This document shows positions 1 through 64,000 of a stretch of 64,000 nucleotides of DNA, piece by piece. This DNA is from an uncultured Candidatus Rokubacteria bacterium. Its GTDB lineage: Bacteria; Methylomirabilota; Methylomirabilia; Rokubacteriales; DASRDR01. A program made the position numbers and the translations under genes. The notes under the pieces are model-generated. The model made no database searches. It was not told the DNA's origin and saw nothing but the letters and a program-made list of their open reading frames with translations. Location: the NCBI GenBank assembly GCA_963826115.1, contig CAWGVS010000010.1, forward strand, positions 128,001 through 192,000, given 5' to 3'. How positions within the stretch are numbered: the first letter of the stretch is position 1; the number at the start of each line of letters is the position of its first letter.

Positions 1-1
1 C

Positions 2-292
2 GATCTCGTGGTCTACGGCACCGGGGCCCCGGAAGGCCACGTGTCCTTCATCGACGAGATCGGCGCCCACGCCGGCCCGTCGCCGGAGGAGCTCCATACC
101 TTCGTCGTCGCACCCGCGTCGGCGCGCATGCCGGAGTCGATCGACCACCCGCTCCAGCTGTACCCGCTGTTCCTCGCCTACCAGTTCGGCGGCGCGGAGT
201 CCGAGGTCGAGCCGGTCGAGGACGATGACAAGCTGTCGGCGCGGCGACACGGCCACGGGTCGCCGCCCTGGCGGTGCGCGGTCTCGGCTTGA
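2..292 (+). CDS. 5'-truncated CDS, possibly the C-terminus of an alkaline phosphatase/nucleotide pyrophosphatase-family protein
   Basis: Open frame from the window edge: DLVVYG...SFIDEIGAHAGPSPEELHTFVVAP; the GxHxG motif resembles the AP-superfamily C-terminal metal site. Confidence 0.45.
   Translation, partial: DLVVYGTGAPEGHVSFIDEIGAHAGPSPEELHTFVVAPASARMPESIDHPLQLYPLFLAYQFGGAESEVEPVEDDDKLSARRHGHGSPPWRCAVSA
226..257. promoter_or_regulatory. Putative enhancer (UAS) palindrome, copy 1
   Basis: TGACA-AGC-TGTCG-GCGCGG-CGACA-CGG-CCACG; shares core TGTCGNCGCGRCGACAC with 6494 and 8170; centre about 100 bp upstream of the sigma54 site at 341. Confidence 0.5.
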
Positions 293-340
293 TTCTGGCC
301 GCGTTCGAGCCGATCCGTACCTACTCGACGCGGGCGCGAC

Positions 341-356
341 TGGCATGCCACTCGCA
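341..356 (+). promoter_or_regulatory. Putative sigma54 -24/-12 promoter
   Basis: TGGCATGCCACTCGCA, GG-N10-GC, 60 bp upstream of ATG 417. Confidence 0.55.
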
Positions 357-416
357 CACCAGTAGACAACGAAGCGCGCGGCTCGAGCGAGCTGGCGTGC
401 GAGAAAGGCGGACCAG

Positions 417-803
417 ATGACACGCACGCTGCTCGGCGTCACGTTCGCGATCGGCCTCGTGGCGAGCCTGCCCGGCCCGACCCACGCCGGCGGCGCCCTG
501 ATCGAGACCACGGCCCCGCTCGCGGATCGCTCCGAAGAGTCCGTCAAGGCGGCGGTCGTCGCGGCGATCGACAAGGCGATGCGCGGCGCCGCGGCCATGG
601 GCTTCGCGTGGGTCCAGCTCCGCGACGCGCAGGTGTCGGAGGGTGAGGTGGCGATCCAGATCCTGGCGACCGACGAGAAGCCAGGAGCCGTGGACGGGGT
701 CCAGCCGGATCCCGCTCCGGACGCGAGCCCGGGCGACGACGCGCTCTCGGGCGAGACGGACCGGGGGCCGGCGATTCCGGAAGGCGCGCGGCTCCACATC
801 TGA
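417..803 (+). CDS. Hypothetical exported protein
   Basis: 128 aa, signal-peptide-like N-terminus, purine-rich RBS-like region, acidic Pro-rich tail. Confidence 0.7.
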   Translation: MTRTLLGVTFAIGLVASLPGPTHAGGALIETTAPLADRSEESVKAAVVAAIDKAMRGAAAMGFAWVQLRDAQVSEGEVAIQILATDEKPGAVDGVQPDPAPDASPGDDALSGETDRGPAIPEGARLHI

Positions 804-833
804 GCGACGCGCGCGGCGCCGCCCCGGCCGCGG

Positions 834-2127
<1,294 letters not shown>

Positions 2128-2366
2128 GGGCCGGCGACTCGGCTCGGGCAGGGAGGGGCCGACGGGTCCGACGAGCGCAGGCGAGGCCGCCCGGCGGCGG
2201 TCACGCCGACCGGCCGGCGGTCGCCGCCGTCACGGGCTAGGACCCGAACGGGCCGCATGAAGGCATCGCCGTCCTTCCCTGGCATCCCGATGTCGGGACA
2301 CTAGCACGTCGGGCTGCCGGGAGGCGAGAGGTTGTCGGCGGCAGCCGGTGGGAGCGGGCGTGGGCG

Positions 2367-4473
2367 TCACGGCGCGCCGCTCGGCCGCGGCGCGGTCGAG
2401 CCCGGGCGCGTCGGCTCCGCGGTCAGGACGAGTGCGCGGAGCACCTCGGCCACGCTCCACGCCTGCGCGATGCACCCGCGCGGCGTGAACGGCGCCTCGG
2501 CGTCGAAGATCTCGCTGATACTGCCGACGCACGCCTCGTCGAGGTGCGGCCAGAAGCCGTCGAGCAGGCTGCGGGCCGTCGCCCGGTCCTCGGGGTGGAC
2601 GCGGAGCCAGGCGTCGACGAACGGGCCGATGAGCCAGGCCCAGACCGTGCCCTGGTGGTAGGCCGCGTCGCGCGCTCGGAGGTCGCCGTCATACGTCGCC
2701 TTGTAGTCGGGGTGGCCGGGGGCCAGCGATGCGAAGTCCGACCGGCGTGAGGAGGCGGGTCCGGACCACCGTCAGCACCGGCGGCCACCGCGCCTCGGTC
2801 CAGGACCGGGTGGCGGAGCGAGATGGCGAACAGCTGGTTGGGCCGGCAGGCCGCATCGTCGCCTGCTCGCCGTCGACCACGTCGTAGAGGTAGCCGCCGT
2901 CGGCGTACCAGAAGCGGCGGTTGAACGACGCGCGCGCGTTCGGCGGCCCGGGCCGCCAACGCCGCCGCGGGCTCGTCGCCCTCTTCCTCCCGGAGCCACC
3001 CCTCGAGGAGCCGGAGGGCGTTGTACCAGAGCGCGTTGATCTCGACCGCCTTGCCGCGCCGCGGCGTCACCACCCAGTCGTCGACCTTGGCGTCCATCCA
3101 GGTGAGCTGGTAGCCGTCCGCGCCCTGGCGGAGCAGACCGTCCGCCGGGTCGACGCCGATGCCGAACCGCGTGCCGGCGAGGTGGTGGTCCACGATCGCG
3201 ACCAGGGTCGGCAGGAGGAGCGCGGAGCGTGCCGCGGTCCGCCGTCGCCGCGAGGTAGCGGTCGAGGGCGTGGAAGTACCAGAGGCGTCGCGTCGGCCGT
3301 GTGGTAGAGCCCGTCCCGCGCGCCTTCCGGGAACATGTTGGGGATCAGGCCGTCGCGCACGTAGTGGGCGAACGTGCGCAGGATGTAGCCGGCCTCGACG
3401 TGGCGGCCCGTGAGCAGGGTCAGGCCCTCGAGGCTGATCATCGTGTCGCGTCCCCAGTCGGTGAACCAGTGGTAGCCGGCGATGATCGTGCCGCGCCTCG
3501 TCGCCGGTCGCCGCGCGCGAGCGCGGCGTCCGCCACGCGCCCCGCCGGCGTGATGACGAACTGGTCGGCGGCCAGCACGAGCTCCGCGGCCGGCCCGGTC
3601 CGGGCGAGCGGATGCGCGGCCGCGAGCAGGCGCCGTCGCCGCACGCGCTCGGCGCGCTCGGCGGTCTCGGGATCGAGCGCGTCGCATGGCCTCCCACGAC
3701 TCGGTCGAGGCGACGAGGGTGCTCGCTTCGCTCCGGCTCGAGCGTCACGCGGAAGTACCCGGGGCTCCAGAGGTCACCGGTCGCCTCGTAGCCGCGACTC
3801 TCCTCCACCGGGTACAGGACCTGCTGGATCGTGTGCCCCGACACGCGGAAGGCGGCGGCCGGGCCGTGCATGCGGAACCGGAGCGCGCGGGAGCTCCGGC
3901 GTCGCGAAGAGCTCGTAGCGATCGCCCACGACCGTGAGCCGCGTAGGGCCCGGCCAGGGGATCGCTCACGGGCCGCTCGTGCGGGCGGAAGTGGACCGCC
4001 GGCCGCACGTGGAGATCGAACGGGGCCGGCGCCGGCGATGCAGCCGGTAGCTCACGTGGACGGTGTTCTGGCGGTAGGGCAGCAGCAGGCGCTTCTCGAG
4101 GGCGACCGCGGCCGAGCTCGTACCGCCAGACCGGCAGCCCGCTCTCCAGGCGGAACTCCGCGAGGTCCAGGAGCTCGCGCCGGCTTCGCCGCTCGCCGTC
4201 GACCTCCCGCCCGTCGCGGGAGCGGCGACGCCGGCGTCCGCCAGGTCGAGTCGCTCGTGCAGGTGGCTCAGCATGATCATCCGGCCGAGCGGCGCCGGGA
4301 GCGCGGCGATCAGCAGCCCGTGGTAGCGGCGCGTCATGCGCGCCGGACACCGTTCCCGACGCGTAGCCGCCGAGCCCGTTGGTCACCAGCCACTCGCGCG
4401 TGCGCCGCGCCGCCGGGTCTCGGCGGACGTCACGTGCGGGCCAGGCGGATGCGGCGCGACCAGCTCGGCTCAT
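2367..4473 (-). CDS. Amylo-alpha-1,6-glucosidase (glycogen debranching enzyme); multiple frameshifts
   Basis: Motifs across frames: REWLVTNGLGGYASGT, TRRYHGLLIAAL, IIAGYHWFTDWGRDTMISLEGL, LTWMDAKV...TPRRGKAVEINALWYNAL, CRPNQLFAISL, SISEIFDAEAPFTPRGCIAQAWSVAE. Confidence 0.9.
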
Positions 4474-6389
4474 CCCACACGCCGTCGAAGCACCAGCGCC
4501 GCGCTGGCCCGGGAGGCCCCACGCACGCCGTCGGGATCCACCGCCGGCGTCCCGAGCCGCCGTAGCGGATCGCTTCGCTCGACCAGCGGAGCTGCCAACG
4601 CGCCCCGGCCGGCGGTGCGAGCAGCGGCTCGGCGACCGAGGGCAGCGTGAGGTCACGGCCGAGGTTGACGCAGCAGCAGGCGGTCGCCCGCCTCGGCGCG
4701 TTCCCCGAAGAAGCGCAGCACGAACGCCTCCGGTCCGAGCACGGCGCCGTCGACCCCGCTTCGCCGCTGCGCGCGGAAGACCGGGTCCTCCCGGCGCAGG
4801 CGGAGCAGGTCGCGGTGGAGCGCATAGGCGGCGGCGTGTCGCTCGCGCTCCGCGAAGTCGAGCTTGCAGCGCTCGAACGTCGCCGGTCGCGCCGGGTCGG
4901 GGACCGCCGCCTGCGCCTCGGCGCCGCGCGAGGCTCGGGAACTGGCGCGAGGAACTGGCGCGCGCCCCGCCCGGACCCGCTTCGCCAGCTCGGGCTCGTG
5001 GTCGGCGAAGTAGAGGAACGGGCTGGACGCGGCGAACTCCTGCCCCTGGAACAGCATCGGCGTGCCCGGCGCCGAGCAGCAGCAGCGCCGTCATCGCGCG
5101 GTAGCGCCCGGGGCTGGTCAGCGCGGTCGCCGCGGAGCCCGCCGGGCGGAGTTGGCGACCTGGTCGTGGTTCTGCGATGAAGTGCACGAAGCGACGCGGG
5201 CGCGAGGTCCGAGCGCCGGCGTGCCGCGCCGCTTGCCTCTGCCACGCGTAGCGCTGCCCCTGGTAGAGGTAGCCGCGCTTGACCGCCGAGATGAGCTCCT
5301 GCGGCGTGCCCGCGGTAGTCGCGTGTAGTAGGCCTCGGCGCGGCCGGTCAGCGCGACGATCGCGCGCGTGGTGGAAGTCGTCGTTCCACAGCGCGTCGAG
5401 GCCGTAGCCGCCGCTGCTCGGCGGGCGCGACGAGGCGCGCGTCCTGCGGCTCGTTCTCGGCGACGACGAAGATCGCGCGGCCGCCGGCCGCCGGCCCGCG
5501 CCTGGCGCGCGATCGCGGCCAGGATGTGCTCGCGGCGAGCGCGTCGAAGATCGTCCTGCGTCGCGTCGAGCCGCAGGCCGTCGAGGTGGAACTCGTCGAT
5601 CCAGTAGCCGGCGTTGGCGACGAAGAACTCGCGCACCGGCCCGGCGCCCGCGCCGTCGAAGTTGATCGCCTCGCCCCACTCGGTGCGCGTGACGCGTCGG
5701 TGAAGTAGGCCGGCGCAGAACTGCGCCAGGTAGTTGCCGTCGGGCCCGAGGTGGTTGTAGACGACGTCGAGGATCACGCCGAGGCCGAGCGCGTGGGCGC
5801 GGTCGACGAAGCGCGCGGAAGTCGTCGGGCCGGCCGTAGAGGCGCGTCGGCGCGAACAGATCGACGCCGTCGTAGCCCCAGCCGAAGTCGCCCGGGGAAC
5901 TCGGCGACCGGCATGACCTCGAGCACGGTGATGCCCGAGCGTCGGCCAGCTCCGGCAGCTCGCGGCGCGGCCGCGTCCCAGGTGCCCTCCGCGCGTGAAC
6001 GTGCCGACGTGCATCTCGTAGACGACCTGGCCCTCGCGCCGGACGCCCGGCCAGCGCGCCGTCGGTCCACGCGAAGGCGCCCGGGTCGACGACCTGCGAC
6101 GGGCCGTGCGGCCCCTCCGGCTGGAAGCGCGACGCGGGATCGGGCAGCGGCCCGGCCCGCCGTCGAGCCGGTACGCGTAGGTCGCTCCCGCCCGGACGCC
6201 GGCGACGAGACCGGCGTGGTACCCGTCGGGCTCCGTGGCGAGGGCGACGTGGCGATCGTGGAGCTCGACCTCCACGCTCGTGGCCGCCGGCGCCCACACG
6301 CGGAAATGCGCGCCGCTGCCGTCGGGGACGAGCTCCGCGCCGACCGGCAGGCGGCGCCATGCGGGGGGCGAGGGGGGGCGCGTTCGCAC
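4470..6389 (-). CDS. treZ: Malto-oligosyltrehalose trehalohydrolase (GH13); multiple frameshifts
   Basis: FRVWAP, PDPASRFQPEGPHGPSQVVD, YEMHVGTFT, WGYDGV, LDVVYNHLGPDGNYL, DGLRLDATQ, WNDDFHH, QNHDQVAN, MLFQGQEF; GTG start at 6389 inferred from the promoter position. Confidence 0.9.
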
Positions 6390-6402
6390 AGCGGGACCTC
6401 GG

Positions 6403-6418
6403 GGCAACTTCTATACCA
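6403..6418 (-). promoter_or_regulatory. Putative sigma54 promoter for treZ
   Basis: Minus strand TGGTATAGAAGTTGCC, GG-N10-GC. Confidence 0.65.
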
Positions 6419-6493
6419 GACAACGGCCGCGTGCGCCGCTCCGGTCCGGCCGGAGAACGCCGCCCGCGCTCGAAGACGGTCTCACGGCCCGGG

Positions 6494-6525
6494 CGCCACC
6501 GTGTCGCCGCGACGACACCGTGACG
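6494..6525. promoter_or_regulatory. Putative enhancer (UAS) palindrome, copy 2
   Basis: CGCCACCGTGTCGCCGCGACGACACCGTGACG, lying between divergent sigma54 sites. Confidence 0.65.
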
Positions 6526-6628
6526 TTAGTAGGCCGGGATCTGACACGGCTTCGTCCCGGTCGTGATCGCGCACAAATGCGCGCGTGGAGCGCTCCGCGG
6601 CCCACGCCGCCCGCGCTCCGGATCGCGG

Positions 6629-6644
6629 TGGCACCCGGCTTGCT
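6629..6644 (+). promoter_or_regulatory. Sigma54 promoter for the PRC-BON gene
   Basis: TGGCACCCGGCTTGCT, full match to TGGCAC-N5-TTGCW. Confidence 0.8.
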
Positions 6645-6699
6645 CCGACACCCTGGTATGCGCAATGAGCGGATCGTGGACATTCAGGGAGGCGTGAGC

Positions 6700-7383
6700 A
6701 TGACGACTGAGTTCCGTACCCTCATCACCGTGGCGGCGCTGGCGGCCCTCGTCGGCACGGCCGATGCCGGTTCGGCGCCCGCGCCGAAGACCGTGGCGGC
6801 GACGTCGGCCAAGGCGACGGAGCCCATCAAGGACACGAAGCGGTTCGCCGAGAACGCCGGCCTCTCGCGGGCGAGCTCGGTGATCGGAAGCAGCGTGAAG
6901 GATCTGTCCGGCAAGGACGCCGGAAAGGTCGAAGACCTCCTGCTCGACTACCGCGGACACGTCGGCTACGCCGTGGTGTCGTTCGGCGGGTTCCTGGGCA
7001 TCGGCGACAAGCTGTACGCGGTGCCGTGGGACGCCGTGATCGTGGATCAAGAGAAGCGGACGGTCTACCTCGACGTGAAGAAGGAAGCACTCGAGCACGC
7101 CCCGAGCTTCTCGTCCGACAAGTGGCCCGAGCAGAACGATCGCACGTGGGGCCAGGCAGTCAAGAAGGCCTGGAGCGATGCCTCGATCACCGCTTCGGTC
7201 AAGACGAAGCTGGCGGGCACGGCGCCCGCCACGCTCCTGAAGGTCGACGTCGACACGACCAACGGGATCGTGCAGCTGAACGGCACGGTCGACAGCGACA
7301 AGACGCGCCAGCGCGCGACCGAGCTGGCCCGTCAGGTCGACGGGGTGCGCCGCGTGGTGAACAACCTCAGGGTGCAGAGCTAG
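6700..7383 (+). CDS. Exported PRC-barrel + BON domain protein
   Basis: GGAGG RBS; signal peptide; RASSVIGSSV...GKVEDLLLD...YAVVSFGGFLGIGDKLYAVPW (PRC); DASITASVKTKL...VDVDTTNGIVQLNGTV...VDGVRRVVNNL (BON). Confidence 0.9.
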   Translation: MTTEFRTLITVAALAALVGTADAGSAPAPKTVAATSAKATEPIKDTKRFAENAGLSRASSVIGSSVKDLSGKDAGKVEDLLLDYRGHVGYAVVSFGGFLGIGDKLYAVPWDAVIVDQEKRTVYLDVKKEALEHAPSFSSDKWPEQNDRTWGQAVKKAWSDASITASVKTKLAGTAPATLLKVDVDTTNGIVQLNGTVDSDKTRQRATELARQVDGVRRVVNNLRVQS

Positions 7384-7496
7384 CGCTCGCATCTCGAGGG
7401 GGCTCGTCTCGCGGCCTCGCGGAGCCCGGGAGCGCCGGCTTGGCGCCGCCCGGGCTCCGTCCGTCGACCGCATCACCGAACCGCAAGGAGGGTCTC

Positions 7497-8144
7497 GTGG
7501 CGAAGAACGCCGGTTCCAGCGCGCCGAAAGCCTACCGCCCGCGTGAGTTCGATCTCGCGGGACTTGCAGGCATCTCCGACGCCCAGATCGAGGAGCACCT
7601 CGCGCTCTACGCGGGATACGTGAAGCAGGTGAACGCCTTGAACCAGGGGCTGGCCGAGCTGCGCGGTCGCGGCCAGGCGTCGAGCAAGAGCCCGGAGTTC
7701 GCCGAGCTCACGCGCCGGCTCGGCTTCGAGTACAACGGCATGATCCTGCACGAGTACTACTTCGGCAACCTGCGCGCCGCCGCGGACCCTGCGCCGCCAG
7801 GGCGGTCGGGCCTGTCGGAGGCGCTCGCCGGCTCGTTCGGGTCCGTCGAGCACTGGCGGACGGACTTCCAGGCGATCGGCGGGATGCGAGGGGTTGGCTG
7901 GGCGGTCCTCTTCCAGGATCCGGTCACCGAGCGCCTGACCAATCACTGGATCTCGCTGCACCAGGACGGCGTGCCCGCGGGATTCAAGCCGCTCCTGGTG
8001 ATGGACGTCTGGGAGCACGCGTACATGCGCGACTACAAGGCGACCGAGCGCGACCGGTACATCGAGGCGTTCTTCCGGAACATCGACTGGTCCGCGGTCG
8101 AGACGCGGCTCCAGGACGAGCGCGCCGTCCGGCCCGCGGCCTGA
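7497..8144 (+). CDS. Fe/Mn superoxide dismutase family protein (ChrC-like)
   Basis: AAGGAGG RBS, GTG start; EHLALYAGYV, NGMILHEYYF, RGVGWA, DVWEHAY metal ligands. Confidence 0.9.
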   Translation: MAKNAGSSAPKAYRPREFDLAGLAGISDAQIEEHLALYAGYVKQVNALNQGLAELRGRGQASSKSPEFAELTRRLGFEYNGMILHEYYFGNLRAAADPAPPGRSGLSEALAGSFGSVEHWRTDFQAIGGMRGVGWAVLFQDPVTERLTNHWISLHQDGVPAGFKPLLVMDVWEHAYMRDYKATERDRYIEAFFRNIDWSAVETRLQDERAVRPAA

Positions 8145-8169
8145 GCGGTCGTCATGCTGTCCGGCGTCC

Positions 8170-8201
8170 CGTCACGCTGTCGTCGCGACGACACCGTGGC
8201 G
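8170..8201. promoter_or_regulatory. Putative enhancer (UAS) palindrome, copy 3
   Basis: CGTCACGCTGTCGTCGCGACGACACCGTGGCG; central 16 bp is a perfect palindrome; extra sub-site CGTCA-TGC-TGTCC at 8150. Confidence 0.65.
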
Positions 8202-8265
8202 AGGACGACCGAGAGGAACACCCGGCCTGGCGGGCGTTTCAGCGTCACGGGCCACGGGATCGACC

Positions 8266-8281
8266 CGGCACGCGACTTGCC
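8266..8281 (+). promoter_or_regulatory. Putative sigma54 promoter for the small-protein cluster
   Basis: CGGCACGCGACTTGCC, GG-N10-GC. Confidence 0.7.
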
Positions 8282-8355
8282 CTGACTAACGTCGGGGGCC
8301 GCGTGACGCGGCCGCAGCTAGAAACGGGCCGCGATCGCGCGGCGCGGAGGGCAGC

Positions 8356-8544
8356 ATGCGAGGCGCACGGGGCTGGATCGGAATCGCACTGGGGCTCGGC
8401 GTGCTTCTCGCCTGATGCGACCAGGGCCCGGCCCAGAAGGCGGGCGAGAAGATCGACCGGGCTCTCGACCGGCTGAGTGGCAAGGGGCCGCTCGAGAAGG
8501 CCGGCGAGCGGATCGACAAGGCGGTCGAGGAGCTCAAGAAGTAA
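8356..8544 (+). pseudogene. Small lipoprotein interrupted by an in-frame TGA at 8413 in the lipobox
   Basis: GGAGG RBS; MRGARGWIGIALGLGVLLA*CDQGPAQKAGEKIDRALDRLSGKGPLEKAGERIDKAVEELKK; repeated GPxxKAGExID. Confidence 0.75.
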
Positions 8545-8619
8545 GGCGGCCGGGCCGGGCGCGCGTCCGGGACACAGCGGACCCGGGCAACGAGCGAACC
8601 GGCGAAGGAGGACATGACG

Positions 8620-8790
8620 ATGCTGTCGATGGCCCTGACGTTCCTGATCGTGGGGCTCGTGGCCGGGCTCCTCGGGCTCTACGGCGTCGCCGCCGTGGCG
8701 ACGCAGATCGCGTGGGTGCTGTTCCTGGTGGGCGTGGTGCTGCTCGTGGTGCACGTGGCCCGGGCGCGACGGCTCCCGCCTGTTGTGTGA
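8620..8790 (+). CDS. DUF1328/UPF0391 small membrane protein (YtjA-like)
   Basis: AAGGAGG RBS; MLSMALTFLIVGLVAGLLGLYGVAAVATQIAWVLFLVGVVLLVVHV. Confidence 0.85.
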   Translation: MLSMALTFLIVGLVAGLLGLYGVAAVATQIAWVLFLVGVVLLVVHVARARRLPPVV

Positions 8791-8804
8791 AGGGGGAACG
8801 AACC

Positions 8805-8888
8805 ATGGGCGCTCTGCGGAGCCTGATCACGGCGATCGGCATCTGGCTCGCGTTCGTCCTGGTGTTCACCTCGATCGTCGGCGCCTAG
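8805..8888 (+). CDS. 27-aa single-transmembrane microprotein
   Basis: AGGGGG RBS-like; MGALRSLITAIGIWLAFVLVFTSIVGA; GC3-rich codons; 14 nt after DUF1328. Confidence 0.55.
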   Translation: MGALRSLITAIGIWLAFVLVFTSIVGA

Positions 8889-8996
8889 GGGCGTGTCAGC
8901 GCCCAGGCGCGCGGTGAGCCGGCGCACCGAGTCGCCGGCGGCAACGCGCGGCCACCCCGCGGTGACCGCGATTCACGCAGTCGAGGAGGTGACGAC

Positions 8997-9086
8997 GTGG
9001 CTCATCAGTACCGCTGTGAGAAGTGCGGACACGTGTCGGACCGGCCGGGCAGCTGCTGCGGTCAGCCGATGAAGGAAATCTCCTAG
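8997..9086 (+). CDS. 29-aa four-Cys metal-binding microprotein (desulforedoxin-like)
   Basis: GAGGAGGT RBS, GTG start; MAHQYRCEKCGHVSDRPGSCCGQPMKEIS; followed by a terminator. Confidence 0.75.
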   Translation: MAHQYRCEKCGHVSDRPGSCCGQPMKEIS

Positions 9087-9106
9087 CCCACTCGCGGGCC
9101 TACTCG

Positions 9107-9146
9107 GGGAGCGGGACGGCGAGAGCCGCCCCGCTCTCTCTTTTTC
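9107..9146 (+). terminator. Rho-independent terminator
   Basis: GGGAGCGGGACGGC-GAGA-GCCGCCCCGCTCTC stem with GNRA loop, then TCTTTTT. Confidence 0.75.
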
Positions 9147-9173
9147 GCCTCGCCGCGCGCCCCACCCGGCGCT

Positions 9174-9202
9174 TTGACAGCGGCGCTCCCGTGGGGCATC
9201 GT
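9174..9202 (+). promoter_or_regulatory. Sigma70-like promoter for the LLM gene
   Basis: TTGACA-N17-CATCGT, 10 nt before the ATG; no SD. Confidence 0.5.
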
Positions 9203-9212
9203 GCCCAGGGTC

Positions 9213-10259
9213 ATGCACGTCGGGATCTTCGTCGAGGAGCGGCGCCGCGGCGCCAGGGAGGCCGTCGCCTTCCGGGACGCCGTCGAGCTCGCCGAGGCGG
9301 CGGAGGCCGGGGGCCTCGACGGCGTGTGGCTGGGCGAGATCCACTTCACCCCGACCCGCTCCGTCCAGTCGGCGCCGATGGCGCTGGCGAGCTACCTGGC
9401 CGCCCGCACCCGCCGGGTGCGCATCGGCACGGCCGTGACGGTGCTGCCGCTCGTCCACCCGCTGCGCATCGCGGAGGAAGCGGCGACCGTGGACCAGCTG
9501 AGCGAGGGCCGCTTCGACCTCGGGATCGGGCGGAGCGGCGCCGCCTCGACCTACGACGCGCTCGGAATCCCGTACGGGGAGAGCCAGGCGCGCTTCGAGG
9601 AGGCGCTGGCGATCATCCGCGAGGCGTGGAAGGGCGAGCCCTTCTCCTACGAGGGCCGGTTCCACCGGATCCGGAACACCGTGGTCACGCCGCGGCCCCA
9701 CCAGGTGCCGCACCCGCCGATCCGGATGGCGGCCAACTCGCCCGAGACCTTCCCCTGGGTCGGCCGGGCCGGCCTGTCACTGTTCGCGGGCCTGCGCGAC
9801 CTCGGCATCCCGGAGATGGGCGAGCACCTCGCGGCGTATCGCGCGGCGTGGCGCGGCGCCGGGCACGCGGGGGCCGGCGACGTCTGCCTCCGCATCCCGC
9901 TTTACGCCGCGCCAACGGAGGCAGAGGCCCGCGAGGAGCCGCGCGAGAACATGACGTACTTCTTCAATCGCCACACGGAGCTCGCGCGGGCGCGCCTGGG
10001 CCGGGCGGGCGCCGGCCCCGTGGAGCGCGGCCAGGCTCGCGTGGCCGACCTGGAGGACCTCTCGTACGACCGGATCCTCGAGACCCGCGCGGCGTTCGGG
10101 ACGGGGGCGAGTCTCGTCGAGCGCCTCCGGCGCCTCCGCGACGAGCTCGGGCTCGACGGCATCATCGCCGAGCTGAACCCGGGCGGCCTCCTCTCGCTCC
10201 CGCAGATGCGCCGCACGCTCGACATCCTCGCCCGCGAGGTCGTCCCCGCGCTCCGCTGA
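9213..10259 (+). CDS. LLM-class flavin-dependent oxidoreductase (luciferase-like monooxygenase)
   Basis: GLDGVWLGEIHF, LAARTRRVRIGTAVTVLPLVHPLRIAEEAATVDQLSEGRFDLGIGR. Confidence 0.92.
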   Translation: MHVGIFVEERRRGAREAVAFRDAVELAEAAEAGGLDGVWLGEIHFTPTRSVQSAPMALASYLAARTRRVRIGTAVTVLPLVHPLRIAEEAATVDQLSEGRFDLGIGRSGAASTYDALGIPYGESQARFEEALAIIREAWKGEPFSYEGRFHRIRNTVVTPRPHQVPHPPIRMAANSPETFPWVGRAGLSLFAGLRDLGIPEMGEHLAAYRAAWRGAGHAGAGDVCLRIPLYAAPTEAEAREEPRENMTYFFNRHTELARARLGRAGAGPVERGQARVADLEDLSYDRILETRAAFGTGASLVERLRRLRDELGLDGIIAELNPGGLLSLPQMRRTLDILAREVVPALR

Positions 10260-10332
10260 CGCGACATCGCGGCGTGCTAAGCTGGCTGCGGATCGAGCGC
10301 CACCCTCTCCGAGGCCAGCCGAGGAAGAGCCC

Positions 10333-10968
10333 ATGGACGAGCTGCCGTTTCGCGACGTCGTCACGTCCGAGGACGCGCTCCGAGCGATGGTCGGCCGCCC
10401 GAGCGAGCTGGCGATCCGCAAGGAGATCTCGCACCTCGACGCCCACTGCCGAGCCTTCATCGCGCGCTCGCCCTTCGTCCTGATCGCCACCGCGGGGGGG
10501 ACCGGGCGGGCCGACGTGTCGCCGAAGGGCGATCCCCCGGGGTTCGTCCAGGTCCTCGACGAGCACCGGCTCGTCATCCCGGACCGGCCGGGCAACAAGC
10601 GGCTCGACGGCATGCGGAATCTCCTGGAGAACCCCCACGTCGGACTCCTGTTTCTCATCCCGGGCCTGGAGGAGACCCTCCGGGTCAACGGGCGCGCGTG
10701 GATCATCCGCGACGAGGAGATCCTGGCGCGGTGCAGCGTGCAGGGGAAGCGGCCCACGCTGGGCATCGGCGTGTACGCGGAGGAGTGCTTCATCCACTGC
10801 GCCAAGGCCTTCAAGCGCTCGGGCCTGTGGCAGCCGGACCGCTGGCCGGACCGCGCGGGTCTCGCGTCGCCGTCGGAGATGCTGGTCGACCAGGCCCGGC
10901 CGACGGACATGACCGTGCCCCAGATGGACCGGCTGCTCCAGGAGTCCTACGCGAAGAACCTCTACTGA
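10333..10968 (+). CDS. Pyridoxamine 5'-phosphate oxidase-family FMN-binding protein (MSMEG_1061-like)
   Basis: DVSPKGDPPGFV, IPDRPGNKRLD, LFLIPG, ETLRVNG, HCAKAFKRSGLW. Confidence 0.9.
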   Translation: MDELPFRDVVTSEDALRAMVGRPSELAIRKEISHLDAHCRAFIARSPFVLIATAGGTGRADVSPKGDPPGFVQVLDEHRLVIPDRPGNKRLDGMRNLLENPHVGLLFLIPGLEETLRVNGRAWIIRDEEILARCSVQGKRPTLGIGVYAEECFIHCAKAFKRSGLWQPDRWPDRAGLASPSEMLVDQARPTDMTVPQMDRLLQESYAKNLY

Positions 10969-11054
10969 CCGGCGGCGCCGCTCTCCGCCTCCGGCCCGGA
11001 CGAGCCCATGAGGTAATGTGGAAGATGACGGGCACGCCCGGCGGGAGGTTGGTC

Positions 11055-11555
11055 ATGGACGCAAGACGGTCGCTGTTCGGTGGCTCGGTCATCGCGGCGT
11101 CGATGCTGGTGAGCGCGGCCTCGGCCCAGATGCCGGAGGCCATCGCGGCGCCCGGCGAGACGGCCGTCGCCACGCTGCACGCGGAGGGCGCGCAGGTCTA
11201 CGAGTGCAAGGCCGACTCGAGCGGCAAGCTCGCCTGGCAGTTTCGCGAGCCCATCGCCACGCTCCTCCTGGACGGAAAGACGGTTGGGCGGCACTTCGCG
11301 GGCCCGACGTGGGAGCACGGCGACGGGAGTGCGATCGTCGGCAAGGTCGCCGGCCGGGCTCCGGGCGCGACGGCCCAGGACATTCCGTGGCTCAGGCTCG
11401 AGGTCACGGAGCGGCGGGGGAGCGGAGCGCTCTCCGGGGTCACGACGGTCCAGCGCATCCAGACGCGCGGCGGCGCCGCGGAGGGGCCCTGCGACACGGC
11501 CGGCGCCTACCGGAGCGTGCCCTACGCCGCGGACTACGTGTTCCTCCGGAAGTAG
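11055..11555 (+). CDS. DUF3455 domain exported protein
   Basis: GGAGG RBS; AEGAQVYEC, VGRHFAGPTWE, DIPWL, VQRIQTRGG, VPYAADYVF. Confidence 0.85.
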   Translation: MDARRSLFGGSVIAASMLVSAASAQMPEAIAAPGETAVATLHAEGAQVYECKADSSGKLAWQFREPIATLLLDGKTVGRHFAGPTWEHGDGSAIVGKVAGRAPGATAQDIPWLRLEVTERRGSGALSGVTTVQRIQTRGGAAEGPCDTAGAYRSVPYAADYVFLRK

Positions 11556-11577
11556 CCGAGAGCCCGAGGAGGCGGCC

Positions 11578-11874
11578 ATGTGCCGGAACATCAAGACCCT
11601 CTACAACTTCGCGCCGCCCGCCACCGAGGACGAGGTCCGCGCGTCGTCCCTCCAGTTCGTCCGGAAGCTGAGCGGCTTCAACCGGCCGTCCCGGGCGAAC
11701 CAGGCCGCGTTCGACCGCGCGGTGGACGAGGTAACCCGCGCCGCGCGCGAGCTCCTCGACTCGCTCGTGACGACCGCGCCCGCGCGCGATCGGGCGGTCG
11801 AGTCCGCGAAGGCCCGCGCCCGGTCGGCCGACCGCTTTGCCGTGCCCCGCGCCGGGAACGCCGCCCGGGGCTGA
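11578..11874 (+). CDS. DUF2277 domain protein
   Basis: MCRNIKTLYNFAPPATEDEVRASSLQFVRKLSGF. Confidence 0.9.
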   Translation: MCRNIKTLYNFAPPATEDEVRASSLQFVRKLSGFNRPSRANQAAFDRAVDEVTRAARELLDSLVTTAPARDRAVESAKARARSADRFAVPRAGNAARG

Positions 11875-11878
11875 GCCC

Positions 11879-12664
11879 TCAGCGCCCGCGGTAGCGCGGC
11901 GGGCGCTTCTCCACGAAGGCGCGCGCGCCTTCCTGCGCGTCCTCGGTCAGGAAGCAGGCGACGGTCGACGCGGTCTCGAGCGCCATCGCCGTCGCGAGGT
12001 CGCTCTGGCACCCGGACTCGAGCGCGCCCTTCAGCATCGCGATGGGGATCGGCGCCTTCGCCATGATCGTTCGCGCCAGCGCCTCCACCGCCGGGAGGAC
12101 CTGGTCGGCGGGCACGGCGCGGTTCGCGAGCCCCAGGCGCGCGGCCTCCCGGCCGTCGAAGAACTCGCCCGTCATGATGAGCTCCTTGGCCCGCGCGAGG
12201 CCCACGGCGCGAGGCAGGAAGTGGGTGACGCCGCCGGTGCAGAAGAGCCCGACGCCCATCTCCGTGAACGCGAACTTCGCGTCCTCGGCCGCCACCACGA
12301 GGTCGCAGTCGAGGGCGAGCTCGCAGCCGCCGCCCACCGCGTAGCCGTGGACGGCCGCGATGACGGGCTTCGGCATCGTCTTGATGTCGACGGTCACCTG
12401 CTGGATCTCGTCGACGAACGCGCGGACCTCGGCCACGCCGCCGTGTCCCCGGGCGGACTCCTTCAGGTCGTCGCCCGCGCAGAAGGCGCGCCCCTCGCCG
12501 GACAGGATGACGACCCGGACGGCCGGGTCGCGCCCGGCCTCGGCGAAGGCCTGGTGGAGGTCCCGCATCAGCTGCGGCACCATCGCGTTCAGCCGGTGTG
12601 GCCGGTTCAGGCGGATCCGGGCGAGCCCGTCCCGCGCGTCGTACAGGACCGTCTCGAGCGTCAT
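11879..12664 (-). CDS. Enoyl-CoA hydratase/isomerase
   Basis: LNRPHRLNAM, AFCAGDDL, KPVIAAVHGYAVGGGCELALDCD, FTE, EGARAFVEKR. Confidence 0.93.
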   Translation of the reverse strand: MTLETVLYDARDGLARIRLNRPHRLNAMVPQLMRDLHQAFAEAGRDPAVRVVILSGEGRAFCAGDDLKESARGHGGVAEVRAFVDEIQQVTVDIKTMPKPVIAAVHGYAVGGGCELALDCDLVVAAEDAKFAFTEMGVGLFCTGGVTHFLPRAVGLARAKELIMTGEFFDGREAARLGLANRAVPADQVLPAVEALARTIMAKAPIPIAMLKGALESGCQSDLATAMALETASTVACFLTEDAQEGARAFVEKRPPRYRGR

Positions 12665-14277
12665 GCGAGGTCCTCCATGAGGTAGCGTCCGTGCTCGGCG
12701 TCCCACGTCGTCGCCGTCCGCCAGCGGGTGCGGAGGGCGGTCTTCATCACCTTCTGGGTGTCGGTGCGCGGGAGGTCGTCGACCAGCTCCACGTAGCGGA
12801 CGGTCATGTACCGCGGCAGCCGCTCGGCGAGCCAGCCGGCCAGCGCGGGCGCCGCGAGGCCCGTTCCGGGGCGGGGGATCGCCGCCACCTTGATGTCGTC
12901 CTCCGTGAGCTCCGACGGGACCCCGATTGCCGCGGCCTCGACGAGGTCCGGGTGTGCCTGGACCAGCTCCTCCAGCTCCTGGGCCGACACGTTCTCGCCG
13001 CGGCGGCGGATGGAGTCGCTCAGCCGGCCCTCGAAGTAGAGGTAGCCGTCCCGGTCGAGGCGCCCGCGGTCGCCCGTGTGGTGCCAGAGCCCGCGCCGGG
13101 TCCTGAGCGTCGCCTCGGGATCGCCGACGTAGCCCTCCATGATCGCGTGGGGCTCGGTGGCGCGCAGCGCGATCTCGCCGGACTCGCCCGGCGGGAGGCG
13201 CTCGCCTTCCGGCGACAGGATCGCGAGGTCGTAGCCCTCGGCGACCTGGCCGCACGAGCCCGCGGGCTTGGGCCGGCTGGGCCGCCCGCACACCGGGAGG
13301 CCCACGTCGGTCGAGCCGTAGCAGTCGATGAGCGCGCAGCCGAACCGCTCCTCGAAGCCGGGCGCGAAGTCGGGGAGCGGCACGCCCCAGCCGAGCCGCG
13401 CGGGGTTGTCGCGGTCGTCGGGCCGCGGATCCTTCTTCCAGAGGAGCGAGAGCGTGCTCCCCATGAAGTCGAACACGGTGGCCCGAAACTCGCGGATCTC
13501 GTCCCAGAACCGGCGGACCGAGAATCGGACCCCGATCGCCGCCGTCGTCGCGTGATAGAGGGCGGGCGCCACCGTGATGGCCAGCGCGTCGATGTGGTAG
13601 AGCGGGAAGGGGGAGTAGAAGATGTCGCGCCCGCTGAAGTCCCAGTAGCGCTCGGTCGTCTCGCAGATCTTCGTGAACCACCGGTGGGACAGCGCCACGG
13701 CCTTGGACGGTCCCGTCGTCCCCGACGTGCAGAGGATCGCCGCGAGGTCGCCGTCCCCGACGTCCGCCCAGCCCGGGTCGTCGCCGGGCCGCTCGATGTC
13801 GGCCCAGCCGATCCAGCCCGGCGGGATCGGGCCGAGCGCCACCGCGGGCACGTGGACCTCGGCCCGCGCGAGGCCCGCCGCGACGGCGTCGACCGCGAAT
13901 GGCTGCGCGATGAGCAGGGAGGGCGTCGTCCGCCGGAGGACGTTCGCGAGCTGCCCGGCCGTGAAGCCGGGGTTGATCGGGCAGAAGCACGCGCCGACCC
14001 GGAGGCACGCGATCCAGAGCGCGATCATCTCCGGCCGGTTGGTCGACACGATCGCCACGCGGTCGCCGCGCCCGACGCCCCGCGCCGCGAGCCCACCCGC
14101 GAGAGCTGCGGACCAGTCGGCCAGCTCGGCATAGGTGAGGGAGGCTTGCTCCATGGCGAGCGCGGTCTTGCCGGGCGCGGCCCCGAGCGCCGCGCGGAAC
14201 ACGGCGGACACCGTCCGCGGGCGCGGGCGGGCCGGCGCTGGGCCGGCTGCCGCCCGCGAGGCGTCGGGATCTGGCAT
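12661..14277 (-). CDS. AMP-dependent acyl-CoA ligase (CaiC-like)
   Basis: TSGTTGPSK, YGSTD, HTGDRG, IRRRGENVS, PRTDTQKV; ATGA overlap with the hydratase. Confidence 0.9.
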   Translation of the reverse strand: MPDPDASRAAAGPAPARPRPRTVSAVFRAALGAAPGKTALAMEQASLTYAELADWSAALAGGLAARGVGRGDRVAIVSTNRPEMIALWIACLRVGACFCPINPGFTAGQLANVLRRTTPSLLIAQPFAVDAVAAGLARAEVHVPAVALGPIPPGWIGWADIERPGDDPGWADVGDGDLAAILCTSGTTGPSKAVALSHRWFTKICETTERYWDFSGRDIFYSPFPLYHIDALAITVAPALYHATTAAIGVRFSVRRFWDEIREFRATVFDFMGSTLSLLWKKDPRPDDRDNPARLGWGVPLPDFAPGFEERFGCALIDCYGSTDVGLPVCGRPSRPKPAGSCGQVAEGYDLAILSPEGERLPPGESGEIALRATEPHAIMEGYVGDPEATLRTRRGLWHHTGDRGRLDRDGYLYFEGRLSDSIRRRGENVSAQELEELVQAHPDLVEAAAIGVPSELTEDDIKVAAIPRPGTGLAAPALAGWLAERLPRYMTVRYVELVDDLPRTDTQKVMKTALRTRWRTATTWDAEHGRYLMEDLA

Positions 14278-14294
14278 GGACGCGGCCGAGTCGC

Positions 14295-14732
14295 TCAGGG
14301 GAGGTGGAGCGGCGCCCCGTCCAGGTCCTCGGCCCGCTCGACCCGGATCAGCACGGCGAAGCCCTTCTTCTCCGGATCGCGATCCTTCTCCGGCTGCACC
14401 AGGCGCCGCCAGACCTCCTCGTAGGCCGGGCCGGAGCGGTGAATCGTGGCGATCCCGTAGAAGCGCGCGATGCCGCCCTTCGGGAGGAGGCCCGACTCCC
14501 GGAGCGGCGGCTTCCGCAGGAACACCGTGACCTTGCTGCCGTCGTGGAGGTGCGCCGTCGTGGAGCCCTTGCCGCGCTCCCAGAGCGCCAGGTGGTCGTC
14601 GTCGAAGACCATGGTGCTGCCGCGCGGCGTCACCTGGGCGAAGCCGTTCGGCAGCACCGTGGCGACGAGGCACACGTGCGCGGGGAACGCGGTGTTGATG
14701 TGCTCGTGGAGCGCCTTGGGGATCGTGGCCAC
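14295..14732 (-). CDS. Pyridoxamine 5'-phosphate oxidase-like split-barrel protein
   Basis: GGAGG RBS, GTG start; CLVATVLPNG, TPRGS, LALWERG, DPEKKGFAVLIRV. Confidence 0.75.
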   Translation of the reverse strand: MATIPKALHEHINTAFPAHVCLVATVLPNGFAQVTPRGSTMVFDDDHLALWERGKGSTTAHLHDGSKVTVFLRKPPLRESGLLPKGGIARFYGIATIHRSGPAYEEVWRRLVQPEKDRDPEKKGFAVLIRVERAEDLDGAPLHLP

Positions 14733-14885
14733 GCTGTCCTCCCTGTCGTCGCGGCGGCGCCGCGTCGGTCCAAGCACCCGGGACGAAGTCCCTATGATCC
14801 TCGCCGGCCGCCGCCGGCTGTCAAGGGACGACCCCCGCCGGCGCGGCCCTTGAACGACCCGCGGCCGTCGGGCAGAATCGCGGTG

Positions 14886-16001
14886 GTGTCAGCGCTGACC
14901 GAGACACGCCCGCCTCCGTTTCGCGCCGAGCACATCGGCAGCCTCCTCCGGCCCCCGGCGCTGCTCGCAGCGCGGCAGGCCGCCGACGAGGGCCGGCTCG
15001 CCCCCGAGGCCCTCCGGGCCGAGGAGGACGTGCACGTCCGCGACGCGGTCCGCCTCCAGGAGGACGTCGGCCTCCAGGTCGTGACCGACGGCGAGTTCCG
15101 GCGCGGCATCTACTTCGGCCACTTCGGCGCGGCGGTGAGCGGCTTCACCGAGATGGACGCCGAGATGAGCTTCCGCGGCGCGGGCGGCGCGCCGCTCCGC
15201 TACCGCGCGGCGGTCGTGACCGGCCGCCTCGTCCGCCACCGCGGGATCGCCACCGACGAGTTCCGCTTCGTGCGGGCGCTGACCCGCCGGACCCCGAAGG
15301 TCACGCTGCCGAGCCCCTCCTCGCAGCACTTCCTCCGGTGGCGCCCCGGCGTGTCCGACCGCGCGTATCCGGACCTCGAGGCGTTCTTCGCCGACGTCGT
15401 CACGATCTACCGGGCCGAGCTGGCCGATCTGGCGGCGCTCGGCGCCACGTACGTCCAGCTGGACGACGTCCCCCTCGGCCTCCTCTGCGATCCGCAGCAC
15501 CGCGAGGCGTTCCGGGCGAAGGGCTACGATCCCGCGGCGATGCTTGACCGGTACGTGTCGCTCGTGAACGCGGCGGTCGCGGAGCGGCCGCCGGGCCTCG
15601 CGGTCGGCGTTCACGTCTGCCGGGGCAACAACCAGGGGAAGTGGCTGGGGGAGGGCGCCTACGACTACGTCGCCGAGCGCGCCTTCGGCGGGCTCGACGT
15701 CGACGCCTTCTTCCTCGAGTACGACTCCGCGCGGGCCGGCGGGTTCGAGCCGCTCCGCCACGTCGGCCCGGGGCGGACCGTGGTGCTGGGCCTCGTGTCG
15801 ACGAAGACGGGGGCCCTCGAGGACCCCGACGACCTCCGCCGGCGCATCGACGCGGCCGGGCGGTTCGTGCCGCTGGCGCGCCTCGCGCTCAGCCCCCAGT
15901 GCGGCTTCGCGAGCACCGCGCCGGGCAACCCCGTGACCCCCGACGAGCAGCGGCGGAAGCTCGCCCTCGTGGTCGACGTCGCCGGCCGGGTGTGGAGCTG
16001 A
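14886..16001 (+). CDS. Cobalamin-independent methionine synthase II family protein (YxjH/MesD-like), paralog 1
   Basis: FRAEHIGSLLRP, TDGEFRR, YVQLDD, HVCRGN, FLEYD, LSPQCGFAS. Confidence 0.9.
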   Translation: MSALTETRPPPFRAEHIGSLLRPPALLAARQAADEGRLAPEALRAEEDVHVRDAVRLQEDVGLQVVTDGEFRRGIYFGHFGAAVSGFTEMDAEMSFRGAGGAPLRYRAAVVTGRLVRHRGIATDEFRFVRALTRRTPKVTLPSPSSQHFLRWRPGVSDRAYPDLEAFFADVVTIYRAELADLAALGATYVQLDDVPLGLLCDPQHREAFRAKGYDPAAMLDRYVSLVNAAVAERPPGLAVGVHVCRGNNQGKWLGEGAYDYVAERAFGGLDVDAFFLEYDSARAGGFEPLRHVGPGRTVVLGLVSTKTGALEDPDDLRRRIDAAGRFVPLARLALSPQCGFASTAPGNPVTPDEQRRKLALVVDVAGRVWS

Positions 16002-16003
16002 CG

Positions 16004-16414
16004 ATGCCCCTCGAGCACCGGATCGACCACCGTCTGCGGCTCGTGCTGACGCGCGCCGTCGGGACGCTGACCGACGACGAGGTGTTCGCGTACCAGCGCG
16101 AGGTCTGGTCGAGGCCCGACGTCGCGGGCTACGACGAGCTGGTGGACATGAGCGCGGTCCAGCAGGTGTCGGTGCCGTCGATCGAGCGGGTGGCGCAGCT
16201 GGCGTCGCTGTCCGCGGGCATGGACCCGCAGGCGCCCGTCTCCCGCTTCGCCATCGTCGCGCCGCGGGACTTCGAGTACGGGCTGGGGCGCCTCTACGGG
16301 GCGCGCCGCGAGATGGACACGCGGGGCACCAAGCGGGTCGGGGTCTTCCGGACGCGGGCGGAGGCGCTGGCCTGGCTCGGCCTCGAGCGCGAGCCGCCGG
16401 CCGACCCCACCTGA
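16004..16414 (+). CDS. Hypothetical protein (SpoIIAA/STAS-like)
   Basis: ELVDMS, RFAIVAP, YGLGRLY, VFRTRAEALAWL; 2 nt after the MetE-like stop. Confidence 0.7.
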   Translation: MPLEHRIDHRLRLVLTRAVGTLTDDEVFAYQREVWSRPDVAGYDELVDMSAVQQVSVPSIERVAQLASLSAGMDPQAPVSRFAIVAPRDFEYGLGRLYGARREMDTRGTKRVGVFRTRAEALAWLGLEREPPADPT

Positions 16415-16462
16415 CGGCGCCCGCCACCGCTCGACCAGCCGTCGTGGGCGCGACCATGTCCC

Positions 16463-16972
16463 ATGCGCATCGCTGAGCGGAACGGCGTCTTGGTCCTCCA
16501 GGACTCACCGGGTCTGCACTGGTTCCTCGGGCTCCTGTTCGCGGTGGTCGGCGCGGTCTTCGTCCTCGGCCCGGTGTGGCTCTTCACGAACCGCGCGAGC
16601 GTGTCCTGGGAGGTGCGCGCGCTGGCCGTGCTGATGGGCGGCGTCGGGGTCGCCACGGGCGTCTGGGTTCTCACGCGCGCCCCGCGCTCGACACTCGAGA
16701 TCGATCGCCGGGCCGACCGCGTCCGGATTCGCCGGCGGGGTGTCGGCGGCACCGAGGCGCACGCGTGGCCCATCCAGGAGATCGCGGGCGTCCGCCTGGC
16801 CGACGACCGGGATGACGAGGGTGACGCGGTGTTCCGGGTGGAGGTCGTGCTCCGGAATGGTGACGGCGTGCCGATCTCGCTCCTGTGGACCCATGGGCGC
16901 GAGCCGGCGGAGACGGTGGTGCGGCGCCTGCAGGAGGCGCTCGCGATGCCCCGGCCTGACAGCTCGCGCTGA
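16463..16972 (+). CDS. Hypothetical two-TM membrane protein
   Basis: Two hydrophobic helices followed by a beta-rich soluble domain. Confidence 0.7.
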   Translation: MRIAERNGVLVLQDSPGLHWFLGLLFAVVGAVFVLGPVWLFTNRASVSWEVRALAVLMGGVGVATGVWVLTRAPRSTLEIDRRADRVRIRRRGVGGTEAHAWPIQEIAGVRLADDRDDEGDAVFRVEVVLRNGDGVPISLLWTHGREPAETVVRRLQEALAMPRPDSSR

Positions 16973-17019
16973 ACTCGCCCGAGAGACGCCCCGTCGCACG
17001 GGGCGGGAAAGGACCGGCG

Positions 17020-17292
17020 ATGCTCTACATGCTCATCGAGCGCTTCAAGAACGGGGACCCCGTGCCGGTGTACCGGCGGTTCCGGGACCAGGGCCGCCGG
17101 CTCCCCGACGGCCTCACGTACATCGCGAGCTGGGTGACCCTCGACATGACGACGTGCTACCAGATGATGGAGTGCGAGGAGCGGCGCCGCCTGGACGAGT
17201 GGATCGCCGCCGGCAGCGACCTGGTCGACTTCGAGGTGATCCCCGTGATGACCTCGGCCGAGGCGGTCCAGCAGATCGCGCCGCGTCTCTAG
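17020..17292 (+). CDS. DUF3303 family protein
   Basis: MLYMLIERFK, VYRRFRDQGR.LPDGL.YIASWV, DLVDFEVIPV. Confidence 0.85.
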   Translation: MLYMLIERFKNGDPVPVYRRFRDQGRRLPDGLTYIASWVTLDMTTCYQMMECEERRRLDEWIAAGSDLVDFEVIPVMTSAEAVQQIAPRL

Positions 17293-17328
17293 CCCGGTCG
17301 CGGGCGGCGGGCGCCGCCGGGCCAGGCG

Positions 17329-18627
17329 TCAGCGCATCAGGCTCGGCAGCCAGAGGCTCAGCCAGGGGAACAGGACCAGGATGGCGAGTCGCAGCACGTC
17401 GGCCCACATGAACGGGAGCACGCCGCTGAACACCGTCCCCGTCGACACCTCCGGGAGGAGCGTTCGCAGCACGAACATGTTCATCCCGACCGGCGGGCTG
17501 ATGAGCCCGATCTCCACGACGCACACGATGATGATCCCGAACCAGATCGGGTCGTATCCGAGGTGCACGATGACCGGGAAGAACACCGGCATCGTGAGGA
17601 GCACCATCGAGAGCTCCTCCATGGCGGTCCCGAGGAGGACGTAGATCCCGGCGATGGCCAGCACGACCACGATCGGGCTCACCTCGAAGCGCGTGACGAA
17701 GGCCTTCAGGTCGGCCGGCATCGTGGTGATGTTGATGAACTCCGCGAACATCAGCGCGCCGATGAGGATCATGAAGAGCATGGCGGTGGTCCGCGCGCTC
17801 TCCAGCAGCGCCTCGTAGAGAGTCCGCCAGGTGAGCGCGCGCCGCGCCAGCGCGAAGAGGAGGGCGCCGAACGCGCCCATGCCCGCGCCCTCGGTGGCGG
17901 TGAAGAGCCCGCCGTAGATCCCGCCCATCACGAACAGGAAGAGCGCGGCGACCGCCCAGACGTCCTTCAGGGCGAGGACGCGCTCCCGCCAGCTGGAGCG
18001 CTCGCCCGGCGGCCCCGAGGTCGGGTCGCGCCAGGTCATGTACTGGACCGCGCCGCACAGGAGGACCGCGCCCAGGATGCCCGGCAGGATCCCGGCGGCG
18101 AAGAGCTTCGCGATGTTGGTCTCGGTGAAGACGCCGTAGATCACCATGATCGTGGACGGCGGGATCATGATGCCGAGCGTGCCACCGCCGGCCACGACGC
18201 CGGCGGCCAGGCGGTCGGAGTAGCCGAAGCGCTTCATGGACGGGTAGGCCACCTTCGCGAAGGTCGCGGCCGTCGCGATCGAGGAGCCGCAGATCCCGCC
18301 GAAGCCCGCCGAGGCCCACACGGTCGCCATGGCGAGGCCGCCCCGCAGGTGGCCGATGAAGGCGTAGGCGGCCCGGAACAGCTCCTGCGACATGCCGGCG
18401 CGCGTCACGAGGTTCCCCATCAGGATGAAGAGGGGCACCACCGACAGCGTGTAGTTGCGTCCGGTCTCGTAGAGCTTCGTCTGCGTCATGGCGAACGCGA
18501 CCGTCCAGTTCCAGTCGCGCATGTAGGCGTAGCCGCAGATCCCGACGGCGGCCATGGAGAACGAGATGGGCACCCGCAAGAAGGCGAGCGCCATCATGAC
18601 GACCAGGCCGACCAGTCCTTCGATCAT
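17329..18627 (-). CDS. dctM: TRAP transporter large permease
   Basis: VPLFILMGNL, GGICGSSIATAA, GGTLGIMIPPS, GLFTATE, EIGLISPPVGMN. Confidence 0.95.
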   Translation of the reverse strand: MIEGLVGLVVMMALAFLRVPISFSMAAVGICGYAYMRDWNWTVAFAMTQTKLYETGRNYTLSVVPLFILMGNLVTRAGMSQELFRAAYAFIGHLRGGLAMATVWASAGFGGICGSSIATAATFAKVAYPSMKRFGYSDRLAAGVVAGGGTLGIMIPPSTIMVIYGVFTETNIAKLFAAGILPGILGAVLLCGAVQYMTWRDPTSGPPGERSSWRERVLALKDVWAVAALFLFVMGGIYGGLFTATEGAGMGAFGALLFALARRALTWRTLYEALLESARTTAMLFMILIGALMFAEFINITTMPADLKAFVTRFEVSPIVVVLAIAGIYVLLGTAMEELSMVLLTMPVFFPVIVHLGYDPIWFGIIIVCVVEIGLISPPVGMNMFVLRTLLPEVSTGTVFSGVLPFMWADVLRLAILVLFPWLSLWLPSLMR

Positions 18628-19100
18628 CGGCGCCCGGCGGCCACGGTACAGGTGGATCACGCCGGCGAGCCCGACCATCGACCGCCATGAAGTAGACGAA
18701 CGGGCCGTACACGATGCGGAGCACGTCGGTGGCGTCCCGGTAGGCCCAGATGCGGTCGGCCTTCCGCCAGAGCAGCCAGGCGAGGAGGAACATGAACGCG
18801 CCGCACGCCACCTGGACGGCGCGCCAGAGCGACGCGCTGCGCGGCCGGGCCCAGGAGGCGGTCGATGAAGTCCATGACCGCGTGCTCGTCGGCGTACGAC
18901 ACGAGCGGCAGGCCGGCGAAGATCAGCACGACCAGCATGAGCTCGGTGACTTCGAATGCGCCGCGCACCGGTCGGTTGAAGACGTAGCGGCCCACGACGT
19001 CGACGACCGTGAGCAGCATCATGGCGAGGAGGATGGCGGAAGCGGCGCCGCCGAGGACGACGTCGGCGCGCCGCTTCCCGCCGTCGGGGGGACCGCTCAC
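18624..19100 (-). CDS. dctQ: TRAP transporter small permease; frameshifted
   Basis: LTVVDVVGRYVFNRPVRGAFEVTE...EHAVMD; C-terminal TMs in other frames. Confidence 0.85.
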
Positions 19101-20125
19101 TGACCGGCGGCGACCTTCTTCAGCTCCGCGTAGAACTCGTCGAGGATCTTCCGGGCGTCCACGCCCTTGGCGCTCGCCTGCTTCACCCAGTCGTCGATGA
19201 TGGGCGCGGAGCGCTTCTTGACCTCGGCGACGAAGGCGGGTCGGCGTTGACGATCTTGATGTTGGCCTTCCGCATTCCTTCCAGGCCCTTCTTGTCCGCC
19301 TCGTCCCACGACTGCCCGGCGAGCCGCGCGAGGTGCTCGCCGGAGACCTTCTCGATGGCGTCCTGGTCCTGCTTCGGCAGCTTGTTCCACTTGTCCTCGT
19401 TCATGAAGAACCCGAACGCCGAGCTGTACATTCCGCCCGGGAACAGCGTGGCCTGCTCGAGCACCGTGTCGAGCTTGAAGGAGACGATCGACTCCAGCGG
19501 GAAGAACACGCCGTCGGCGACGCCCGACTTCAGGAGCTCGAAGGACTCCGGCGCGGGCTTCACGAACGCCGAGGTCCCCAGCGCCTTGGCGACCGCCTCG
19601 GCGACGCCGCCGCCGGTGCGGATCTTGAGGCCCTGGATGTCGTCGATGCCGCGGACCGGTCTTCTTCGTGTACATCTGGCCGGGCCCGTGGGTGAACACG
19701 CCGAGGAGCTTGACGCCCTTGTACTCGCCGACCTGCTGGAAGTACTTCCAGTGGATCCGGGAGTACGCGACCGAGTTAATCAGGGCGGTATCGCCTGAGC
19801 CGGGAAGCTCCGGCATGAGCGGCAGGATGTGGCGCGCCGGCGTGTAGCTGGCCGTGACGTAGGAGACGTCCACCAGACCGTCCTTGACCGCGTCGAACGT
19901 GCCCGGCGGCGCCGACGGGTGCTTCGGCAGCATCGTGAGCTTCACGCGGCCGCCGGTGGCCTTCTCGACCTCGTTCGCCCAGCCCTGGAGCACGACGGCC
20001 GTCAGGTGGTGTGTCGGCCCGACCCACGACGACATGGTCAGCGTCGTCTGGGCCAGCGCCGGCGGCGCGGCGACGAGGCAGGCGGCCGCGAGGATCGTGA
20101 GCAGGATTGCCGTCAGTCTCTGCAT
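19097..20125 (-). CDS. dctP: TRAP transporter substrate-binding protein; two frameshifts (about 19660 and 19240)
   Basis: Signal peptide, VEKATGGRVK, DAVKDGLVD; IQGLKIRTGG and FFMNEDKWNKLP in the alternate frame. Confidence 0.9.
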   Translation of the reverse strand: MQRLTAILLTILAAACLVAAPPALAQTTLTMSSWVGPTHHLTAVVLQGWANEVEKATGGRVKLTMLPKHPSAPPGTFDAVKDGLVDVSYVTASYTPARHILPLMPELPGSGDTALINSVAYSRIHWKYFQQVGEYKGVKLLGVFTHGPGQMYTKKTGPRHRRHPGPQDPHRRRRRRGGRQGAGDLGVREARAGVLRAPEVGRRRRRVLPAGVDRLLQARHGARAGHAVPGRNVQLGVRVLHERGQVEQAAEAGPGRHREGLRRAPRAARRAVVGRGGQEGPGRNAEGQHQDRQRRPAFVAEVKKRSAPIIDDWVKQASAKGVDARKILDEFYAELKKVAAGQ

Positions 20126-20191
20126 GCTCTTCTCCTTGGTCGCGGAGTCGGAAGGGGGGGTCCCGGCCGGTAGTGTAGCAGGGGAGGCGCC

Positions 20192-21553
20192 TCAGCCGAT
20201 CACCGGCCACTTCGACGGGACGGTCAGCCCGGCCCGCGCGATCTGCTGCCGCGCGAGCGCCTCCACCCGATCGAAGACCTCCCGCTCGTCGAGCGTGGTG
20301 AGGTGGCCGTCGTCGAGCACCACGCGCCCGTCGATGAGGACGGTCCGGACGCTGGCCCCGGTCGCCGCGTAGACGAGGTTGTTGACCGGGTTCAGGAGCG
20401 GCCGCCACTCGGGCGCGTCGAGGTCGTAGAGGACGAGGTCCGCGCGCTTCCCCGGCTCGATCGAGCCGATTCGGCTCTCGAGCCCGAGGGCCTCGGCGCC
20501 GTGGAGCGTGGCCATCTCGAGCACGCGCTCGGGCGGCATCACGCCGACGTCGAGGCGGGCGTCCTTGTAGATCGTGGCGGCCAGGTACATGAGGCGGAGC
20601 ATGTCGAAGTGGTTCGACCCGTTTCCGCTGTCGCCGCCGAGCGAGACCGAGACGCCGGCGTCCAGCATCTCGGGGAACCGGCCGTGCGCCGCCAGGCCCT
20701 TGATGTGCTTCAGCCCCGCCGTCGGGCAGTGAGAGACCTTGACGCCTCGCCGCGCCAGGAGGGCGATGTCGGCGTCGTCCACGTACACCATGTGGGCGAG
20801 CTTGGTGCGGGGCGTCAGGATCCCGAGGGCGTCGAGGTCCGCGAGCGGGACGCGGTCGGAGGTCCGGCGCGAGGGATGGGACGCGAAGTGCATCATGCCC
20901 CACCCGGTGCCGTGCCGGTCGGCCAGCGCCCGGGCCCCCTGCATGAGCGCGGGCGAGCAGGTGCCGAAGCCGAGGAGGAGCGGCCAGGCGCCGATCCGCC
21001 CGCCGGCCCGCCCGTTCACGCGCTCGAGCATCGCCTCGTTCTCCCGGAGCGCGTCCGCCGTCGTCTGCCGGAGGGGTCCTGGGCCGGCGGCGAGGTCCCA
21101 CGACCACCGGCCCAGCACGGCGCGCATCCCGACCGTCTCGACCGCCTCGGCGACCGCCGGGACGTCGAGGAGCGTGCCCGCCTCGCAGAACGTCGTCGTC
21201 CCGGTCCGGATCATCTCGATGCAGGCGAGGAGGGCGGAGACCTGCTCCTCCTCCGGCGTGATGGCGGCGTAGAGCGGGATCAGCCAGTCGGGCAGGTACC
21301 GGTCGACCGGCACGTCGTCGAGGAGGAGCCCGCGGTTCAGGTGCTCCGAGAGGTGGACGTGTGTGTCCACGAAGCCCGGGAGCACGATGCGCCGCCGGCC
21401 GTCGATGACCCGGACGGGCGGGCGCGGCGGGCGCACGGTCGCGGCGCGCCCGACCTGGACGACGTCGCGGCCGTCCACGAGGATCGAGCCGTCGGTCAGG
21501 ATCCGGCGCTCTGGGTCCAGCGTGATGATGGTCGCGTGCTCGATCAGGATCAC
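20192..21553 (-). CDS. Amidohydrolase (SsnA/AtzA/MtaD-like)
   Basis: LPGFVDTHVH, EMIRTGTTT, LAHMV, SHCP, LGGDS, GSIEPGKRADLV. Confidence 0.92.
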   Translation of the reverse strand: MILIEHATIITLDPERRILTDGSILVDGRDVVQVGRAATVRPPRPPVRVIDGRRRIVLPGFVDTHVHLSEHLNRGLLLDDVPVDRYLPDWLIPLYAAITPEEEQVSALLACIEMIRTGTTTFCEAGTLLDVPAVAEAVETVGMRAVLGRWSWDLAAGPGPLRQTTADALRENEAMLERVNGRAGGRIGAWPLLLGFGTCSPALMQGARALADRHGTGWGMMHFASHPSRRTSDRVPLADLDALGILTPRTKLAHMVYVDDADIALLARRGVKVSHCPTAGLKHIKGLAAHGRFPEMLDAGVSVSLGGDSGNGSNHFDMLRLMYLAATIYKDARLDVGVMPPERVLEMATLHGAEALGLESRIGSIEPGKRADLVLYDLDAPEWRPLLNPVNNLVYAATGASVRTVLIDGRVVLDDGHLTTLDEREVFDRVEALARQQIARAGLTVPSKWPVIG

Positions 21554-21563
21554 GCCCGGGACC

Positions 21564-22017
21564 TCAGAGCAGCTCGAAGGCCGTCAGCTCGACGACGCGC
21601 GGCCGGCGCGTCCCGCGCGCGACGGCGATGATGCGGCTCAGCCAGGCCAGGTGGTCCGCGCCCGTCTCGAATCGCAGCACGGTCCGGAAGTAGTAGCTCG
21701 CCGGGTCGACCGTCTCGCCCGCGGCGAGCCGGGCGAGGACCTCGGGTGGGCCGTGACGGAGCCCCTGGCTGTGGACCTCGATCAGCGCGCCGTCGTCCGT
21801 CTCCAGGGTGTAGTGCGCGTCGAGCCGGGCGGCCCCGTCGTCGCCGATCCACTGCCAGTCCGCGCCGCCCGGGGCGGACACGCCCGCCGAGCCGCTCGCC
21901 GCGGAACCACCCGCCACGGATGTCGACGACGCGGCGCTCGCCGAGCGGGGCGTGGCCGAGCGTCACGACGTCCGCCACCTCGACGTGGGCGTCGAACAGG
22001 GGCTGGAAGGCGAGCAT
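21564..22017 (-). CDS. DUF3237 (UPF0311) protein; frameshift near 21875
   Basis: GERRVVDIRGGWF, then PGGADWQ, LDAHYTLETDDGALI, DPASYYFRT. Confidence 0.88.
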
Positions 22018-22133
22018 GGCGCATGGTGCCGCGCGGGCCAGGCGCGGGCAAGCCCCCTCGAGACCGCCGCCACGCGGTCCCTTGACGGTCGCGCGACGCG
22101 AATGGTCTAGTGCGTCCCGGGAGGGCCCGAGAC

Positions 22134-23036
22134 ATGAAGATCGGCTTCATCGGCACAGGGGCCATGGGACGGCCCATGGCGCGGAACCTCGTCAAGAAGG
22201 GATTTCCGGTCGCGGCGTTCGACCTCCAGCCGGCGGTGCTGGCCGCGGCGGTGGAGGCGGGGGCGAGCGCGACGGGCTCGGCGGCCGCGGCGGCGGCGGC
22301 GGGCGACCTCGTCGTCACCATGCTGCCGTCGTCCTCCCACGTGGAGCGCGCGTACTTCGGGCCCGGCGGCGTGGTGGAGGGGCTCGCGCCGGGGCGGCTC
22401 TGCGTCGACATGTCCACGATCGATCCGGCGACCGCGCGCCGCGTCGCCGCGCGCCTCGGCGAGCGCGGCCTGCGCTTCATCGACGCGCCGGTGTCGGGCG
22501 GGGTCGGCGGGGCGGAGGACGGGACGCTCGCCATCATGGTGGGCGGCGATGCGCGGGACCTGGAGGAGGCCCGCCCGGCCCTCGCGGCGATGGGCGCGCA
22601 CATCGTCCACGTCGGCGCGGTCGGGGCCGGCGCGGTGGCGAAGCTCTGCAACAACCTGATCGCGGGCGTGACCACGGTGGCGGTCAGCGAGGCCTTCCGC
22701 ATCGCCGAGGGGTTCGGCGTCGACCCGAAGCTCCTGACCCAGGTGATCGCCAACTCGTCGGGCCGCACCTGGATCATGGAGCACAGCCACCCGGTGCCCG
22801 GCATCGTGCCCCGCGCCGCCTCGAACCGCGACTACGCGCCCGGGTTCACCGTCGACCTCATGTGCAAGGACCTGGGGCTCGCGGTCAACGCGGCGCGCGA
22901 GCTCCGGGTGCCGGTCGCGGTGTCCTCGGCCGCCCAGCAGGTCCTCCGGATGGCCTCGTCGCACGGTTACGGGCGGAAGGACGTCTCGGCCGTGTACCAG
23001 TTCCTCCAGGCCTCGCAGGGCGACGCGCCCGTCTAG
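22134..23036 (+). CDS. 3-hydroxyisobutyrate dehydrogenase-family NAD(P)-dependent oxidoreductase
   Basis: IGFIGTGAMG, DMSTIDP, DAPVSGG, GTLAIMVGG, KLCNN, KDLGLA. Confidence 0.93.
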   Translation: MKIGFIGTGAMGRPMARNLVKKGFPVAAFDLQPAVLAAAVEAGASATGSAAAAAAAGDLVVTMLPSSSHVERAYFGPGGVVEGLAPGRLCVDMSTIDPATARRVAARLGERGLRFIDAPVSGGVGGAEDGTLAIMVGGDARDLEEARPALAAMGAHIVHVGAVGAGAVAKLCNNLIAGVTTVAVSEAFRIAEGFGVDPKLLTQVIANSSGRTWIMEHSHPVPGIVPRAASNRDYAPGFTVDLMCKDLGLAVNAARELRVPVAVSSAAQQVLRMASSHGYGRKDVSAVYQFLQASQGDAPV

Positions 23037-23064
23037 CGCGGATCAGAGCCGGACGGAGGACGCC

Positions 23065-24585
23065 CTGAACATCGCGCGAGCCCTCGAGGGCGCGGCGCGC
23101 CACCTCCCGGACACGCCCGCGATCCTGTTCGAGGGCGGCCGCACCAGCTACCGGGAGCTCGACCGCGCCGCCAGCCGGACCGCCGGCGCGCTGGCCGCCT
23201 GGGGCGTCGCTTCCGGCGATCGGGTGGTCCTCTTCCTTCCGAACATTCCCGCGTTCGCGGTCGCGTACCAGGCCGTCCAGAAGCTGGGCGCGATCGCCGT
23301 GTCGGCGAGCGCGATGCTGACCACCCCGGAGCTCACCGCGCTCCTCGAGGACGCCGGGGCCCGCGCGGTGTTCACGGTGGAGGCGCTCTGGCCGCGGCTC
23401 GCGCCGCTCGTGGGAGACCTGGTTCCCCGGGACCGGGCGGTGATCTGCGAGGGCGAGGTGCCCGGCGTGCCCGGGCTCGAGGCCTTCGGCGCGGACCGAC
23501 CCGACGCCCGGCCCGCGCGCGACATGGAGCCCGACGCGCCGGCGGCGATCCTGTTCACGTCGGGGACGACCGGGCGGCAGAAGGGCGCCACGCTGAGCCA
23601 CGCCAACATCGCGTCCAACGTCTCCGCCGTGAACCGCTACATGCGTCTCGGTCCGGGTGACCGCCTGCTCGTCGCTCTGCCGCTGTTCCACGTCGCTGCC
23701 CAGAACGTTCTCATGAACGGCGGTTTCGCGGCCGGGGCGACGCTCGCGCTCCACCGCCGGTTCGACGTCCGGCGCTGCGTGGACGCGATCGAGGAGCACC
23801 GGATCACGGTCGTCGTCGGCGTGCCCACCATCTACATCGCGATGCTCGACGCCGGCGTGCGCCCGGAGTCGCTCTCGAGCGTGCGCTTCTACAAGTCGGC
23901 GGCGGCCACGATGCCGGTGGAGGTGGCGCGGCGCTGGCGCGCCACGTACGGGCGGACCGTGATGGAGGGTTACGGGCTCACCGAGACCTCGCCGGCCGCC
24001 ACCTTCAACCACGAGCTCGAGTACCGCGAGGGCTCGGTGGGCACGCCCATCGACCTGGTGGACGTGCGGGTGGTGGACGAGGAGGACCGGGACGTCCCGC
24101 CGGGCGCGTGGGGCGAGGTCGTCTTCCGCGGTCCCAACGTCATGCTCGGCTACTGGAACCGCCCGGAGGACACGCGCGTGGCCCTCCGCGGCGGCTGGTT
24201 CCACACGGGCGACGTGGGGCACCTGGACGCGGATGGCTACCTCTACCTGGTCGACCGCCTGAAGGACATGATCAACACGGCCGGCCTCAAGATCTGGCCT
24301 CGAGAAGTGGAGGAGGTGCTCTACCGCCATCCGGCGGTCCGGGAGTGCGCGGTCGTCGGCGTTCCCGATCGCGTCAAGGGCGAGATCGCGAAGGCCGTGC
24401 TGGTGGCGCGGCCCGGCGCCGCGCCCACGGCCGCCGAGCTCGAGGCGTACTGCCGCGAGCGCCTGGCGGCCTACAAGGTGCCGCGCGCCTGGGAGCTGGT
24501 CGACGAGCTGCCGAAGAGCGCATCGGGCAAGATCCTGAAGCGCGTGCTGCGCCAGGGGACCCCGGACGAGGGGCCGGTCCGGTGA
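23065..24585 (+). CDS. Long-chain-fatty-acid--CoA ligase family protein; probable CTG start
   Basis: GGAGGA RBS then CTG AAC ATC GCG; FTSGTTGRQKG, EGYGLTE, FHTGD, DRLKDMI, LPKSASGKILK. Confidence 0.9.
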   Translation: MNIARALEGAARHLPDTPAILFEGGRTSYRELDRAASRTAGALAAWGVASGDRVVLFLPNIPAFAVAYQAVQKLGAIAVSASAMLTTPELTALLEDAGARAVFTVEALWPRLAPLVGDLVPRDRAVICEGEVPGVPGLEAFGADRPDARPARDMEPDAPAAILFTSGTTGRQKGATLSHANIASNVSAVNRYMRLGPGDRLLVALPLFHVAAQNVLMNGGFAAGATLALHRRFDVRRCVDAIEEHRITVVVGVPTIYIAMLDAGVRPESLSSVRFYKSAAATMPVEVARRWRATYGRTVMEGYGLTETSPAATFNHELEYREGSVGTPIDLVDVRVVDEEDRDVPPGAWGEVVFRGPNVMLGYWNRPEDTRVALRGGWFHTGDVGHLDADGYLYLVDRLKDMINTAGLKIWPREVEEVLYRHPAVRECAVVGVPDRVKGEIAKAVLVARPGAAPTAAELEAYCRERLAAYKVPRAWELVDELPKSASGKILKRVLRQGTPDEGPVR

Positions 24586-25701
24586 CGCCCTCCCGCCCGG
24601 GGCCGTTCCGCGCCGAGCACGTCGGGAGCTTCCTGCGCCCGGAGCGTCTCCTCGCGGCCGCGCGCGAGGTCCGGAGCGGCGCGCTCCCCGCCGAGCGGCT
24701 CCGCGCCGTCCAGGACGAGTGCGTTCGCGAGGTCGTTACCCTTCAGGAGGGGCTCGGCTTCCGGTCCGTGACCGACGGGGAGTTCCGGCGACGCGGGTGG
24801 TCGGCGGGCTTCATCGATGCGGTCGAGGGCTTCGGGCTCCGGGAGTCCGCGCTCGGCTTCCGCGACGACGCCGGCGAGCGGGGCGTGCTCCCGTCGCCCT
24901 ACGCGCGCGCGCCGCTCCGGCGCGCGCGCGAGATCGCGGCCGGGGAGTTTCGCTTCCTCCGGGACGCGGTGACCACCGGCATCCCGCGGGTGACGATTCC
25001 CGCGCCGGACGTGATGCACTTCTTCCTCGGCCCGACGAGCGTGGACCCCGCGGTCTACCCGGACATCGAGCGCTACTACGCGGACCTCGTCGCGATCTAC
25101 CAGGCCGAGCTCCGGGACCTGGTGGCGCTGGGCTGCCGGGCCGTCCAGCTGGACGACACCGCGCTGCCCTGCAATTGTGACGCGCGAGTGCGCGCCGAGG
25201 TGCGGGCGCGTGGCGAGGATCCGGACGCGCTCACCCGGCGCTACGTCCGCCTGATCAACGACGCGCTGACGGCCTGCCCGCCCGGGCGTCGCGCGCTCCG
25301 TCCACATGTGCCGCGGCAACCTGAAGGGCGCGTGGATGGCGGAGGGCGGGTACGAGCCGATCGCCGATGCGGCGTTCACCGACCTTCAGGTCGACGCCTT
25401 CCTCCTCGAGTTCGACACTCCGCGCGCCGGGGACTTCCAGGCGCTTCGCTTCGTGCCCGCTCCGGCGCGCGTGGTGCTGGGGCTGGTCAGCACGAAGACG
25501 CCCATCCTCGAGTCGGCCGACGCGTTGAAGCGCCGGATCGACGAGGCCGCGCGCTACGTGCCCCTCGAGCGGCTCGGGCTCTCGCCCCAGTGCGGGTTCA
25601 GCTCCGCGCCGGGGTCGGGCCAGCCGATCACCGCCGACGACCAGCGACGGAAGCTGGAGCTGGTGCTCCGAGTCGCGCGGGACGTCTGGGGGGCGAGCTA
25701 G
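24582..25701 (+). CDS. Cobalamin-independent methionine synthase II family protein, paralog 2; frameshift near 25290
   Basis: GTGA overlap; FRAEHVGSFLRP, TDGEFRR, QLDD, then HMCRGN, LLEFD, LSPQCGFSS. Confidence 0.88.
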
Positions 25702-25938
25702 GCTAGGCCGGACGGCGCGGCGCGCGGCGGGCCGTTAGCCCGCCCGGGCGCCGCCGGCCCGCGCCACCTGACACCACGGACCCAGCCAGGGAAACGCTTG
25801 CGGGAAGTGCAGCACGCTCCGGCGCGCCGACCGAGTGATCCAGACGGGGAGCTTGATCAGGCGCTCCCGCAGCGTCGCGACCTGGGCCTCCGCGCAGGTC
25901 GTCCCCTGGCGTAGATACTTCAGACGCGAGAGCCATTC

Positions 25939-25968
25939 TTGTCACTCGCCGAACGACAGTGGTACTCT
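25939..25968 (+). promoter_or_regulatory. Sigma70-like promoter candidate for the glycan island
   Basis: TTGTCA-N18-TACTCT with upstream TG. Confidence 0.35.
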
Positions 25969-26002
25969 TCGCTGAATCTAGCTGAATTTGCGTGACGCGC
26001 CA

Positions 26003-29000
26003 ATGACGGCCCACAAGGTTCCACCGGGATGGACGGGCGAGCGGTATGTCCCTGAGATCGGTGGGAACATCCGCTTCGAGCACCTGCACCGGTACCTCAT
26101 CGCCAGAGAGTTATCCCGGAACAAGCGTGTTCTCGACATCGCGTGCGGCGAAGGGTACGGCGCGGCGATTCTCGCTTCCGTCGCGTCGCACGTGGTCGGA
26201 GTCGATATTGCCGGCGACGTCGTGGCGCAAGCGTCTTCCGCGTACGCCGCTCCGAATGTCGAGTTCATCGAGGGATCGTGTGAGGCGATCCCATTGCCAG
26301 ATCACGCCGTCGACGTCGTGGTGAGTTTCGAAACGATCGAACACGTTGGCGATCACCAGGGCATGATGCGCGACATTCGCCGGGTTCTGCGCCCCGGCGG
26401 ACTACTGGTGATGTCGAGCCCGGATCGTTGCGAGTACTCGGACGCGATCGGCACCCGGAACCCGTTTCACGTCAAAGAGCTCGATCGCGAGGAGCTCGAA
26501 CGCCTGTTGCGATCATATTTCTCGAACGTGGCTCTGGCCGGTCAGCGCATTCAGGGCGGATCGATCGTGGGCCCTCTCGACGAATCGACCAGGAGCCGAT
26601 TCGTGAGCTTTCCTTCTGCGGACTCGAACGCGACCGGTGTGCGGGGAATGCACGCGCCCGTCTATCTCCTCGCGCTGGCCTCTGATGAAGGGCTTCCGGC
26701 CATGCCCGTCGGACTGCTTGATGGCGGCGCGTTCACGTGGCAGTCGAACCTCGAGGAATTGTTGTCGCAGGCTCACGCTCAATGCGCCGTTGAGATCGGC
26801 AGACGTCTCGGCGATGTTGTCCGGCTCGGAGGGGCCACCACCGAGACCATCCGCGCGGAGTTCATTCGGCAGGTCGATCGAGTCTCAGCGCTGTCACACG
26901 CAACCTCGGAGGTCCGCGGCGCCCTCGCGGCCGCACACAGCGAACTGGCGGCCGCCCGCGAGCATGGGCGTCGGTTGGAAGAGCACGTCGCCGAGTTGGC
27001 GTTTCGACTGGATATCTTGGAACAGAGCCATTCATGGCGGCTCACCGCGCCATTTCGAGCCGCCCGTCGCGTCCTGGCAACGGCAATGCGTCGCGTTCGA
27101 TCGCGCCCCCGTCTACCTCTCGATGGTCCCACGTCTCCCAAGCACGAGCCAGCTCCTGTCGCCAAAACCGTCGAGCAGCGTTCCGCCAACGCAAACCGAC
27201 CGTCAATCGTGTGCGTCTCTCACGACGCGCACCTCCATGGAGCTCAGCTGATTGCCCTGAATCTGGTGCGCGTCCTGGAACGCACGCTGAACTACGACGT
27301 GCACGTCATCATGTACGGTCCGGGTCTCCTGATGCCGGAGTTTGAGGCGGTGTCCCAGGTGTACGATTTCGCGCGTCCGGCGCTGACCCGGGAAGACAAG
27401 CTTGCCGTCGTCCGTGAGCTGTTTGCGCGCGGCGCCCGTATCGCCATCTGCAATACCTCGGTCGTGGGCGAGGCGGTGGAGTTGTTCAAGAGTGCCGGGT
27501 TGTCGGTCGTGTCGCTGGTCCACGAGCTCCCGCAGACCATTCGAGAGCTTTCCCTGCAAGAGTCTGTCGAGCGCATCGCGACTCACGCCGATCACGTCGT
27601 GTTTCCCGCCGACATGGTGAGGGACACCTTCAGGTCGCTTGTCGATCTGCCCTTGACGCGTTGCGTCGTTCAACCGCAAGGTTTGTTCGCCCCGAGCGCG
27701 TACTTTGGGCGGCGAGACGCGGCCAGGCGAGAACTACGGGCTCGGCTTGGGCTGCCCGCCAGCGCCCGAATCGTGCTCGGTGTGGGCTTTGCGGATCAAC
27801 GGAAGGGCATCGACTGGTTCGTTCAGGCGGGCCTCCGCGTCATCGCTCGGCGAGACGATGTCGTTTTCGTGTGGGTCGGGGCCCAGGAGCCGTCGGCGTT
27901 CGCGACGGTCCGCGCCCGCCTGGACAGTGCGGGATCGAATGCACGCTTTCTGTTTCCCGGGCCGATCAGAGATGCCCAGCTCTTCTATGCCGGCGCCGAT
28001 GCGTATCTGATGACGTCACGCGAAGACCCGTTTCCGAGTGTGATACTCGAAGCGCTGGACGCCGGGCTTCCGGTGATTGGATTCGAGGGCGCGGGCGGTT
28101 TTGCCGAGCTGCTTCGACGCGGCTGCGGCGTCCTGGTTCCGTTCGGCGACACCAGCGAAATGGCGGCCGCTCTGCTGCGACTGCTCGACTCTCCCGCCGA
28201 AGGCAACGACTTCGCGAGAGTGGGCCGCGAGATCCTCGCGCGGGAGTTCTCATACGTGAACTACGCGCGAGTTCTCGTCGAGCTGGTCTCGGCCCGCAGG
28301 CCGAAGGTGTCTGTCGTCGTGCCGAACTACAACTACGCACGGCACCTTCCGGCGCGACTCAAGTCGATCGTCCGGCAGACGTATCCGCCGCATGAAATCA
28401 TCTTCCTCGACGATTGCTCGAGCGACGACAGCGTCGACGTCGCGACGCCCATTCTGCACGCGTCAGGGCTGTCCTATCGCATCATCACCAACGTGGCGAA
28501 TCAGGGAACGTACCGCCAGTGGCTGCGGGGAATGCGCGAGGCGACCGGTGATCTGATCTGGATCGCCGAGGCAGACGACGACTGCGCCCCTGAGCTGCTG
28601 GAGCGGCTGGTGCCGCAGTTCGAGCGTCCCGACGTGATGCTGGCGTACTGCCAGTCCCGGCCGATCGACGAGCAGGGACGCGAGATCGCGCCGGACTACC
28701 TCGCGCATACCGCTGACATCAGCGACACGAAGTGGCGTCGAGCGTACGTTCGACCTGGGCTCGACGAGATCACCGACACGTTGGTCGTGAAGAACACCAT
28801 CCCGAATGTCAGTGCGGTTCTGATGCGCCCCCCCGACCTATCCGGAATCGAACAGCAACTGCTCGGCCTCAGAAACACCGGCGACTGGCTGGTGTACGTC
28901 CACATTCTCGAACAGGGGAGCATCGCCTTCGTGGCAGAGGCCCTGAACTTCCATCGCCGCCATTCCGCGAGCGTCACGATCGGGCACGGCGGTCTCAACC

Positions 29001-29188
29001 TGATGCGAGAAACCCTGATCGTGCAGCAGCACGTGCTCCATCGCCATGGGATTTCGCCGGACGTCGAGACGAAGCGCCAAGCCAGCCTCCAGGCGACCTA
29101 CGAGATTCTAGGCCTTCACGCCGAGGGCCCGCCATCCTACAGGGATCACGACTCCCTAAGGATGGCCGATCCAACGTCGACCGGGTAA
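26003..29188 (+). CDS. Multidomain SAM methyltransferase + coiled coil + GT4 + GT2 (WsaE/WbdD-like architecture)
   Basis: WTGERYVP...EHLHRY, VLDIACGEGYG, SFETIEH; coil ending SHSWRLTAPFR; SHDAH..GAQ, SREDPFPSVILEA; VSVVVPNYNY, LDDCSSD, WIAEADD. Confidence 0.9.
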   Translation: MTAHKVPPGWTGERYVPEIGGNIRFEHLHRYLIARELSRNKRVLDIACGEGYGAAILASVASHVVGVDIAGDVVAQASSAYAAPNVEFIEGSCEAIPLPDHAVDVVVSFETIEHVGDHQGMMRDIRRVLRPGGLLVMSSPDRCEYSDAIGTRNPFHVKELDREELERLLRSYFSNVALAGQRIQGGSIVGPLDESTRSRFVSFPSADSNATGVRGMHAPVYLLALASDEGLPAMPVGLLDGGAFTWQSNLEELLSQAHAQCAVEIGRRLGDVVRLGGATTETIRAEFIRQVDRVSALSHATSEVRGALAAAHSELAAAREHGRRLEEHVAELAFRLDILEQSHSWRLTAPFRAARRVLATAMRRVRSRPRLPLDGPTSPKHEPAPVAKTVEQRSANANRPSIVCVSHDAHLHGAQLIALNLVRVLERTLNYDVHVIMYGPGLLMPEFEAVSQVYDFARPALTREDKLAVVRELFARGARIAICNTSVVGEAVELFKSAGLSVVSLVHELPQTIRELSLQESVERIATHADHVVFPADMVRDTFRSLVDLPLTRCVVQPQGLFAPSAYFGRRDAARRELRARLGLPASARIVLGVGFADQRKGIDWFVQAGLRVIARRDDVVFVWVGAQEPSAFATVRARLDSAGSNARFLFPGPIRDAQLFYAGADAYLMTSREDPFPSVILEALDAGLPVIGFEGAGGFAELLRRGCGVLVPFGDTSEMAAALLRLLDSPAEGNDFARVGREILAREFSYVNYARVLVELVSARRPKVSVVVPNYNYARHLPARLKSIVRQTYPPHEIIFLDDCSSDDSVDVATPILHASGLSYRIITNVANQGTYRQWLRGMREATGDLIWIAEADDDCAPELLERLVPQFERPDVMLAYCQSRPIDEQGREIAPDYLAHTADISDTKWRRAYVRPGLDEITDTLVVKNTIPNVSAVLMRPPDLSGIEQQLLGLRNTGDWLVYVHILEQGSIAFVAEALNFHRRHSASVTIGHGGLNLMRETLIVQQHVLHRHGISPDVETKRQASLQATYEILGLHAEGPPSYRDHDSLRMADPTSTG

Positions 29189-29321
29189 CGCGGCCAGCAG
29201 GCGTCCCGTGGACCACGCCCAGTTCATAGCGTGTGGACCGCGCCCGGGAGCTCAGCGTGGCCATGGCAGGCAGCGTACACGCGTTGGCTTCGATGCCGGA
29301 GCCTCTGCCCAGTTCGTCGGC

Positions 29322-30362
29322 TCAGGTCGCGCGCGCGATGACGTGGAACCGGTCTGCGCGACCGGCCAGCGCCGCAATGCGCGCCGGAGGGCGCAGCACG
29401 GACGTCAGGACAGGGCGCACCATCATCCCGCTCGCGCTCGTATCGTCGAGGACTCCGAGTCCACGCAAGAGGTAGCCCAGGCTTCTGGCCGTGTCCTTGG
29501 TGAGTACCTCGTCGTACGTGCTCACTTGGCTGAAGCCCGTGAGCGCCAGCAGGCGGCGCAGCGTGTCCGGAGAGTACAGGATGACGTGTCGCGGGCATTC
29601 GAGCGGGAACCAGTTGTGCCGGAAGAGGCGGAACGCGAGACTCCTCGCGTTCGGCGTGGCCACGTGCAGCCGTCCGCCCGGGCGCAGGACGCGGCGTAGC
29701 TCCGTCAGCACCGTCCGTGGATGGTAGAGATGCTCGATGACGTGGTTCATCCGTACGACGTCGACCGACCCAGCCGGCAGGGCGCGCCAGAACTCCGGGG
29801 AGGCCAGCGACGCGCGGTGGCCCGCCCGCCGCACCGACTCGACGACGGCGGGCAGGAAATCGACGCCGAGGGTTTGCCAACCCCGCCGCCTGGCTTCGTT
29901 CAGGAATGCGGCCGACCCGCAGCCGAAATCGAGCACCATCGCGGCCGTTCGGTCCGGCGTATACACGGCGTCGAGCAGCGCGGGCAGCGGATCCGGGTAG
30001 CGCCGCGTGATCGCGGCGTCGATACGATTCGCGATCCGCCGGACCAGGCGGGTGAGAACCGCCCTTCCGTCGGCACGATCCGTCGGCCCCCCTTCCGTTA
30101 TCGCAGTGTCCCCGGAGCGGGGGAGACCGTCTGCGCCTTCGAACGGGCCGTAGTCGTCGTAGTAGTATTCCTCGATGCGCAACTCGTCGGGCCGTAGGGA
30201 TTGGTAGACCGCGCCGCAGCCATGACACTGCGAGTACACGAACATCCGCGCGTTCCGGCGGTGCCGCTGGTCACGGGCTCTGCAGATCGTCCGGCGCCGT
30301 TCGCTGTCGCACAGCGGACAGCGGGCCACGGACTCGATTGCGATGACGGTGGGCATGGCCAT
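29322..30362 (-). CDS. Class I SAM-dependent methyltransferase with N-terminal Zn-ribbon
   Basis: CPLC...CHGC, VLDFGCGS, MNHVIEHL, LRPGG, TPN, PRH. Confidence 0.88.
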   Translation of the reverse strand: MAMPTVIAIESVARCPLCDSERRRTICRARDQRHRRNARMFVYSQCHGCGAVYQSLRPDELRIEEYYYDDYGPFEGADGLPRSGDTAITEGGPTDRADGRAVLTRLVRRIANRIDAAITRRYPDPLPALLDAVYTPDRTAAMVLDFGCGSAAFLNEARRRGWQTLGVDFLPAVVESVRRAGHRASLASPEFWRALPAGSVDVVRMNHVIEHLYHPRTVLTELRRVLRPGGRLHVATPNARSLAFRLFRHNWFPLECPRHVILYSPDTLRRLLALTGFSQVSTYDEVLTKDTARSLGYLLRGLGVLDDTSASGMMVRPVLTSVLRPPARIAALAGRADRFHVIARAT

Positions 30363-30428
30363 CCCCGGAGTCCGCGCTGCCCCCGTGCCGCCGGTCCCCT
30401 CTGTCGAATCGGGCAAGGCTGATCGATA

Positions 30429-31565
30429 GTGCGCAGCCCCAACATCAGGTACGTCAGCGGCGTCGATCACCTGCGAGCGTACGCTGCGATACTGGTTCTT
30501 TTTTATCACGGCATGCTGCTGATCGGCCAGCGGCAGGTGTATGGTAGACGTGTCGAGGAGGCGTGGTTCGAGACCGGCAATCCGTTGCTGGCCGTCGTCT
30601 ACGAAGGGCACTCGGCCGTCGGGTTGTTCCTGGTGCTGAGCGGCTTCATTTTCGCCTACGGAAACCGGCGCGACGACGTCTCGTGGTCGGGCTTCATGAA
30701 GAACCGGGTGTTGCGCATCGCGCCGCTCGCGGTGGTGTTGATGGTCGTGGGGACCTACGCGTTTCCGTCGTCGTTCAATCTCGTCGGTCTGCTCCAGCAT
30801 GTCGCCCTGATGTCGAACCTGCCCGGCGCGACCCCGCTGGGGCCCTTCGGCGTGCTCTTCTGGACGATCGCCGTCGAGTTTCAGTTCTACCTGATCTTCC
30901 CGTTCCTCCTCCCGTTCGTGCGCGATCGGGGCCCGCGCTACGGGGTGGCGCTCATCGGGTTGGCGATCCTGTTGCGATGCGTCGCCGTGTTGCACGGCGC
31001 AAACCCTCGCGACCTGTCGTACTGGTCGATCGTCGGCCGCATCGATCAGTTCATGCTCGGGATCCTGCTCGGACTGTACGGTCCAGTGGTGCCATCGCGC
31101 ACCGCGACGGCGAGGATCGGGATGTTCGCCGGATCGGCGGTCCTTGTCGTTGCGACGCTCTTTGCGTTTCACCGCGCCGGAGGCTGGCCGGTCGTTGCCT
31201 GGTGGAAGATCGCCTGGCCGACCCTCGAGGGTCTGATGTGGGCGGTCTTCGTCGCCGCCTACCTCCAAGTCTCGGCGCTGTTGCCCGGCCGGTTGTCGAC
31301 CGTGCTCTGCTCGCTCGGTTCGACGACGTTCTCGATCTACCTGCTCCACCGGGTCGTCATCGACACGATGACGCTCCGGAGCTGGTTGATCCCGTTGTCG
31401 GTCGTCGGCGGCACGCTCAACCATCTGCTGAACGTGCTCGTGATCGTGACACCGATCTCGATCGGGCTGTCGTACCTGACGTTTACCCTCATCGAGAAGC
31501 CATTCCTCGAGCGGCGCGTTCGCTACAAGAAACAACCCGTGGCCGCGGTGTCACAGGTCGTCTGA
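30429..31565 (+). CDS. Acyltransferase-3 (OafA-family) membrane O-acyltransferase
   Basis: DHLRAYAAILVLFYH, VGLFLVLSGF, RVLRIAP, WTIAVEFQFY, SIYLLH, IEKPFL. Confidence 0.92.
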   Translation: MRSPNIRYVSGVDHLRAYAAILVLFYHGMLLIGQRQVYGRRVEEAWFETGNPLLAVVYEGHSAVGLFLVLSGFIFAYGNRRDDVSWSGFMKNRVLRIAPLAVVLMVVGTYAFPSSFNLVGLLQHVALMSNLPGATPLGPFGVLFWTIAVEFQFYLIFPFLLPFVRDRGPRYGVALIGLAILLRCVAVLHGANPRDLSYWSIVGRIDQFMLGILLGLYGPVVPSRTATARIGMFAGSAVLVVATLFAFHRAGGWPVVAWWKIAWPTLEGLMWAVFVAAYLQVSALLPGRLSTVLCSLGSTTFSIYLLHRVVIDTMTLRSWLIPLSVVGGTLNHLLNVLVIVTPISIGLSYLTFTLIEKPFLERRVRYKKQPVAAVSQVV

Positions 31566-31593
31566 TCATGCACGCTGGCTGCCGAACGTCGCG

Positions 31594-33300
31594 ATGATCT
31601 TCCTGTCGGAATGGGCCCGTCGGTTCGATCCCGCCGCGAGCCAGTGGCTGATCCTGGGCAAGGGTCCGTCGTTCGCCCGACTTCGAAACTACGATCTCGG
31701 CCGCTACCGGACCGCGTCCCTCAACCACGTCGTCCGGGAGCTGCCGGTCGACGTCGCCCACTTCATCGACCTCGAAGCGCTGGCGACCTGCGCCGACTCG
31801 GTCATCCGCAACGCCCGCTGGCTTCTCGTCCCACGGCAACCGCACGTTCAATTTCATCCGTCGCTGCGCCCGATCGAGGAGTACTTCGCCGAGGTTCCCG
31901 TGCTCGCGGAGATGAGCCGGGCCGGCCGACTCGTTTGCTATCACCACGAGGTGCCCTGGTCGCGAGCGGCCGGAGTGCCGGTGCCACCGGGCGAGCAGCG
32001 GCTCCACATCGTGGCGTTCAGCGCCGAAGCGGTGGTCGCCGCCCTGGCGGTGTGTGGCGTCCGCGTCGTTCGCACGCTCGGCATCGACGGGGGCACCTCG
32101 TATGCCGAGGCCTTCGCCGACCTTCGCGCCACGACGCGACTGGTGAACAGTCAGCCCAACTTCGACGCCCAGTTCATCAACATCCAACGGATCGTCAGCG
32201 AGCACGGGATGGACTACGGCCCCCTCGAGGAGCCGATCCGCGTGTTCGTCGGTACCGACGACTCGCAGATGGTGGCCGCGAAAGTGCTCGAGTACTCGAT
32301 CCGCAAGTATGCCACTCGGCCGGTCGAGCTAGTGCCGATGCTCAACGTGGTGGCGCCGACGCCCAAGGACCCGCGCAACCGCGCGCGCACGGGATTCTCG
32401 TTCGCTCGCCTGATGATTCCGCGGCTCGCCGCCTTCCGCGGCCGGGCCATTTACCTGGACGCGGACATGCTCGTCTTCGGTGACATCTCGGAGATCTGGG
32501 AGTTGCCGATGGACGGCGTTCGCGTGCACTGCAGTCGGCAGGACGAGCCGCCGGCCCAGTGGCGCGACAACCCGCACTTCCAGCCGGGCCGACAGATGAG
32601 CGTCATGCTTCTCGACTGCGCGCGGCTTGATTGGGACATCGAGGTGATCGTCCGCGGGCTCGATGAGGGGCGATTCACCTACGAGCAGCTGATGTTCGAC
32701 CTGTGCATCGTCCCCGCGCGGGAGATCGGCGACGCAATTCCCAGCACATGGAACAGCCTCGAGCATTTCGAGCCCGGCCGCACGCGCCTGCTGCACTTCA
32801 CGGACATGACGATGCAACCCTGGCGGTTCTCGCACAACCCGCGCGGGTCGATCTGGCGGGCGTTCTATCGCGAGGCGGTTGAAGCAGGCGCCGTCGCGCC
32901 CGAGTTGATCGAGGCGGGTGCCGCCGCCGGTTACCTGATGCCTGCCCTGCGCCACGATCTGGCTCTTGCCGCCTCCAGCCGGCCCACCGTGCGAGCGTTG
33001 GCGTCGGGCGACGGGGTGGGTTCCGAACGACAGCGGGCGCTGGAGCTGGAGGCGATGGCGCTCCGGGCCGAGCTGGATGCCATCCGTCGACAGCCGACCG
33101 ACGTCGGACGTTGCGCCCAGTGCGAGGCCCTCAGCGCCCAGTGCGAGGCCCTCAGCGCCCAGTGCGAGGCCCTCGGCGCCCAGCGCGAGGCCCTCGGCGC
33201 CCAGCTGGCATCTCTCCGAGCCTCGTTGTCGTGGAGAGTGTTCCGGGCGGTCACGCAGCCGTTCCGCGCCACGCGCCGATGGCTTCGACGCTCGGAATGA
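31594..33300 (+). CDS. Bifunctional glycosyltransferase (N-terminal GKGPS domain + GT8-like domain) with C-terminal coiled coil
   Basis: LILGKGPSF, LGIDGG; IRVFVGTD, TGFSFARLMIP, AIYLDADM, WNSLE, LLHFTD..QPW; tail SLSWRV..VTQPFR. Confidence 0.8.
   Translation: MIFLSEWARRFDPAASQWLILGKGPSFARLRNYDLGRYRTASLNHVVRELPVDVAHFIDLEALATCADSVIRNARWLLVPRQPHVQFHPSLRPIEEYFAEVPVLAEMSRAGRLVCYHHEVPWSRAAGVPVPPGEQRLHIVAFSAEAVVAALAVCGVRVVRTLGIDGGTSYAEAFADLRATTRLVNSQPNFDAQFINIQRIVSEHGMDYGPLEEPIRVFVGTDDSQMVAAKVLEYSIRKYATRPVELVPMLNVVAPTPKDPRNRARTGFSFARLMIPRLAAFRGRAIYLDADMLVFGDISEIWELPMDGVRVHCSRQDEPPAQWRDNPHFQPGRQMSVMLLDCARLDWDIEVIVRGLDEGRFTYEQLMFDLCIVPAREIGDAIPSTWNSLEHFEPGRTRLLHFTDMTMQPWRFSHNPRGSIWRAFYREAVEAGAVAPELIEAGAAAGYLMPALRHDLALAASSRPTVRALASGDGVGSERQRALELEAMALRAELDAIRRQPTDVGRCAQCEALSAQCEALSAQCEALGAQREALGAQLASLRASLSWRVFRAVTQPFRATRRWLRRSE
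33115..33204 (+). repeat. 21-bp in-frame tandem repeat, 4 full copies plus a partial
   Basis: GCCCAGYGCGAGGCCCTCRGC encoding AQ(C/R)EAL(S/G) heptads. Confidence 0.95.
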
Positions 33301-33346
33301 ACGGGTCGGGCGCCGTCGATCACTACTCCCGCCCGGTCCCGTAGCC

Positions 33347-34357
33347 GTGTGGGCCTGGAAGCCGAAGTCCCGGGATCCGAGGGTCGCCAGCGTCCGCTAC
33401 CGATGTCTGATCCCGCTCGGGGCGCTCAGGCGCCGGGGTCTCCCGATCACGCTCTTCGACGAGCGCGACGTCGACGAGTACGAGGGAGTCATCTTCTCCA
33501 AGTCCTACGACGAGGCGGATCGGAGCGTCGCACGGCGTCTCCGATCCCGGGGCCGCGCGTCGATCCTCGATCTCTGCGACAACCATTTCTACAATCCCTA
33601 CGCCCTTCCCTTCTACGAGACGGCACGACAGAGCCTGCTGGAGATGATCGGCCTGTGCGACCGGGTCGTCTGCTCGACCGAAACTCTCGCCGGAATCGTG
33701 TCGAACGAGGCGCGCCTCGAGATCCGCCCGCTGGTGGTGGGGGACCCGGTGGAGCGCTTCGCGCATTCCGCCACCCGACGCGGACAGTTCCGGCTCCGCC
33801 GGCTCGGGCGCATCGTCCCCCTCGCTCGCCGTCGACTTCTCTGGTTTGGCATCCACGGCTCCCCGAACGCGCCATGCGGAATGGCGGACATCGCGTCCGT
33901 GGCGGAACCGCTGGAGGCGGCGGGCCGAGAGACACCTTTCGTGCTGGTCGTATGCAGCGATAGCCGCGAGGAATTCGATCGACGGGTCCGCCCGCTGCCT
34001 TGCGCCTCGTCCTACGTCGAGTACGACGTCGCTTCGTTCCCCCGGCTCCTGTCGTCGGCCGATGGCGTGATCCTGCCGATCGGCCGCAATCCCTTCACGC
34101 TCGCGAAGTCGCACAATCGTCTGACCACGGCCCTGATCGCCGGCGTCCCGGTGGTTGCCGACGGGATCCCGAGCTACCGGGAGTTCGCGGACTTCTGCCA
34201 CCTCGACGAATGGTCGCGCGGACTTCGCGAAATCCTGCAGGAACCGAGGACGGCCCGGCGGCGCGCCGCCGCGGCCAGGCCGTACATTGACACGAACTGG
34301 AATCTGGATCGGGTGGCGGACTCCTGGGCGGCGGCCATCGGCTTGAGGCCCCGGTGA
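33347..34357 (+). CDS. GT-B-like glycosyltransferase
   Basis: ASVRYRC, IFSK, DLCDNHF, VCSTETLA, LWFG, KSHNRLTTAL..GVPVVA..IPSY; start uncertain. Confidence 0.78.
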   Translation: MWAWKPKSRDPRVASVRYRCLIPLGALRRRGLPITLFDERDVDEYEGVIFSKSYDEADRSVARRLRSRGRASILDLCDNHFYNPYALPFYETARQSLLEMIGLCDRVVCSTETLAGIVSNEARLEIRPLVVGDPVERFAHSATRRGQFRLRRLGRIVPLARRRLLWFGIHGSPNAPCGMADIASVAEPLEAAGRETPFVLVVCSDSREEFDRRVRPLPCASSYVEYDVASFPRLLSSADGVILPIGRNPFTLAKSHNRLTTALIAGVPVVADGIPSYREFADFCHLDEWSRGLREILQEPRTARRRAAAARPYIDTNWNLDRVADSWAAAIGLRPR

Positions 34358-34490
34358 GTCGTGGGAGAAAGCGCCGGCCGCGCCGCCCTTCCCGGAAGCC
34401 CGGCGCTAGGATCGAGAGGGGGCGCTTCGCCGCGTGGTCTCCCGGAGGCGAGTGGGGACCATGTAACTACCGAAGAAAAATGGCCGGACG

Positions 34491-34994
34491 CTAGGCCGGG
34501 GCCGGCTGGCGGCGCCGCGAGCGGACGACCTCCGCGGGGGCGCGATCGCCGCTCGGCCGGGGCGGCGCGCTCTCCGGCCGCGCGCCCGAGTCGGGGTAAA
34601 CGGCCGCGCCCGCGCGGGGCCGCCGGCGCTCGGTACGGCGCTGCTCCTCGGCGGCCGGACCCGCGGCCACGCGGCGCCGCTGGCCGACGCGCCGCTCGTA
34701 GAGGACCTCGACGCCCGTCCCGGCCAGCGCGCGGCGCAGGACACGGTAGAGCTCCCGCTGGTGGTGATCCACGATGAGCAGCCACCGCGGCGCCGTCACC
34801 GCGTCGGGCCCCGTGTGACGCGCCGCGTCGGCCTTCCGGTCCTCGATCGGCCGGAACCAGCCGGCGAGCGGGACGGTGCCGCTCCGGTCGCACCAGGGAC
34901 AGCGCTGCGCCACGGTGAGGCAGTCGCAGTCGAGGCACAGCCGTGCCTGCTGGAGCGACAGTCCGGCCGGTCGGGAAGGTCCGGTCATCGGCAT
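34491..34994 (-). CDS. Hypothetical Zn-ribbon protein with VEVLYERR motif
   Basis: ARLCLDCD...CPWC; LLIV...ELYRVL...VEVLYERRVGQRR...ERRR. Confidence 0.7.
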   Translation of the reverse strand: MPMTGPSRPAGLSLQQARLCLDCDCLTVAQRCPWCDRSGTVPLAGWFRPIEDRKADAARHTGPDAVTAPRWLLIVDHHQRELYRVLRRALAGTGVEVLYERRVGQRRRVAAGPAAEEQRRTERRRPRAGAAVYPDSGARPESAPPRPSGDRAPAEVVRSRRRQPAPA

Positions 34995-35015
34995 ACCAGC
35001 GTCCACTCGGATGGA

Positions 35016-35031
35016 AGCAAGGGCGAGGCCA
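35016..35031 (-). promoter_or_regulatory. Putative sigma54 promoter
   Basis: Minus strand TGGCCTCGCCCTTGCT. Confidence 0.6.
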
Positions 35032-35128
35032 CGGTCTCGTCGTGGCTAACCTCGCGGAATCATGATGCGGCGATCCTGACGCTCGACGGCGAGTCGCCAA
35101 AATGGGACGGTACGCCTGCGCGAATCCG

Positions 35129-35806
35129 TCAGTTGGATGCCGTCAGCCGGACGGAGTGGAGAAACGCCTCCCCCTCCTCGACCAGCGGCTCGCCCGGGGC
35201 CAGGAGGGACGGCGTCCCCTTGACGCGCCGCTCACTGTAGCCGACGGTGACGATGCGCCGGGGATGGGTCGGGTGGAGGCAATCCACGCCGCGCGTGGTC
35301 GTCAGGAGGACCTTCCCGCGGAGCGCCGGGCTGGGATGGTTCTGCTCCTCCTCCTGCTGCTCCCACCGGACGCACTCGCCGCCGAGGGCCTGGTCGACCC
35401 GGACCTCCGTCAGGGTGATCACGTACGCCGTTTCCCTTCGCTGGAGCTCCTCGACCCCCCGCCGCTTGAACGCGACGAGGTCCTCCGCGCGCGCGGGTCG
35501 CCCGTCGACCTCCGCGACCCACGCGGCCGCGTACACGGTCGGGACCGGCTCCGTTCCCACCTTCTTCGTGAAGTGGATCCGGCCCCGTGCGGGCGGAAGC
35601 GCGTACCAGTCGGCGCCGGGCGGCGCGCCGACCGAGAACCCCGGTCCCGCGAATCGCTGCGCGGGATCGCGGCCGGGCGTCAGGGTCGTCGTCGCGCAGC
35701 CCGTCGCGGCCAGGATCGTCAGTCCCGCGAGCGCCGCCGTCAGGAGCGTCGATCGTCCGGTCGGGGTCGCCATCGGAGCCTCCGCGTGGGCGCGCATCGC
35801 GCTCAC
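35129..35806 (-). CDS. Hypothetical lipoprotein
   Basis: Hydrophobic stretch with ATGC lipobox; GTGA overlap with the upstream gene; start uncertain. Confidence 0.65.
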   Translation of the reverse strand: MSAMRAHAEAPMATPTGRSTLLTAALAGLTILAATGCATTTLTPGRDPAQRFAGPGFSVGAPPGADWYALPPARGRIHFTKKVGTEPVPTVYAAAWVAEVDGRPARAEDLVAFKRRGVEELQRRETAYVITLTEVRVDQALGGECVRWEQQEEEQNHPSPALRGKVLLTTTRGVDCLHPTHPRRIVTVGYSERRVKGTPSLLAPGEPLVEEGEAFLHSVRLTASN

Positions 35807-36885
35807 GGCTCCGCCGCGAGGAGCGCCGGGCGGATGCGCGCCTGGAGGTCGGGGTCCTGCTCGTCGAGCATGACGACGTCGCTCCCCTCCGTCGCGGGCG
35901 CGCCGAGGTGCACCGACCGGATCCGGCCGTCCTCGCGGCAGTCCACGGCGAGGATGCGGGCCGGGCGCCCCGCGGCATCGGCCTCCTGGTTCAGGCGGTC
36001 GAGCGTGGTGAGGTCCGCGTGCTCGCAGCCCGGCGGGACGCTGATGCCCGTGACCGAGGTCCCGCGCGCGGCGGCCGGCACCCCCTGGGCCCGCTCCTCC
36101 GCGGCCTGGGCCTCGGCGGAGATCGCGGCGGCCCGCGCGTCCATCGCCTCGGCCTCGGCAGCGCGGCCGCTGGCCCGGAGCGACGCCGCGTACAGCCCGA
36201 GCACCGAGGCCAGCTCGCGAGGCCGCGCGTTGTCCGCGTGCTCATGGAGCCGGATGACTCGCTGGTAGAGGAGGCCGACCTCCGGGCTCGTCGGGGTCGA
36301 CGCGGCCACGAGGCCCGCCAGTCTCAGCGCCGTGAGGGCGGCGTCCTCTGACTCTCCGGCGCCCGCCCGGTCGAGGATCGTGAGGGCGTCGCGGTAGAGC
36401 CGGGTCGCGTCCGCGGTGTTCCGCTCCCCGAGGCGCACGCCGGCGAGGTCGCGCACGGCCATCGAGGCGGCGACGGTGTCCGGCCCGCCGCCATCCTCGC
36501 ACGCCTGTCGCAGCCGCTGAGCCTGCGCGGCGTTCTCCTTGCCGGCTTTCGCGGTCCACCGGCCCAGCTGGACCGGTCCCTCCACCGCCATGGCGAGGCC
36601 GACGGGGTTGCCGGTGGCGAGAAACCCCATGAGCCCGACTCCCACCGCCAGGGGCGCCAGGACGACCGTCGCGGCGGAGCGGCCGGCGACGGACTTCCCG
36701 GCGTAGTCGAGACGCTTCGCGAAGTCCTCGCACTGCCGCGCCACGTCGACCGGCGCCGTCGGGGCGCCCACGCCCTCGCTCGCCGCGGGGCCCGGCCCGC
36801 GACGGGACGCGGCGCAGCCCATCAGGGTGAGGCTCATGACCAGCGCGGCGCCCAGGGCTCGCTGTGTCCACCGGATCCATCCCAT
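35803..36885 (-). CDS. TPR-containing lipoprotein with internal hydrophobic hairpin
   Basis: GGGAGG RBS; LMGC lipobox; ADATRLYRDALTIL, LYQRVIRL, GRAAEAEAMDARA. Confidence 0.72.
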   Translation of the reverse strand: MGWIRWTQRALGAALVMSLTLMGCAASRRGPGPAASEGVGAPTAPVDVARQCEDFAKRLDYAGKSVAGRSAATVVLAPLAVGVGLMGFLATGNPVGLAMAVEGPVQLGRWTAKAGKENAAQAQRLRQACEDGGGPDTVAASMAVRDLAGVRLGERNTADATRLYRDALTILDRAGAGESEDAALTALRLAGLVAASTPTSPEVGLLYQRVIRLHEHADNARPRELASVLGLYAASLRASGRAAEAEAMDARAAAISAEAQAAEERAQGVPAAARGTSVTGISVPPGCEHADLTTLDRLNQEADAAGRPARILAVDCREDGRIRSVHLGAPATEGSDVVMLDEQDPDLQARIRPALLAAEP

Positions 36886-36940
36886 CGTCGGGCCTCCCTC
36901 GTGGTCGGGGTGAGATGTGCGACGCATGCCCAGTCAACGA

Positions 36941-36956
36941 GGCACGAAGGGTGCCA
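36941..36956 (-). promoter_or_regulatory. Putative sigma54 promoter (near-symmetric)
   Basis: Minus strand TGGCACCCTTCGTGCC; the plus strand also reads GG-N10-GC. Confidence 0.55.
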
Positions 36957-37276
36957 GCGCCGAAGAGCCCGAGACGATTAGGATTTCCGACTCCGCCCGA
37001 GTCTGGGACCCGCTGGGTCCCCCAGCGGAGCTGGGGGGAACGTCGTCAGTCGCTCACGAGCGGGGAGCAGTCGCGGCGCACTCGCCGATGAGGCCGGGGC
37101 CGCCGTCCAGGGGGCTGGACCCGTAAGGCCCCGCCATGCTCTGCTGGCCGAGGATCGGCAGGGGACCCGGAGCCGCTCGGGAACATTCGCGCGGCGCGGC
37201 CCGTTGCCTCATCGAGAGGCGCCGGCCTCACGTCGACGTGCACGACCAACGATCATCCCGAACCGAAGGGGGCACC

Positions 37277-38081
37277 ATGACGAGCGGGTGGCGGTGGGCT
37301 AGTCGGTGGAGCGGTGGCGGCGATGCTGGCCCTGTCGGCCGGCCCGGCGCCGGCCCAGTCGGGGCCGGTCAAGATGGAGTGGCTGTCGTGGTCCATCTTC
37401 CGGTTCACGTCGCCGGGCGGCAAGATCATCGTGACGAATCCGTTCGTCACGAACCCCGACAGCCCGGTCAAGGTGCCGGACTTCCCGAAGGCCGACGTGA
37501 TCCTCGTCGCCGACGGGCATCCTGACGAGGTCGGGTCGGCGCACGAGATCGCGATCCAGACCGGGGCGAAGGTCGTCACGCCCCACGAGATGTGGGCGAA
37601 TTTCTTCCAGCCGCGCAACGTGCCAGAGGCCCAGATGTTCCGGAGCCACCCCGGCGACTGGTACCGGTTCGACGGCATCACGGTGCGCAACGTCAACTCG
37701 GTGCACGGGTCGGGGACGCCCGACAAGTACGGCGGGCCCGCCATGGGGTTCATCATTCAGTTCGAGAACGGCCTGAGCGTCTACTTCGCCGGCAGCACGG
37801 CGCTGACCATGGACATGCAGCTGTGGGGCATGCTCTACAAGCCCGACGTGGCGATCCTGCCCCTGAACGCGAACCGGGACCCGCAGGACATGGTCCACAT
37901 GGTCCGGCTCCTCCGCACGGAGAACCCGAACCTGAAGACGGTCATTCCCCACCACCACCGGCTGCAGCCGCCGGCGGGCGCGCCGACCCCCGCCACGCTG
38001 GAAGCCGCGCTCAAGGCCTCGGGGATGCCGGTGACGGTCCTGAACCCGGATCTCCGGAAGGTCTACGACCTGACGAAGTAG
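37277..38081 (+). CDS. Exported MBL-fold metal-dependent hydrolase (UPF0173-like) with atypical metal motif; probable +1 indel near 37298
   Basis: AAGGGGG RBS at ATG 37277; removing one G gives MTSGWRWLVGGAVAAMLALSA; WLSWSIFRFTSPGGK, ADGHPDEVG, SVHGS, YFAGST, IPHHH. Confidence 0.8.
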
Positions 38082-38098
38082 CTCGCCGGTCCTCGCTG

Positions 38099-38122
38099 GA
38101 GGGGGTCCCGGCGACCCCCTTC
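38099..38122. terminator. Hairpin between convergent genes
   Basis: GAGGGGGTC-CCGGC-GACCCCCTTC. Confidence 0.45.
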
Positions 38123-38130
38123 AGCGCGTC

Positions 38131-38472
38131 TCAGTCGCAGCGCTTCAGGAAGATGTCCCAGAGCTTCGCCGGGCGCCCGCTCTCGTTTCGCACGTCGTGG
38201 GGCGTGAGCCCCGGCATCCAGTAGACGCCGCCCGGCGCGAGCTGCTGTCGCCCGGTCGGGCTCTCCACCGTCAGCTCGCCCTCGATCAGGATGCCGATCT
38301 CCGACTCGATGCTCTGGTGCCGGCCGGTGGCGCCGCCGGGCGCGAACGTGAGGAGCGTCACCCGGATCGACGGGTTCTCGAGGACGATCTGGCTCGTCGG
38401 GAGCTGCGCCGCCGCGGTCGGAGGGATGAGCGCGCCGGCGAGGAGCGCGAGCGCCGCCAGGGCCGTCTTCAT
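38131..38472 (-). CDS. Exported cupin-domain protein
   Basis: AGGAG RBS; signal peptide; FAPGGATGRHQ, EGELTV, PHDVRN. Confidence 0.85.
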   Translation of the reverse strand: MKTALAALALLAGALIPPTAAAQLPTSQIVLENPSIRVTLLTFAPGGATGRHQSIESEIGILIEGELTVESPTGRQQLAPGGVYWMPGLTPHDVRNESGRPAKLWDIFLKRCD

Positions 38473-38498
38473 GTCGTTCTCTCCTGTCGGTGGGGCGT

Positions 38499-40028
38499 CT
38501 ACCTCGTTTCCACGATGGGCTGGGCGATGATCCAGAGGCTCACCACCGTGTAGCCGACCATCAGCACGAGCATGGGCAGCTGGCTGCGGAGGGCCGCCCG
38601 CCGGTCCCGGTACTCCCGGAGCGCGACGACGTGGGCGACGTACACGGCGAGGACGTGGCCGAGGACGATGGCGACCACGGCCGTGTACCAGACCGCGCGC
38701 GCGCCCACGAGGCCGATGTCCGGCCGGTACCGGGCGGTGCCGAACAGGTTCCAGCCGTAGCCGAACGGGTCGGAGGCGAGCCGGATGAGGAGCTGGCCCT
38801 GGATCAGGAGGTACGTGAAGTAGTGGGCCAGGTGGTACGCGATCGCGATCGGGACCAGCGACAGCACGAAGAGGCGGGCGACCGTGGCCGCCGGGAGCTG
38901 GTCGTCCCCCATCCGGGCCATCCAGCGCGCGAACGCGAGGTAGACGAGGACGAAGAGGAGCGGGAACAGGAGGAGCCCGCCGGTGTCGATGACGGTGAGC
39001 CGCGACTCCCCGAGCGGGGTCAGCGCCGCGTAGAGGGCGCCCTCCAGGCGCGCCCACGCGGGCGTCGCGGTGAACCCGTCGAAGGTCACCGTCGAGAGCA
39101 GGAGGAGCACGAACGCGACCATCGAGGGCGTGACGTCCGCGGTGTTGAGGAGCCCCGCCGCGAAGGGGCGGAGGTTCCACTCGCGCCTCGCGGGCGCGGC
39201 GCGCTCGAAGCACTCGCCGCAGTCGACGCAGGTGCCGTCGCGCGCGCCGCAGGCGACCCCGCACCGTCGGCAGGCCTCGCGGTCGGTGACGCGGACCTCC
39301 GTCGGGGAGAAGCGCGCGAGGACGCCGAAGGCCGTCGCGAAGGGGTCGCCGTGGCGGAGCCACGAGGCGCGACCGAAGAGCGCCATGCCGGTCCAGGTGA
39401 GGGCGGAGTACGCGACGACGAGGTGGCCGAGCCGGGCCGGGATGCTGCGGCCGGTGTAGATCAGCTCGATCCAGGCGAAGGCCAGGAAGAGCAGGGCCGC
39501 CGGCCAGACGCCGAGCCGCGCCGGGTAGCGGGCCGGCGCGCGCCACGGTCCGAGGAGCGCCTCGGCCCAGCCGAAGAGCGCGGCCCAGGGGTTCACGACC
39601 GCCCACAGGTTGCCGACGAGCGCGGAGAGGTAGGCGAACCCGACCCACCACGCCACCCAGATGAAGGTGGGGGCGAGGTTGCGGGTCGGGCTCTGGTCGC
39701 CGGCCAGGGCGGCGGCGACGACGAGGACCAGGAGCGCGACCGAGGCCAGGCGGACCGCGAACCGGACCCGCCGCCCCGCCAGGACGCGTCCGAGGCGGAG
39801 ACGCAGGAGGTTCAAGCGCCAGTAACCCCGGGCGCCGGGACTCGCCGTGACGAAGAGCCCGATGATCGCGAACGAGAGCGCCACCGCCGCGGCCGCGGCG
39901 GCGGCCCACAGCCAGAACGGGACCGGCAGGTCGTAGCGCTGGCCGAACCCGTGGGCGAGCGCGACCCGCGGCGCCAGCGCCCCGAGGACCGCGGCGCCCC
40001 ACGCCAGCCGACCTCGACGCGCAGTCAC
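38499..40028 (-). CDS. Polytopic membrane protein (fenitrothion-hydrolase/FedB-like) with a six-Cys insert
   Basis: AHGFGQRYDLPVP, NLAPTFIWVAWWVG, NPW, TVTFDGF, SLVPIAIAYHLAHY, SDPFG.GWNLFG, GHVLAV..AH. Confidence 0.78.
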   Translation of the reverse strand: MTARRGRLAWGAAVLGALAPRVALAHGFGQRYDLPVPFWLWAAAAAAAVALSFAIIGLFVTASPGARGYWRLNLLRLRLGRVLAGRRVRFAVRLASVALLVLVVAAALAGDQSPTRNLAPTFIWVAWWVGFAYLSALVGNLWAVVNPWAALFGWAEALLGPWRAPARYPARLGVWPAALLFLAFAWIELIYTGRSIPARLGHLVVAYSALTWTGMALFGRASWLRHGDPFATAFGVLARFSPTEVRVTDREACRRCGVACGARDGTCVDCGECFERAAPARREWNLRPFAAGLLNTADVTPSMVAFVLLLLSTVTFDGFTATPAWARLEGALYAALTPLGESRLTVIDTGGLLLFPLLFVLVYLAFARWMARMGDDQLPAATVARLFVLSLVPIAIAYHLAHYFTYLLIQGQLLIRLASDPFGYGWNLFGTARYRPDIGLVGARAVWYTAVVAIVLGHVLAVYVAHVVALREYRDRRAALRSQLPMLVLMVGYTVVSLWIIAQPIVETR

Positions 40029-40050
40029 CGGGCTCCGGCGCGGCGGCGGG

Positions 40051-40380
40051 TCAGCGGGGATGGACTTCGAGATAGCCGACCGTGCGCTCCACGCCCGGCC
40101 CGTGGATCTCCACCGGGAAGCGTCCCGTGGCCTTGGCCGTGAAGCGTAGCTCGGCCGCCGACTGGGGCACGAGGCGGGCCTCGAGGTCGTAGCCGTGGAT
40201 GTGCAGGGTGAACGGCCGGTCGGTCGTCCACCTGAGCGTGACCTCGTCACCCTGCTGGACTCGCACGAGCCGCTGGGCCTCGGGGAGCCGGCCGTCCTTG
40301 AGGGCGAGCTCGACGAGCCGGGGCTCGGCGACGGCGGTGGCGACCAGGAGCGCCGCGAGGACGCCCACGCCGAGGCGCAT
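40051..40380 (-). CDS. Small exported cupredoxin-like protein
   Basis: VRVQQGDEVTLRWTTD, LHIHGYD, FTAKATGRFPVEIH, LEVHP. Confidence 0.78.
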   Translation of the reverse strand: MRLGVGVLAALLVATAVAEPRLVELALKDGRLPEAQRLVRVQQGDEVTLRWTTDRPFTLHIHGYDLEARLVPQSAAELRFTAKATGRFPVEIHGPGVERTVGYLEVHPR

Positions 40381-40438
40381 CCACCGGATACCGACGCGGT
40401 CCCGCGAGCCCGTCACCCCGACCTCCCCTCGCTCGGCG

Positions 40439-41113
40439 TCACTTGCTCCGGACCTGGTCGATCCGCGCCGCGGCCTGCTCGAGGACGGCCGCCACCGCCG
40501 GCATGTCCTTCACCGGGAGGTACAGCGTCGTCGGCACCTCCCAGACCGCCCGCTGGAGGAGGATCGGGAGGTCGCCCGTCTGCACGTAGCCGACCGCGTC
40601 GCCCCGGATCTGGAGCACGCCGATCCGGAGGGTGCCGGCGTGGAAGTCGGCGTCGACCGAGTCCGGCCGCGGATCGCCGGCGGGTCCGATCGCGGCCCGC
40701 GCCATGTCGGCGACGGCCTGGGCCAGCGGCCGCACGTCCGTGCCGTCCATCAGCCCCGTGCCCAGGCGGAACAGGTCCCCGGCCGTGCCCGTCGAGACCG
40801 ACAACGTCACCCGGAGGGCGAGGGACCGCCAGTCGGGCCGGCCCGTCTGCTGGGCCCGCAGCACCTCGATGACGATCTCGCCTGCCCGCGCCCCGCCGAC
40901 CGCCGCCAGGCGAGGGAGCGCCGGCAGCGCCATCGGCGCGACTGGCAGGGTGGCGATCGGGTACGACTCGCGCACGCATGGCGAGCAGGCCGACAGCACG
41001 AAGCGCTCGAACACGGTCGGGGGTGCGGCCGGCGACCCGTCCCCATTGGCGCGGGCGACGGAGGGCGCCGCGGCCAGAGAGACGAGCAGGCCGAGGACGA
41101 GGCGTCGCGGCAT
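40439..41113 (-). CDS. Hypothetical exported protein with CxxC
   Basis: GGAGG RBS; signal peptide; ACSPCVRE. Confidence 0.7.
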   Translation of the reverse strand: MPRRLVLGLLVSLAAAPSVARANGDGSPAAPPTVFERFVLSACSPCVRESYPIATLPVAPMALPALPRLAAVGGARAGEIVIEVLRAQQTGRPDWRSLALRVTLSVSTGTAGDLFRLGTGLMDGTDVRPLAQAVADMARAAIGPAGDPRPDSVDADFHAGTLRIGVLQIRGDAVGYVQTGDLPILLQRAVWEVPTTLYLPVKDMPAVAAVLEQAAARIDQVRSK

Positions 41114-41233
41114 CGGACCTCCGGCGCTCGATCGTCGCGCGGGACGGTCCCGCGCCACGACGATCTTACCGCGTCCCGGGGAGGCCGGTGGGCAGCAGCC
41201 TCCCCCGGGACGCGGCCCGCCCGGGGGCGGGAT

Positions 41234-42619
41234 CTACAGCGACCGCAGGAAGTTCAGGAGGTCCTGCTTGTCCGACTCCCGCATCTGGTTGTACCGGTCC
41301 ACCGTGGCGTTCGCCTCCGACGGCGGGTACTTCGAGGTGCCCGCGCTCCGATGCGCCTGGATCGCGTCGGTTAGGTCGCCGGTGCGCCCGTCGTGGAGGA
41401 AGAAGAGCCGCTTCCCGAGGCCCCAGAGCGGGGCGGTCCGGAACTCCGCCGGGCCCGCCTCTCCCTGCAGGATCTCGTCGGCCAGCTCCGCGCCCATGTT
41501 GTGGAGGGCCAGGTCAGAGTAGAGATTGACCACCTTGTTGCGGAGCGCGACGACCGTCGAGAACTCGCTGGTCCGGAGGGTCGGCGTGTGACAGAGCGCG
41601 CAGCCCGCGTCCGCAAACCGCGCGCGGCCCCGCGTGATCGACGCGGCGCCGCCCGGCGTGTCCGGAGACGGCACCGGCGGCGCCAGGAAGCGCTGGAAGT
41701 TGGCGAAGCTCGCAATGGCGCTGATCTGGCTCACGCTCGGCACGACGTCGTTCGGCACCATCGTGGTCTGGCAGCCGGGGGTCTCGTCCCGCTCGCTCTG
41801 GAAAAGCTCGTTGGTGATGCCCATCTCGACGTTGTAGGCCTCGCCGGAGAAGAGAGTCAGGGACTTGTTCTGCGCTTTCCATCCGAACCGGGAGATGGTG
41901 CCGTCGTTGCCGTTGCGGTTCGCGGTGCCCGAGACGTTGATGTGATTCACGCGCCCGCGGATGCCGAACGCCGACTTCTGGCTTCCCTGGGCCGCGAGGT
42001 TTGCGACGATGGCGCTGTCGAGGATCTGCTCGATCAGGCCCGCTCCGAACACCGGGCTCGGGATCCGGAAGGTGACGTTGCCCGCGCGGACCTGAGGCTC
42101 GAAGCTCTCCTGCCGGATGTTGCAGTTCGGCGCGTCGTGGTGGCCGGCGATGACGAAGAGGGCGTGGACTCCGCCGTCCCGCGAGCCGTCGCTCTTGAAC
42201 CGGAAGCGGACCTCGCGGATGGGACCGTCACGCCGGATGAACGACGGGATCACGTTGGCGCTCCCGAAGCCCAGGTCGGCGGGGTCGACCACGCGAAACA
42301 GCGGGTTCGCCGCGGGGCTCGAGCCCCCGAGGGCCGGCTGCTGGTGGCAGCCCCCGCAGCTCACGAAGTTGAAGCGGGGCCCCACGCCCTCGGGGACGGT
42401 TTCCTCTTCCTCGAACTCGTCGAGCCCGGCGGTGAACATCGTGCTCTCGTCCTCGGTGAGGCCGGCGAGCGGAGCTCCGGCGCCCGCCGGTCCGGAGCGG
42501 GGGCCGAGATCGCGAGCCCGCGTGAGCAGCTGGGCCTGCGTGGGTGGCACGTGAAGCCACGGCGACGCTCCGAGGACGACGCCGATGGCGACGATGACGA
42601 TGGCGAGCTTGCTCTTCAC
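41234..42619 (-). CDS. Di-heme oxidoreductase (DHOR) family exported c-type cytochrome
   Basis: GAGGAGG RBS; GVGPRFN..SCGGCH, RFGWKAQ, EAYNVEMGITN, GCALCHTP, YSDLALHNMG, FRTAPLWGLG, LHDGR. Confidence 0.9.
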   Translation of the reverse strand: MKSKLAIVIVAIGVVLGASPWLHVPPTQAQLLTRARDLGPRSGPAGAGAPLAGLTEDESTMFTAGLDEFEEEETVPEGVGPRFNFVSCGGCHQQPALGGSSPAANPLFRVVDPADLGFGSANVIPSFIRRDGPIREVRFRFKSDGSRDGGVHALFVIAGHHDAPNCNIRQESFEPQVRAGNVTFRIPSPVFGAGLIEQILDSAIVANLAAQGSQKSAFGIRGRVNHINVSGTANRNGNDGTISRFGWKAQNKSLTLFSGEAYNVEMGITNELFQSERDETPGCQTTMVPNDVVPSVSQISAIASFANFQRFLAPPVPSPDTPGGAASITRGRARFADAGCALCHTPTLRTSEFSTVVALRNKVVNLYSDLALHNMGAELADEILQGEAGPAEFRTAPLWGLGKRLFFLHDGRTGDLTDAIQAHRSAGTSKYPPSEANATVDRYNQMRESDKQDLLNFLRSL

Positions 42620-42688
42620 GGATCCTGTCCTCCTCGAGCGGCCGAGGCGGCCGCTCGGCCGCGACGGGCGGCCGGTCACGGCGAGGAC

Positions 42689-42704
42689 AGCAAGGGGGAT
42701 GCCA
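42689..42704 (-). promoter_or_regulatory. Sigma54 promoter for the di-heme gene
   Basis: Minus strand TGGCATCCCCCTTGCT, 70 bp upstream of the start. Confidence 0.8.
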
Positions 42705-42767
42705 TGGGACGCCAGGCAGCGCGCCCTGAAGATTCGCGCGTTCCGCGCGAGAGGCCGGTCGCGCCGC

Positions 42768-42815
42768 TTCTCAGCCCCCGGAACCACGAGGCCGGTTGTT
42801 CTCAGGGATGAGAAC
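42768..42815. promoter_or_regulatory. Tandem enhancer-like sites
   Basis: Perfect GTTCTCA-GGGA-TGAGAAC at 42798-42815; degenerate TTCTCA-GCCC-CCGGAAC 31 bp away. Confidence 0.6.
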
Positions 42816-42957
42816 GGAACCCGGGGCGGGTGCCGCTCGTTTTCTCTGATTCAGCCTTGTGAGGCGACGCGGAGCACGCTACTCTCGGACTCAGTACCCC
42901 GATGACGACCACCTCGGTCCGTAACGCTCCGTCCGGCTCCATCCGCGGAACTCGGCG

Positions 42958-44316
<1,359 letters not shown>

Positions 44317-44426
44317 GGGGCCGCGCCTTCCCGGGACGACCGAGCGGGGCCGGTGGTACGCTGGAGCCCGCTGGCCGTCCGGACTGTGTGATCGGACGTC
44401 CCGTGCCCGCAAGGAGGCGACGACCC

Positions 44427-45008
44427 ATGCATCGCGTGTGGATCGCGGGTGCGACCCTCTTGGCGCTCGCGCTCGTGTCGGAGGCCCAGCAGCCCGCGCT
44501 CTCGCCCGGCAAGAAGGAGGCGCCCTTGGCGCAGGATTCGCTCTATCGCCTCTCGGTGAAGACCCTGGAAGGCGAGCCGGCCGACCTGAACGCGTACGCC
44601 GGCAAGGTGACGCTCGTCGTCAACGTGGCGAGCCAGTGCGGTTACACGCCCCAGTACACGGGCCTCGAGAAGCTCTACACCGACCTCAAGGGCCGGGGAT
44701 TCGTCATCCTGGGGTTCCCGAGCAACGACTTCGGCAGCCAGGAGCCGGGGACCGCGACGGAGATCCGGCAATTCTGCACGCTGAACTACGAGGTGACCTT
44801 CCCCCTGTTCGAGAAGGTCGTCACCAAGGCGGGGTCCGGCCAGTCGCCGGTGTACGCGAATCTCCAGCAGCAGTCGGGCGAGCTGCCGAGCTGGAACTTC
44901 GCCAAGTACCTGGTGGCGAAGAACGGGAAGGTGGTCAAGTTCTACAAGAGCGGGGTCAAGCCCGACGACGCGGGCCTGCGCAAGGACATCGAAACCGCGC
45001 TGCGGTAG
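44427..45008 (+). CDS. Exported Cys-type glutathione peroxidase family protein
   Basis: AAGGAGG RBS; signal peptide; VNVASQCGYTPQY, GFPSNDFGSQEPG, WNFAKYLV. Confidence 0.93.
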   Translation: MHRVWIAGATLLALALVSEAQQPALSPGKKEAPLAQDSLYRLSVKTLEGEPADLNAYAGKVTLVVNVASQCGYTPQYTGLEKLYTDLKGRGFVILGFPSNDFGSQEPGTATEIRQFCTLNYEVTFPLFEKVVTKAGSGQSPVYANLQQQSGELPSWNFAKYLVAKNGKVVKFYKSGVKPDDAGLRKDIETALR

Positions 45009-45024
45009 CGCCCGGCGCGGCCCC

Positions 45025-46920
45025 GTGACGCGTCCAGGACCGGTCGCTTCGCCCATTCACCGGTGGGCCCGCGCGGCCGTCCCGGCGGCCGCTCTCCTCC
45101 TCGCCGCGGCGTGCGCGACGCCGGTCGGCGTCGACCCGATCACCCCGGAGACGTACCAACGACAGGCGACCGCCGACGCCCTCACGACGGGCGCCCCGAG
45201 CCAGTTCTCCGACCAGATCCTCCAGCGCTTGAACCTGCGCGACCGGTACAAGCGCGAGCCGACGGCCGCGCTCGCGGAGCTCCACGCCAGCCTCGGCACC
45301 GAGGGCGGTGAGAATCGGCTCTTCGCGCTCGCGGAGCTGTCCTACCTCCACGCCGAGCGAGTCCACGCGCGCGAGTACCACCTGGCGGCCGCCGTATACG
45401 CCTACGCATTCCTCTTCCGCGAGCCGGCCCAGCCGGCGCCCGATCCGCTCGATCCCCGGACCCGCGTGGCCGCCGACCTCTACAACCGCGCGCTCACCGA
45501 GGGGCTGATCGAGCCGGACGGCGGCGGGGTGGTCGTCGCGCCCGGCGAGCGCCTCTTGCCGTTCGGGCGCCTCGACATCGATCTGCCGGCGGGACCGCCG
45601 ACCTGGGCCGGCCGCCAGCTCCAGAACTTCGTGCCCGCCAGCCACGTGGCGCTCCGGGGCCTGCGGAACCGCTACCGCCAGGCGGGCGTCGGCGCGCCGC
45701 TGGTGGCCGGCCTCGCTCCCGTCGATCACGTCGCGATCCGGAACAGCCTGGTTCCCCCCCGGCTCAAGGTCCCGGTGACGGTCTTCCTGCGGCTCGACCA
45801 GGTCCGGGAGGGCCTCGCCACCGGGCGGCTCCACGGCGCGCTCGAGGTCTACACGAAGGACGCCGCGAGCCGGATCGTGGTGGAGGGCCGCGAGGTGCCG
45901 CTCGAGTTCGAGATGAGCGCGGCGCTCGCGGCCACGCTCGACGGCGCGCCCGTCTGGGAGTCCGAGCTGCGCGGCTTCCTCAGCGGGAACTTCGTCGAGG
46001 GCGGCGGCGGGGTGCTCTACATGCTGTCGCCCTACCGCCAGGGCCACGTGCCCGTCGTGCTGATCCACGGCACCGCCTCCAGCCCGGCGCGCTGGGCGGA
46101 CCTCGTCAACGAGCTCGAGGCGGACCCGCGGATCTCGTCGCGCGTGCAGTTCTGGCTCTTCAGCTACAACACGGGCAACCCCCTCCTCTATTCGTCCGGC
46201 CTCCTCCACGACGTCCTGACGAAGTCCGTGGCGGCGCTCGATCCCGCGGGCGCGGACCGCGCCCTTCGCCGCATGGTCCTCATCGGCCACAGCCAGGGCG
46301 GGCTCCTGGCAAAGCTGATGGTGGTCGACGGCGGCAGCCGCTTCTGGGACACCGCCAGCGAGACGCCTCTCGACCAGCTGCGGGTGTCCGACGAGACCCG
46401 GGCGGTGCTGCAGCGCTCGATGTTTCCCACGCCGCTCCCGTTCGTCGAGCGGGTCATCTTCCTGGCGACCCCGCACCGGGGCAGCGACATCGCGGCCCTC
46501 GTCGTGGGGCGCTTCCGGTGGCTTGTCGACTGGGCGCTCACCCTGCCTCCGAGCCTCCTGCGCCTCACGGGGGAGGTCATGACGGGGAGCGAGGACCCGC
46601 TCCTCCGGTACCGGCTGCGGCAAGGCCTCCCGCGGAGCGTCGACAACATGAGCCCCGGCAACCCGGCGATCCGGACGCTCGCGAGCCTGCCCATCGTGCC
46701 GGGCGTGACGGTGCACTCGATCGTCGCGATGGAAGAGGGGGGCACGCTCGCCGACGGCGGCGACGGCGTCGTGACCTACCGGAGCGCCCACCTGGACGAG
46801 GCCGCCTCCGAGCTCATCGTCCAGTCCGGCCACTCGGTGCAGGGCAACCCCCAGGCGATCGAGGAGATCCGCCGCATCCTGCTCCAGCACCTCGCTGCCG
46901 GGCCCGCGAGCGCGTGGTGA
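45025..46920 (+). CDS. Alpha/beta-hydrolase lipoprotein (esterase/lipase)
   Basis: AAAC lipobox; PVVLIHGTASS, IGHSQGG, ATPHRGS, DGVV, GHS. Confidence 0.87.
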   Translation: MTRPGPVASPIHRWARAAVPAAALLLAAACATPVGVDPITPETYQRQATADALTTGAPSQFSDQILQRLNLRDRYKREPTAALAELHASLGTEGGENRLFALAELSYLHAERVHAREYHLAAAVYAYAFLFREPAQPAPDPLDPRTRVAADLYNRALTEGLIEPDGGGVVVAPGERLLPFGRLDIDLPAGPPTWAGRQLQNFVPASHVALRGLRNRYRQAGVGAPLVAGLAPVDHVAIRNSLVPPRLKVPVTVFLRLDQVREGLATGRLHGALEVYTKDAASRIVVEGREVPLEFEMSAALAATLDGAPVWESELRGFLSGNFVEGGGGVLYMLSPYRQGHVPVVLIHGTASSPARWADLVNELEADPRISSRVQFWLFSYNTGNPLLYSSGLLHDVLTKSVAALDPAGADRALRRMVLIGHSQGGLLAKLMVVDGGSRFWDTASETPLDQLRVSDETRAVLQRSMFPTPLPFVERVIFLATPHRGSDIAALVVGRFRWLVDWALTLPPSLLRLTGEVMTGSEDPLLRYRLRQGLPRSVDNMSPGNPAIRTLASLPIVPGVTVHSIVAMEEGGTLADGGDGVVTYRSAHLDEAASELIVQSGHSVQGNPQAIEEIRRILLQHLAAGPASAW

Positions 46921-46969
46921 CGCCGGACGGGCGCGGCGCCGTCGCCGCGCGCCTCCGGGGCTGATCCGC

Positions 46970-47995
46970 GTGGCCCTGCGAGTCCTGGGGTGGGGCGCCG
47001 TCGTCCTCGCGCTCGCCGTCGCCGGCGCGTGGGGGACGCTCGCCCTCCACTACTCGGACCTCTCGCCGGCGTGGCTCCGGGCTGCCCTCGCCGTCGCGTT
47101 CGCGCTTCTCGCGCTGGGCGCGGTCGGCGCGATCGCCGCGGGGTGGCGGCGCCGCACCGTCCTCGGCGTCTTCGCGGTGGCGCTCCTCGGCCTCCTCGGG
47201 TACTGGCGCGGGATCGCGCCGTCCAACGACCGCGACTGGGCGCCGGAGGTCGCGCGCCTCCCGTACGCCACCGTTGACGGGGACCAAGTCACGCTCCACG
47301 ACGTCCGGAACTTCGACTACCGCACCGAGACCGACTTCACGCCCGGCTACTACGACCGGACCGTCGACCTCCGGCGGCTCGACGCGGTCGACCTCGTCAC
47401 GTCGTACTGGATGGGGCCGGCGATCGCCCACGTGTTCCTGAGCTTCGGCTTCGGCGACGAGCACGTCGCGGTGTCGATCGAGGCGCGCAAGGAGCGGAAC
47501 GAGGGGTATTCGTCGATCCAGGGCTTCTTCAAGCGCTACGAGCTCATCTACGTCGTCGGCGACGAGCGCGACCTCATCCGGGTCCGGACCAACTACCGCC
47601 AGGATCCGCCGGAGGACGTCTACCTCTACCGGGTCCAGGCGCCGGTCGAGAACGTGCGGCGCCTGTTCCTCGAGTACGTCCGCGCCATCAACGCGCTCCG
47701 GACGGCCCCGGGCTTCTACGACACGCTCACGACGAACTGCACGACGACGATCGTGCTCCACACGCGGGTGAACCCGGACTCGATGCCGCTCAGCTGGCGG
47801 GTTCTGCTGAGCGGCTACGCCGCGGAGTACGCGTACCAGCGAGGTCGGCTCGACACGAGCCTCCCGTTCGAGGAGCTCCGGCGACGGTCCCGGATCAACG
47901 AGGCGGCACGGGCCGCCGACCGGGCGCCGGACTTCTCGCGGCGCATCCGCGAGGGGCGGCCGGGGTGGGGACGCGGGACGGCGGCCGGGTCCTGA
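46970..47995 (+). CDS. DUF4105 / Lnb-like membrane-anchored protein
   Basis: Three TMs; PSNDRDW, VRNFDYR, AHVFLSFGF, SIEARKE, YDTLTTNCTT. Confidence 0.88.
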   Translation: MALRVLGWGAVVLALAVAGAWGTLALHYSDLSPAWLRAALAVAFALLALGAVGAIAAGWRRRTVLGVFAVALLGLLGYWRGIAPSNDRDWAPEVARLPYATVDGDQVTLHDVRNFDYRTETDFTPGYYDRTVDLRRLDAVDLVTSYWMGPAIAHVFLSFGFGDEHVAVSIEARKERNEGYSSIQGFFKRYELIYVVGDERDLIRVRTNYRQDPPEDVYLYRVQAPVENVRRLFLEYVRAINALRTAPGFYDTLTTNCTTTIVLHTRVNPDSMPLSWRVLLSGYAAEYAYQRGRLDTSLPFEELRRRSRINEAARAADRAPDFSRRIREGRPGWGRGTAAGS

Positions 47996-48005
47996 CGGGC
48001 GGCCC

Positions 48006-48590
48006 TCAGCGGCCGGGCATCCCCAGCTGTCCGCGCGTGGCCATCGCGTCGAACCAGTGACCGTACGGGTGGAGCAGGGCGGTCTGGAGCAGGTACCAGC
48101 CGCGCGAGTGGCCGCGCGCCCAGAACTCCTCCACCCAGCGCCCGGCGTCGACCAGGAGCGCCTCGTCGGCCACCACCGCGCGGATCCGCTCGGGCGCAAC
48201 GAGCTCCTCCCAGGCCGCCGGCGCCAGGGCGGCGGCCACCGACCGCGTCCGCGCCGTGACCGCGCGCGCGTAGTCCCGGAGCGCGGCCGCATCGATCCGC
48301 GCGCTGAGCGCCTCGACCTCGACCGCGCTCATGCCGGACCCGACGTCCGGCCGGTCGACCCCGAGGCGGTCCCGCCAGCCGCCCTCGTCGAGCACCTGGG
48401 GTCGGTCGGCGACGAAGCGGCTCACCGCGGCGTCCTCGACCCGCATGGCGTGCCAGGCGAGCCAGACGATCGAGTTCAGCCCGTGCGGGCGTCCACGAGC
48501 CTGCGCGTCGGTCAGGCCCTTGAAGAGGTCGTCGGCGAAGCCGGCGTGGATCGCGTCGTACCGCAGATGGAAGAGCGTGAGGGCGTCCAT
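48006..48590 (-). CDS. DinB-family protein
   Basis: NSIVWLAWHAMRVED, HPYGH. Confidence 0.82.
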   Translation of the reverse strand: MDALTLFHLRYDAIHAGFADDLFKGLTDAQARGRPHGLNSIVWLAWHAMRVEDAAVSRFVADRPQVLDEGGWRDRLGVDRPDVGSGMSAVEVEALSARIDAAALRDYARAVTARTRSVAAALAPAAWEELVAPERIRAVVADEALLVDAGRWVEEFWARGHSRGWYLLQTALLHPYGHWFDAMATRGQLGMPGR

Positions 48591-48731
48591 CAGGGGATCT
48601 CCTGGTCCGGCCGGAAGTCGCGTCGTTGCCGGGTGCGCCCCGGCCGGCTACAGTGCTCGTGTCGGCGGCTCTCGCTCCGGCAGCGGTCGGGCCGGCCGGA
48701 GCTCGGCGCCGCGCCGGCGAGGGAGGGTTCC

Positions 48732-48974
48732 ATGAGTGAGGAGCGTCTCGAGGACGAGGTCGCCCGCCTGCGGGCCGAGAACGAGGCCCTCCGGGCTCGG
48801 ACCCAGCGCGGCAACCAGATCCGCGTCAGCGACAAGGGCGGGGTGTCCGTGTACGGGCTTGGCCGCTTCCCTGTCACGCTCTACAAGGAGCAGTGGCGCC
48901 GCCTGCTCGACATGGCCGACGAGATCCGGACCTTCATCAAGGCGCACGAGGGCGAGCTCAAGACCAAGGACTGA
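48732..48974 (+). CDS. Small conserved-looking hypothetical protein
   Basis: GGGAGG RBS; N-terminal coil, then RVSDKGGVSVYGLGRFPVTLYKEQW. Confidence 0.85.
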   Translation: MSEERLEDEVARLRAENEALRARTQRGNQIRVSDKGGVSVYGLGRFPVTLYKEQWRRLLDMADEIRTFIKAHEGELKTKD

Positions 48975-48998
48975 CCGGCTCGGCCCGCGCGCCCCGGC

Positions 48999-49778
48999 CT
49001 AGAAGCGAACGCTGAAGCCGAGCACCGGGCCGTGGAGCGTCGTGTCCCACTTGAACTGCCGGAGCCCCGATCCCGTGCTGTAGTCCTGGTAGAGCGCCTT
49101 GTAGCCCACCAGCACCGACCACTCGACCCCGGCGCCCTGCCACCGGTACCCGAGGAGCCCCGTCACGGACCACGTGAGGTCCGAGCCGACGCCGAAGCCG
49201 CCGACGTCGCCGGCGACGAGCAGGAACACGTGCGGCGAGAAGTGCACGCCCAGGCGGCCGCCCACGATGGGGTCGATCCAGTCGACCTGCTGGTTGAGCG
49301 ACGGCGCGCCCCGCGTGTCGAGGTCGAGCTCGAGCGACGTGTAGCGCCCGCCCCCGTAGATGTCGAACGTGAGGCCGGGGACCCGATCGGCCGTCGTGTC
49401 GAGCAGCCGGAACTGGGCGCCGAAGTCGACGAACCACATCCGGGTGGTGACGTCGAGGCCGGTGGCGCCGGCGTCCTCCACCTTGGTCTTCACGTAGAAG
49501 AAGTCCCCGAAGACGCCGATGGGGCCCCGCGAGATCTCCAGGTGGCCCTGGAGCCCGACCAGGGTGTCGGTCGTCTCGAGAAGGTCGAGGAAGCTCGCGT
49601 CGAGATGCGCGCTGGCGCCCTTGATGGTCACGTCGCCGTACATCCCGGCCGCCCAGAGGTACGGCGCGACGGTGACGTGCCAGGCGTTCGGGTCGTCGTC
49701 CTGGGCCCGGGCGAGGGACGGGATCGCGGCGACGAGCAGTCCGGCTACGAGCACCCCGGCGAGTCGCGCTCTCCTCAC
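48999..49778 (-). CDS. Outer-membrane beta-barrel protein
   Basis: GGAGGAG RBS; signal peptide; APYLW, WIDPIVG, GDVGGFGVGSD, GYKAL, terminal VRF. Confidence 0.82.
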   Translation of the reverse strand: MRRARLAGVLVAGLLVAAIPSLARAQDDDPNAWHVTVAPYLWAAGMYGDVTIKGASAHLDASFLDLLETTDTLVGLQGHLEISRGPIGVFGDFFYVKTKVEDAGATGLDVTTRMWFVDFGAQFRLLDTTADRVPGLTFDIYGGGRYTSLELDLDTRGAPSLNQQVDWIDPIVGGRLGVHFSPHVFLLVAGDVGGFGVGSDLTWSVTGLLGYRWQGAGVEWSVLVGYKALYQDYSTGSGLRQFKWDTTLHGPVLGFSVRF

Positions 49779-49897
49779 GTCGATGTCTCCTCCCTCGCGG
49801 CGGACGGGCCGACCGACCGGCCCGGCGGCGCCCGGGTCCGGCGACCCCGGGGGCCCAGGGACCGGCCTCCGGGGAACGATAGTAGTGTAGTTGTACC

Positions 49898-52171
49898 ATG
49901 CCGGAGGGGCCGTCTCTCAGCAGGTCTTCACCACGGGCGCGTCGAGCCCTCGGCCGCCCGCCGTTCTCGCTCGCGCTGATCGGCCTGGTCACGCTCCTGA
50001 CCGCGGTGACCGGCGCCACGCTCGGAGCGCTGGCGTGGCGGGAAAAGCTCACCGGCTCGCGCGCCCTCGTGGACGGTGCGATGGCGCAGGCCGCGCGCAT
50101 GACCGCCGATCACGCGGCCGCGTTCGTCCGCCATGCCGAGAGCACCGTCCGGCTGGGTCCCTCGCTGGTCGCGCGGGGCCTCCTGGATCCGGACGACTTC
50201 CGGGCGCTGGGCGAGTTCGCGCTCGGCGTGCTGAAGGCAACGCCCCAGCTCGCCTGGGTCAGCTACGGCGACCGCGCGGACCGCTTCGTCGGCGCCTGGA
50301 CCGACGGCGCGGACCAGTTCTACCTGAACCGGAGCTTCCCCCGGAGCGGCCGGATCCGGCTCGAAGAGGACCGCATCCTGCCTGGCGGCCGCCGGGAGCG
50401 CGTGCGTGAGCTGGACGACCACCGCTACCGTCCCCGCGAGCAGGCCTTCTACCGCCTGGCCGAGGCGCGGCGCGGCATCGTGTGGACCGAGCCCTACCGC
50501 TTCTACGACGGGGGGCTCGGGGTCACGTGCGCGATGCCGCTCATGGACGGGACCGGCGCGGTGCGCGGGGTCTTCACGGTCGATCTCTCCCTGGACGGTC
50601 TGTCGCGCTTCGTGGACGACCTCCACGTGTCGCCGCGCGGGCGGGTGTTCATCGCCACCGGCGACGGACAGCTCGTCGCCGCGCCGAGCGGCGTCGACGC
50701 CGCCGGCATGGCGACGCGGGAGGACGCGGCGCTCGTCGGCGAGGTCGTGAGGGAGCTCCGCGCGAGCGTGGCGACGGGCCACTCGTTCCAGCGCGACGGC
50801 GAGCGCTACCTCGGCCGGGCGGCGGCGTTTCCGGTCGGCGACCGGCAGTGGATCACGGCGGTCGTGGTACCCGAGCGCGACTTCACCGCGGCCATCGAGG
50901 CCCAGACGTGGCGGGCAGCGGGGCTCGGCCTGCTCGCCCTCGTCCTCGCGCTGGCCGGCGGCGTCTTCCTCGCCCGGTGGATCTCCGAGCCGCTCCGCGA
51001 GCTCGGCGCCCAGGCGCGCCGGATCCGCGCGGGCGACCTCGACGTCGGCATCGTGCCCCGGAGCCGCGACGAGATCGGCACGCTCGCCCGCACCATGGCC
51101 GAGATGGTCCAGGGTCTCCGCGACCGCGACTTCATCCGGGACGTCCTGGGGCGCTACGTCAGCCCCGAGCTGGCGGAGCAGGCCGTGCGGGACCGCGGGA
51201 CCCTGCGCCTCGGCGGCGAGATCCGGACGGTCTCCATCCTGATGTCGGACCTCCGCGGCTTCTCCGGCCTCTCCGAGCGCCTCGGCCCCGAGCGGATGAT
51301 CGGCCTCCTGAACCGCTACCTCGGGAGCATGACGCCCGTGATCCTCCGGCACGGCGGGACGATCAACGAGTTCATCGGCGACGCGATCCTGGTCCTGTTC
51401 GGCGCTCCGTTCGAGCGCCCCGACGACGCGGAGCGGGCGGTGCGCTGCGCCTGGGCGATGCAGCGCGCGATGGCCGGGTTCAACGCCGAGAGCCGGAGCC
51501 AGGGGCTCCCGCCGCTGGTGATGGGCATCGCGGTGCACTCGGGGCGGGTCGTGGCCGGAAACATCGGGAGCCAGGACCACATGAAGTACGGGGTCGTGGG
51601 GCCGCCGGTCAACGTCACGGGCCGCATCGAGGCGCTCACGGTCGGCCCGCAGGTGCTCGTGTCGGAGTCGACGCTCGAGCGCGTTCGCCACCTCGTCAGC
51701 GTCGGGCCCGGGACCGCGGTGGCGGTGAAGGGCGTGCCGGAGCCCGTGGTCGTCTACGAGCTCCAAGGCGTGGTCGGAGAGGAAGGTCTCGACGGGTCCG
51801 GCGACAATGCGCTCGCGCCCGTCGATCTGCCGGCGACCGCGCGGGTCGTGGACGAGACCAAGCGCGTCGACGAGGCGGCGCACGCGGTCCGCGTGACGCG
51901 CATCGGCCGCGAAGCGGTGGAGCTCGTCACGCGCGCGCCGCTCCCGCCGAGCCGACCCGACCTCCTGCTCGCCGTCGACTTCGGGGACGGTGCCTCCCCG
52001 GGCGGGAGCTACGTCCGCGTGGCGGCGCGGGAGCCCGCGGACCCCCTCGACCCGGCCGCCCTCCGGATCCGCGCCGTGTTCACGTCGCTCGCCGAGTCGG
52101 ACCGCGCCCACATCGACCGCCTGGTCGCCGCCCTGCCGGCCGGGAGCGGTCCGGAACCCGTCCTGGCCTAG
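49898..52171 (+). CDS. Class III nucleotidyl cyclase (Cache-HAMP-cyclase)
   Basis: Two TMs, WTEPY, DEIGTLA, MSDLRGFS, INEFIGDA, GNIGS, KYGVVG..VN..GRIE. Confidence 0.92.
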   Translation: MPEGPSLSRSSPRARRALGRPPFSLALIGLVTLLTAVTGATLGALAWREKLTGSRALVDGAMAQAARMTADHAAAFVRHAESTVRLGPSLVARGLLDPDDFRALGEFALGVLKATPQLAWVSYGDRADRFVGAWTDGADQFYLNRSFPRSGRIRLEEDRILPGGRRERVRELDDHRYRPREQAFYRLAEARRGIVWTEPYRFYDGGLGVTCAMPLMDGTGAVRGVFTVDLSLDGLSRFVDDLHVSPRGRVFIATGDGQLVAAPSGVDAAGMATREDAALVGEVVRELRASVATGHSFQRDGERYLGRAAAFPVGDRQWITAVVVPERDFTAAIEAQTWRAAGLGLLALVLALAGGVFLARWISEPLRELGAQARRIRAGDLDVGIVPRSRDEIGTLARTMAEMVQGLRDRDFIRDVLGRYVSPELAEQAVRDRGTLRLGGEIRTVSILMSDLRGFSGLSERLGPERMIGLLNRYLGSMTPVILRHGGTINEFIGDAILVLFGAPFERPDDAERAVRCAWAMQRAMAGFNAESRSQGLPPLVMGIAVHSGRVVAGNIGSQDHMKYGVVGPPVNVTGRIEALTVGPQVLVSESTLERVRHLVSVGPGTAVAVKGVPEPVVVYELQGVVGEEGLDGSGDNALAPVDLPATARVVDETKRVDEAAHAVRVTRIGREAVELVTRAPLPPSRPDLLLAVDFGDGASPGGSYVRVAAREPADPLDPAALRIRAVFTSLAESDRAHIDRLVAALPAGSGPEPVLA

Positions 52172-52189
52172 CCGTTCCTCACCGCGACG

Positions 52190-52205
52190 CGGCGGCGCGA
52201 TTGCA
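52190..52205 (+). promoter_or_regulatory. Possible sigma54 promoter for the MscS gene
   Basis: CGGCGGCGCGATTGCA, GG-N10-GC; strong -12, weaker -24. Confidence 0.4.
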
Positions 52206-52269
52206 GTAGGATGGCCGGGCCGGATCGCCGCCCCGGCGGGCGTGTCGATCGCGGTCCAGGAGGGTACCG

Positions 52270-54501
52270 ATGAAGGCAGGCCGCTGGTGGGCCGGGCTCG
52301 TGACCGGGATCGCGCTGATGGCGATCCTACCCTCGATCACGGCCGCCGCGTCGAAGTCCGGCGGTGGCTCGGACAAGGCCGTCGAGCTGCCCGAGCCGCT
52401 CACGCGGGACGCGATCCGGGAGCTGGTGGCGCGCTTGAGCGACGAGGAGGTCCGCGCCCTCCTCCTGACCCAGCTCGACAAGGTCGCCGCGCCCGGCGCC
52501 GCCAAGCCCCCGCCCGGCTCGATGGCCGCCGGCCTTGCCGACGATGTCGACCGCGCGCGGACGGAGCTCGGGGCCATGCTCCGGGCCGTGCCGAGCGTCC
52601 CGGCCGAGCTCGCGGCCGCTGTCGGCCGATTCTCCGAAGGGCGCTCGTCGTATCACCTGCTGGTCGTCGTCCTGGGCTTCGCCCTCATGCTGGTCGTCGG
52701 CTTCGTCGCGGAGTGGGTGGCCCGGCGCCTCCTGACCGGGATCGGCAGCCGAGTCGAGCGTGCACGCGAGCATGCCCACGACGCCAACGGCGGCCACGTC
52801 GTGATGCGGGTGCTCATGGAGATCTTCCTCCTGGGCGTCTTCGCCGTGGCCGCCGCGGGAACGTTCCTGTTCTTCTATCAGGGCCACGTGGCGAGCCGCG
52901 AGCTGATCGTGCACCTGTTTCTGGCGACCCTCCAGGCCCGAGTGGCGATCCTCATCGCGCGCTTCCTGCTGGCGCCGCACGCGCCAGCCTCGCGGGCGTT
53001 GCCCTTCGACGACGCGTCGGCGCGGACGCTCTACCGCGGGGTCGTGAGCCTCGCGTGGCTCTTCGTCGTGCTCGACGTGCTCGTGGGCTTCATGGTCCAC
53101 TGGCAGGTGCCACGGGCGCCCTACCTCGTCGTCTCGTCCCTCGGACGCATCCTGTTCGTCGTGCTCTTCCTCCGCCTGGTGTGGGGCCTCGTCCGGCCGA
53201 TCGCCGCGATGATCCGGGGCAACGGGGCGAGCAGCATCCGCCGGATACTGGCCGACCTGTGGCCGGTCCTCATGACCGTGTACGTGCTGGGCCTCCTGGT
53301 CGCCCTGACGATCGAGGAGCTGTCCGGCCGGTCGCGCACCGGTCGTGCCGGCCTCCTGAGCCTTCTCGTCGTGATCGTGCTCCCGCTCGTCGACATGGCG
53401 CTCTGCCGGCTGCTCGACCGGCGGGAGGGGACGAGCGTCTCGGGCGCACGGGCCAGCTTCGGACCGGTCATCCGGAAGGGCGTGCACATCCTGGTCACGG
53501 TCGCCGGCCTGCTTCTGATCGTCGAACTCTGGGACATCGACCTGATGGACCTGGCCAGCCGGGGCTTCGGGGCGCGCATAGCCGGCGTCGTGGTCAACAT
53601 CGGCCTGACCGTCATGCTCGCGTACCTGGCCTGGCAGCTCGCCAAGACGGCCATCGACCGGCGGCTCGAGCGCGAGGCGGCACCCAAGGCGGCGAGCGAG
53701 CCAGGCGAGATCGGCGGGACCGGCGCGTCGCGGCTCAAGACCCTCCTGCCGCTCGCGCGCGGGACCATCTTCGCGGTGCTCTGCGTCATGAGCGTGCTGA
53801 CCATTCTGGCCGCGTTCGGCGTGAACATCGGGCCGCTTCTGGCGGGCGCGGGCGTGGTGGGCCTGGCGGTGGGCTTCGGCGCCCAGACGCTCGTCCGGGA
53901 CATCATCTCGGGCGCCTTCTACCTGATGGACGACGCCTTCCGGATCGGCGAGTACATCGACGTCGGCGAGGCCAAGGGCACGGTCGAGAGGATCGGGATC
54001 CGCTCGATGCACCTCCGCCACCACCGGGGGCCGATCAACGTGGTCCCGTACGGCTCGATCCGCCGCATGACGAACCAGAGCCGCGACTGGGTCGTGGAGA
54101 AGCTCGAATTCCGGCTGACCTACGACACCGACATGGCGAAGGTGAAGAAGATCATCAAGCGGATCGGCCAGGAGCTGCAGGCCGACCCCACGCTCGGCCC
54201 CAACATCCTCCAGCCGCTGAAATCGCAGGGCGTCCTCGCGATGGAGGACAGCGCGCTCCTCGTCAAGGCGAAGTTCACCGCAAAGCCCGGCGAGCAGTTC
54301 GTCATCCGGCGCGAGGCGTACCAGCGGATCAAGCAGGCGTTCGACGAGGCCGGCATCCACTTCGCGCACCGGCAGGTCACGGTCTTCGTGCCGCCAGGCG
54401 AGGGCGGCGCGGGCGGCGCGGCCGCGGCCGCCGCCGCTGCGGCCGGCGGCGCGGTCGCGCCCGCGCTGGGGGTCGAGGCGGCCGAGGACAAGCCCGTCTG
54501 A
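52270..54501 (+). CDS. MscS-family mechanosensitive channel with extended TM region
   Basis: PLLAGAGVVGLAVGFGAQTLVRDIISG, FRIGEYI, GTVERIGIRS, VPYGSI. Confidence 0.93.
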   Translation: MKAGRWWAGLVTGIALMAILPSITAAASKSGGGSDKAVELPEPLTRDAIRELVARLSDEEVRALLLTQLDKVAAPGAAKPPPGSMAAGLADDVDRARTELGAMLRAVPSVPAELAAAVGRFSEGRSSYHLLVVVLGFALMLVVGFVAEWVARRLLTGIGSRVERAREHAHDANGGHVVMRVLMEIFLLGVFAVAAAGTFLFFYQGHVASRELIVHLFLATLQARVAILIARFLLAPHAPASRALPFDDASARTLYRGVVSLAWLFVVLDVLVGFMVHWQVPRAPYLVVSSLGRILFVVLFLRLVWGLVRPIAAMIRGNGASSIRRILADLWPVLMTVYVLGLLVALTIEELSGRSRTGRAGLLSLLVVIVLPLVDMALCRLLDRREGTSVSGARASFGPVIRKGVHILVTVAGLLLIVELWDIDLMDLASRGFGARIAGVVVNIGLTVMLAYLAWQLAKTAIDRRLEREAAPKAASEPGEIGGTGASRLKTLLPLARGTIFAVLCVMSVLTILAAFGVNIGPLLAGAGVVGLAVGFGAQTLVRDIISGAFYLMDDAFRIGEYIDVGEAKGTVERIGIRSMHLRHHRGPINVVPYGSIRRMTNQSRDWVVEKLEFRLTYDTDMAKVKKIIKRIGQELQADPTLGPNILQPLKSQGVLAMEDSALLVKAKFTAKPGEQFVIRREAYQRIKQAFDEAGIHFAHRQVTVFVPPGEGGAGGAAAAAAAAAGGAVAPALGVEAAEDKPV

Positions 54502-54860
54502 GAGCCTTCCGCGCCGCGACCGGTGTCATGGCGGCGCTGTTCCTGTTCGCCGCCGCCGTCCAGTACAACGACCCGGACCCGCTGCGGTGGATGGGGATCT
54601 ACGGCGTGGCCGCGCTCGCCTGCCTCCTGTCGCTGGCCGGCCGGCTGCCGCGATGGATGCCCGTGCTGGTTGGTATGGTCGCCCTCGCGTGGGCCGGCAC
54701 TCTCGCCCCCGGCGTCGGGCGAGTGTCGATCGGCGAGATCTTCCAGTTGTACGGGATGCTGAGCGAGCCGGTCGAGGAGGCCCGCGAGATGGGCGGTCTC
54801 CTCATCGTGGCCACGTGGATGGGCGCGCTCCGGCTCGCGGGCGTGCGTCCGGCGCGGTAG
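54498..54860 (+). CDS. Transmembrane-220 family protein (CTG start at 54498 or ATG at 54528)
   Basis: AAAVQYNDPDPLRWMGIYG, VEEAREMGGL. Confidence 0.82.
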   Translation: MRAFRAATGVMAALFLFAAAVQYNDPDPLRWMGIYGVAALACLLSLAGRLPRWMPVLVGMVALAWAGTLAPGVGRVSIGEIFQLYGMLSEPVEEAREMGGLLIVATWMGALRLAGVRPAR

Positions 54861-55057
54861 GCATCGCGCCGTCCCGCCGTCCGCGCCCACGCCCGCCGCG
54901 TCGCTCCGCGCCACCGGCCGGCCCCGGCCACGACGTCGCCGACCGCGGGCGCGGGGAGATCAGCCTCGTCGCCGGAGTAGCACGGTCCCGCGCCCGCAGC
55001 GCCCTCGGGGGGAATTCCTGCCTGCCCCGGCTCTCGCGCGACCCATAATCGAGCCGG

Positions 55058-57160
55058 ATGAAGGTCCTGGTCGCGCTCGCGACGGCGCTGGCGCTGGGTC
55101 TGGCGGCCGAGTGCGACGCCGCGTCATGGTGGCCCGGGTCGGCTGCGGCCGCCGTCGCCGCTGTCGCCGCCGACTCCGCCGCGCCCGAGACCGCGAGGGG
55201 CGACCTCCCGGCGATCCGGAAGGCCGGCGCCCTCCGCCTGATCGTCACCGGTCCCGACAGCCTCCAGCGCGCGAACGACCCGAAGCGCGAGGAGCAGGCG
55301 CTCGCCGCGGCGTTCGCCCGGAAGCTCGGCCTCCGCGTCGTGCCCGTCGTGGTCTCGGACCGGAGCCAGCTGATCCCCGCGCTCCGGGCCGGCCGCGGCG
55401 ACGTCATCGTCGGCTCGCTCGCGATCACGCCGGAGCGCGCGGAGGAGATCGCGTTCACCCGGCCCGTCCGCTTCGTGGCCCAGGAGGTCGTGGTCCCGAA
55501 GTCGGACCGGAGCGTGAAGAAGCCGGCCGACCTCGCCGGCAAGACCGTGACGGTCCGCGCGTCGAGCTCCTACGCCTCGACGCTCGCCCGCCTCCAGGCC
55601 CGGGTGAAAGGGTTCGAGATCAAGACGGCCCGCGAGACGGAGGACACCTTCGACCTGATCCAGAAGGTGGCGCGCGGGGAGGAGGCCGTCACGGTGGCGG
55701 ACTCCGACATCCTCGCCGCGGCGCTCACGTTCGAGCCGGGCGTGAAGGCCGCGTTCGCCCTCGCCGAGCGCGACCTGATCGCCTGGGGGGTCCGCAAGGA
55801 GAACCCCGCGCTCAAGGCCGCCCTCGACGCCTTCCTCGTGGAGCGGGCGCTCACCGGCTACAAGGACCGCGCGGTCCGGGCGGATCTCGACGCGATCCGG
55901 AAGCGCGGCGTGCTCCGGGTGCTGACGCGCAACTCGAGCACGACGTACTTTCTCCACCGTGGCGAGGAGCTGGGCTTCGAGTACGAGCTGGTGCGGGAGT
56001 TCGCGCGGACGCTCGGGGTGCGCCTCGAGCTCGTGATCCCGCCGTCCCGCGACGCTCTGCTCACCTACCTCCGGGAAGGCAAGGGAGACCTGGTCGCCGC
56101 GGGGCTTGCCTCCACCCCCGAGCGGCGCCAGGAGTTCGCCTTCAGCGCGCCCTACAACCGGGTCAGCGAGCTCCTGGTCGTGCCGGTGACGGACAAGACG
56201 ACGCGGAGCCTGGCCGATCTCCGGGGGAAGAAGATCGCGATCCGCCGGTCGTCGAGCTACTACCAGTCGCTCGCGCCGCTCCAGGCGCAGCACGGATTCG
56301 AGCTGGAGCTGGTGCCCGAGGACGTGGAGACCGAGGACATCCTGGACGCGGTGGGCGAGGGGAAGCATCCGGCCACGGTCGCCGACTCGAACATCGTCGA
56401 CGTCGAGCTGACATACAGCGACGCGGTGCGCGGCGCGGGCCCGATCGGGGAGCCCCGGGACATCGCCTGGATGCTCCGGAAGGACCAGCCGCAGCTCAGG
56501 GCGGCGGCCGACCGGTTCATCCGGCGCATCTACCGGAGCACGTTCTACAACATGACCGTGACCAAGTACTTCCGGAACACGCGGCAGATGCGGGACGCGG
56601 CGAGCGAGAAGCGATCGGACCGGGCCGGCCAGCTGTCCCCCTACGACCCGCTGGTGAAGAAGTACGCGCAGATGTACGAGTTCGACTGGCGGCTCGTCAC
56701 CTCCCAGATGTACCAGGAGTCGCGCTTCGACCCGCGCGTCCGGAGCTGGGCCGGAGCGCTCGGGCTCATGCAGGTCATGCCGCGGACGGCCCGCGAGCTC
56801 GACGTCGGGGACGTGCGGAAGCCCGAGACCGGGATTCACGCCGGTGTGAAGCTCCTCGCGCGGTACGCCGCGATGTACCGGGACCCGGAGATCGCCGAGC
56901 CGGATCGCCTCCGGTTCACGCTCGCCGCCTACAACTGCGGGCCCGGTCACGTGGCCGACGGCCGTCGGGTCGCGGCGGACCTCAAGCTCGACCCGAACCG
57001 CTGGTTTGGCCACGTGGAGAAGGCGATGCCGCTGCTGGCGAAGCCCAGGTTCGCGCGGGCCGCGCGGTACGGCTACTGCCGCTGCGGGGAGCCCGTGAAG
57101 TACGTGAGCGAGATCCAGGCCCGCTACGACTCGTACTCGAGCCTGATCGCGCTCCGCTGA
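55058..57160 (+). CDS. mltF: MltF-like lytic transglycosylase with two SBP domains and an SLT domain
   Basis: Two SBP_bac_3-like repeats (GDLPAIRKAGALR; DLDAIRKRGVLRV..GFEYEL); YQESRFDP, GLMQVMP, AAYNCG. Confidence 0.88.
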   Translation: MKVLVALATALALGLAAECDAASWWPGSAAAAVAAVAADSAAPETARGDLPAIRKAGALRLIVTGPDSLQRANDPKREEQALAAAFARKLGLRVVPVVVSDRSQLIPALRAGRGDVIVGSLAITPERAEEIAFTRPVRFVAQEVVVPKSDRSVKKPADLAGKTVTVRASSSYASTLARLQARVKGFEIKTARETEDTFDLIQKVARGEEAVTVADSDILAAALTFEPGVKAAFALAERDLIAWGVRKENPALKAALDAFLVERALTGYKDRAVRADLDAIRKRGVLRVLTRNSSTTYFLHRGEELGFEYELVREFARTLGVRLELVIPPSRDALLTYLREGKGDLVAAGLASTPERRQEFAFSAPYNRVSELLVVPVTDKTTRSLADLRGKKIAIRRSSSYYQSLAPLQAQHGFELELVPEDVETEDILDAVGEGKHPATVADSNIVDVELTYSDAVRGAGPIGEPRDIAWMLRKDQPQLRAAADRFIRRIYRSTFYNMTVTKYFRNTRQMRDAASEKRSDRAGQLSPYDPLVKKYAQMYEFDWRLVTSQMYQESRFDPRVRSWAGALGLMQVMPRTARELDVGDVRKPETGIHAGVKLLARYAAMYRDPEIAEPDRLRFTLAAYNCGPGHVADGRRVAADLKLDPNRWFGHVEKAMPLLAKPRFARAARYGYCRCGEPVKYVSEIQARYDSYSSLIALR

Positions 57161-57204
57161 GAACCGCGCGCGCGGGGCGCGCCCCGCGTCGGGAGACGTG
57201 ACGG

Positions 57205-57981
57205 ATGTTCCCCTACCGGGACGAGAACGAGACGATCCGCACCCCCTACGTCACCTTCGTCCTGATCGCGCTCAACCTCGGCGCCTGGCTCCTGATCCAG
57301 GGCGCCGGCTCGCCGCTGGCGCTGGCCACGTCCATCTGCGACCGCGGCCTGATCCCCGGCGAGCTCACGCTGAGCCTGCCGCCGGGGACGAGCTTCCCCA
57401 TGGGTGCCGGAGTGACGTGCCTCACCGACCCGGGCCGTCAGATCGCGAACGTCTTCACGTCCATGTTCCTCCACGGCTCGTGGATGCACGTCCTCGGGAA
57501 CATGTGGTTCCTGTGGATCTTCGGGAACAACGTGGAGGACGCGATGGGCCGCTTCCGGTTCGTCGTCTTCTACCTCCTGACCGGCGCGGCCGCCGCCTTC
57601 ACCCAGGTCTTCCTGACCCCGGCCTCGCCGGTCCCGATGGTCGGCGCCTCGGGCGCGATCAGCGGCGTGATGGGCGCCTACATCGTGCTGTACCCGAACG
57701 TGCGCGTCTTCATGCTGATCCCGCTCGGGTTCATCATCACGTCGATGGCCTGGCCGGCCTGGATGATGCTCGGTTACTGGCTCCTCCTCCAGTTCGTGAG
57801 CGGCCTGACCGTGACCGTGACGGGACAGGAGGGCGGCGTCGCCTTCTGGGCGCACTTCGGCGGCTTCGTGGCCGGGGTCGTCCTGATCAAGCTTTTCGCG
57901 CGCGCGGACTACCTGGCCGAGCACCAGGCGCGCCGGTGGCGCCCGCAGCGGCTCGGCTTCGGCTCCTCGCGAGACGACTGA
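57205..57981 (+). CDS. Rhomboid-family intramembrane serine protease
   Basis: TSMFLHGSWMHVLGNM, VGASGAISG, AHFGGF. Confidence 0.94.
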   Translation: MFPYRDENETIRTPYVTFVLIALNLGAWLLIQGAGSPLALATSICDRGLIPGELTLSLPPGTSFPMGAGVTCLTDPGRQIANVFTSMFLHGSWMHVLGNMWFLWIFGNNVEDAMGRFRFVVFYLLTGAAAAFTQVFLTPASPVPMVGASGAISGVMGAYIVLYPNVRVFMLIPLGFIITSMAWPAWMMLGYWLLLQFVSGLTVTVTGQEGGVAFWAHFGGFVAGVVLIKLFARADYLAEHQARRWRPQRLGFGSSRDD

Positions 57982-58072
57982 TCGCGACGCTCCCTTGCGA
58001 CATGCGCGCGCCGCGTTGACGGTCCGCGCAGGCGGCGCTAGACTTCTGTCGTTGCGAGCCCAGGAGCGATCG

Positions 58073-58708
58073 ATGACGAGAGTTCGACCCGCACGGATCG
58101 TGGTGCCCGGTCTCGCGGCCCTCGTCCTCCTGGTCGGGCTCGCCTCCTGCAGCGGCACGCGGCTCAGCGACGTCTGGCGGGATCCGGCGTTCTCCGGCGG
58201 CCCCTTCCGCTCGGTGGCGGTGTTCGTGCTCGGCGCGGACCCGGCCATCCGGCACCTCGTCGAGGACGAGTTCGCGCGTCGCCTTCCCATGAATACCCGG
58301 GGGATCGCCAGCTACGGCATCGTCCCGGAGGCGGAGCAGGGCGACTTCGAGAAGGCGCGGGCGCGCGTCCGCGCCGGCGGGTTCGACGGGGTGGTCATCG
58401 GGCGCCTCATCGGCGTGGAGGGCTCGGTCCCCTGGGCGAGCGGCAGCCTCCAGCAGGTACCGATCTCGTACCGGACGCTCTCGAACTACTACGTCGATTC
58501 CTACCAGGAGGCCGAGCGCGCCAGCGCGCTCCGCGCCCCCACGGTGGTGAGAGTCCAGACGAACGTGTACGCCGTCGCCACCGAGGCCCTCGTCTGGTCG
58601 GCCGCGAGCCGCACCTTCGATCCAGCGGCGACCCGCGACGTGGCCGGCGACCTGGCCAAGGTCGTCGTCGCGGAGCTCCAGCGGATCGGCGTCCTGGCGG
58701 CGGAGTGA
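58073..58708 (+). CDS. Hypothetical lipoprotein (DUF4136-like)
   Basis: AGGAG RBS; LASC lipobox; VWRDP, EDEFARRL, LVWSAAS. Confidence 0.72.
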   Translation: MTRVRPARIVVPGLAALVLLVGLASCSGTRLSDVWRDPAFSGGPFRSVAVFVLGADPAIRHLVEDEFARRLPMNTRGIASYGIVPEAEQGDFEKARARVRAGGFDGVVIGRLIGVEGSVPWASGSLQQVPISYRTLSNYYVDSYQEAERASALRAPTVVRVQTNVYAVATEALVWSAASRTFDPAATRDVAGDLAKVVVAELQRIGVLAAE

Positions 58709-58718
58709 AAGGATCGCA

Positions 58719-59426
58719 ATGATGCGACGGAGACAGGCGGTCCGGATCGTGGCGGTGGCGCTCGGCGCCGCGCTTTTCCTCCCGACGCTCGCGGCGGTGC
58801 GGCCCGCGTGGGCCGACGACGCGCTCGAGGCCCGGCAGCTGGTCGAGCGCTCGGTCCTCACGGTCGAGAGCTTCGCGGCCGACCCGAACTACCAGGGCAC
58901 CTGGCGGGACCTCATGAAGGAGGCGAAGGGCATCCTGATCTCACCCTCGGTCGTGAAGGCCGGGTTCATCTTCGGGGGATCGGGCGGCAGTCTCACGTTC
59001 CTCACCCGCGACGGCAAGGGCGGGTGGAACGGCCCGGCCTTCTACACGGTCGGCGGGATGAGCTTCGGGCTCCTGGCCGGCGCCGAGGCGGCCGAGCTGG
59101 TGATGGTGGTCCGGACCGAGCGCGGGGTGACGCGGCTTCTCAGCTCGAGCGCGAAGCTCGGCGGCGACCTGAGTGTCGCGGCCGGGCCGGTCGGCGCCGG
59201 CGTCGGGGCGGCCGGGCTCACCGCGGACCTCATCATCCTCTCCCGCGCGAAGGGGCTCTACGGCGGCATCTCTCTCGAGGGGTCGGTCCTGGCGGTGCGC
59301 GACGGCTACAACCAGGCCTACTACGGCAAGGCGGTCACGCCGTCCGACATCCTGATCAAGGGCGCCGTCAAGAACCCCGAATCGAGCCGCCTCATCGACA
59401 TGATGAAGAAGCTCGCCGGTCCGTGA
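58719..59426 (+). CDS. SYLF (Ysc84) lipid-binding domain protein
   Basis: AKGILI.P...KAGFIFGGSGG, WNGPAF, SFGLLAGAE, AAGPVG, SRAKGLYGGISLEG. Confidence 0.92.
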   Translation: MMRRRQAVRIVAVALGAALFLPTLAAVRPAWADDALEARQLVERSVLTVESFAADPNYQGTWRDLMKEAKGILISPSVVKAGFIFGGSGGSLTFLTRDGKGGWNGPAFYTVGGMSFGLLAGAEAAELVMVVRTERGVTRLLSSSAKLGGDLSVAAGPVGAGVGAAGLTADLIILSRAKGLYGGISLEGSVLAVRDGYNQAYYGKAVTPSDILIKGAVKNPESSRLIDMMKKLAGP

Positions 59427-59448
59427 CGAGACCGGGGCCCCGGACCTG

Positions 59449-59934
59449 ATGCGCCGTGTCGCCGTCGCGGTCCTGATCGTCGCGGTCGTGCTGGCCGCCA
59501 TCGTCCCGTCCGCCCAGGCGTGCGGCGAGTGCGTGGCGCTCGGCGTGGTCTCGTTCCTGGCGTTCGCCGGAATCGTGGCCGCCGCGACGGCGCCGCCCGT
59601 CGTGTACGCGGCGCCCGCGTACTACGCCGCGCCCTGGTCGTACCCGGGCGCCTACGCCCCCGCGGGCGCCTATCCGCCCGCGTACTATTACGGCGGCTAT
59701 TCCCCCCCGCGCTACTACTACCCCGCCGCGTACCCGTCCGCGTACGTCGCCGCCCCGCCCGCCGTCTGGACCGGGCCCCGCGTGGTCCAGTACGCTCACG
59801 GCCGTTACGAGCTGCGGGGCGACGGCGTGCGCGCGCCCTGGGCGTGGGTCTGGATCCCGAACGGGCCGCCCGCGCCGCCCGTTCCCGCGAACCTGGACGG
59901 GCCGGAGGGGAGCGGCGCCGCCCGCGAGCGCTGA
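59449..59934 (+). CDS. Exported Pro/Tyr-rich hypothetical protein
   Basis: Signal peptide; YAAP/YPPAYY low-complexity stretch; VVQYAHGRYELRGDG...WVWIPN. Confidence 0.75.
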   Translation: MRRVAVAVLIVAVVLAAIVPSAQACGECVALGVVSFLAFAGIVAAATAPPVVYAAPAYYAAPWSYPGAYAPAGAYPPAYYYGGYSPPRYYYPAAYPSAYVAAPPAVWTGPRVVQYAHGRYELRGDGVRAPWAWVWIPNGPPAPPVPANLDGPEGSGAARER

Positions 59935-59938
59935 CCGG

Positions 59939-60985
59939 CTAGGCTGCCGCGAGGCGCCGGGCTCGCGCGGTCCAGATGCGACCGTCGAGCCAGTAGTGGC
60001 AGAGGAGTCCGGCGGTCAGGAAGGGCGCGAGCCCGGCGACGCCTGACCCGGTGATCAGGGCCCAGCTGCCGATCCCCACCACCGGCCACACCGCGAATCG
60101 GGCGAGGCGCCGCGCCTCGCCGACGAGTCCCCGCGACGCCCCGCCGCCGTCTCGCCGGGCCAGCGCGTACGTGAAGTAGAGGTACTGGACCTCGTGGTGG
60201 AGCACGAGCACGAGGAGGTACGACGCGCTCCAGGCCCCGACCACGTAGGCGCTCCCGAACGCGACGGCGTTGGCGAGGACGAGCCAGCGCTCCGCCGGGT
60301 GGACCGCGTCCGCGCCGGATTGTCCTGTCGTCCACGCGAGGTAGCCGAGGACGCTCGCGAGCGCCAGCCCGCCGAGCACCGCGAGCACGGAGGTCGGGAG
60401 CCCGAGGCCCAGGAACGCCTCGCCCTCGGAGGTCGTCGCGGTGCTCGTGAAGTACCCGATGGAGGCCGCCATCGGGAGGTAGAAGGCCGCGGCGAGGAGC
60501 CGGCGGTGCCCGGGAGAGCGGGGCCCGCCGGCGCGCCGCTGGTAGTGGAGCGCGATCCCGAGGTTCTGGCGACCGCGGTGCCAGGCGCCCAGGTAAAGGA
60601 TCGTCGTGCCGAGGACGAGCGTCCGGTCGCTCCAGACCAGCGCGTACGTGGCGGCCACGATGGCGAGCGGGATCAGGACCACGTCGACCGGCATCCGGCG
60701 CCAGAGCCGGCGGCGCCACACGGCCTCGTAGGTCGCCCCGAGGTGGAGCTCCGAGAGGATCAGGTCGGCCAGGTCGAGCTGCCGGTCACCGACGAGGTAG
60801 AGCGCGGCCGCCACCGCGAGGAGGACCGTGGCGCCCCCGGCGCCCGCGACCCAGAAATCCGCGGTCCGGGACACGAGCCACCAGTCGCCGCGCTCGCGCG
60901 GCGCAGCGGGCCGGGCTCCCGCCGGAGCGGAGTCCACCCCGCCGACGGCGCCCAGGTCGAGGGCGTCGGAGACGACGGCACGCAT
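59939..60985 (-). CDS. Polytopic membrane protein with His motifs
   Basis: HLGATY, AWHRGRQNLGI, HHEVQYL, HYWLDGRIW. Confidence 0.72.
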   Translation of the reverse strand: MRAVVSDALDLGAVGGVDSAPAGARPAAPRERGDWWLVSRTADFWVAGAGGATVLLAVAAALYLVGDRQLDLADLILSELHLGATYEAVWRRRLWRRMPVDVVLIPLAIVAATYALVWSDRTLVLGTTILYLGAWHRGRQNLGIALHYQRRAGGPRSPGHRRLLAAAFYLPMAASIGYFTSTATTSEGEAFLGLGLPTSVLAVLGGLALASVLGYLAWTTGQSGADAVHPAERWLVLANAVAFGSAYVVGAWSASYLLVLVLHHEVQYLYFTYALARRDGGGASRGLVGEARRLARFAVWPVVGIGSWALITGSGVAGLAPFLTAGLLCHYWLDGRIWTARARRLAAA

Positions 60986-61212
60986 CGCGACGGATGGTAT
61001 CGCGCGCGCGGTCGCAAGGGGAGAGGCATCGCGCGGGGGCGGCGGTCGGGGACCCGGGCCGTCCCTCGGGACCTGCTCTCGTGTAACACGGGCCCGCGGA
61101 CGCCGGATGACGACTCTGTCACGAGACGACGAAGCCCGGCGCCCGCCATGGACGCGCGACGCGGGCCGCCCCGGACCGGCGGCCGGCTCGCGTCGCGCCC
61201 GTCGGCGGTCCC

Positions 61213-61815
61213 TCAGGACTTGTGCGCGAGGCCGAGCCGGAGCTCGAGGACCGTCCGGACCTCCTTCGCGGTGTCACGCCAGAGGCTCTTCTCGGGCGTG
61301 GTCGCGTACGCCGCCTGCATCTGCGACCGGAACTCCTGCAGCGCCGCCTCCTGCTTGTCGGGCGGGGCGAGGTCGGTGGTCTTGGCGCGAAGGGCGAACG
61401 AGCGCTGGGTGGCCGTGTGGGGCCGCTCGATCCAGAGGCCGATCTCGTTCCAGTCCTGGTCGAAGAACACGATGACCGGGATCGACCGGTAGCCGTTGTT
61501 CAGGTAGAGATCCGTGATGTCGAGGTTCTGGTCGCGGAAGAAGACGCGCATCTCGCAGTGCGGCATGGCCTCGACGATGCGCGCCAGCATCGGGGAGTTG
61601 CGATGCACGTCGCCGCACCAGTTCTCGGCGAGCATGAGAGCGTAGCGCACCTGGCGGAGGCCCGAGAAGAAGAGCCGCTCGTCCTCGGTCAGGGACGCGT
61701 GGTGGTAGTTCTCCTCGGTCCGGGCGCGCGTGTCGCCCATCTGGGCCAGGTAGTCCTTCCAGGTCATCCCGGTGCCGAACCGGTGGGCGTCGAGCGGGAT
61801 CTTCATCTGGGCCAT
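61213..61815 (-). CDS. Thioredoxin-like protein (Thioredoxin_9 type)
   Basis: AAGGAG RBS; AENWCGDV, RDQN, SIPVIVFFD, WIERP. Confidence 0.85.
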   Translation of the reverse strand: MAQMKIPLDAHRFGTGMTWKDYLAQMGDTRARTEENYHHASLTEDERLFFSGLRQVRYALMLAENWCGDVHRNSPMLARIVEAMPHCEMRVFFRDQNLDITDLYLNNGYRSIPVIVFFDQDWNEIGLWIERPHTATQRSFALRAKTTDLAPPDKQEAALQEFRSQMQAAYATTPEKSLWRDTAKEVRTVLELRLGLAHKS

Positions 61816-61907
61816 GTCGAGACTCTCCTTTACGATCGGTCGGTGAAAGCGTCGGCCGCCAGCGGGTTCGATGTTAGCAGACCGCCTCGGCCGGCGTCGG
61901 GGGCGGC

Positions 61908-62378
<471 letters not shown>

Positions 62379-62433
62379 GCGTCCTCTCTCCGGCGCCCGC
62401 CGCGGGACGGCGGCGGGCCGGCTGGCGGGTGAG

Positions 62434-62835
62434 TCAGGCGCGGCGGACGGTGAGCTTCACGGCGGGCGAGAGCGTGTTGTGCACGATGCAGGCGCGCTCC
62501 GCGATCGTGACCAGCTTGTCGAGGACGTCCGCGGCGACGCGGGCGCCCCGGACCTCGAGCTCGATCGCCTCGAAGCGGGGCGGCGCGGAGGCGAGCGTGC
62601 CGCGGACGGTCACCTCCAGGCCTTCCACCGGGACGGCGCGCGCGCCCGCCGCCGCCACGAGGTTGCTCATGAAGCACCCGCCCAGGGCGACGAGGAGGAG
62701 CTCCCCACCCATCGGCCCCCGGTCGAGTCCGCCCTTCGCGGTTGGCCGATCGACCAGGATCCGGTGCTCCCGGACGGCGCCCTCGGAGGTCGGCGTGGTG
62801 TGCACCTGGGTGATCGTCGCGACGAGATCCGACAC
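62434..62835 (-). CDS. OsmC-family protein
   Basis: GGAGG RBS; GPMGGELLLVALGGC, AERACIVHNTL. Confidence 0.88.
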   Translation of the reverse strand: MSDLVATITQVHTTPTSEGAVREHRILVDRPTAKGGLDRGPMGGELLLVALGGCFMSNLVAAAGARAVPVEGLEVTVRGTLASAPPRFEAIELEVRGARVAADVLDKLVTIAERACIVHNTLSPAVKLTVRRA

Positions 62836-63006
62836 GGCAGGTTCCTCCCGAGCCCGAAGACGGACGGCCCCACCTGTTTGACGTCGCGGGGCGCGCCCGG
62901 GATTCGCCCGGCGCGCCCGGTGGGCCCGCGGGGGGTATGGTACCCTGAGCCCACGTCCGATCGGCGCCCGCCGATTGGCTTGTCCATCACTCGCAAGGAG
63001 GCATTC

Positions 63007-63510
63007 GTGATCAGGGTCGGAGATCGTCTGCCGGAAGGCACCCTCACGGAGTTCTACGAGCAGGAGGCCCCGGGCTGCACCGTCGGACCCAACAGCTTCC
63101 AGGTTGCGGAACTGGCCAAGGGGCGCCGCATCGTCGTCTTCGGGCTGCCGGGGGCGTTCACCCCGACGTGCTCGGCCAAGCACGTGCCGGGCTACGTGAC
63201 GGCGCACGATCGCCTCCTCGCGAAGGGCATCGACGAGATCTGGTGCGTGTCCGTCAACGACGCCTTCGTGATGGGCGCCTGGGGCCGCGATCAGAAGGCT
63301 GGCGGCAAGGTGCGCATGATGGCCGACGGCAGCGCGACGTACACGAAGGTCCTCGGCCTCGAGATGGACCTGACCGCGCGCGGCATGGGCGTTCGCTCCC
63401 AGCGCTACTCGATGCTGGTCGACGACGGCGTGGTCAAGGCCATCCACGTGGAGCAGCCCGGGAAGTTCGAGGTCAGCGACGCCGAGACCATGCTCCGCAG
63501 TCTGGGTTAG
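63007..63510 (+). CDS. Peroxiredoxin, Prx5 type
   Basis: AAGGAGG RBS; GLPGAFTPTCSAKHVPG, SVNDAFVM.AW, RSQRYSM. Confidence 0.95.
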   Translation: MIRVGDRLPEGTLTEFYEQEAPGCTVGPNSFQVAELAKGRRIVVFGLPGAFTPTCSAKHVPGYVTAHDRLLAKGIDEIWCVSVNDAFVMGAWGRDQKAGGKVRMMADGSATYTKVLGLEMDLTARGMGVRSQRYSMLVDDGVVKAIHVEQPGKFEVSDAETMLRSLG

Positions 63511-63602
63511 CGGGCCCGGCCCCGCCTCGGCCGTGTTCGCCGTCCCGGCGAGGACGCCACGCGCGCTGCCGGTGTCGTGAGCGGCCGACCGGCGGCCCGA
63601 CC

Positions 63603-64000
63603 ATGAGGTCGCCGATGACCGCCGCGGCGAGCGGCCCGGCGCCCGCCTCCGAGCCGGAGTGGGCCGGCTGGTCGGACGAGCGTCTCCTCGACCTCCGGCT
63701 CTCGGACCTCGGCGTGACCACCCACGCCGGGGACCTGTCCGACCGGATCGACCAGCTGTACGACGAGCTCAAGAACCTCGGGCTCCGCTTCCGGCCCCAC
63801 TTCTGGCTCTCCGACGAGTGGTACTGCCCCGACGGCGTACCCGGGGTGGCGATTCCCTTCTACCTGGCGCACCCGCGCCTCGCCCGCCTCGAGCTCGCGC
63901 AGATGCTCGAGGTCGAGGGGGGAACTCCCGAGTGGTGCATGCGGCTCCTGCGCCACGAGACGGGCCACGCCATCGAGAACGCGTACCGCCTGCGGCGGCG
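63603..64000 (+). CDS. Putative zinc-binding metallopeptidase, 3'-truncated by the window
   Basis: PHFWLSDEWYCPDGVPGVAIPFYLAHPRL...EVEGG...LRHETGH (HExxH); not in the ORF track because there is no stop. Confidence 0.85.
   Translation, partial: MRSPMTAAASGPAPASEPEWAGWSDERLLDLRLSDLGVTTHAGDLSDRIDQLYDELKNLGLRFRPHFWLSDEWYCPDGVPGVAIPFYLAHPRLARLELAQMLEVEGGTPEWCMRLLRHETGHAIENAYRLRR

Follow-up and report, generated by a model that had tools for sequence, protein, structure and literature searches.

What does a gene of 29 codons with four cysteines encode, and is it a gene at all? This question is raised by a short open reading frame (ORF) in the window, that is, the whole stretch of 64 000 nucleotides from a Candidatus Rokubacteria contig that was analysed here (G+C content 71.8%). 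The sequence-only reading had described a four-cysteine protein of 29 residues, standing alone with its own ribosome-binding site and terminator, close to a superoxide dismutase (SOD) gene and similar to desulforedoxin (Dx). The ORF lies where that reading had placed it, and its translation is the same peptide, with V/M at the start codon. We refer to the protein as mini-Dx. The features of the locus are reported in table 1.

Table 1. Features of the mini-Dx locus and their positions in the window.
Feature	Position	Strand	Description
PRC-BON protein gene	6235-7383		precedes the SOD gene
Fe/Mn superoxide dismutase gene	7497..8144	+	215 aa; opens the conserved cluster
Small lipoprotein gene	8356..8544	+	TGA in frame at 8413-8415, immediately ahead of the lipobox Cys
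DUF1328 small membrane protein gene	8614..8790	+	PF07043, E 1.1e-10; in 9/9 genus loci
Broken DUF1344/CusF-like gene	8805..8996	+	8805-8888, 27-aa signal peptide only; 8889-8996, degenerate remnant
Shine-Dalgarno site	8983..8991	+	GAGGAGGTG; GGAGG ends 7 nt 5' of GTG
Mini-desulforedoxin CDS	8997..9086	+	GTG start, 29 aa; from ORF listing and translation
Probable intrinsic terminator of the cluster	9106..9146	+	G+C-rich hairpin, GAGA loop, then T-run

The Dx-like motif occurs only once across the 64 kb of the window, and the open stretch upstream of the gene contains no alternative start codon in the same frame. The ribosome-binding site that had been claimed is present as a Shine–Dalgarno (SD) sequence (table 1), and a GGAGG-like site is found at an equal distance from the start in most of the 26 listed loci. 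A search of 8300-9700 found no sigma-70-like promoter. The gene can be called standalone in part only: it has its own ribosome-binding site and terminator in the window, but in orthologues of the genus the DUF1344 gene that precedes it has its TGA stop within the mini-Dx SD or just 5' of it.

A six-frame search was conducted on the genome of origin and 40 relatives. Nine of the 15 genomes of the genus, the genome of origin included, gave full-length matches with E<1e-10; in the other six (completeness 68-97%) the search recovered no orthologue. The sister family f2 has matches at E<=0.0022 in 15 of its 17 genomes (14 of 16 when the unpublished genome G038 is left out). The nine orthologues of the genus are 75-100% identical and all start at the same codon, which is ATG in six and GTG in three and has a GGAGG-type site ahead of it. 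Their variable columns are distributed as 10, 4 and 24 over codon positions 1, 2 and 3, and the mean dN of 0.085 and mean dS of 1.285 correspond to a dN/dS ratio of 0.066, calculated from 30 of the 36 pairs after exclusion of the six with saturated or undefined dS. The ORF at 8997-9086 is a true protein-coding gene that purifying selection has conserved.

The four cysteines of the sequence-only reading (C7, C10, C20 and C21), for which conserving homologues were searched, are invariant in 42 aligned members of the family, together with G22, P24 and M25; the four cysteines are likewise invariant in a smaller alignment of 23 members. Contigs from RNA libraries, obtained in four runs of one soil study, are 90-99% identical to the region. 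One of 720 nt covers 8379-9096 and thereby the lipoprotein, DUF1328 and mini-Dx genes, and several shorter contigs also span the mini-Dx ORF; such contigs indicate presence in the library, with DNA carry-over possible, and prove neither transcription nor a single transcript. The stretch 9142-9400 has no contig cover in the four runs, and contigs of this kind cannot mark transcript ends.

The terminator of the sequence-only reading was also recovered, as a stem capped by a GAGA loop, with a run of T after it, downstream of the ORF. Positions 9106-9139 fold as a bulged hairpin of 14 pairs closed by the GAGA tetraloop, with TCTTTTT immediately after, and a terminator scan of 8300-9700 yielded this one site against 0.3 +/- 0.7 in shuffled sequences. 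The fold of 9080-9160 is ordinary for its G+C-rich composition (z -1.0; 34 of 200 shuffles fold equally well). A strong hairpin lies within about 25 nt of the mini-Dx stop in all nine genus orthologues, and a clear T-run is found in the window only. We regard the hairpin as a probable intrinsic terminator of the cluster.

The extreme shortness of the ORF, the statistically ordinary hairpin and the fact that no NCBIfam model reaches its cut-off could suggest that no gene in the usual sense is present, and that the ORF has arisen by chance in G+C-rich DNA, specifies a RiPP precursor, or serves the downstream luciferase-like monooxygenase as leader peptide or attenuator. This is most improbable, given the low dN/dS and the conservation of the amino acid sequence, with invariant cysteines, across phyla. 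Leader peptide and RiPP precursor were both rejected: besides this conservation, the downstream gene varies among the orthologues and is separated from the ORF by the hairpin, and there is no maturase among 72 scanned neighbour ORFs. No Rfam family is matched at E<=1 in 7000-10500.

The relationship of mini-Dx to Dx was examined by profile and structure comparisons. Mini-Dx scores 23.6 bits (E 3.9e-5) for the Pfam family PF06397 (Desulfoferrodoxin N-terminal domain), just above the cut-off of 23; this borderline match is split into two stretches, one per knuckle, neither of which passes alone. All 23 members of the smaller alignment match PF06397 at E<=1 (best 2.2e-5), and a six-frame scan of the genome of origin with the same profile did not recover the mini-Dx ORF at that threshold. 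The NCBIfam model TIGR00319 gives 17.2 bits, below its cut-off of 36.05. A direct comparison by hhalign of the family profile with the canonical Dx-SOR of genome G044 gives a probability of 94.25% (E 1.1e-7, 25 columns) and places a single gap of six residues, in the hairpin between the knuckles. In a profile search of the PDB, only 1dfx (desulfoferrodoxin, Dfx; E 0.036) and 1cfw (Dx; E 0.085) have alignments that include both knuckles, the zinc fingers that rank higher matching the first knuckle only.

Predicted structures point in the same direction. The AF2 model of a natural orthologue of 30 residues, built with 42 sequences, has a mean pLDDT of 86.4, and Foldseek places 1dxg, 2ji2_A, 1dfx, 2ji1, 2ji2_B and 1vzg, all of them Dx or Dfx, at ranks 1-6, with probabilities of 0.98-1.00, TMq of 0.74-0.79 and E of 0.12-0.39, values of E that are expected for 30 residues. 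A predicted complex of two copies of this orthologue with two Fe reached a score of 0.03, where 0.42 is the mark, and carries no weight for or against a Dx-like dimer.

The SORGOdb article (PMC3116461) gives the canonical Dx motif as CXXCX15CC. The protein of the window shares the CxxC...CC arrangement of cysteines, the homology and the Dx-like predicted fold, and has a spacing of x9 in place of x15. On the strength of these alignments and models, mini-Dx is best described as a homologue of Dx from which six residues of the hairpin are missing. Because the spacing rule fails and the Pfam cut-off is barely touched, we treat it as a variant of the Dx domain and not as a member. The suggestion that YxCxxCG...CCGxxM reflects a Dx relationship with a shortened spacer is thus borne out by the hhalign and Foldseek results. 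Genomes of Edwardsbacteria and Firestonebacteria that carry a mini-gene also hold canonical x15 Dx-SOR genes beside rubrerythrin; as G042 and G044 carry both types, x9 mini-Dx and x15 Dx-SOR are distinct paralogous lines.

A search of GTDB genomes for further relatives confirmed 97, of which 80 loci were kept. There are 57 loci labelled Rokubacteria, Rokuibacteriota or Methylomirabilota. The other 23 come from Edwardsbacteria, Zixibacteria, Ignavibacteria, Firestonebacteria, UBP2, Ratteibacteria, Saccharibacteria, Bathyarchaeota, Thermodesulfobacteriota, Binatia and a 'beta proteobacterium' MAG, or are labelled simply 'uncultured bacterium'. The motif C-x2-C-x9-C-C-x3-M is present in ORFs of 25-38 codons at 74 of the 80 loci, with the x9 spacing in every one of the 74. 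The remaining six have the Met replaced (two loci), His for the first vicinal Cys (one) or a CxxC second knuckle (three); judging from their sequences, the last three (L070, L071 and L077, CxxC...CxxC) are better seen as being of the rubredoxin or zinc-ribbon type.

Searched by profile, a set of 1.84 billion representative proteins yielded 152 clusters at E<=1e-3, five of them at E<=1e-10. Among the best 150 of these 152 clusters, x9 is the spacing in 145 of the 153 CxxC...CC modules counted. Reading of the sequences revealed several variants: tandem proteins with two modules (51-72 aa), CxxC-x9-HC forms, including tandems, proteins with signal or lipoprotein leaders (e.g. P0068, P0070, P0133 and P0147) and proteins with additional Cys-rich tails at the N- or C-terminus. 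Two relatives carry HMA: in P0107 a full domain is fused to the mini-Dx module (PF00403, E 8e-18), and in P0027 it is partial. The calculated pI is 7.7-10.4 in all 42 aligned members, some of which have Lys-rich tails; Dx is acidic. A search of the ESM Atlas with the 30-residue orthologue gave best scores of 0.85-0.86, under the lead level of 0.9.

The genome of origin contains a second member of 27 aa on contig 6, between the genes for a hybrid histidine kinase and a 2-hydroxyacid dehydrogenase. Another weak match in this genome, L107, lacks the first knuckle and was set aside as a degenerate remnant.

The x9 mini-Dx proteins form a widespread unnamed family of 25-38 residues, with tandem two-module forms in addition. 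In the literature searched, which did not extend to subscription journals, no x9 family of Dx is described. Because the genes do not exceed the 30 codons that are the customary lower limit in gene calling, and no NCBIfam model passes its cut-off, most annotations probably lack them.

That the gene lies near a SOD was confirmed, and the neighbourhood is conserved: the order SOD-DUF1328-mini-Dx is kept in all nine loci of the genus, and the gene that follows downstream differs. In the window, the SOD gene lies 850 nt upstream of mini-Dx. Its product matches Sod_Fe_C at 3e-23 and Sod_Fe_N at 0.0058 (a divergent N-domain), the four metal ligands being present by eye, and orthologues 78-87% identical stand upstream of mini-Dx in the eight other loci. 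The small lipoprotein gene has an in-frame TGA (table 1); contigs of all four RNA-library runs read G at 8413, and the intact orthologue (L002:725-904) reads ...LTGC. Intact DUF1344 orthologues (L002:1170-1487 and one in L006) encode secreted proteins of 105 aa that match PF07076 with 26.0 and 23.7 bits (cut-off 23.1); the CusF match of the DUF1344 orthologue is sub-threshold, at 23.6 bits against 27. In the window, a stop codon interrupts this gene behind the signal peptide and its length is reduced by about 126 nt; L003, L004, L005 and L008 likewise have a damaged copy or none. Long-read errors may be present in the MAGs of this genus, and real decay and assembly error are not separable for DUF1344.

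The neighbours of the family as a whole were surveyed by a Pfam scan of 72 ORFs, picked by eye from 141 candidates at 17 exemplar loci, and the families found were then counted by tblastn over 84 unique loci. The commonest neighbour is a thiolase: at 30 of the 84 loci its gene immediately precedes mini-Dx in the same orientation. It is found mainly in the Rokubacteria subfamilies beginning 'MAGFRC...' and 'MASYRC...', and several of the alignments end 3-8 nt before the mini-Dx start. A SOD is upstream at 10 loci, namely those of the genus group and a paralogue in G008 that is flanked by a second, canonical SOD and a ferritin-like gene; the link with SOD thus amounts to about two independent events, one a synteny shared by the genus and the other a single paralogue. 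An FMN reductase is downstream at four loci and DUF1858 at five. A Firestonebacteria MAG (one locus) has a divergent flavodiiron protein, with thioredoxin nearby. In a Ratteibacteria MAG (one locus), a 1Fe-type SOR starts 2 nt past mini-Dx and is followed by MsrAB; the module is present in three of the nine genomes of that phylum, and as the SOR is adjacent in only one of the nine, this link is a single case.

Which metal the protein binds, and for what purpose, can be answered in graded terms. By analogy with Dx, C7, C10, C20 and C21 would hold one metal ion in a distorted tetrahedral site, and Dx homology makes iron the most likely metal. On this view, mini-Dx would be a tiny protein for one-electron redox chemistry or for the handling of iron, produced along with a stress cluster that comprises the Fe/Mn-SOD, the small lipoprotein, the DUF1328 membrane protein and the DUF1344 periplasmic protein, on a transcript that may end at the hairpin 3' of mini-Dx. 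We rank this role first because of the Dx homology and the repeated occurrence of oxidative-stress neighbours in unrelated phyla, and give it tentatively, at somewhat below an even chance. Several observations count against it. The classic partners of Dx, SOR and rubredoxin, are absent from the genome of origin (99% complete; profile searches with PF01880 and PF00301), an Fe/Mn-SOD works without an electron donor, a thiolase and not a redox enzyme is the most frequent neighbour across the family, and the basic pI is unlike that of Dx. The lipoprotein relatives, the HMA fusion P0107 and the forms with His for Cys point to the handling of soft metals instead.

The thiolase speaks for an alternative in which the four cysteines hold Zn(II) and mini-Dx is a structural zinc knuckle, a basic adaptor or regulatory subunit of 27-30 residues for a protein or nucleic acid; in most Rokubacteria the candidate partner would be the thiolase whose stop codon abuts the start of the mini-gene. 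The high pI and Lys-rich tails agree with such a role, as do the heterogeneous gene contexts, the resemblance of the first knuckle alone to zinc ribbons (e.g. RNA polymerase subunit P and TFIIS) and the weak matches of zinc-ribbon Pfam families to eight of 23 members. Nevertheless, the vicinal CC and the conserved G-x-P-M are hallmarks of Dx and not of zinc ribbons, the subfamily of the window is not beside a thiolase, and redox-enzyme neighbours recur in distant phyla; we therefore consider a zinc adaptor rather unlikely, while placing it next after the iron-based role. A little more doubtful is a buffer or chaperone for soft metals (Cu(I), Zn or Cd), i.e. a minimal binder that resembles metallothionein or CopZ and sequesters or hands on thiophilic metals, which corresponds to the metallochaperone option of the sequence-only reading. 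The HMA domains of P0107 and P0027, the relatives with leaders, Cys-rich tails or CxxC-x9-HC motifs, the secreted DUF1344 protein with its sub-threshold CusF match, whose gene overlaps the SD in the genus, and a weak likeness in fold to the LpCopA heavy-metal domain (8ovl, Foldseek rank 22) are consistent with it. Yet the cluster of the window contains no copper or heavy-metal resistance genes, its mini-Dx has neither a leader peptide nor extra Cys, and mini-Dx persists where DUF1344 is broken, as in the window, or absent, as in two of the nine genus loci. The resemblance to heavy-metal-binding domains that had been proposed for the window protein found no support in the sequence, since no such Pfam family is matched by the 23 members at E<=1 and 8ovl is a weak fold match only.

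A bolder proposal can be considered for the genus. In aerobic soil Rokubacteria that have neither SOR nor rubredoxin, the SOD-linked subfamily might be a dedicated helper of Fe/Mn-SOD, and the x9 family, so far unrecognised, would provide the smallest natural metal centres of the rubredoxin type, with 25-30 residues. Such a helper could deliver or buffer the metal of SOD or, alternatively, be a redox-sensing partner through which superoxide stress is coupled to the cluster's small membrane proteins. We regard this proposal as speculative and improbable as it stands.

Dx, with 36 residues, is the textbook example of a minimal Fe(Cys)4 protein and is much favoured as a scaffold in the design of metal sites; to our knowledge, no smaller iron-binding protein has been described. 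A natural family with six residues fewer would offer a smaller scaffold. The x9 family is common in uncultured phyla of soil and groundwater, and its presence in organisms without SOR or rubredoxin would show that Dx knuckles have roles beyond anaerobic superoxide reduction. The genes found beside it (SOD, SOR, flavodiiron protein, FMN reductase, ferritin and thiolase) are concrete candidates for partners.

The closest known system is Dx of Desulfovibrio gigas (1DXG, 1CFW), a homodimer that binds iron in an Fe(Cys)4 centre of distorted tetrahedral geometry. Like mini-Dx, it is a stand-alone protein with [YF]-[KR]-C-x-x-C-G followed by C-C-G-x-x-M and vicinal cysteines, and 1dxg is the best Foldseek match of the mini-Dx model (probability 1.00, TMq 0.74). 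It differs in length and spacing (x15), whereas the members of the mini-Dx family have 25-30 residues, x9 and a basic character. The N-terminal domain of Dfx and 2Fe-SOR, centre I (1DFX, 2JI1, 1VZG; PF06397), occupies ranks 2-6 of the Foldseek search (TMq 0.74-0.79, rmsd ~2.0). In 2Fe-SOR the Dx domain is fused, whereas mini-Dx is free-standing in a genome without SOR; the Ratteibacteria pair of mini-gene and 1Fe-type SOR resembles a split Dx-SOR.

More distant likenesses are found in two other groups. The heavy-metal domain of the P1B-ATPase LpCopA (8OVL) has a size and knuckle fold similar to those of the mini-Dx model (rmsd 1.7, TMq 0.71), but the Foldseek E of 2.9 is not significant and its ligand motif is unlike that of mini-Dx. 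Heavy-metal-binding domains carry the ligand motif YxCPMH...DxPGxCPxCGM (CPMH, CPxC). The loop ...D-x-P-G-x-C of mini-Dx resembles this motif, and neither CPMH nor CPxCGM is present in the mini-Dx sequence. Rubredoxin (PF00301) is absent from the 13 Pfam families matched by the 23 members at E<=1. It is, like mini-Dx, a small Cys4 knuckle protein with one metal ion, as predicted for mini-Dx, but has two CxxC knuckles and about 45-55 residues, while the second knuckle of mini-Dx is a vicinal CC.

The genes around the mini-gene, the 29-codon four-cysteine desulforedoxin-like gene, were compared with their counterparts at the other eight loci of the same genus. The 27-codon ORF in the window corresponds to the signal peptide of a secreted DUF1344/CusF-like protein, which is intact (105 aa) in the genus loci L002 and L006, damaged in L003 and L004, and absent from L005 and L008.

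The in-frame TGA in the lipoprotein gene sits precisely at the junction of the signal peptide (...VLLA) with the lipobox cysteine. The corresponding place in the orthologue (L002:725-904) reads ...LTGC, and contigs from all four RNA-library runs examined carry G at 8413 (GGA, Gly). These sequences indicate that the TGA reflects either a nonsense change specific to this strain or an error in the assembly. Between the superoxide dismutase (SOD) and lipoprotein genes, a 24-codon hydrophobic ORF (MPLILWLLGVPL..., L002:599-673) is conserved in seven of the nine genus loci (L002–L006, L008 and L009); it was not seen in any forward frame of window positions 8101-8420.

Several overlapping ORFs in different frames share out the glycogen-debranching (GDE_N, GDE_C) and GlgX-like (CBM_48, alpha-amylase, DUF3459) matches, which suggests frameshifts originating from pseudogenes or long-read assembly errors.

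Table. Features at or related to the mini-gene locus.
Feature	Location	Strand	Basis
Glycogen-debranching and GlgX-like matches	window about 2300-6420	-	Pfam
SOD gene	window 7497-8144	+	Pfam
Small lipoprotein gene with in-frame TGA (8413-8415)	window 8356-8544	+	
Truncated, partly deleted DUF1344/CusF-like gene	window 8805-8996	+	comparison with genus loci
Second family member, 27-aa ORF (L108)	own genome (G000), contig 6, about 298,190-298,275		
Thiolase gene	L106:1847-2992		
Mini-gene following thiolase	L106:2992-3078		

The genome's second family member (L108) belongs to the subfamily 'MAGF.C..C..TAPVQK.CCGRPMKR' and is flanked by genes for a GAF-HisKA-HATPase-REC kinase and a 2-hydroxyacid dehydrogenase. 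In 30 of the 84 unique loci (L106, L061, L016, L085, L097, L098 and others) the gene immediately upstream of the mini-gene encodes a thiolase; in several, its stop codon overlaps or abuts the mini-gene start, suggesting that the two genes are translationally coupled.

Among the relatives matched by the family profile, some carry an additional Cys-rich extension, either N-terminal (MCxCCGCG; P0058, P0082, P0084, P0100 and P0131) or C-terminal (CxCGSG...CC; P0086, P0105, P0011 and P0120). Some of these extensions resemble the SEC-C metal-binding motif. In one relative (P0107), the module is fused to a heavy-metal-associated domain (HMA).

The SOD of the window has a clear C-domain and, as judged by eye, retains all four metal ligands. 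Its N-terminal hairpin domain is divergent (Sod_Fe_N, E 0.0058, below the Pfam cut-off), whereas the SOD beside the mini-gene paralogue in genome G008 is canonical.
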